Source: Rhodanobacteraceae bacterium (GTDB taxonomy: Bacteria; Pseudomonadota; Gammaproteobacteria; Xanthomonadales; Rhodanobacteraceae). Taken from it: a stretch of 28,996 bases of DNA. The position numbers and the translations under genes are program-made. Each line of letters begins with the position of its first letter. Position 1 is the stretch's first letter. The DNA is taken from the NCBI GenBank assembly GCA_039924705.1, contig JBDTAJ010000200.1, positions 1 to 28,996 on the forward strand. The letters are read 5' to 3'. The notes under the pieces are model-generated. The model ran no database searches. It was given only the letters and a program-made list of their open reading frames with translations, and was not told the origin of the DNA. Shown piece by piece: positions 1 through 28,996 of the stretch.

Positions 1-114
1 AATTATTTTTTGCGATCGTCCAAGATCGCTGCGCAAAGTCGCGTTATGCCGGACTACGTGGCCTCCGCCCATCCTGCTTACAAGGCGTTCATCCATGACC
101 ACACTCTTCAACCA

Positions 115-948
115 CTAAAACTTACCGGCCTGGTAGTCCTGCATCGCCTGCACGATCTGCTCGGGCGTGTTCATCACGAACGGGCCATATTTTGCGATCG
201 GCTCGTTGAGTGGTTTGCCCGCGACCACCATGACACGCGCGGCCGAATCACCCGCCGTCAACGACATGCTGTCGCCTTGCGACAGGACGCCCAGTTCGCT
301 GCGCGATAATTTCTCGCCACTGATTTGCACGGCATCGCCTTCGAAGACATACGCGAATGCGTTGTGGTTCTGCGGCAACGGGATTTCCACCCGTGAGTTC
401 GGCGCCAACGCCACATCCAGATAGACCGGCTCGGTGGCGATGCCAACTACCGGTCCGCGCACGCCGAATAATTCCCCGGCCACCACGCGCACGCGCACAC
501 CCGGTATTGGCTCGGCTTCCGGAATTTCTTCCGGCGCAATGTCCTGATGGCGCGGCGCGGTCATCTTCTCGGCTGCGGGCAAATTGACCCACAACTGAAA
601 CCCGCGCATCAGACCGTGATCCTGCTCGGGCATCTCCGAATGCACGATGCCCCGGCCGGCGGTCATCCATTGCACGCTGCGAGGCTCGAGCAAACCGGAA
701 TTGCCCTGATTGTCGCGATGGCGCATCCGGCCGTCGAGCATGTAGGTGACGGTCTCGAAACCGCGGTGCGGATGATTCGGGAATCCGGCGATGTAATCGG
801 TCGCGGCGTCGGAACCGAATTCGTCCAGCAGCAGGAATGGGTCCAGCGTCTCCAGCGCGCGTTGACCGATCACGCGGGTCAGGCTGACGCCAGCGCCATC
901 GCTGGTGGGAATACCACGTACGCGGCGCGTCACGGTGCGGTTGCTCAT
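115..948 (-). CDS. Pirin family protein (bicupin)
   Basis: 277 aa. Motifs FLLLDEF, GFPNHPHRGFETVTY, QWMTAGRGIVHSE, GPFVMNT. SD-like GGAGAG upstream on the minus strand. Confidence 0.93.
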   Translation of the reverse strand: MSNRTVTRRVRGIPTSDGAGVSLTRVIGQRALETLDPFLLLDEFGSDAATDYIAGFPNHPHRGFETVTYMLDGRMRHRDNQGNSGLLEPRSVQWMTAGRGIVHSEMPEQDHGLMRGFQLWVNLPAAEKMTAPRHQDIAPEEIPEAEPIPGVRVRVVAGELFGVRGPVVGIATEPVYLDVALAPNSRVEIPLPQNHNAFAYVFEGDAVQISGEKLSRSELGVLSQGDSMSLTAGDSAARVMVVAGKPLNEPIAKYGPFVMNTPEQIVQAMQDYQAGKF

Positions 949-964
949 GGGGCTCTCCGCAATC

Positions 965-1007
965 TGTTTCGGTGCGACCTAGATGAGGTCGCATTCAACG
1001 AGAAACA
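965..1007. promoter_or_regulatory. Imperfect inverted repeat between the YecA-like gene and pirin (operator, attenuator or processing hairpin)
   Basis: TGCGACCT(973-980)-AGATG-AGGTCGCA(986-993), with outer arms TGTTTC(965-970)/GAAACA(1002-1007). Confidence 0.4.
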
Positions 1008-1013
1008 ACGCTC

Positions 1014-1694
1014 TCAATGAACCCAGCGCCCACCACGCCTTGCCGGCGGCCGCGGAAACACGCTGGAAGATGCGTTTCCGCCGGCGGTGCGTTCGCGCTC
1101 GGTCGGCGGATGCACGCGCCAGTAATGAGCGACCGCGCCGACCGTTTGCGGGATCTGCGCGAGACACGCTTCGTATTCGTCATGGCCGAGTTTCTCGAAC
1201 GGCACTTCGGCAACCAGGATGCCGTCGTCCACAGCCAACGCCATGATGGGGCCGAGCAGTTCCATCAGATCGCCATCCTCGGCGAGGCGCGTTTCCCAGA
1301 TCGCCGCGCGCAGATCGATGCCACGCGAAAAACCCTCGCACCAGCCCGCCGCCGACAACTCGCCCGGCTGGCCTTCGTCGTCGGCGAGTTCGCCCAGCAC
1401 CGGCTCGTAGTTGTCGCTTTCCAATTCGTTGGGGATCGACTCGTTCAACCGCGCCAGCAGCGCCAGGATTTGGCGGCCCTGTTCGGGGTCCTCGAACGGC
1501 GTGTGCAGCACTTCCGGCAGCCATTCCTCCGGCAGCGCGGGCTCCGGCCCGATCGCCAGCGCGGTCAACATGCCATGCACGCCGTCCAGCAACAGACCGT
1601 CTTCGGTGCGCACGACATGCGCGCGCAGGAAGTGGTCGAGCTGTTCAAGTTCCGTGTCGCCGAGGCTGCCTTGCGGTTCGCTGGTGCTACTCAT
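1014..1694 (-). CDS. YecA/UPF0149 family protein lacking the C-terminal SEC-C motif
   Basis: 226 aa from MSSTSEP. Motifs LDGVHGMLTALAIGP, EWLPEV, WCEGFSRG. The start overlaps the xth stop (ATGA). Confidence 0.75.
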   Translation of the reverse strand: MSSTSEPQGSLGDTELEQLDHFLRAHVVRTEDGLLLDGVHGMLTALAIGPEPALPEEWLPEVLHTPFEDPEQGRQILALLARLNESIPNELESDNYEPVLGELADDEGQPGELSAAGWCEGFSRGIDLRAAIWETRLAEDGDLMELLGPIMALAVDDGILVAEVPFEKLGHDEYEACLAQIPQTVGAVAHYWRVHPPTERERTAGGNASSSVFPRPPARRGGRWVH

Positions 1695-2467
1695 GATTTG
1701 CCCGTGTCGATTTCGATCATCACCGGCACATGATCGGATGGTCGTTCCCATGTGCGCGGAATGCGGTCGATCACGGCGGATTTCAACCGCGGCCGCAGCG
1801 CCTCGCTTACTAATATCAAATCGATGCGCAGGCCGAGATCGCGGCGGAACGCGCCTTGGCGGTAATCCCACCAACTGTAGTGTCCGCCTTTCGACGTGAA
1901 TGCACGGAAAGAATCGCTCAAACCGAGATCGAGAATGGTTTGCAGCGCTTCGCGCTCGGGCGTGGAACATAGCACTTGTTCGCGCCATGCGTCTGGATCG
2001 TGCACATCGCGGTCATCCGGCGCGATATTGAAGTCGCCTAGCACGACCAGCCGCGGATAACGCCTGAGTTCCTCGTGCAGGAAATCCGCGACGCGCGCTA
2101 GCCAGTGCAACTTGTTCGCATACTTCGCGCTGCCGACGCTCTGGCCATTGACCACATACAGATTGACGATGCGAAGATCGTTGACTGTGGCCGCGAGCAC
2201 ACGCCGCGCCGGATCGTCCAGATCGGGTACGTCGGTCACGATGTCGCGCAGTGGTTCGCGCGCAAGAATTGCGACGCCATTGTAGGTCTTCTGGCCAGCG
2301 AAGACGCTTTGAAACCCAAGTTTTTCCAGTGCCTCGCGCGGGAACTTCGCATCCTCGAGTTTGGTCTCCTGCAACGCCAGCACGTCGGGCGTGGCGTCCG
2401 CGCACCAGCGCTCGACGTGTGGCAGCCGCACATTGAGCGAATTGACGTTCCAGGAAGCGATTTTCAT
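1691..2467 (-). CDS. xth: Exodeoxyribonuclease III
   Basis: MKIASWNVNS, LQETK, YNGVAIL, GDFNIAP, WWDYR, LRIDLIL, SDH catalytic motifs. Start placed at MKIAS, not at the 3043 ORF start. Confidence 0.96.
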   Translation of the reverse strand: MKIASWNVNSLNVRLPHVERWCADATPDVLALQETKLEDAKFPREALEKLGFQSVFAGQKTYNGVAILAREPLRDIVTDVPDLDDPARRVLAATVNDLRIVNLYVVNGQSVGSAKYANKLHWLARVADFLHEELRRYPRLVVLGDFNIAPDDRDVHDPDAWREQVLCSTPEREALQTILDLGLSDSFRAFTSKGGHYSWWDYRQGAFRRDLGLRIDLILVSEALRPRLKSAVIDRIPRTWERPSDHVPVMIEIDTGKS

Positions 2468-2474
2468 CGCGGCC

Positions 2475-2480
2475 ATTCTA
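2475..2480 (-). promoter_or_regulatory. -10 hexamer TAGAAT 7 nt before the xth ATG (leaderless-type)
   Basis: Minus strand reads TAGAAT-ggccgcg-ATG. No SD. Confidence 0.6.
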
Positions 2481-2511
2481 AGCGCATCGCGGTTGCAGGT
2501 CGTCGCTCGGC

Positions 2512-4572
2512 TTACGCTGCAAGTCCGTAACCGCGCAGCAATGCATCCGGTTGCGGCTCGCGGCCTCGGAAGGCAACGAAGTTTTGCAGCGCCGGGCGTG
2601 TCGCGCCGATGGCGAGAATTTCCCGGCGGAAGCGTCCGCCGTTCTCGTGGTCGATCGCACTGCGTCCCGCTCGGGTCAATTCCTCGAACGCGCCGAACGC
2701 GTCGGCGGACAACAGTTCCGCCCATAGGTAACTGTAATAACCCGCGGCGTAGCCGCCCGAGAACACATGTGTGAACGCGTGTGGGAATCGCTGCCATGCT
2801 GGCGGATGCAACACACTCGTCTCGAGCCGCACCTGTTCCAGCACTTCCAGCGCACGCGCGCCTAGCGTAGGGTCGTAATCCAGATGAAGACGGAAATCGA
2901 ACAGCGCGAATTCCAGTTGACGAACCAGAAACAAGCCGGCCTGGAAATGGCGCGCGGTCAACATCCGCTGGTACAAATCCTCCGGCAAACGCTCGCCCGT
3001 CTGGTAATGCCGCGCGAACAGATCCAGCGCCTCGCGGTTCCAACCGAAATTTTCCATGAATTGACTGGGTAGTTCAACCGAATCCCATTCCACGCCGTCG
3101 ATACCGCCGACCGAAGGCAGCTCGACCTCGGTCAGCATGTGGTGAAGGCCATGCCCGAACTCGTGGAACAGCGTCAGCACATCGTCGTGGGTCAGCAATG
3201 CCGGCGCGTCCGGTGTCGGCGGCGCGAAATTGCAGGTCAGGAACGCGACGGGCAATTCATGGCGCTCGCCATCGCGGAAGCGCGCGCGGCAGACGTCCAT
3301 CCACGCGCCGCCGCGCTTGCCGGTGCGCGCGTAAGGATCGATGTAGCAACCGGCGATCGTGCGGCCGCCGCTTTCGCGCACGTCGTAATAGCGCACGCCG
3401 GCACGCCATACCTCCACGTCGTAGCGCGGCGCGAGCGTCACGCCGTAAAGCCTCGAGGCCAGATCGAATAACCCATCTAGCACTGCGGGCGCCGGGAAGT
3501 ACGGTTTCAATTCTTCCTCGTCCAACCGAAAACGCGCGCGGCGCAATTTTTCCGATACGTAACCAACGTCCCAGGCTTCCAGGTTGTCCAGATGCAATGC
3601 GTCGCGCGCGAACGTTCGCAATTCGTCCCGTTCGCGCATCGCCACCGGCTTGGCGCGCGTGACCAGATCATGCAGGAACGCCAGCACCTGCCGCGGCGAT
3701 TCCGCCATCTTGGTGACCAGCGATTCCTCTGCGGCATTGGCGAAGCCGAGCAGGTTCGCAGCCTCGTGGCGCAGCGCCACGATCTTTTCGATGCGCGACG
3801 AATTGTCGAACTTGCCCGCATCCGGGCCTTGGTCGGATGCGCGCGTCTGATACGCCCAATACACACGCTCGCGCAATTCGCGGTTGTCAGCGTAGGTGAG
3901 GATCGCCTGCACGCTGGGTTGCTTCAGCGTGACGAGATAACCATCCAGATCGCGTCCTCGCGCGTACTCGCGCAGCACCGAGCGGCCGGAACCCGGTATT
4001 CCGCCAAGGTCGCGTTCGTCGGTGACGTGCTCGTGCCAGGCGTCGCTGGCGTCCAGCACCGCGTTGGAAAAATCCGTCGACAACTGGGCTAACTCGTTGG
4101 CGATCGCGCGAAAACGCGAACGCGCGGGCTCTTCCAGCGCCACGCCGGCGAGACGAAAATCGCGCAGCGCGTGTTCGACCACGGCGCGATTTGCCTGCGG
4201 CCATTGCGGAAAATCGGGCGCGTCACTGAGCGCATGCACCGCCGCGTACAATGCGCGGTTCTGCCCCAGCTCGCTGGAGAAATCGGTGATCTTTTCCAGT
4301 GCGCTCGCATACGCCTCGCGAAGCGCGGGCGAATCGGTGACCGAATGCAGATGCGACACCGGCGCCCAGGCGCGCGCCAAACGCTGCTCCAGCCGCTCCT
4401 GTTCCAGCATTACGCCATCGAAACCGTGTGGGCCACGGGGCGCGGTCAGCGCATCGATGCGCGCGCGATAATCTTCGAGAATCGCCTCGATCGCCGGCAT
4501 GACGTGTTCGGCGCGTATCGCTGAAAACGCTGGCAACGGCGTGTCGGCGAGCAAGGGGTTATCGTGGGTCAT
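2512..4572 (-). CDS. prlC: Oligopeptidase A (M3 metallopeptidase)
   Basis: 686 aa. HEFGH zinc motif, KRGGAWM, VELPSQFMEN, FTHVFSGGYAAGYYSYLWAE. Confidence 0.95.
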   Translation of the reverse strand: MTHDNPLLADTPLPAFSAIRAEHVMPAIEAILEDYRARIDALTAPRGPHGFDGVMLEQERLEQRLARAWAPVSHLHSVTDSPALREAYASALEKITDFSSELGQNRALYAAVHALSDAPDFPQWPQANRAVVEHALRDFRLAGVALEEPARSRFRAIANELAQLSTDFSNAVLDASDAWHEHVTDERDLGGIPGSGRSVLREYARGRDLDGYLVTLKQPSVQAILTYADNRELRERVYWAYQTRASDQGPDAGKFDNSSRIEKIVALRHEAANLLGFANAAEESLVTKMAESPRQVLAFLHDLVTRAKPVAMRERDELRTFARDALHLDNLEAWDVGYVSEKLRRARFRLDEEELKPYFPAPAVLDGLFDLASRLYGVTLAPRYDVEVWRAGVRYYDVRESGGRTIAGCYIDPYARTGKRGGAWMDVCRARFRDGERHELPVAFLTCNFAPPTPDAPALLTHDDVLTLFHEFGHGLHHMLTEVELPSVGGIDGVEWDSVELPSQFMENFGWNREALDLFARHYQTGERLPEDLYQRMLTARHFQAGLFLVRQLEFALFDFRLHLDYDPTLGARALEVLEQVRLETSVLHPPAWQRFPHAFTHVFSGGYAAGYYSYLWAELLSADAFGAFEELTRAGRSAIDHENGGRFRREILAIGATRPALQNFVAFRGREPQPDALLRGYGLAA

Positions 4573-4626
4573 GGCCGCTCAGCGTGGCGTCGCGCGAGGA
4601 TGAAATCAAGCGCAAGCGCGCTGGGT

Positions 4627-4632
4627 TAGCAT
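4627..4632 (+). promoter_or_regulatory. -10 hexamer TAGCAT 7 nt before the patatin ATG (leaderless-type)
   Basis: TAGCAT-tgcattc-ATG(4640). No SD. Confidence 0.5.
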
Positions 4633-4639
4633 TGCATTC

Positions 4640-6391
4640 ATGGAAACGCCTCGCCCTGCCGAGCTGCACGCGTTATTGCGGCGCACCGCGGTGTTCGGAC
4701 ACCTGCGCGCGCATGAAATGGATGCGCTTGTGCGCGAGATGGCATGGTTCTCACTGCCCGGCGGCGCGTCGCTATACGAGGCCGGCGAGCCTTCCGATGC
4801 GCTATACGTGGTAAAGACCGGAAGCCTCGGAGCGTTCGGCGTACCGAATACGGGCGGTTCGCCGCGCATGTTGGGCGTGATTCCCGGCGGCACCATCGTC
4901 GGCGAGCTCGGCCTGATTACCGGCCAATCGCGCACCGCGAGCGTGCGCGCGTTGCGGGATTCGGAATTGCTGCGGTTGTCGCGTTCCGGTTTCGACGCGC
5001 TGGTACGCGCGCACCCCGAGGCCATGCTGGGCGCCACGCGCATCGCCACCGATCGTTTGCTGGTGCAACTGCGCGAATGCGGCGAGACCGATGTGTCCGG
5101 CGCGCCGCGCACTTTGGCCGTCCTGCCGTTCGACACCGACGTCGATGCGCGCGGTTTCGTGGAGACGCTGCGCAAACAATTGCTTCCCTTTGGCGATTGC
5201 ACGGTGATCGACTCGGCGCTTGGTCGCGACCGCAGCACAGCATGGTTCGCGCAGCGCGAGAGCGAAGTGCATTATGTGTTGTATCTCGACGACGGCGACG
5301 CAACTTGGCGCCGGCTATGCGAACGCCAGGCCGACGCCTTGCTGTTGCTGGCCGATGCCCGACGCAAGCCGGCGGCGTGGACGCACGAAACCATCAGCAG
5401 CGTGATCCACGCCCGCCATCGTCCGCGTCATCTTGTGCTGCTGCAACCGCCGAACGAGTTCGTTTACGGCGCGGCGCGGGCGTGGCGCGAAACCCTGAGC
5501 GACGGCGGACTGCGCCATCATCACGCGCGCAATCAATCCGACATCGCCCGGATCGCGCGGTTGTTGAGCGGCCACGGCACGGGCCTCGTCCTATCGGGTG
5601 GCGGCGCGCGTGGCTTCGCCCAGATCGGCGTGATCCGCGCGCTGCGCGAAGCCGGCATCGTGATCGACAGCGTGATCGGCACCAGCATCGGCGCGATCAT
5701 CGGCGCCGGCGTCGCTTACGAATGGAACGATCAAAAAATGCGCGAGGCCTACCGCCGCGCGCTGGTCGATGGCAAGCCGCTGCGCGACTGGACCCTGCCG
5801 CTGGTCGCGCTGACCCGCGGCGGGCGCACCACAATGCTGTTGCGCGAAGCGTTCGGCGAAATAGACATCGAGGATCTGCCGATCGACTTCGCCTGCCTTT
5901 CCGCCGATCTCACCCGCGGCACGGCGGTGATGCACCGCTCGGGTTTGCTGTGGCGTTGGTTGCGCGCGTCGAGCGCGGTGCCCGGCATCCTGCCGCCGCT
6001 GTTGCACGACGGCCACGTTTACGTCGATGGCGCGGTCGTCAACAATCTGCCCACCGACGTATTGAGCGGCGAGGGGGTGGGCCGCATCATCGCGGTCGAC
6101 ATCAGCGCAGACGATATGCTGATCGCGGGCGTCGATGAAAGCGTCTCGCCTCCGTTACCCGCGTTGTGGGCGGAACGTCACGACGGCGATCGGCCCAATG
6201 CGTTCTCGATCCTGGTGCGCGCGGGCATGATCAATTCCGAGGCCGGCAGCGCGCGGCGGCGCAAACTCGCCGACCTCTTGTTGCGTCCCGATCTGGAACG
6301 AATCGGGCTGCTCGACTGGCACGAGTTCGAGCGCGCGATCGGCATCGGCTACCGCTACACGCGCGACAAACTCAACGCATCAGGAACTTGA
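4640..6391 (+). CDS. cNMP-binding domain + patatin-like phospholipase (NTE/RssA family)
   Basis: N-terminal cNMP fold (LYEAGE...GELGL...RTASVRA). Patatin motifs GGGARG, GTSIG (GxSxG) and DGA. Confidence 0.92.
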   Translation: METPRPAELHALLRRTAVFGHLRAHEMDALVREMAWFSLPGGASLYEAGEPSDALYVVKTGSLGAFGVPNTGGSPRMLGVIPGGTIVGELGLITGQSRTASVRALRDSELLRLSRSGFDALVRAHPEAMLGATRIATDRLLVQLRECGETDVSGAPRTLAVLPFDTDVDARGFVETLRKQLLPFGDCTVIDSALGRDRSTAWFAQRESEVHYVLYLDDGDATWRRLCERQADALLLLADARRKPAAWTHETISSVIHARHRPRHLVLLQPPNEFVYGAARAWRETLSDGGLRHHHARNQSDIARIARLLSGHGTGLVLSGGGARGFAQIGVIRALREAGIVIDSVIGTSIGAIIGAGVAYEWNDQKMREAYRRALVDGKPLRDWTLPLVALTRGGRTTMLLREAFGEIDIEDLPIDFACLSADLTRGTAVMHRSGLLWRWLRASSAVPGILPPLLHDGHVYVDGAVVNNLPTDVLSGEGVGRIIAVDISADDMLIAGVDESVSPPLPALWAERHDGDRPNAFSILVRAGMINSEAGSARRRKLADLLLRPDLERIGLLDWHEFERAIGIGYRYTRDKLNASGT

Positions 6392-6758
6392 CCATCCGAT
6401 CCACCAATTTGCCGTACGGCGTCCGCAACAGTGCGAAGCTCGACCAACGCGCCTGACGGAATACCGACATCTGCTCGGAGAGCGTCAGGAATCCGGCGTG
6501 GCCGTGATACGCGTCCATTCCGGAAGGGCCGACGCCGCCGAACGGCAGACGCGATTGCACGAACTGCCGCACCGTGTCGTTGACGCAGACGCCTCAGGCG
6601 ATGCACGCATCGAGAACATGTCGGGTGCGCGCCGGGTCGTGATCGAAGTGGTACAACGCCAGCGGTCGTGGGCGCACGATGACGTAGGCGACCGCCTCGT
6701 TGATATTCCGGTACGTCATGATCGGCAATACCGGCCCGAAGATTTCTTCATCGACAAT
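6372..6758 (-). pseudogene. 3' remnant of an aldehyde dehydrogenase (coniferyl-aldehyde dehydrogenase CalB-like)
   Basis: Reads IVDEEIFGPVLP...RPRPLALY...IA*GVCVNDT...LPFGGVGPSGM.AYHG. In-frame TGA at 6594-6596. The N-terminal part of an ALDH is absent. Confidence 0.88.
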
Positions 6759-6812
6759 TCCATCCATTCATTACAATGACGGCATCCTGGGTCTGACGGC
6801 CGCGAACCGCAA

Positions 6813-7343
6813 ATGCACAACCCTATCCGTCCGTACAAGGGCATCATCCCCAAACTCGGCGCGCGTGTTTACGTCGATCCCGCAGCAAGCCTGATCGGCG
6901 ACGTCGAGCTAGGCGACGACGTATCGCTATGGCCCAATGCCGTGGTGCGCGGCGACGTCGAGCGCATCCGCATCGGCGCACGCACCAATGTGCAGGACGG
7001 CGCGGTATTGCACGTCACCCACGACGGGCTCTATTCGCCGAATGGTTTCCCCTGCATTGTCGGCGCGGACGTGACCGTCGGTCATGCGGCGGTAATCCAC
7101 GCTTGCACGATCGAGGACGAATGCCTGATCGGCATGCATGCGACCGTGCTGGACGGCGCGCGGGTGTGCCGCCATGCTTTCGTCGGCGCGGGCGCGTTGA
7201 TCGCACCCGGCAAGATTGTCGGCGAGGGCGAGCTGTGGCTGGGCAATCCGGCGCGCTGCGTGCGCAGGTTGTCGGATCGCGAGATCGAACAATTGCTTTA
7301 TTCAGCGCAGCACTATGTGCGCCTCAAGAACGATTATCTGTAG
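6813..7343 (+). CDS. Gamma carbonic anhydrase family protein (YrdA/CaiE/PaaY-like)
   Basis: Hexapeptide repeats, RGDV, NVQDG, LHVTH, VGHAAVIHAC metal-binding His residues. Confidence 0.93.
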   Translation: MHNPIRPYKGIIPKLGARVYVDPAASLIGDVELGDDVSLWPNAVVRGDVERIRIGARTNVQDGAVLHVTHDGLYSPNGFPCIVGADVTVGHAAVIHACTIEDECLIGMHATVLDGARVCRHAFVGAGALIAPGKIVGEGELWLGNPARCVRRLSDREIEQLLYSAQHYVRLKNDYL

Positions 7344-7349
7344 CTCCTG

Positions 7350-8183
7350 CTAACAGGCTTTCGCAAGTTCGCGATAAGCGGCGTCGGTGTCCGGGCGTAC
7401 GCCGTGCCAATGCTCGAACGAATCCGCCGCGGTCTCGACCAACATGCCCAAGCCATCGACGGCGCGCCCCGCGCCGGCGGTACGCGCCCACTCCAGAAAT
7501 GGTTGCGCGACCTTGCCGTAAGCGAGATCGTAGACGACGGTGTGCGGTTGCACGAGCGAACGCGGTAGGTTCAACGACGCACCGTGCACGCCAGCCGAGG
7601 TCGCATCGACGATCAAATCGAACGCGTCGCAGTGCGGCAGCGTGTCCCACGCGGAAACGCACACACGCTTTGGTTGCGAGAAAGAATCCGCCAGTGATTG
7701 CGCACGTGCGAGCGTGCGGTTGGCGAGGATCAACGTGCGCACGCCCGCATCCAGCAACGCCCATGCCGCCGCGCGTGCGGCGCCGCCGGCGCCGAGCAGA
7801 AGCGCATTGCGATCGCGCAATTCAATTCGATGACGTTCGCGCAGATCGCGTAGGAACCCGGCGCCGTCGGTGTTGTGCGCTTCGACCCGGCCATCTGGCA
7901 GATGCGTTAGCACGTTGGCGACGCCCACTCGATACGCGATGCGCGTGTGCGTGTCGGCGAATGCGAATGCCGCGCGCTTGTGCGGCAGGGTAATATTGAC
8001 GCCATTGCCGCCGCCGTCAAAAAAAGCGCGCGCGGCCTCCGTGAATAATTCCGGCGGCGCGTCGATCGCAGTGTATTCGAGCGAAATGCCCGTTTGCGCG
8101 CCGAACAGCGCGTACAGCCGCGGCGACAGCGAGTGACCGATCGGATGCCCGAACACGGCATAGCGGGGCGTGGCTTCAGTCAT
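7350..8183 (-). CDS. aroE: Shikimate dehydrogenase
   Basis: GHPIGHSLSP, NITLPHK, NTDG, GAGGAARA, DGLGMLVE. Confidence 0.95.
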   Translation of the reverse strand: MTEATPRYAVFGHPIGHSLSPRLYALFGAQTGISLEYTAIDAPPELFTEAARAFFDGGGNGVNITLPHKRAAFAFADTHTRIAYRVGVANVLTHLPDGRVEAHNTDGAGFLRDLRERHRIELRDRNALLLGAGGAARAAAWALLDAGVRTLILANRTLARAQSLADSFSQPKRVCVSAWDTLPHCDAFDLIVDATSAGVHGASLNLPRSLVQPHTVVYDLAYGKVAQPFLEWARTAGAGRAVDGLGMLVETAADSFEHWHGVRPDTDAAYRELAKAC

Positions 8184-8189
8184 CGATTC

Positions 8190-8195
8190 AGTCTA
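8190..8195 (-). promoter_or_regulatory. -10 hexamer TAGACT 6 nt before the aroE ATG (leaderless-type)
   Basis: Minus strand reads TAGACT-gaatcg-ATG. Confidence 0.55.
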
Positions 8196-8341
8196 ATCGG
8201 AGTGCAGGACGCCACGCATGACCGCTTCCCGCCTTCGGCACCTTCCATCGCAAGCGGGGCAAGGAAAACCCTTTTTCAATGTCGCAATCCGTGAGATATG
8301 CGACGCGCATCCTGATAACACCTCGTCACAAGGAGCACGCC

Positions 8342-8620
8342 ATGTCCCGTCCATCGTCGAATCGCTCATCCCGCAATCGTGGCGAATCCGACACGCTGAC
8401 CCTCGCGGCGCTGACGTGGCTTGCCGTCGGCCTTGTATTGCTTGGCCTGACGCCGCTGCCCGCCCACGATGCCATGTACGGTTGGTCGCCCGCGTTCTGG
8501 CTGATCGCCGCGCCCGCCGCCATCCTTGTAGCTCTCACGGCCACGCGGCGGGATCAAGCGTTGACACCGGTGCGCTTGCGCTCCATCCGGCGCAGGAATT
8601 CCTGCATGACGCGCCGATAA
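8342..8620 (+). CDS. Small hypothetical membrane protein (two hydrophobic segments)
   Basis: Strong SD AAGGAG before ATG 8342. 92 aa, TM-like LTWLAVGLVLLGL and GWSPAFWLIAAPAAILVAL. The 3' end overlaps the RimK-family gene antisense. Confidence 0.7.
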   Translation: MSRPSSNRSSRNRGESDTLTLAALTWLAVGLVLLGLTPLPAHDAMYGWSPAFWLIAAPAAILVALTATRRDQALTPVRLRSIRRRNSCMTRR

Positions 8621-10035
8621 AGCTCATTGCCGAGATGCTCGTCCTCGATGCCGGCGTCGATCGACGGGTTGTCGTTGACCTCGATTACCACGGTTCGCTC
8701 GCGGGTTTGTTTGATATCGACGCCATACAAACCGTCGCCGATCGGTTGTGTCGCGCGCAATGCCAGCTTGATCACATCTTGCGGCGCGTCGTTGACCGCC
8801 AGCGTGTCGAAGCCGCCGGATTTCGCATTGCCCCGCGCGGCGTGGTTGTAGATTTGCCAGTGCCCGCGCGACATGTAATAGCGGCAGGCGTACAGCGGTT
8901 CGCGATTCAACACGCCGACGCGCCAGTCGAACTCGGTGTAGAGGAACTCCTGCACGATCAGGAGCGCCGTGCTTTGGAATAACTGCGCCGCCGCGCGTTC
9001 CAGTTCGGCCGCGTCCTCGACCTTGACCACGCCGCGCGAAAACGATCCGTCGGGAATCTTCAACACCAGCGGGAAGCCGAGCTTGTCCGGCAACTCCTTC
9101 AACTGTTTCGGATCATCGCGATAGAGGATTTCCGAGCGCGGCACCGCGATTTTTTTCGCACGCAACAAATCGTGCAGATAGATCTTGTTGGTGCAACGCA
9201 GAATCGAAGTCGGGTCGTCCATCACCACCATGCCCTCCTTCTCCGCCTTGTGCGCGAAGCGATAGGTATGGTCGTCGGGCGCGGTGGTTTCGCGGATGAA
9301 GAGGCCGTCGTATTCGGCCAGCCGGGTGTAGTCGTTCTTGCCGATCGGATCGACTTCGATACCGGTCTCCTTGCCGGCGGCAACGAACGCCTTTTGTGCA
9401 CGCGCATTCGACGGCGGCATCGCCTCAGCCGGATCGACCAGCATCGCCAAGTCATAACGGTATTGCCGACGCGCGCGCGGCTTGCGCCACAGGCGTTTGG
9501 TGAAGGCATCCAGCGTTTGGGCGAACGCATCTTCCTGCGCATCGTCCAGAGTGTGCAGTCCGACCGGTTTGATCGCGCTGATCTGCCAGACCCGCTCGCG
9601 TTCGAACTCGATGCGCAACAACGGACACGGATACATCTCGAACACCTGCCGCGCCAGATCCTGTAACGCCGGGTACGATGTCTCGCCGAAATAGACCAGG
9701 ATGCCGAAGTCGGTGGTGTCGCGTCCGCCGGCGGGGAGAAAGTTCGCGAGTTTCTGGTTCAAGTCATCGACATCGAGGCCGTACAACGAACGCCGGCGCA
9801 GATCGTTGATGGTGCGCACCGAGGGGATCACGCGATGCCCGCGCGCCTCACCCAGCAGCGAGACGTAATGCCCGGTGCCCAGATACTTGTAATTGCGGCA
9901 CAGGTTGATGACGTGGGCGCGCTCGTCGCCGCCGACCGGCTCGCGCAGGTAGTCCATCGCGCTCACCACGTTGTCGGACGGGTAGTAGGAGCCCCAATCG
10001 GAAGCTTTCTCCACCACGATCACCAGCCGGCTCAT
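8554..10035 (-). CDS. RimK-like ATP-grasp ligase with N-terminal RLAN domain
   Basis: 493 aa from MSRLVIVVE, SD AGGA. RLAN-type VINLCRNYKYLGTGHYVSLLGEARGHRVIPS. ATP-grasp motifs LKIPDGSFSRGVVKV, DWRVGVL, YGVDIK, VIEVNDNPSID. Confidence 0.9.
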   Translation of the reverse strand: MSRLVIVVEKASDWGSYYPSDNVVSAMDYLREPVGGDERAHVINLCRNYKYLGTGHYVSLLGEARGHRVIPSVRTINDLRRRSLYGLDVDDLNQKLANFLPAGGRDTTDFGILVYFGETSYPALQDLARQVFEMYPCPLLRIEFERERVWQISAIKPVGLHTLDDAQEDAFAQTLDAFTKRLWRKPRARRQYRYDLAMLVDPAEAMPPSNARAQKAFVAAGKETGIEVDPIGKNDYTRLAEYDGLFIRETTAPDDHTYRFAHKAEKEGMVVMDDPTSILRCTNKIYLHDLLRAKKIAVPRSEILYRDDPKQLKELPDKLGFPLVLKIPDGSFSRGVVKVEDAAELERAAAQLFQSTALLIVQEFLYTEFDWRVGVLNREPLYACRYYMSRGHWQIYNHAARGNAKSGGFDTLAVNDAPQDVIKLALRATQPIGDGLYGVDIKQTRERTVVIEVNDNPSIDAGIEDEHLGNELYRRVMQEFLRRMERKRTGVNA

Positions 10036-10193
10036 CGTATTGCTTTCCTGATCGTGCCGGCGCGCAAGCACGTGGCTCGGCATCCTGTGCGGGCGCACAG
10101 TGTAGGCGCTACCTGAGGGGCTGAATAGAAGTCGGCCTTTGGAAATGCCGCGAACGCGTCCGGGCTTGAGCAGCCAGGCGCACCGCGCCGCAC

Positions 10194-10223
10194 TTGCGGC
10201 ACCCGGTACGTGCCGCCTAACCT
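10194..10223 (+). promoter_or_regulatory. Putative sigma70 promoter TTGCGG-18-TAACCT, 6 nt before the GNAT ATG (leaderless-type)
   Basis: TTGCGG at 10194-10199, TAACCT at 10218-10223, ATG at 10230. No SD. Confidence 0.5.
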
Positions 10224-10229
10224 CGCCCT

Positions 10230-10697
10230 ATGAGCGCCCCGCATCGACCGACACCAAGCATCCGCGCCGCGCGCCGCGACGATCTCAATACCCTGTTGGA
10301 ACTCGAGCACGCCAGCTTCGACCACGACCGCGTCAGCCGGGCGCAGTTTCGCAGGCATTTGACCAACGCCAACGCCTGCGTGCTGGTCGCCGAAGACACC
10401 GACGCGGTGCGCGGTTGCGCACTGCTGTTCTTCCGACGCGACTCGCGTCAGGCGCGGCTGTATTCGATCGCGATTGCGCACCCCGCGCGCGGACGAGGGC
10501 TGGGCGCAGCGTTACTGCAAGCCGCGGAGCGTGAGGCGCGTGCTCGCGATTGCGACACGCTACGGCTGGAAGTGCGCACCGACAATGCGCCCGCGATCAG
10601 ACTCTACGAACGTCACGGCTACCTGCGCGGCGCGCGCGAGTCGGGTTTTTACGAAAACGGCGCGGACGCGTGGCGGTACGTCAAAACGCTGGATTGA
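10230..10697 (+). CDS. GNAT N-acetyltransferase (RimI-like)
   Basis: 155 aa. RLYSIAI...ARGRGLGAALL (acetyl-CoA motif A), LEVRTDNAPAIRLYERHGY. Confidence 0.9.
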   Translation: MSAPHRPTPSIRAARRDDLNTLLELEHASFDHDRVSRAQFRRHLTNANACVLVAEDTDAVRGCALLFFRRDSRQARLYSIAIAHPARGRGLGAALLQAAEREARARDCDTLRLEVRTDNAPAIRLYERHGYLRGARESGFYENGADAWRYVKTLD

Positions 10698-10739
10698 ATC
10701 CGGCCGCTATACTGCGCGCGTTCCATGGAGCCCATCCCT

Positions 10740-10961
10740 ATGCGCCGCTTGACCGTTTCGGTTGCGTCAATTCTCGCGTTCGCCACGCTCGCCGGCTGCG
10801 GCCAGAAGGGTCCGCTGGTGCGGCCCACGCCCGCGCCTTCCACGCAACCCACGCAACCCACGCAACCCGCGCACCCGGTACCCGCACCGGACGTTCCGCC
10901 GCCGTCGTCGCCGGAGATGAACACCTTGCCCGTCCCCGATTCGGGCAGCGGCGGCGGCTGA
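10740..10961 (+). CDS. lptM: Small outer-membrane lipoprotein, LptM/YifL (LppL) family
   Basis: Signal peptide, lipobox LAG-C, then GQKGPL. Canonical position directly upstream of dapF. GGAG 9 nt upstream. Confidence 0.82.
   Translation: MRRLTVSVASILAFATLAGCGQKGPLVRPTPAPSTQPTQPTQPAHPVPAPDVPPPSSPEMNTLPVPDSGSGGG
10842..10868 (+). repeat. Three perfect 9-bp tandem repeats (ACGCAACCC) encoding (TQP)3
   Basis: ACGCAACCC at 10842, 10851 and 10860, plus a degenerate fourth copy. Confidence 0.85.
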
Positions 10962-10972
10962 GGCTCGAATAA

Positions 10973-11803
10973 ATGCCGTTGCGCTTCACCAAGATGCACG
11001 GGCTCGGCAACGACTTCGTGGTGCTGGACGCGCGCGTCACGCCGTTGGAACTCACCGTTGCCAGAGTCCGCGCGCTGGCCGATCGCCGTACCGGTATCGG
11101 CTTCGACCAGTTGCTGATCCTGGAACCTTCGCGCGATCCGTCCTGCGACGCCGCTTATTCGATCCGCAATGCCGACGGCGGCGACGCGCAGCAATGCGGT
11201 AACGGTGTGCGCTGTCTCGCCGCATGGTTGCATCGCGATGGCGCGCTTCCCGGCGACACCGCGCGCCTGCAAGGGCCGGACGGCGTGGTGGATGCGCGCC
11301 TGCTCGACGATGGCCGCGTCGCGGTCGACATGGGCGAGCCGATATTCGAGCCTGCGCGCATTCCGTTCGACGCGCAATCGCAAGCGCTCAGTCACGCGCT
11401 GGACGTGGATGGCGAGTGCGTGACCCTGAGCATTGTGTCGATGGGTAATCCACACGCGGTGGTCGTTGTCGATGACATCGACAACGCGACGGTGGATCGG
11501 CTCGGCCCGCTGATCACCGCGCACCCGCGTTTCCCGAATGGTGCCAACGCGGGCTTCGCGCAGGTGCTCGATGCGCGCACGGTCCGGCTGCGCGTGCACG
11601 AACGCGGCGCGGGTTGGACGCGCGCCTGCGGCAGCGGCGCGTGTGCGGCGGTCGCGGCATTGCACAAGCTTGGCCGTGTCGGCGAACGCGTGCGGGTCGA
11701 ACTGTCTGGCGGCGCGCTGGAGATCGACTGGGTGGGTCCGGAGCGCGCGCTTTGGATGACCGGACAGGCGACCTTCGTCTATGACGGGGAGCTGTTTGCT
11801 TGA
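10973..11803 (+). CDS. dapF: Diaminopimelate epimerase
   Basis: KMHGLGNDF, QCGNG, SMGNPH, ERGAG..RACGSGAC. Confidence 0.96.
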   Translation: MPLRFTKMHGLGNDFVVLDARVTPLELTVARVRALADRRTGIGFDQLLILEPSRDPSCDAAYSIRNADGGDAQQCGNGVRCLAAWLHRDGALPGDTARLQGPDGVVDARLLDDGRVAVDMGEPIFEPARIPFDAQSQALSHALDVDGECVTLSIVSMGNPHAVVVVDDIDNATVDRLGPLITAHPRFPNGANAGFAQVLDARTVRLRVHERGAGWTRACGSGACAAVAALHKLGRVGERVRVELSGGALEIDWVGPERALWMTGQATFVYDGELFA

Positions 11804-11864
11804 ATCATCCCATTGCATGCGCGTGGGCGAATGCGCACTATGCTTCGCAATGCCGCACGGAAAC

Positions 11865-12047
11865 AGGATCTGTTCGCAATTAGCCAAACGGGCCGCGCCG
11901 TCGGCCCTTTGCCTGCAGGGCAACGCATCACGAGGAAGATGTATGTCGATACATAGACGAGTGATAACGCAGCCATGCGGGCAGAGGGCCCCGGCCCGAA
12001 GGGTTGCTGCGCAACGCGGCTCACTTGGCTGACTGCGAACAGACCCT
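11865..12047. repeat. ~183-bp long imperfect palindrome (MITE-like element or structured RNA)
   Basis: 11865-11897 pairs with 12015-12047, 11903-11917 with 11976-11990, 11927-11931 with 11961-11965. Apical ATGTAT-gtcg-ATACAT at 11939-11954. Confidence 0.75.
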
Positions 12048-12048
12048 C

Positions 12049-12732
12049 ATGTCCGACATAACTTTGAAGGCTGGCTTGGAAGCGATGGATGTCGCCGATT
12101 ATCTGCGCCGCCATCCGCAATTCCTCAAGGACTTCCCCGCTCTCGCCCAGGAACTGGTGATCCCGCGCGAACATGGCCCGGCATCGTCGTTGACCGCGTA
12201 TCAACTCGAAGCGCTGCGTGCGCGCAACGAGGAGTTGATGCAACGGCTAACCGCTCTGATAGCGATCGCCGCCGACAACGAACAACTGATGGTGCGCGTG
12301 CACTCGCTCACCATCGGACTGCTGCGCGCGAATACGCTCATCGAAACCTGCCGCAGTTTCGTCGCCGCGCTCAACGAGGATTTCCACACCGATTTGGTGT
12401 GTCTCGCGCTGTTCCGCGGCGACTCCGAGTTGCCGAAAGCCGATTGGCTGTTGGCGTTACCGCAAGGCAAAAATTCGCTGCCGCAATTCACCGAATTCCT
12501 AGCCCGTGGCGAACCGCTATGCGGAAGACTGGCGCAAGACAAGCTCGATCGCCTGTTTGGCGCGCGCGCGCATAAGGTGCAATCGTGCGCGTTGTTGAAG
12601 ATCGGCGATGATGGCTTGCTCGCGATCGGCAGCGAGGGCGTCAACCGTTTCCATCCCGGCATCGGCACGATTTTCCTGAAACTGATCGCACAAGCTTTGC
12701 TAGCTGCACTGCAGCGTTTCCCGGTCGATTGA
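12049..12732 (+). CDS. DUF484 (YigA) family protein
   Basis: MSDITLK...VADYLRRHPQF, SLTAYQLEALRARN, F.PGIGT.FL. Canonical position between dapF and xerC. Confidence 0.9.
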   Translation: MSDITLKAGLEAMDVADYLRRHPQFLKDFPALAQELVIPREHGPASSLTAYQLEALRARNEELMQRLTALIAIAADNEQLMVRVHSLTIGLLRANTLIETCRSFVAALNEDFHTDLVCLALFRGDSELPKADWLLALPQGKNSLPQFTEFLARGEPLCGRLAQDKLDRLFGARAHKVQSCALLKIGDDGLLAIGSEGVNRFHPGIGTIFLKLIAQALLAALQRFPVD

Positions 12733-13637
12733 ATGCGATGACCGAGCCGCTCGCCGCCGCGGTGATGCGCTTTCTGGAATACCTTAGAAGCGAGCGCCGC
12801 TACGCATCGGGCACGATCGTCAATTACCAGCGCGCGTTGGATACGCTGCAAACTTTCGTCAACTCAATCGGCATCGCGCATTGGCGCGAGTTGCGCGGCG
12901 AACAGTTGCAGACATTGGTTGCCAACGAGCATCGCCGCGGCTTGAGCTCCGCCAGCCTGCGCGCGATACTGTCGGCGTATCGCAGCTTCTTCCATTTTCT
13001 CGCGCGCAACGGCGAGGTCGGCGCCAATCCCGCGCTCGGCGTGCGCTCACCCAAGGTGCGCCGTAAATTGCCGCAGGTGCTGGATGTGGATGAGGTCGGC
13101 GCGCTGGTCGAGTTTCCCGCCGACGATCCGGAAGCGGTGCGCGATCGCGCGTTGCTGGAACTGCTGTATTCCAGCGGACTGCGCGTATCGGAACTGTGCG
13201 GCGTGCGCTGGCGCGATCTGGATGCGGGCGAAGGATTGCTGCGCGTCACCGGCAAGGGATCGAAAACGCGGATCGTGCCGGTCGGCAGCCGCGCGTTGGA
13301 AGCACTGGCCGCATTGCGCGAACAGGATTCCCCCGGTCCGGAAGACCCGCTGGTGCGCGGACGCCACGGCCAACCGCTGACGCCCGGTGCGGTGCGCTCG
13401 CGGATCAAGCACCGCGCGCGCGAACAGGGTGTATGGAAGCGCGTGTATCCGCATCTGCTGCGGCATTCCTGCGCTTCGCACCTGCTGGAATCCTCGGGCG
13501 ACTTGCGCGCGGTGCAGGAACTGCTCGGCCACGCAGATATCAGCACCACCCAGATCTACACGCATCTGGATTTCCAGTACCTAGCCAAGGTGTACGACGC
13601 AGCGCATCCGCGGGCGAAACGGAAAGCCAAGGGATGA
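12729..13637 (+). CDS. xerC: Tyrosine recombinase XerC (start at 12729 or 12738)
   Basis: [47 protein letters not shown]. dapF-DUF484-xerC synteny. Confidence 0.95.
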
Positions 13638-13696
13638 GGGGCGGCTAGCGAGGGCGCATCGAATATCGCGCTCGTGCGCCCTCACCACTCGCCCCT
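13637..13696 (+). terminator. GC-rich nested hairpin after xerC (possible terminator or REP-like palindrome)
   Basis: AGGGGCG/CGCCCCT outer arms, GAGGGCGCA(13650-58)/TGCGCCCTC(13675-83) inner arms. Followed only by a weak TGTTT. Confidence 0.45.
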
Positions 13697-13704
13697 GTTT
13701 CACG

Positions 13705-13733
13705 CTTGCCTTCCCACCAGCTCATCCCCATCT
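13705..13733 (+). promoter_or_regulatory. Putative sigma32 (RpoH) promoter of hslVU
   Basis: CTTGCC(13705-10)-N15-CCCCATCT(13726-33) against the consensus CTTGAA-N13/15-CCCCATnT. hslVU is an established heat-shock operon. Confidence 0.65.
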
Positions 13734-13761
13734 TCGTCTTCCCTGCCCGCGCGAGCCTCCC

Positions 13762-14316
13762 ATGGACTCCTTTCACGCCACCACCATCCTTTCCGTGCGT
13801 CGCGACGGGCGTATCGTGATCGGCGGCGACGGCCAGGTCACGCTGGGCAACACAGTGGTCAAGGCCAACGCGCGCAAGATCCGCCGGCTCGGCAAGGACG
13901 CCGACGTGCTGGCCGGGTTCGCCGGCGCCACCGCGGATGCCTTCACCCTGTTCGAACTGTTCGAGGACAAACTCGCCAAGCACAGCGGCCATTTGACCCG
14001 CGCCGCGGTGGAGCTGGCCAAGGAATGGCGCACCGATCGCCGCCTGGGTCGGCTGGAAGCGATGCTCGCGGTCGCCGACAAGGACACTTCGCTCTTGATC
14101 TCCGGCAACGGTGACGTGCTGGAACCCGAGCACGGCCTGATCGCGATCGGCTCCGGCGGCCCCTACGCGCAAGCCGCCGCGCTCGCGCTGCTGCAGAACT
14201 CGCAGCTCGATGCGCGCGCGATCGTGGAGAAAGCGCTGGGCATCGCGGGCGATATCTGTATTTATACCAACCGAAACGTCACGATTGAAGAGCTGGAAGT
14301 GGGAAGTGGGAAATAG
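13762..14316 (+). CDS. hslV: ATP-dependent protease peptidase subunit HslV
   Basis: Short propeptide MDSFHA, then [38 protein letters not shown]. Confidence 0.97.
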
Positions 14317-14418
14317 GAAGTCGGAAAGCATTCGTCGCTCCCACAGTATCTTTGTCTGCCACGAACCATCATTCAGCCCTGCCTACTTCCTACTTCCAGC
14401 TCCCTACTTCCTGCTTCC
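14295..14418. repeat. Inverted arrays of heptamer repeats (GGAAGTR ... TACTTCC)
   Basis: GGAAGTG GGAAGTG GGAAATA GGAAGTC GGAAAGC (14295-14329), facing TACTTCC TACTTCC AGCTCCC TACTTCC TGCTTCC (14384-14418). Confidence 0.85.
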
Positions 14419-14424
14419 GATCTC

Positions 14425-15753
14425 ATGTCCGAACTCACCCCACGCGAAATCGTCAACGAACTCGATCGCTACATCATCGGCCAAAACGACGCCAAGCGCG
14501 CCGTCGCCATCGCATTGCGCAACCGCTGGCGGCGGATGCAGCTCGATCCCGCCTTCCGCGACGAGGTCACGCCCAAGAACATCCTGATGATCGGCCCAAC
14601 CGGCGTGGGCAAAACCGAGATCGCGCGGCGGCTCGCCACGCTCGCCAACGCGCCGTTCGTGAAAGTGGAAGCGACCAAGTTCACCGAGGTCGGTTATGTC
14701 GGCAAGGACGTCGATCAGATCGTGCGCGATCTCGCCGACGTGTCGTACAAACTCACCCGCGATCAAGCCAAGGCGCGCGTGCAAAGCCAAGCCGAGGAAC
14801 GCGCCGAAGAGCGCATCCTCGACGCACTGTTGCCGCATCGCCAGGGTTGGGACGCACAAGTGCCGTCCGACACCGATTCCGCGACGCGACAAAAACTGCG
14901 CCGCCAGTTGCACGAAGGCGCGCTCGACGACCGTGAGATCGAACTGGAGTTTTCCGCGAGCAACGTCGGCGTGGAAATCATGGCGCCACCGGGCATGGAG
15001 GAGATGTCCCAGCAATTGCGCTCAATGTTCGCCAACGTCGGCGGCGGCCGCGCCCAGAAGCGCAGCTTGACGATCAAGGCGGCGCGCCCGTTGCTGGTCG
15101 ACGAGGAAGCCGGAAAACTCCTCAACGATGACGAGTTGCGCGCACTGGCGGTCGAGAACTGCGAGCAGAACGGCATCGTCTTCATCGACGAAATCGACAA
15201 GGTCTGCCAGCGCAGCGACTGGGGCGGCGCAGGCGTATCGCGCGAGGGCGTGCAGCGCGATCTCTTGCCGCTGGTCGAAGGCTCGACCGTGTCGACCAAG
15301 TACGGGCCGGTCAAGACCGACCATGTGCTGTTCATCGCGTCCGGCGCGTTCTCGCTGGCCAAGCCTTCCGACTTGATCCCGGAGTTGCAGGGCCGCTTGC
15401 CGATCCGGGTCGAGCTGTCGGCGCTGTCGGTCGAGGACTTCAAGCGCATCCTGCGCGAGCCGCATAACGCGCTGACCAAGCAGTACGCCGCCCTGCTCGG
15501 CACCGAAGGGGTGACCATCGAGTTCACGGAAGCCGGCATCGCCCGGCTGGCCGAGGTCGCCTGGCGGGTCAACGAGCGCACCGAGAACATCGGTGCGCGC
15601 CGACTGCACACCGTGATGGAGCGCCTACTGGAAAAAATCTCCTTCGAAGCAGCAGACAAAAGCGGCGAAAAACACCTGATCGACGCCGATTATGTAGATA
15701 AAAGCCTGAAAGATCTCGCCGCTGACGAAGACTTGTCCCGCTACATCTTGTGA
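14425..15753 (+). CDS. hslU: ATP-dependent protease ATPase subunit HslU
   Basis: [55 protein letters not shown]. Confidence 0.98.
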
Positions 15754-15784
15754 CGAAGGACGGGTCGCGGGTTGTGGTCTCGGC

Positions 15785-15790
15785 TAGAAT
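15785..15790 (+). promoter_or_regulatory. -10 hexamer TAGAAT 6 nt before the ATG at 15797 (leaderless-type)
   Basis: TAGAAT-gacgat-ATG. Confidence 0.6.
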
Positions 15791-15796
15791 GACGAT

Positions 15797-16420
15797 ATGA
15801 CCAAGAGCAATGTGATCCAACTGCCGGCGGTCAGCCCCCGGCTGCAATTGCGCGCGGCGATGGAGCGCAGCGAACTCGTGCGCGTATGGCGCGCTAGCCT
15901 CGAAGAAGGCAGTTTCTGCGGCTACGTCGCCGGCATCGGACTGGAATTTCTGCTGTTATGGGTGGTCGGCGACCAGATCGGCTTCGACGGTTTGTACGCG
16001 ATGCGCTTGCGCGACATCAGCGAAGTCGAGGCGCCGGAAGCCCATCACGTCTTCATCGGCAAGGCGCTGGGTCTGCGCAAGATCCATCCGCGCCTGCCAC
16101 GCGATTTCCCGCTGGACGACCTCGGCCAGGTGATCCGCGCCACCGCCGAGCACGCTGCGGTGATGGGCGTGCATGTGGACAGCGAGGAGGAAACCGAGGT
16201 CTGCTACATCGGCCGCCTGCTCAATATGGAGGAAGATGGCTTCAATCTGCAGGAGATCACGCCCGACGCGGAATGGCTACGCGAACCCTCGTTCTTCGCC
16301 TGGGATGAAGTGTCCACCATTAGCTTCGACGAACCCTACGCGCAAGCGCTGCTCGATGTGGCCGGCCAACCGCCGCGGATCGATCAGATTGGATCGGGTA
16401 TCGGTCGAGTCTTGACGTAG
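15797..16420 (+). CDS. Hypothetical acidic protein with an internal duplication (two Sm/LSm-like beta units)
   Basis: 207 aa, typical codon style. Two units of the form V.V...[FY].G.[VL]...[ED]...L..[VI]..D...[DE][IV]S.[VI]. Confidence 0.75.
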   Translation: MTKSNVIQLPAVSPRLQLRAAMERSELVRVWRASLEEGSFCGYVAGIGLEFLLLWVVGDQIGFDGLYAMRLRDISEVEAPEAHHVFIGKALGLRKIHPRLPRDFPLDDLGQVIRATAEHAAVMGVHVDSEEETEVCYIGRLLNMEEDGFNLQEITPDAEWLREPSFFAWDEVSTISFDEPYAQALLDVAGQPPRIDQIGSGIGRVLT

Positions 16421-16446
16421 CATTTCGGGACTCGAGACTCATTTTT

Positions 16447-16501
16447 CCCCTCTCCCGCTGGCGGGAGAGGGCAGCGAGTGCGCAGCGCGAGCGGGTGAGG
16501 G
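16447..16501. repeat. REP-like intergenic palindrome of the CCCTCTCCC...GGGAGAGGG type
   Basis: Perfect CCCTCTCCCGC-tg-GCGGGAGAGGG (16448-16471), followed by GCGAG...GCGAGCGGGTGAGGG. Preceded by heptamers GGGACTC GAGACTC (16427-16440). Confidence 0.8.
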
Positions 16502-16519
16502 TGGTATTCGAGCACCCGT

Positions 16520-16525
16520 TAAACT
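16520..16525 (+). promoter_or_regulatory. -10 hexamer TAAACT 7 nt before the DUF971 ATG (leaderless-type)
   Basis: TAAACT-gccttga-ATG(16533). Confidence 0.55.
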
Positions 16526-16532
16526 GCCTTGA

Positions 16533-16889
16533 ATGACAACGCCCCGCCCCACCGACATCACCCTGCACCGCGCCTCACACGCACTGGAAGTCGCTTTCGA
16601 CAACGGCGAACGGTTCACGCTGCCCTGCGAATATCTGCGCGTGCACTCGCCCAGCGCCGAGGTGCAGGGCCACGGCCCCGGCCAGCAAGTGTTGGTGCCC
16701 GGCAAACGCGACGTCAACATCGACGCGATCGAACCGGTCGGCAACTACGGAGTGCTGTTGCGTTTCTCCGACGGCCACGCCACCGGTATCTTTTCGTGGT
16801 TGACGCTTTATGAGCTCGGCCGCGACCACGAACGCAATTGGAAAGCGTATCTGGATGCACTGGAGAAGAATGGGTTGACTCGCGATTGA
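16533..16889 (+). CDS. DUF971 / GBBH-like N-terminal domain protein
   Basis: LPCEYLRVHSPSAEVQGHG, PVGNYGV...FSDGHATGIFSW..L. Usual neighbour of hslU. Confidence 0.92.
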   Translation: MTTPRPTDITLHRASHALEVAFDNGERFTLPCEYLRVHSPSAEVQGHGPGQQVLVPGKRDVNIDAIEPVGNYGVLLRFSDGHATGIFSWLTLYELGRDHERNWKAYLDALEKNGLTRD

Positions 16890-16906
16890 TGCGATGTGCG
16901 CCCCGC

Positions 16907-16935
16907 TTGAAAGCCTTTCCAAGTACTCGTAAGCT
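16907..16935 (+). promoter_or_regulatory. Sigma70 promoter of the TA module with an overlapping palindrome
   Basis: TTGAAA(16907-12)-17-TAAGCT(16930-35), ATG 6 nt later. Palindrome CTTGAAAG-C-CTTT(C)CAAG at 16906-16923. Confidence 0.7.
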
Positions 16936-16941
16936 CGGCTC

Positions 16942-17175
16942 ATGCAACCGGAAGTCGAAAAGATCACCGAAGAGGCGCTTGCGTTGCCGGGCGAGGCCCG
17001 AGCGATGCTGGCCGACAAACTCGTCGAAAGCCTTGATCCCGCTGATGACGGCGCACTGCATCGCCTTTGGGTCGAAGAAGCACAGCGCCGCTTGCAGGAA
17101 GTCCGCTCCGGTCAGATCAAAACCGTTCCTGGCGCGAATGCTCTGGAACAAGTGCGCCGTTCCGTCGCGCGGTGA
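16942..17175 (+). CDS. Putative addiction-module antitoxin (TIGR02574-like)
   Basis: 77 aa. ALALP.EARA.LA..L.ESL...W..EA.RR..E..SG....VP pattern. TGA overlaps the toxin ATG. Confidence 0.88.
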   Translation: MQPEVEKITEEALALPGEARAMLADKLVESLDPADDGALHRLWVEEAQRRLQEVRSGQIKTVPGANALEQVRRSVAR

Positions 17176-17469
17176 TGCGCTTCGAGTTTCACCCCGGAAG
17201 CGATCGAAGAGTTCAAGTCGGCTGCACGCTACTACGCCGAACGGCAACCAGGATTGGAACTGCGCTTCATCGCCAGCATCGAATCCGCCATCCAGCGCAT
17301 CTGTGAATCACCCAACATCTGGCGCGTGTTCGATGGCGAAATCCGTCGATGCCTCGCGCACATTTTTCCATATGCGGTGCTTTATTCGGTCGAGTCGGAT
17401 TACGTGCTGATCGTTGCGGTCATGCATTGCAGCCGCGAACCGGGGTATTGGCGGGGTCGAAAAATATAA
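17175..17469 (+). pseudogene. ParE/RelE-family toxin with a +1 frameshift
   Basis: Removing one C from CCCC at 17192-17195 gives a 97-aa MRFEFHPEAIEEFKSAARYYAERQPGLELRF...RRCLAHIFPYAVLY...IVAVMHCSREPGYW. As sequenced, frame 0 stops after 43 aa. Confidence 0.88.
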
Positions 17470-17663
17470 GCGTGATTCGACCCCACTACCGTTAATCCGG
17501 ATTCAACGCTTTATTACGAAGACTGGCCGGTCTGACTACAGAGGGCTCGCGGAATTCGAGGCGAACGATCCAGAGCTCAATGCTGAGTTCCAATCCGAAT
17601 GGAAAGAGAAGTGCTGCTAGGCGCAAGCCTATCGCAGAGGGCAGTAGTTTTTAAACCGCTCTA

Positions 17664-20600
17664 TTACTCACCCGCAAACAACGCTTCCAGATCGGATTCG
17701 TCGAGCGACAATCGATCGCGGGTGCCACCGCCTTCCAGCACCGCTTGTGCGAGCTCGGCCTTGCGCGCCTTGAGCACCTCGATCCGTTCCTCGACGGTGT
17801 TGGTGCAGATCAGCCGATAGACGAACACCGGTTTGTCCTGGCCGATGCGATGCGCGCGGTCGGACGCCTGCGCTTCCGCCGCCGGATTCCACCATGGGTC
17901 GTAGTGGATCACGGTGTCGGCGGCGGTGAGGTTGAGTCCCACGCCGCCGGCTTTCAGCGACAACAGGAACAGCGGCACCTCGCCGTCCTGGAATTTGCGC
18001 ACGGGTTCCGCGCGGTCGCGGGTGTCGCCGGTCAGCGTGACGTATTTCAGATGGCGGCGATCCAGTTCACGCGCGATCAGCGCCAGCATTTCGGTAAATT
18101 GCGAGAACAGCAGCACGCGCCGACCTTCCGCGACCAGCTCGGGCACCATCTCCATCAACAGTTCGAGTTTCGCCGACTCGCGCACGCCGCGCGCGGATTC
18201 GAGTTTCACCAGGCGCGGATCGCAGCAGGCCTGGCGAAGTTTCAGCAGCGCGTCGAGCACGATGATGCCGCTGTGCTCGATGCCACGCTGGCGGATCACC
18301 TCGCGCAACTCCTCGGCCAGATTCACCCGCAGCGATTCGTAAAGTTCGCGCTGACGCCCGGACAATTCGATCCGCCGTGCGATTTCGGTTTTCTTCGGCA
18401 AGTCGGCGGCGACCTGCGCTTTCGTCCGGCGCAAAATAAATGGCGCCAGACGATGATTGAGCCGTGCCTGACACTCGGCATCGGCCTGGCGTTCGATCGG
18501 GATGCGGTAATGGCGGCGGAATGCGCCTTCGTCGCCGAGCAGGCCGGGCACGGCCAGATCCATCTGCGACCACAGTTCGCCCAGGTGATTTTCCAGCGGC
18601 GTGCCGGTCATGCACACGCGCCGCCCACTTGCGATGGAAAGCAACGCGCGTCGTGCCTGCGTGCGCGGATTTTTCACCTGCTGCGCTTCGTCCAGCACCA
18701 CCAACGCGAACGGCTGTTCGCGCAACACGGCCAGATCGCGCGGCAGCAGTGCGTAGCTCGTAAGAATCACGTCGTTGCCGGCGAGGCGATCGAAACTGCG
18801 CACGCGCTCGGGGCCGTGCAGCGTCAACACTTTCAGCGTCGGCGCGAAACGCGCGGCCTCGGCCTGCCAGTTCGGAATCAAACTGGTGGGCGCGACGATC
18901 AGCGCCGGTTGTGTCAATGCGCTGGATTGTTTCAACGCGAGCAGATGCGCCAGCAATTGCACGGTCTTGCCCAGACCCATGTCATCGGCGAGCACACCGC
19001 CCAATCCTGCGTCGGCGAGCGCATTCAACCAGCGCAGGCCTTCGCGCTGATACGGCCGCAACTCGCCCACGAGATCCGCCGGTACCGCGTCCGACGCGTG
19101 CGCGGCAGCTTCGCGCAGGCGCGTGGTGAAACCGGTCAGCTCTTTCGGCGCATCCAGCACACCGGCATCTTTCGGCAAGGCTTGCGCGAACTCCTCCAGC
19201 CGCCCGGCCTGCACGCGCGGCAGACGCAGTTTTTCGCGCGGGCGTTGCAGATATTCGGCGAGCGGCGCCAACAACGCGCGCAATGTGGCAAGGCGCACCG
19301 GCACGCGGCGGCGCTCATCGACCGGCGCGTACCACACCGCGTCGTCGGTTTCGTTGGGCGGCGGCGTCAACGACAACGTGTGTTCGGACAATGCGCGTCC
19401 GACCGCGGGCAACAGATTCACGCGCTGACCCTCGACCTCGATGCCGATCTCGAATTCGAACGCGTCGTCGCCGTGATCGGTGCTGGCCACGCCGTACCAG
19501 CGCGGCGGGCCTTCCAACACTTCGAACGGGAAGCTCGAGGCGTAGTCCACGCTGAAACCATCGCCCTCGAGTTTTTCGCGCAGGCCCAGCCAGCGTGCCG
19601 GCGTGTTGACCTCGAGCGCGCCGGCGTACCCCTTGCCGGGAAACAGCCACGCGTCTTCCGGCAACGTATCGGCCATGTCCCATGGCAGGCCTTCGCAATC
19701 AACCGCGGGCGCGAGACCGAAACCTTCCAGACGCTCCATCGTCGCCAATTCGTCCGCGCGTTTGCGCGCGATCTCGACCAGTTTGCCATCGCGCACTCGG
19801 CGCACCAGCGGTTCGCCACCGCGGCCTGGCAGCCGCTCGCCGCCGTAGTCGAACGCAAGCCGCGCATACGCGAGCGGCGGCGTGCCTGCGCCGATCCGCG
19901 CGTGGCGCGTCAATGCATGCAGAGTGAGCACCGGTTTCGGCGAGACTTCCGCGCGCTCGACCGCGGCGAACGCGCGCGGCGCCGGCACGCGCTTGGCCAA
20001 AGGTGACGCGATCAGCGCCTGTGCCAATGCCTCGCCGTATTCCGGCGACAGCGGCGGCGCATCCAACAGCATGACCTCGTTGTCGGAGCCTTCCAGAAAA
20101 GCCAGTTCCGCGCGTTCCGGATCGAGCGCCCATAGCCCGCCGATGCGCAACAGGCGCTGGTTGCGTGGCAGTTCCGGCAGCAGACGCTGGCGGCCATCGG
20201 CTTCCAGTTGCCAGTGCCAAGTCAACGTTCGCGGTTTGCCGCGCGACAACCGCAAGCCGGCGACCCCGCCAAGCAAGCAAGGCGCGGTATCGAGGATTTC
20301 GGTCAGCAGCGCATCGCCGAAACTGCCGGACAGATGCGCATAGCTGCGGCCTTTGCGCTGGGTCTGCGGCAAGCCGAGGACGCCGGCGGCCAGACGCAGC
20401 GCCGGTGCTGGCAATCCGGCGTGGGTCAGTTGTTTGGGATCGAGCGGCACCGCGCGGCCGAGTCGACCGTCGGCCACGGACTCCAGCAACACCGGCGCGA
20501 CCTCGACCCTGGAAACGGGCGGCTCATCGTGCGGCAATTCCATCAGGAACCCGAGGATCACGCCGGATGGCGCACGGCGTTTGCCAGGCTCGGATAACAG

Positions 20601-20696
20601 GCGGCGCCACGCGGCGGGCAACGACACGGCCGCGCCCTTGTCCGGGCGCGCGGCGGGTTCCGACGACAATCCGGGCGAGGCGTTGCGGCGTTGCAT
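17664..20696 (-). CDS. SNF2/SWI2-family (SF2) helicase-like ATPase (start uncertain, 20696 or 20735)
   Basis: LADDMGLGKT, LDEAQ, TGTPLENHL, VLLFSQF, LNLTAADTVIHYDPWWNP, QASDRAHRIGQ. Confidence 0.93.
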   Translation of the reverse strand: MQRRNASPGLSSEPAARPDKGAAVSLPAAWRRLLSEPGKRRAPSGVILGFLMELPHDEPPVSRVEVAPVLLESVADGRLGRAVPLDPKQLTHAGLPAPALRLAAGVLGLPQTQRKGRSYAHLSGSFGDALLTEILDTAPCLLGGVAGLRLSRGKPRTLTWHWQLEADGRQRLLPELPRNQRLLRIGGLWALDPERAELAFLEGSDNEVMLLDAPPLSPEYGEALAQALIASPLAKRVPAPRAFAAVERAEVSPKPVLTLHALTRHARIGAGTPPLAYARLAFDYGGERLPGRGGEPLVRRVRDGKLVEIARKRADELATMERLEGFGLAPAVDCEGLPWDMADTLPEDAWLFPGKGYAGALEVNTPARWLGLREKLEGDGFSVDYASSFPFEVLEGPPRWYGVASTDHGDDAFEFEIGIEVEGQRVNLLPAVGRALSEHTLSLTPPPNETDDAVWYAPVDERRRVPVRLATLRALLAPLAEYLQRPREKLRLPRVQAGRLEEFAQALPKDAGVLDAPKELTGFTTRLREAAAHASDAVPADLVGELRPYQREGLRWLNALADAGLGGVLADDMGLGKTVQLLAHLLALKQSSALTQPALIVAPTSLIPNWQAEAARFAPTLKVLTLHGPERVRSFDRLAGNDVILTSYALLPRDLAVLREQPFALVVLDEAQQVKNPRTQARRALLSIASGRRVCMTGTPLENHLGELWSQMDLAVPGLLGDEGAFRRHYRIPIERQADAECQARLNHRLAPFILRRTKAQVAADLPKKTEIARRIELSGRQRELYESLRVNLAEELREVIRQRGIEHSGIIVLDALLKLRQACCDPRLVKLESARGVRESAKLELLMEMVPELVAEGRRVLLFSQFTEMLALIARELDRRHLKYVTLTGDTRDRAEPVRKFQDGEVPLFLLSLKAGGVGLNLTAADTVIHYDPWWNPAAEAQASDRAHRIGQDKPVFVYRLICTNTVEERIEVLKARKAELAQAVLEGGGTRDRLSLDESDLEALFAGE

Positions 20697-20810
20697 CCTG
20701 GGGCCCAAGTTTCCGCAGATCAAAACGCCGAGCATACCCTCAATGCGCTATTCCCGCGCGTGGATACGGCAATCCATGACCGCACCCTTGCAAATGCGCA
20801 TTAGCCGCGA

Positions 20811-21833
20811 TCAAGTGCGAAATAAATGCTCCGGATATTCCGCCTTGCGCTCACGAGCCAGCAGTGCGCGCAAAGCATTGGTCGGCGTCATCTCGCCGCG
20901 CAGCACGGCCTGCACGTGTTGCGAGATCGGCAGGTCGAGCCCGTGGCGATCGGCGAGCCGCATCACTTCATCCGCGGTCACCGCGCCTTCGACGACTTGT
21001 CCGATATCTTGCAGCGCCTGTTGCAGCGGCACACCGCGGCCCAACGCGACGCCGAAGCGATGGTTGCGCGACAGTTCGCCGGTGCAGGTCAAGACCAGAT
21101 CGCCCAAACCAGCCAAGCCCATCAGCGTTTGCGCCTGTGCGCCGAGCGCTGCGCCCAGACGCAGCATCTCGTTCATGCCGCGGGTGATCAATCCGGCACG
21201 CGCGTTCAAACCCAATTGCATGCCATCGGCCACGCCGGTGGCAACCGCCAGCACGTTCTTCATCGCGCCGCCGAGCTCTGCGCCGAGCATGTCGTTGCCG
21301 GTGTAGGCGCGGAACGCGAACGAATGCAGCAGACCCGCGACTCGATGCGCAAAGGCATCGTCGGAAGAATGCACGGTGACCGCGGTCGGCAACCCGGCCG
21401 CAACTTCGCGCGCGAACGACGGCCCGGTCACCACGGCCGCGGGCGTACCCGGCAGGCGTTCACCGACCAGGTCGTGCAGAAACCGCCCGGTGCCCGGCTC
21501 GAAGCCCTTAGTCGCCCAAGCGAAACCAGCATTCTTCGGCAAATGCGGCGCGGCTTCCTCGAGCATCGCATGGAAGGCATGGCTGGGCACCGCGACCAGC
21601 GCAACGTCGACATCGCGCAGCGCCTCGCGCAAGTCGGGTTGGTATGTCAATTCCACCGGCAACTCCGCATCCGGCAGATAGCGCGCGTTGCGGTGCGCGG
21701 CGGCGATCGCCGCCAATGCTTGCGCGCCGCGTCCCCACAGGCGCGTGCGCGCACCGTTGCGCGTCAACAGCGCAGCAAGCGCCGTGCCCCACGAACCCGC
21801 GCCGAGGACGGCGACGGTCGCCCCTCGGTCCAT
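20811..21833 (-). CDS. gpsA: NAD(P)H-dependent glycerol-3-phosphate dehydrogenase
   Basis: [41 protein letters not shown]. Follows secB. Confidence 0.96.
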
Positions 21834-21839
21834 GATGGC

Positions 21840-22331
21840 TCAGGCGTTCAGCGCGGGCGTTTCACCGCCGCCGGCCGCGCGCTGTCGTTGTTCGGCGTAC
21901 AACGCGTCGAAATTGATCGGCTGTAACAGCAGCGGCGGGAAGCCGCCGTTCTGCACCAGATCGGAGACGATTTGCCGCGCATACGGGAACAACACGTTCG
22001 GGCAATAGCTGCCGAGGATCGCGTCGAGATCGGTTTGCGCGAAACCCATCGCCGAAAAAACACCGGCCTGCTGGACTTCGGCGAGATACGCGGTGCGCTC
22101 GTTGAGCGTGCAGGTGACGGTCAAGGTCAACACCACCTCGAAACCATTGTCGCCCGCCGGGCCGGCCTTGTGGCTCAGGTTCAACTGCACCTGCGGCTGG
22201 CCTTCCTCCTGGAAAACGCCCGGCGCGTTGGGCACCTCGAACGAGACGTCGCGCACATAGATTTTCTGCAGGGCCAATTGCGGCTGCGGCGCGGCCTGGC
22301 CGTTGCCGGGGGCCGGTGTCTGTTCTGCCAT
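21840..22331 (-). CDS. secB: Protein-export chaperone SecB
   Basis: [59 protein letters not shown]. Confidence 0.97.
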
Positions 22332-22407
22332 GATCGGTGGACTCCGATGGTTGTCCGGTACAAAGAAGGCGGATTGTCCCACAGCCGCGCACGGCCTGCA
22401 CGCGGCG

Positions 22408-22437
22408 TTGCTCCGGTCGTGTACGGCCTGCTATGCT
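22408..22437 (+). promoter_or_regulatory. Putative sigma70 promoter of rpmB-rpmG with an extended -10
   Basis: TTGCTC(22408-13)-18-TATGCT(22432-37), preceded by TG at 22429-30. Confidence 0.45.
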
Positions 22438-22579
22438 TTGCGGCTTGATTCTGGGCCGGCCCGGGCTTTCCGGGCGTCCTCCGCGACGCGATGCGGAGGC
22501 TAAGGGCCCTTCCGGCATCGCGTGGATGCATCGCCGGGCCGATCTCCCGCGGGCCATGCGGGATCAAGAGGAAAACGTC

Positions 22580-22816
22580 ATGGCGCGAGTATGCCAGGTC
22601 ACCGGAAAAGGAACGCGTAGCGGCAACAATGTGTCGCACGCCAACAACAAGACCAAGCGGCGCTGGCTGCCGAACCTGCACGAACGCCGGTTCTGGGTCG
22701 CGGGCGAAAAGCGCTGGGTGAAGCTGCGCGTGTCGAGCCATGCGCTACGCACCATCGACAAGAACGGCATCGAATCCGTGCTCGCCGAACTGCGCGCGCG
22801 CGGCGAGAAGATTTGA
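22580..22816 (+). CDS. rpmB: 50S ribosomal protein L28
   Basis: [10 protein letters not shown]...[19 protein letters not shown]...[17 protein letters not shown]. Confidence 0.98.
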
Positions 22817-22826
22817 GGAGAACCAC

Positions 22827-22991
22827 ATGGCATCCAAACGCGACAAGATCCGCCTGACTTCCTCGGCCGGCACTGGTCACTTCTATACGACCGACAAGAA
22901 CAAGAAGAACACGCCGGACAAGATGGAGGTCAAGAAATACGACCCCGTCGTCCGTAAACACGTGATCTACAAGGAAGGCAAGATTAAATGA
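22827..22991 (+). CDS. rpmG: 50S ribosomal protein L33 (no Zn ribbon)
   Basis: [26 protein letters not shown]...[27 protein letters not shown]. Confidence 0.98.
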
Positions 22992-22992
22992 T

Positions 22993-23020
22993 AAAAAACC
23001 CGCCGATCGGCGGGTTTTTT
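22993..23020. terminator. Bidirectional intrinsic terminator between rpmG and the desaturase
   Basis: Perfect 28-bp palindrome AAAAAACCCGCCGATCGGCGGGTTTTTT. Confidence 0.93.
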
Positions 23021-23043
23021 ATTGGGATCGAAAAATCGATTGA

Positions 23044-24234
23044 TCATGCCCGCGCGACAGCGTAACCCTTGAGCTTGATCGCGAACTCGGCGAGTTTGCG
23101 GTTGCCGCTGGCTTCGGCCTCGGCGATCCACTGCTGCAAGCCGGCCAAGGCGGAATCCGGTCCACGCTGTTCGATCAACGCCGCCAGTCGCGCGCGGTAT
23201 TCCACTACGGTGCGCAGGGTCGGTCGTTTCTCGATCAATGCCGTCAAACGCGCGTGACCTTCGGTATTCAACCAGCGGCCGCCGTCAGCCAACGCGCGGC
23301 GCATGCGTCGCGGCACTGATTGGGCGTCTTGCGTGACAGCAGCTTCCTCGCGCAGGGTCGGTTTGATCACCAACTTGTAGTAATCGGTCATCGCCTGGAA
23401 GCGATGCGTCAGGATCGCTTTCAGCGTTTCCGCGTCGGGCAGGTTGACGTTGGGCCGCACGTCCAGCGACGGTGCCACGCGCAGCACTTTCGCAAGCCCC
23501 AGCCTCTGGCAGACGCGGATCACCGCCCAGCCGATATCGAACTCGAATTTGCGCAGCGCGAACTTGGCCGAACTCGGGAATGCGTGATGGTTGTTGTGCA
23601 GCTCCTCGCCGCCGACCCAGAAACCCCACGGGGTCAGGTTGGTCGCGGTGTCGGTGGTTTCGAAATTGCGATAGCCCCACCAGTGGCCGATGCCGTTGAC
23701 CACACCGGCTGCCCAGATCGGAATCCACAGCGCCTGCACCGCCCAGATCGCCATGCCGCCCACGCCGAACAGCGTGACGCAGATCAGCGCCATCAGGGTC
23801 GGGCCCAGTGACGAGTGTGTGGCGTAAACATTGCGCTCCATCCAGTCATCGGGCGTGCCGCGCCCATACTTCTCCATATCCGCTGCGTTGGCCGTGGCCG
23901 AGCGATACAGTTCCACGCCTTCGAAGAACACCTTCCTGATGCCGACAATCTGCGGACTGTGCGGATCTTCCTCGGTCTCGCAATGCGCGTGGTGCTTGCG
24001 GTGCACCGCCACCCATTCCTTGGTGATCATGCCGGTGGTAAGCCAGCTCCAGAAACGGAAAAAGTGCGCGAGCGCGGGATGGAAATCCACGCCGCGATGC
24101 GCCTGGCTGCGGTGCAGATACAGCGTCACCGAAAAAATGGTGAGCTGGGTCGAGATCAGCAGGAACAGGGCGATGACAAGCCCGCTGGCGTGCGCCAATC
24201 CATGTGCGCCGAAATTGAGCAGGGTGTCGATCAT
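23044..24234 (-). CDS. desA: Delta-9 fatty acid (acyl-lipid/acyl-CoA) desaturase, DesA-type
   Basis: His boxes HRSQAH, HRKHH, HNNHH. Start placed at MIDTLL. Confidence 0.9.
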   Translation of the reverse strand: MIDTLLNFGAHGLAHASGLVIALFLLISTQLTIFSVTLYLHRSQAHRGVDFHPALAHFFRFWSWLTTGMITKEWVAVHRKHHAHCETEEDPHSPQIVGIRKVFFEGVELYRSATANAADMEKYGRGTPDDWMERNVYATHSSLGPTLMALICVTLFGVGGMAIWAVQALWIPIWAAGVVNGIGHWWGYRNFETTDTATNLTPWGFWVGGEELHNNHHAFPSSAKFALRKFEFDIGWAVIRVCQRLGLAKVLRVAPSLDVRPNVNLPDAETLKAILTHRFQAMTDYYKLVIKPTLREEAAVTQDAQSVPRRMRRALADGGRWLNTEGHARLTALIEKRPTLRTVVEYRARLAALIEQRGPDSALAGLQQWIAEAEASGNRKLAEFAIKLKGYAVARA

Positions 24235-24465
24235 AAGTTTTTCGAGGAGTGCGGACAGGATGTCCGCCTTTTGATTCTCGCGACAGGGACGATCGCAGTA
24301 AAACAATAAGGGTACAACGTGCAGCAGTTTATACGAACGCCCGTTAGGGGCAGATACAAAATCCGTGCAGCTATCGTGCCACGCTGCCAGTTTAGGGCAA
24401 CGCCATCGCGCTGTCAGCCTGTCGCGGGATCAAAGATGCGGCCGCAATAATACGTTGCAATGCCT

Positions 24466-24471
24466 TAAGCT
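24466..24471 (+). promoter_or_regulatory. -10 hexamer TAAGCT 6 nt before the ABC ATPase ATG (leaderless-type)
   Basis: TAAGCT-tcacgc-ATG(24478). Confidence 0.55.
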
Positions 24472-24477
24472 TCACGC

Positions 24478-25224
24478 ATGAACTTGCCTTCAGCCTCGCC
24501 CCTGCTGCAACTGGATCGTGTCAGCCGGCGGCTCGCCGGGCGCGAAATCGTCCGCGAGGTTTCGTTCAGCCTGAATCGGGGCGACGTGCTGGGGCTTCTG
24601 GGCGTCAATGGCGCCGGTAAATCGACCACGCTGGCGATGATTGCGGGTGTCCTGGCGCCTATTTCGGGCGTCGTGCGCGTCGAAGGTTGCGATCTGCACG
24701 AAACGCCGGAGCTCGCCCGTACCCGTATCGGTTATTTGCCCGAAAACGTCCCTTTATGGCCGGAATTAACGGTTTGCGAATACCTCGACGCCTGCGGCCG
24801 TTTACGCGGCATGGCCCGCGCCGCGCGCAAGGCGGCGATCGAACGCGAACTGTTGCGGCTCGATCTCGCGTCGATGGCGCATCGTCTGAGCGGGCAATTG
24901 TCGCTCGGCCAGAAGCGACGGGTCGGATTGGCGCAGGCGCTGCTGCACGACCCTGACCTCTTGGTGCTGGACGAACCCGGCAATGGACTCGACCCGGTGC
25001 AAACCGCGCAACTGCGCGAATTGATCCGCGGTTTGTCCGATCAGCGCGCCACGATCATCTCGACCCACGTGCTGGGCGAGGTGGAAGCGATGTGCGATCG
25101 CGTGGTGATCCTGCACGAAGGACAGGTGCGTCACGACGCGCCGATCGCGACCGATCGCGGCGCGCTGGACCGATTGTTCCTGGCGATCGCGCGCGAATAT
25201 ATGGTGGAGTCCGCCGCGATATGA
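24478..25224 (+). CDS. ABC transporter ATP-binding protein, GldA-like
   Basis: Walker A GVNGAGKST, signature LSLGQKRR, Walker B LLVLDEP, H-loop STH. Confidence 0.9.
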   Translation: MNLPSASPLLQLDRVSRRLAGREIVREVSFSLNRGDVLGLLGVNGAGKSTTLAMIAGVLAPISGVVRVEGCDLHETPELARTRIGYLPENVPLWPELTVCEYLDACGRLRGMARAARKAAIERELLRLDLASMAHRLSGQLSLGQKRRVGLAQALLHDPDLLVLDEPGNGLDPVQTAQLRELIRGLSDQRATIISTHVLGEVEAMCDRVVILHEGQVRHDAPIATDRGALDRLFLAIAREYMVESAAI

Positions 25225-25976
25225 GCGCACTCGCGGTTGCAAGACTGGATCTCAAACGCCTATTGGTGCGCCCATTCGCGTGGACGTTCGCGGCGATCGC
25301 ACTGGCGGTGCTGGCATGGACGTTCTTGCTCGATCTCAATACCTTCCTCGTGGCGCAACCGAAACTCGTCGCGAATGTTTCCGGTCCCGGTTTCACCGAT
25401 CTGGTCGCAGTCCCGCAACTGCTGGCTTACGTGCAACTGTGTGTGCTGCTGGCGCCGTTGGTGACGATGCACGCACTGGCGGGAGAGCGGCGCGCGCACA
25501 CCTTGCCGTTGCTGCTCGCGGCCGGCTTGCCGCCAACGCGGCTTGTGCTGGGAAAGTTTTTCTCCGCGCTCCTGTTCCTGTGGGTGTTGTTGATGGTGAT
25601 CGCGTTGATGCCGCTGGCGTTGGCGCACACGACCACGCCAGACTGGGGCCAATTCGCAGCAGCGCTATTCGGCTGCGCGTTGTGCGTCGCCGCATTGACC
25701 GCGATCGGGATCGCGTGTTCCGCGTTCGCTTCACATCCGGCCTTGGCCGCGGCTGGCGCGCTGCTGATCGCTTTGATCCTGGCATCGCTCGACATCGGCG
25801 CGCGCGCAAGCGGTGTCGGCATCGGCTGGCTGGCTTATCTGTCGCTGCCGACGCATCTCACGCCGTTGCTGCACGGCATCGTCGCCAGCGTCGACGTCGT
25901 GTATTTCCTGCTGCTGATCGTCGTCGCGCTGGCCCTGGCCGTGCGGCGAGTGGCGGCCGAAAAGGTGCGCGGCTGA
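25221..25976 (+). CDS. ABC-2 permease, GldF-like
   Basis: About six TM segments, TMHALAGERRAHTLPLLL, VVYFLLLIVVAL. Translationally coupled on both sides. Confidence 0.85.
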   Translation: MSALAVARLDLKRLLVRPFAWTFAAIALAVLAWTFLLDLNTFLVAQPKLVANVSGPGFTDLVAVPQLLAYVQLCVLLAPLVTMHALAGERRAHTLPLLLAAGLPPTRLVLGKFFSALLFLWVLLMVIALMPLALAHTTTPDWGQFAAALFGCALCVAALTAIGIACSAFASHPALAAAGALLIALILASLDIGARASGVGIGWLAYLSLPTHLTPLLHGIVASVDVVYFLLLIVVALALAVRRVAAEKVRG

Positions 25977-27331
25977 TGCGCGCCTGGCGGGAACGCGCCG
26001 ATGCGTGGCTGTTTGCGGCGTTGCTGATCGTCGGCGCGGCGTGCATCGCGCTGTTGTCGGCGCGTTACAGCATCATCGCCGACTGGAGCGCTGGCGCGCG
26101 CGCCAGCCTCGCGCCGGAAAGCCGCGCGATCCTGGCGCAGTTGCCGGGGCCGGTGCATGCGACGAGCTATGCGCGGCCAACTGGTGATCTCCGCGCGCAG
26201 ATCGCCGCGTTCATCGCGCGCTATCAGCGTTACAAACCGGATTTGAAACTGACCTTCGTCGATCCGGACGCCGATCCTGCACTGATGCGCAAACAAGCGA
26301 TCAGCGTCGACGGCGAAATCGTGCTGCGTTGGCACGATCGCGAGCAGCGCATCGATCAATTGGACGAGCGCAGCTTCAACGACGCGCTGGCGCGGCTGAC
26401 GCGCAGCCGCGACCGGCTGATCGCGTTCGTCACCGGCGATGGCGAACGCAATGCGAATGGTAAGGCCAATGCCGATCTCGGCGAATTCATCGCGCAGTTG
26501 TCCACGCGCGGGATTCGCGCGCTGCCGATGAATCTCGCGCAAAGCGCGGGCGTGCCGCGTAACGCGGATCTGGTGGTGCTCGCCAGCCCGCAGGCGGAGT
26601 TGGCGCCGACCGCGGTGCAAGCGTTGCGCGACTGGCTCGACCACGGCGGCAATTTATTGTGGCTGACCGAACCCGACACCGGCGAGGTGGGTCTGACCCC
26701 GCTGGCGCAGATGCTGGGCATGCGCGTGCTGCCGGGCACGCTGGTCGATGGCACGGGCGCGGCGTTCGGGCTCGGCGATCCGCGCTTGATCGTGGAGACC
26801 GTGTATCCACCGCAAGCGATCACACATGGTTTCAAATTGAACACGCTGTATCCGCAGGTTGCCGCGCTGGCCGTCGTGAGCGGCGCGGAGTGGGCGTCCG
26901 TGCCGATCCTCTCCAGCGGTGCGCAAAGCTGGAACCAGATCGCGCCAGTCGATCCGGCGCAGGCGTCGACCATCAAATACGACGCGTCGCTCGGCGAGCT
27001 GCGCGGGCCGCTGGATTTCGGACTCGCACTCACGCGCTTGTCGCCAAGCCCCGACAAGAACGAGCAGCGTGCGGTGGTGATCGGCGATGGCGATTTTCTT
27101 TCCAACAGCTTTTTGGGCAACGGCGGGAACCGCGCGCTCGGCGAGCGCGTGGTCGACTGGTTGCTCAACGACGACGCGCTGGTCGGCCTGCCGCCGCGCG
27201 GCGCGCCAGACCGCGCGTTGAAACTTACGCAACTCGATCTTGACGGAATCACCTGGGGTTTTCTGATCGCCTTGCCATTGTTGCTGCTCGCGACCGGCAT
27301 CGCGATTACATGGCGCCGGCGGCGGCGTTAG
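25976..27331 (+). CDS. GldG-like ABC auxiliary protein (GIFT/ABC_transp_aux domain)
   Basis: N-terminal TM, FVDPD, AFVTGDGER, LVVLASP, AVVIGDGDFLSN...GN, C-terminal TM ending WRRRRR. Confidence 0.85.
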   Translation: MRAWRERADAWLFAALLIVGAACIALLSARYSIIADWSAGARASLAPESRAILAQLPGPVHATSYARPTGDLRAQIAAFIARYQRYKPDLKLTFVDPDADPALMRKQAISVDGEIVLRWHDREQRIDQLDERSFNDALARLTRSRDRLIAFVTGDGERNANGKANADLGEFIAQLSTRGIRALPMNLAQSAGVPRNADLVVLASPQAELAPTAVQALRDWLDHGGNLLWLTEPDTGEVGLTPLAQMLGMRVLPGTLVDGTGAAFGLGDPRLIVETVYPPQAITHGFKLNTLYPQVAALAVVSGAEWASVPILSSGAQSWNQIAPVDPAQASTIKYDASLGELRGPLDFGLALTRLSPSPDKNEQRAVVIGDGDFLSNSFLGNGGNRALGERVVDWLLNDDALVGLPPRGAPDRALKLTQLDLDGITWGFLIALPLLLLATGIAITWRRRRR

Positions 27332-27334
27332 CGT

Positions 27335-27850
27335 ATGCGCCGGGTAGCGCGTCAACGTATCGGGTTGTTGCTGACCGTCACCGTATTGGTCGCGGTCGTG
27401 TTGTGGCTGGGGTTGCGCGACTATCACTCGTCGCCGCCGGCGTTGACCGAATTGGATGCGGACGCGATCACGCGCATCGAACTGGTGGTCGCGCAAGGCG
27501 CACCGCAAATCTTCGTCAAGCGCGACGGCCATTGGTGGCGCACCGCGCCGACTGCGATGCGCGGCAACGATGCGCGCTTGCAGCGGCTGGCGGATCTCGC
27601 CGCTACACCGGTGGCGCGCTGGGCCAAACAGGGCGAATTCGATCCAGCCAGGATCGGTTTGTCGTCACCCGCCGCCACGCTGACGCTGGATGGCATGATC
27701 TTGCGCTACGGCGCGTTATCGGCGCTGGACAACCTGCGCTACGTCGAGGTCGGCGAGAGCGTCGCGCTGGTGCCAAGACAGGACAGTCCGGAAATCGCGT
27801 TGGCGCTGAAGCCCGCGCGCAACGAACCGGACAGCACATCGTCGCGTTGA
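27335..27850 (+). CDS. Short DUF4340-like membrane-anchored periplasmic protein
   Basis: N-terminal TM, LTELDADAITRIEL, KRDGHWW, GLSSPAATLTL, RYVEVG. Usual fourth gene of Gld-type ABC modules. Confidence 0.72.
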   Translation: MRRVARQRIGLLLTVTVLVAVVLWLGLRDYHSSPPALTELDADAITRIELVVAQGAPQIFVKRDGHWWRTAPTAMRGNDARLQRLADLAATPVARWAKQGEFDPARIGLSSPAATLTLDGMILRYGALSALDNLRYVEVGESVALVPRQDSPEIALALKPARNEPDSTSSR

Positions 27851-27865
27851 CCGCGCCGCACGTTC

Positions 27866-28678
27866 ATGCCAGAACTGCCAGAAGTAGAGACCACCAAACG
27901 CGGCATCGCCCCGCACCTGCAGGGCCATGTCGTCAGGCTCGTGATCCTGCGGCGGCCCGATCTGCGCTGGCCGATTCCGCGCGCGATCCGCGATATCTTG
28001 CCGGGACAACGCATCGACGCGGTCGAACGTCGCGCCAAATATCTGCTGCTGCACACGCAAGCCGGCAGCGCATTGCTGCATTTGGGCATGTCCGGTTCGC
28101 TGCGCATCCTCGATGCGGAAATGCCGCCGCGCGCGCACGATCACTACGATCTGGTGATGAATTCAGGACGTGCGCTGCGCTTCAACGATCCGCGCCGGTT
28201 CGGTTGTCTGTTATGGCAGCAACCCGGCGAAATCCATCCGCTGCTGCGTGGTCTGGGACCGGAACCATTGTCGCAGGCGTTCGACGACGACTGGTTGTGG
28301 GGTAAATCACGCGGGCGCAGCGCCGCGGTGAAAACGTTTCTGATGGATCAGGCGATCGTGGTGGGCGTCGGCAATATCTACGCGAGCGAGTCGCTGTTCG
28401 CCGCCGGCATCCATCCCAAACGCGCGGCGGGTTCGATCTCTCGCGTACATTACGCGCGACTGGCGGAGGAAATTCGGCGCGTGCTGCTGCACGCGATCAC
28501 GCGCGGCGGCACAACGCTGCGCGATTTTCTCGCGCCCGACGGCGCTCCGGGCTACTTCGAACAGGAATTGTTCGTGTACAGCCGCGCGGGTGAACCATGC
28601 AAGGTCTGCGGCGCGCCGATCCGCGCGGCGGTGATCGGCCAACGGATGACGTATTGGTGCGCGATATGTCAGCGGTGA
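27866..28678 (+). CDS. mutM: Formamidopyrimidine-DNA glycosylase
   Basis: [31 protein letters not shown]-terminal zinc finger CKVC...CAIC. Confidence 0.97.
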
Positions 28679-28679
28679 C

Positions 28680-28996
28680 TCACGTCGCGGGCCAGTTGAA
28701 TTCGACGTGCGTATTGTTGAACTGCGGATCATCCAGCGTGCCGCCGAGCTTGGCGACCAATCCGCGCGGCACCCCTTCCACGTCCAGGGCGGTGCCGTCG
28801 GCGAAACGCATGCCCATCACCTCGAGTTCGACCAGCCGTTCGGCCAGTTCGCCGGCGCGGTCGATATCGACCGGCGGCACGCCGCGCAGGCTGATGTCAG
28901 GGCGCGCGAACTTGCGCAATCCGCGCGTGCGTACCCAGGCAACGCCGTCTTCCTCATTGCACAGGATCAACACATGACTGCGCGGCAGAGCGCCGC
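28680..28996 (-). CDS. C-terminal part of a conserved hypothetical protein (5' end outside the window)
   Basis: Open frame to the window edge: ...WVRTRGLRKFARPDISL...GGTLDDPQFNNTHVEF. Confidence 0.7.
   Translation of the reverse strand, partial: GALPRSHVLILCNEEDGVAWVRTRGLRKFARPDISLRGVPPVDIDRAGELAERLVELEVMGMRFADGTALDVEGVPRGLVAKLGGTLDDPQFNNTHVEFNWPAT

What the first reader, a model, noticed from the sequence alone, without database searches (positions are those of the whole stretch)
11865..12047. ~183-bp rod-like palindrome in the dapF/DUF484 junction, ending 2 nt before the DUF484 start codon
Seen: the dapF stop (11803) and DUF484 ATG (12049) are 245 bp apart. AGGATCTGTTCGCAATTAGCCAAACGGGCCGCG (11865-11897) is an imperfect inverted repeat of 12015-12047, and every mismatch in it is a transition (G.U or A.C). 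Inside are a second stem GGCCCTTTGCCTGCA/TGCGGGCAGAGGGCC (11903-17/11976-90), ATCAC/GTGAT, an apical ATGTAT-gtcg-ATACAT hairpin, and a side hairpin CGGCCC-GAA-GGGTTG (11992-12006). The fold is closing stem, asymmetric bubble, upper stem. A separate hairpin lies at 11811-11852. Established: dapF, DUF484 and xerC are usually tightly packed. Inference, three options: (a) a decayed MITE/ERIC-like DNA palindrome, since wobble-compatible mismatches occur on both strands and I saw no target-site duplication; (b) a cis-regulatory RNA that buries the DUF484-xerC translation start, whose preceding nucleotides lie in the 3' arm; (c) a 6S-sized ncRNA, although I do not see the usual 6S motifs and this is not the usual zapA-ygfA locus.
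Basis: partly seen in the sequence, partly recalled or inferred. Interest (0 to 1): 0.72.

Follow-up and report, generated by a model that had tools for sequence, protein, structure and literature searches.

The report
Mobile hairpin element abutting start codons
The 183-bp palindrome is a shortened copy of an undescribed ~268-base mobile repeat of soil Rhodanobacteraceae. The repeat nearly always sits a few bases in front of a gene's start codon and seems to carry its own ribosome-loading site and a short reading frame that hands ribosomes on to that gene.

Summary
The palindrome is real: 33-nt arms, all six mismatches transitions, fold z = -8.9. It is not a one-off. It is an internally deleted copy of a ~268-nt repeat with at least 8 copies in this MAG. 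I read 144 unique copies at 116 different sites in its Rhodanobacteraceae genus, and weaker relatives occur in 10 more genera. All 29 relatives fetched have an empty dapF/DUF484 junction, so here the element landed between the DUF484 Shine-Dalgarno (SD) and its ATG.

Family features:
- a covarying ~29-bp closing stem around three hairpins
- no Rfam match, no codon periodicity, no consistent target duplication, and no transposase found
- at 86 of 116 sites the right end lies 0-12 nt (mode 2-5) before a start codon, always in the gene's orientation.

The best-conserved segment is an exposed internal SD (GAGGAAG) plus ATG. Its ~64-codon frame stays open and stops at the element's right edge. That stop overlaps or touches the host start (ATGA, TGATG, 0 to +3 nt) in 71 of 119 cases.

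Best reading, inferred and not shown: a MIRU-like relay frame couples translation into the host gene. Orthologous copies diverge about four times less than neighbouring synonymous sites. The 6S idea is rejected. This scan has noted start-codon MITEs before on other DNA.

The parts
10973..11803 (+). dapF (diaminopimelate epimerase), the upstream gene
   Evidence: ORF; Pfam DAP_epimerase, E = 1.7e-54.
11859..11862 (+). Host Shine-Dalgarno remnant (GGAA) of DUF484, now 186 nt from its ATG
   Evidence: An empty site in a relative reads GGAAACAAGCCATG (L239), against GGAAAC[element]CATG in the window. This is an inference from alignment by eye.
11865..12047 (+). The repeat element copy: 183 nt, or 11866-12046 between the GGA...CCC ends. 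It is an internally deleted member of the ~268-nt family.
   Evidence: It matches family positions 1-150 and the right arm, and lacks the third hairpin.
11865..11897 (+). Left arm of the closing stem
   Evidence: Family covariation of this helix: 20 of 29 pairs show double-sided change.
11903..11990 (+). Hairpin A: lower stem 11903-21/11972-90, purine-rich internal loops, apical ATGTAT-GTCG-ATACAT at 11939-11954
   Evidence: family conservation of at least 90%.
11932..11938 (+). Internal Shine-Dalgarno-like GAGGAAG, 4 nt before the ATG at 11943 (6 nt after GAGGA)
   Evidence: Sequence. GAGGAA/GAGGAG is present in nearly all 141 copies. Mean unpaired probability is 0.73, against 0.26 for the whole element.
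11943..12032 (+). Proposed relay frame of this copy: ATG, 29 codons, TGA. It ends inside the right arm, 16 nt before the DUF484 ATG. The frame is shifted by the internal deletion; intact copies stop at the right edge.
   Evidence: Translation; family statistics.
11992..12006 (+). Hairpin B (CGGCCC-GAA-GGGTTG)
   Evidence: conserved in the family.
12007..12014 (+). Scar where the ~85-nt hairpin C of full-length copies is missing
   Evidence: Alignment to full-length copies.
12015..12047 (+). Right arm of the closing stem
   Evidence: The last 12 nt of the right arm are paired in the ensemble (unpaired probability 0.04).
12049..12732 (+). DUF484 gene, the host gene whose ribosome-binding site was split. 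It is followed by a xerC-like recombinase gene at 12729-13637.
   Evidence: Pfam DUF484, E = 1.8e-33; Phage_integrase, E = 1.4e-44.

Best explanation
The palindrome is one copy of a non-coding, MITE-like mobile repeat of Rhodanobacteraceae. Full length is about 268 nt; this copy has lost one hairpin. In this lineage it inserted between the Shine-Dalgarno (SD) and the ATG of DUF484. Proposed mechanism, inferred and not shown: the element is co-transcribed with the gene and folds into a long closing stem bearing three hairpins. An exposed internal SD-AUG at the tip of the first hairpin loads ribosomes. These ribosomes translate a meaningless ~64-codon frame through the 3' half, melting the hairpins and the right arm. 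They stop at the element's right edge, on or next to the host start codon, where translation re-initiates by translational coupling. This would keep the host gene expressed, so insertions just before start codons, in sense orientation, survive. How the DNA moves is unknown.
For: Mobility:
- There are at least 8 copies in this MAG.
- I read 144 unique copies at 116 sites, 96 of them seen in one genome only.
- The dapF/DUF484 site is empty in 29 relatives, and other filled/empty pairs were found.

Position and orientation:
- A long high-GC3 ORF starts 0-12 nt after the right end in 109 of 144 copies (86 of 116 sites), mode 2-5 nt. The same test outward from the left end gives 7 of 144.

Relay frame:
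- The ATG is kept in 140 of 141 copies (the other has GTG), with GAGGAA/GAGGAG upstream.
- That SD is the most open part of the fold (unpaired probability 0.73, against 0.04 for the end of the right arm).
- The frame's stop falls at +1..+3 after the element in 71 of 141 copies and at +4..+15 in 27 more.
- The stop-to-host-start spacing is -4 in 22 cases, -1 in 17 and 0..+3 in 32, out of 119.
- Only 6 of 91 equal-length copies carry a premature stop. Two open antisense frames carry 13-17, and random placement of the same substitutions gives 33 +/- 5.
- There is no codon periodicity, so the frame does not encode a protein.
- In related genera, copies whose frame closes after 5 codons lie 13-21 nt upstream, with the host's own SD in between.

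Structure:
- 404 cells show double-sided compensatory change, against 136 +/- 13 in shuffles and 25-52 in slid controls.

Precedent:
- MIRUs are described as inserting at start codons with a coupled ORF at -4 (PMC12548453).
Against: - There are no RNA, ribosome or reporter data. Translation of the frame and re-initiation are pure inference.
- The ATG is also part of a conserved apical hairpin (GUAU-GUCG-AUAC), which could explain its conservation without any start-codon role.
- Stop avoidance in the sense frame is only modestly better than in the antisense control frames (6 against 13-17 of 91), and the copies are not independent.
- Frame-shifting indels downstream of the ATG occur in 16 of 94 copies.
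- In 23 of 141 copies, this window's among them, the frame stops inside the element.
- The terminal TAG may simply be part of the inverted repeat.
- Survival by harmlessness does not by itself explain why neutral intergenic sites are so rarely occupied. Some integration preference is probably needed, and it is unidentified.
- Sense and antisense strands fold equally well.
Confidence: 0.55

Rival explanations
1. The element is a plain selfish palindromic MITE, and the internal SD-ATG frame is incidental. An unknown enzyme integrates it in an oriented way next to start codons. It is tolerated because the closing stem loops the insert out and brings the upstream signal (an SD, or the stop codon of the preceding gene) back next to the ATG, a 'split ribosome-binding site'.
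For: - In the window the host SD (GGAA) sits just left of the stem base and the ATG just right of it.
- Left flanks are G-rich at positions -8 to -5.
- Where a left-flank SD exists, the left and right spacers sum to 5-9 nt in 24 of 31 cases.
- The upstream ORF's stop lies within 20 nt of, or inside, the left end in 68 of 111 copies, and often forms TA|G at the junction.
- Arm-only derivatives of 44-101 nt exist.
- The strong closing-stem covariation fits this reading equally well.
Against: - Left-flank SD strength is not significantly above control (39% against 28% at -4.5 kcal/mol or stronger; p = 0.13).
- Looping out would work in either orientation, yet orientation is about 109 to 7.
- It does not explain the -4/-1 stop-start spacings, the open frame, or why the core sequence is conserved well beyond what pairing requires.
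- No integrase or transposase was found.
Confidence: 0.22
2. The element is a domesticated cis-regulatory RNA leader. The closing stem blocks initiation at the adjacent start codon until it is opened or cut, for example by RNase III (as reported for Correia-type elements), by a GGA-binding protein or by temperature. This would give many unrelated genes a shared translational control.
For: - Between orthologous copies the core is 0.92 identical. Codon third positions of the neighbouring gene are 0.68 identical, and the left flank is 0.68.
- Orthologues are closer to each other than non-orthologues are (0.91 against 0.84).
- Purine-rich loops with three GGA motifs are conserved.
- Wobble pairs favour the sense strand overall (G-U 459 against A-C 163).
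- The last 12 nt before the start region are almost always paired.
Against: - The downstream genes share no function: 145 Pfam families among 89 proteins.
- Sites differ between species, with 96 of 116 seen only once, which looks like transposition rather than a conserved regulon.
- Within the closing stem the wobble bias is weak (118 against 86).
- Sense and antisense folding energies do not differ.
- There is no known RNA family match.
- Core conservation could also come from gene conversion among copies.
Confidence: 0.15
3. The element works at the DNA level. It could be a recombination or protein-binding site, for example an attC-like or Xer-type hairpin substrate, or a nucleoid-protein site. 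Its position near starts would then be a by-product.
For: - The palindrome folds equally well on both strands.
- There is no target-site duplication, as with hairpin- or single-strand-dependent recombinases.
- The window copy happens to lie beside xerC.
Against: - The flanking genes are conserved housekeeping loci, not cassettes.
- The arm sequences that resemble GTTRRRY are variable.
- Y1 transposase presence does not track the element.
- The strict sense orientation and the start-codon register have no DNA-level explanation.
Confidence: 0.05
4. The element is a free-standing small RNA of about 6S size.
For: Only its size and rod-like fold.
Against: - There is no Rfam match for the short or the full-length form.
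- It is multi-copy and always lies in sense orientation directly before ORFs.
- No promoter-like or terminator-like site flanks it.
Confidence: 0.01

Closest known systems
MIRUs (mycobacterial interspersed repetitive units; Supply et al. 1997, as summarised in PMC12548453 and PMC3184786)
   Same: Both are dispersed repeats found in operon junctions, in the genes' orientation. In both, a short internal reading frame has its stop overlapping the start of the next gene (-4), which is thought to make the insertion harmless through translational coupling. Both show filled and empty sites, and for both the mobilising enzyme is unknown.
   Different: MIRUs are 40-100 bp, often occur in tandem, show 4-nt direct repeats, and have frames that overlap both neighbours. 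This element is a single ~268-nt unit with a ~29-bp covarying closing stem and three hairpins. It has its own internal SD-ATG, and no consistent duplication was found. There is no sequence relationship, and the host is a gammaproteobacterium.
Correia (CREE/NEMIS), ERIC and RUP-type bacterial MITEs (PMC3184786)
   Same: All are non-coding, with terminal inverted repeats. They are co-transcribed with neighbouring genes, fold into long RNA hairpins, are often 5' of genes, and have deletion variants.
   Different: Those families duplicate TA and derive from IS630-like or other DDE transposons, and their ends are the conserved part. Here the empty sites show no TA requirement. The arms vary while the interior is conserved, and the register to the start codon is far stricter.
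Neisseria REP2 and Borrelia IR upstream repeats (PMC3184786)
   Same: Both are repeats lying immediately upstream of genes, with internal stem-loops and translation signals.
   Different: REP2 and IR themselves supply the promoter, ribosome-binding site and ATG of the gene. Here the host's own ATG lies outside the element, and no promoter-like site was found.
Start-codon MITEs noted earlier in this scan (Omnitrophota and CPR bacteria; e1-3317439, e1-4572108, e1-5212549)
   Same: Same logic: a hairpin element on or beside start codons, in sense orientation, with its own ribosome-binding motif and a short frame across it.
   Different: They are in different phyla, are unrelated in sequence and are much shorter (about 80-140 nt). 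Some are tied to a GIY-YIG parent gene, whereas no coding parent was found here. Those notes are unchecked AI notes.

Membership tests
Bacterial MITE | Many dispersed copies of a small non-coding unit | tested here: met
   At least 8 copies in the MAG. 31 of 40 genus genomes carry it. No codon periodicity (p = 0.30).
Bacterial MITE | Terminal inverted repeats | tested here: met
   Ends are GGGCCTG...CAGGCCC, with arms of about 29 bp.
Bacterial MITE | Presence/absence polymorphism (filled and empty sites) | tested here: met
   The dapF/DUF484 junction is empty in 29 relatives. Further filled/empty pairs were found.
Bacterial MITE | Target-site duplication | tested here: not met
   Direct 2-nt repeats flank 13 of 103 copies, no more than inverted ones (12). 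Empty sites show no duplicated bases and no TA requirement.
Bacterial MITE | An autonomous IS with the same ends | tested here: inconclusive
   No end pairs at IS-size spacing in five genomes. No transposase among 89 downstream genes. Only a few genomes and families were searched.
MIRU-like start-codon repeat | Sits at or next to start codons, in the orientation of the gene | tested here: met
   86 of 116 sites lie within 0-12 nt of a start. The same test outward from the left end gives 7 of 144.
MIRU-like start-codon repeat | An internal frame whose stop overlaps or abuts the host start codon | tested here: met
   Spacing is -4 in 22, -1 in 17 and 0..+3 in 32 of 119 cases. The window's own copy stops 16 nt upstream.
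MIRU-like start-codon repeat | The frame is also joined to the upstream gene's stop, and units occur in tandem | tested here: not met
   Upstream ORFs end at or before the left junction. The frame starts at an internal SD-ATG. Units are single.
REP/REPIN mobilised by a RAYT (Y1 transposase) | Co-occurrence with a Y1 transposase gene | tested here: not met
   PF01797 is not found in copy-rich genomes (G011, G013, G017, G047, G055) and is found in element-free ones (G003, G019, G020, G041, G052).
Riboswitch or regulon-specific leader | Downstream genes share a pathway or ligand | tested here: not met
   145 Pfam families among 89 downstream proteins, none in more than two.
6S RNA or any Rfam family | A covariance-model match | tested here: not met
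   Nothing below E = 0.5 for the window copy or for seven full-length copies.

The most novel reading that the evidence does not exclude
The family is a self-contained, portable translation-initiation cassette: a structured leader with its own exposed SD-AUG and a relay frame. It colonises the start codons of housekeeping genes. The host then keeps it under purifying selection, so dozens of unrelated genes in a cell come to depend on one shared RNA module, which makes it a possible global handle on translation.
Probability: 0.3. Interest if true: 0.8.

Novelty: new variant of a known kind. Interest (0 to 1): 0.62.

Why it matters
It would be a clear gammaproteobacterial example of a mobile element that targets, or survives only at, the few bases before a start codon and pays its way by feeding ribosomes into the interrupted gene. 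That idea has so far rested mainly on mycobacterial MIRUs. The family offers more than a hundred natural insertions with matching empty sites, plus natural variants with closed or shifted frames and missing hairpins. Related copies occur in complete genomes of other genera of the family, which may include cultured strains. Translational coupling across a large RNA structure, and the unknown integration mechanism, would therefore be directly testable. For annotation, these elements explain oddly long 'intergenic' gaps and apparently SD-less starts in these genomes.

Tried and rejected
- **Rfam:** no credible match for the window copy or for seven loci with full-length copies.
- **Protein-coding reading:** no codon periodicity.
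- **Sense versus antisense folding energy:** no difference over 129 copies, so it cannot separate an RNA-level from a DNA-level role.
- **Arms copied from flanking host DNA:** no excess similarity.
- **TA or CTAG target, as in IS630-type MITEs:** suggested by the CTAGGG...CCCTAG consensus, but empty sites lack TA and there is no direct repeat.
- **Y1/RAYT mobiliser:** no co-occurrence.
- **Autonomous parent:** no end pairs at 0.5-3 kb. Every partial match I fetched and could read through (others were cut at contig ends) was a shorter deletion derivative.
- **Promoter in the right arm for leaderless transcription:** the candidate hexamer is not conserved (by eye), and nothing is found by scan.
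- **Left-flank SD enrichment:** a weak trend only.
- **'Separate hairpin' at 11811-52:** not above chance.
- **Expression data:** no RNA holder was listed for the window stretch.
- **Earlier scan notes:** nothing by sequence.

Full report
**1. The observation**

The sequence is as described. Arms 11865-11897 and 12015-12047 form a 33-nt inverted repeat, 82% complementary. Read by eye, the six mismatches are all transitions. The inner stem 11903-21/11972-90, the apical ATGTAT-GTCG-ATACAT hairpin and the side hairpin at 11992-12006 all appear in the minimum-energy fold.

Both strands fold far better than shuffled sequence: z = -8.9 on + and z = -8.4 on -. dapF ends at 11803 and the DUF484 ATG is at 12049. 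xerC follows. The 'separate hairpin' at 11811-52 is no better than chance (z = -0.54). No promoter-like or terminator-like site lies in the spacer.

**2. It is one copy of a repeat family**

A search of the window's own genome finds seven further copies at 79-95% identity, plus fragments. That genome is a 1.79-Mb MAG, 76% complete. Alignment shows that most copies are longer, about 268 nt. They carry an extra ~85-nt hairpin between the side hairpin and the right arm. The window copy and the one on contig C130 lack it.

A full-length copy folds into a closing stem of about 29 bp that bears three hairpins (-181.7 kcal/mol, z = -10). Neither form matches any Rfam family.

*Distribution:*
- 18 of 24, then 31 of 40, same-genus genomes have copies, up to 18 or more scored per genome.
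All 80 listed records are MAGs labelled Rhodanobacteraceae, Rhodanobacter, Lysobacteraceae, Lysobacterales or 'Proteobacteria', for example 'Lysobacterales bacterium 66-474'.
- Weaker relatives (68-78% identity) occur in 10 of 29 other genera of the family.
- Runs that hold the window stretch are soil and rhizosphere metagenomes.

**3. It is, or was, mobile**

I extracted 150 unique copies. 97 of them are exactly 268 nt long. 144 passed the end-match filter and were analysed, and they fall into 116 distinct sites. 96 of those sites were seen in one genome only.

The dapF/DUF484 junction holds the element only in this genome. All 29 relatives fetched are empty there. The closest read, for example, GGAAACAAGCCATG, where the window has GGAAAC[element]CATG. 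So the insert sits between the SD and the ATG.

*Other filled/empty pairs show insertion at:*
- an SD-ATG spacer
- a stop/start junction (GGGC TAG ATG)
- the gap between a -10-like box and the ATG of leaderless-type genes.

No consistent target duplication exists and the empty sites need no TA. Shorter derivatives are present: 150-183 nt, and arm-only hairpins of 44-101 nt. I found no coding parent. The Y1 transposase does not track the element, and none of 89 downstream genes is a transposase.

**4. Where it sits**

In 109 of 144 copies (86 of 116 sites) a long, high-GC3 ORF on the element's strand starts 0-12 nt after the right end. The mode is 2-5 nt, and the start codon is ATG in 90, GTG in 12 and TTG in 7. 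The same test outward from the left end gives 7 of 144.

On the left side, a co-oriented ORF stops within 20 nt of the end, or inside it, in 68 of 111 copies. Often the stop is a TAG formed across the junction.

The downstream genes are unrelated housekeeping genes: hflX, pyrD, panC, cytochrome oxidase and so on, 145 Pfam families among 89 proteins. In this MAG they are DUF484, hflK, a CheY-like regulator, pyrD, rsmD, cysD, a GAF protein and a DUF885 protein.

**5. Structure is maintained**

I took 67 copies, one per site. 40 of 79 predicted pairs show double-sided compensatory change.
- 95.8% of cells are paired, against 89.6% in shuffles.
- 404 cells show a change on both sides, against 136 +/- 13 in shuffles (0 of 500 reach the observed value) and 25-52 in slid controls.

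The arms (positions 8-24) are the variable part and the interior is at least 90% conserved. This is the reverse of a classical MITE.

Orthologous copies are 0.92 identical in the core and 0.86 in the arms. The adjoining gene is 0.68 identical at third codon positions, and the left flank is 0.68. Orthologues are closer to each other than non-orthologues are. This points to purifying selection, or to homogenisation among copies.

**6. The internal start and frame**

The most conserved stretch reads GAGGAAG-NNGT-ATG. The first ATG of ATGTATG varies (ATG, GTG, ACG and others), but the second is kept in 140 of 141 copies, with GTG in the other. The SD-like GAGGAAG is the most accessible part of the fold: unpaired probability 0.73, against 0.26 overall and 0.04 for the last 12 nt of the right arm.

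From that ATG the frame is open for 64 codons. The other two sense frames are closed.
- Its stop lies exactly at +1..+3 after the element in 71 of 141 copies, and at +4..+15 in 27 more.
- The spacing from this stop to the host start is -4 (ATGA) in 22 cases, -1 (TGATG/TAATG) in 17, 0..+3 in 32 and +4..+10 in 18, out of 119.

These are the classic distances of translationally coupled genes (PMC12548453).

Premature stops occur in 6 of 91 equal-length copies. Two open antisense frames carry 13-17, and random placement of the same substitutions gives 33 +/- 5. There is no codon periodicity, so if the frame matters, only its openness does.

In related genera the ATG is kept. Where the frame closes after five codons, the copies that have a downstream gene lie 13-21 nt upstream, with the host's own SD in between. 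Several open-frame copies again show the ATGA overlap. This sample is small.

**7. Reading**

*Shown:* a mobile, structured, non-coding repeat family with a very strong, oriented association with start codons, and with a conserved internal SD-ATG-open frame-stop arrangement in register with the host start.

*Inferred:* ribosomes load at the internal SD-AUG, unwind the 3' half and hand over to the host start by coupling. This would make these insertions harmless, as proposed for MIRUs.

In the window copy the deletion shifts the frame. It ends at TGA 12030-32, inside the right arm and 16 nt before the DUF484 ATG. A ribosome stopping there would still have melted the stem.

*Weak points:*
- The ATG is also part of a conserved hairpin.
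- The margin over the antisense control is modest.
- 16 of 94 copies have frame-shifting indels.
- Harmlessness alone does not explain why ordinary intergenic DNA is so rarely used, so an unidentified integration preference is likely.

The main rivals are a simple loop-out 'split RBS' (supported by spacers that sum to 5-9 nt in 24 of 31 cases, but with weak SD enrichment) and a domesticated regulatory leader.

**8. Comparison and novelty**

The closest analogues in logic are MIRUs. In form they are the Correia/ERIC-type MITEs. In position they are Neisseria REP2 and Borrelia IR.

The family fails the MITE criterion of a target duplication, and it has no known transposase. It differs from MIRUs in size, architecture and its internal start. 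This scan has earlier noted start-codon MITEs in Omnitrophota and CPR bacteria. Those notes gave me the lead to test a relay frame, which I then tested here on independent DNA.

I class it as a new variant of a known kind. The window's copy is an ordinary, partly degraded member. The family is the interesting part.

Noticed in passing
G000 contig C58:9055-9251 (- strand; L008): A copy lacking its left arm and the 5' part of hairpin A is fused to a nucleotide-sugar dehydrogenase-like ORF that ends early (293 aa). It lies just upstream of cysD. This looks like a deletion or rearrangement with one end inside the element.
   Followed up: partly
G000 contig C69:2697-2991 (L004): This copy, upstream of rsmD, carries an internal tandem duplication of about 28 nt (tcggccctttgcccgcagggcaagacat, twice) in the lower stem of hairpin A.
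   Followed up: no
L130 (DATFGL010000265.1), compared with L127 and L156: A chimeric copy: its left flank and left arm match the copy at one site, and its right arm and right flank match the hflX-site copy. It is either recombination between two copies or an assembly join across the repeat.
   Followed up: no
L169, L177, L154, L109, L234, L124, L192, L211: A sub-variant with an extra small GC-rich hairpin (CCCCCGGATCAAGTCCGGGG) inserted after the left arm. It still lies 2-5 nt before start codons.
   Followed up: no
G012:C100:44316-44379, G012:C102:2988-3031, G012:C74:23566-23622, G018:C1:1639278-1639378: Arm-only mini-hairpins of 44-101 nt made of the two terminal arms with little or nothing between them.
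   Followed up: no
L284-L303 (other genera of the family): A diverged subfamily with ends AGAGCCTG...CAGGCTCT and the same three-hairpin plan. In eight of the copies read the internal frame closes after 5-9 codons. These copies sit further from start codons or beside gene ends.
   Followed up: partly
window 11825-11858 and the matching stretch in L239-L267: A conserved motif just upstream of the DUF484 SD in nearly all relatives (about GCGAATSCGCACACTSCGCGCAAC). It may be an operator or promoter element of the DUF484-xerC unit.
   Followed up: no
L145 against G000 C162; L221 against L194: Empty sites show -10-like boxes (TAAACT, TATAAA) 6 nt before the ATG, that is, leaderless-type genes. The element has inserted between box and ATG, which should turn a leaderless mRNA into one with a ~270-nt leader.
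   Followed up: partly
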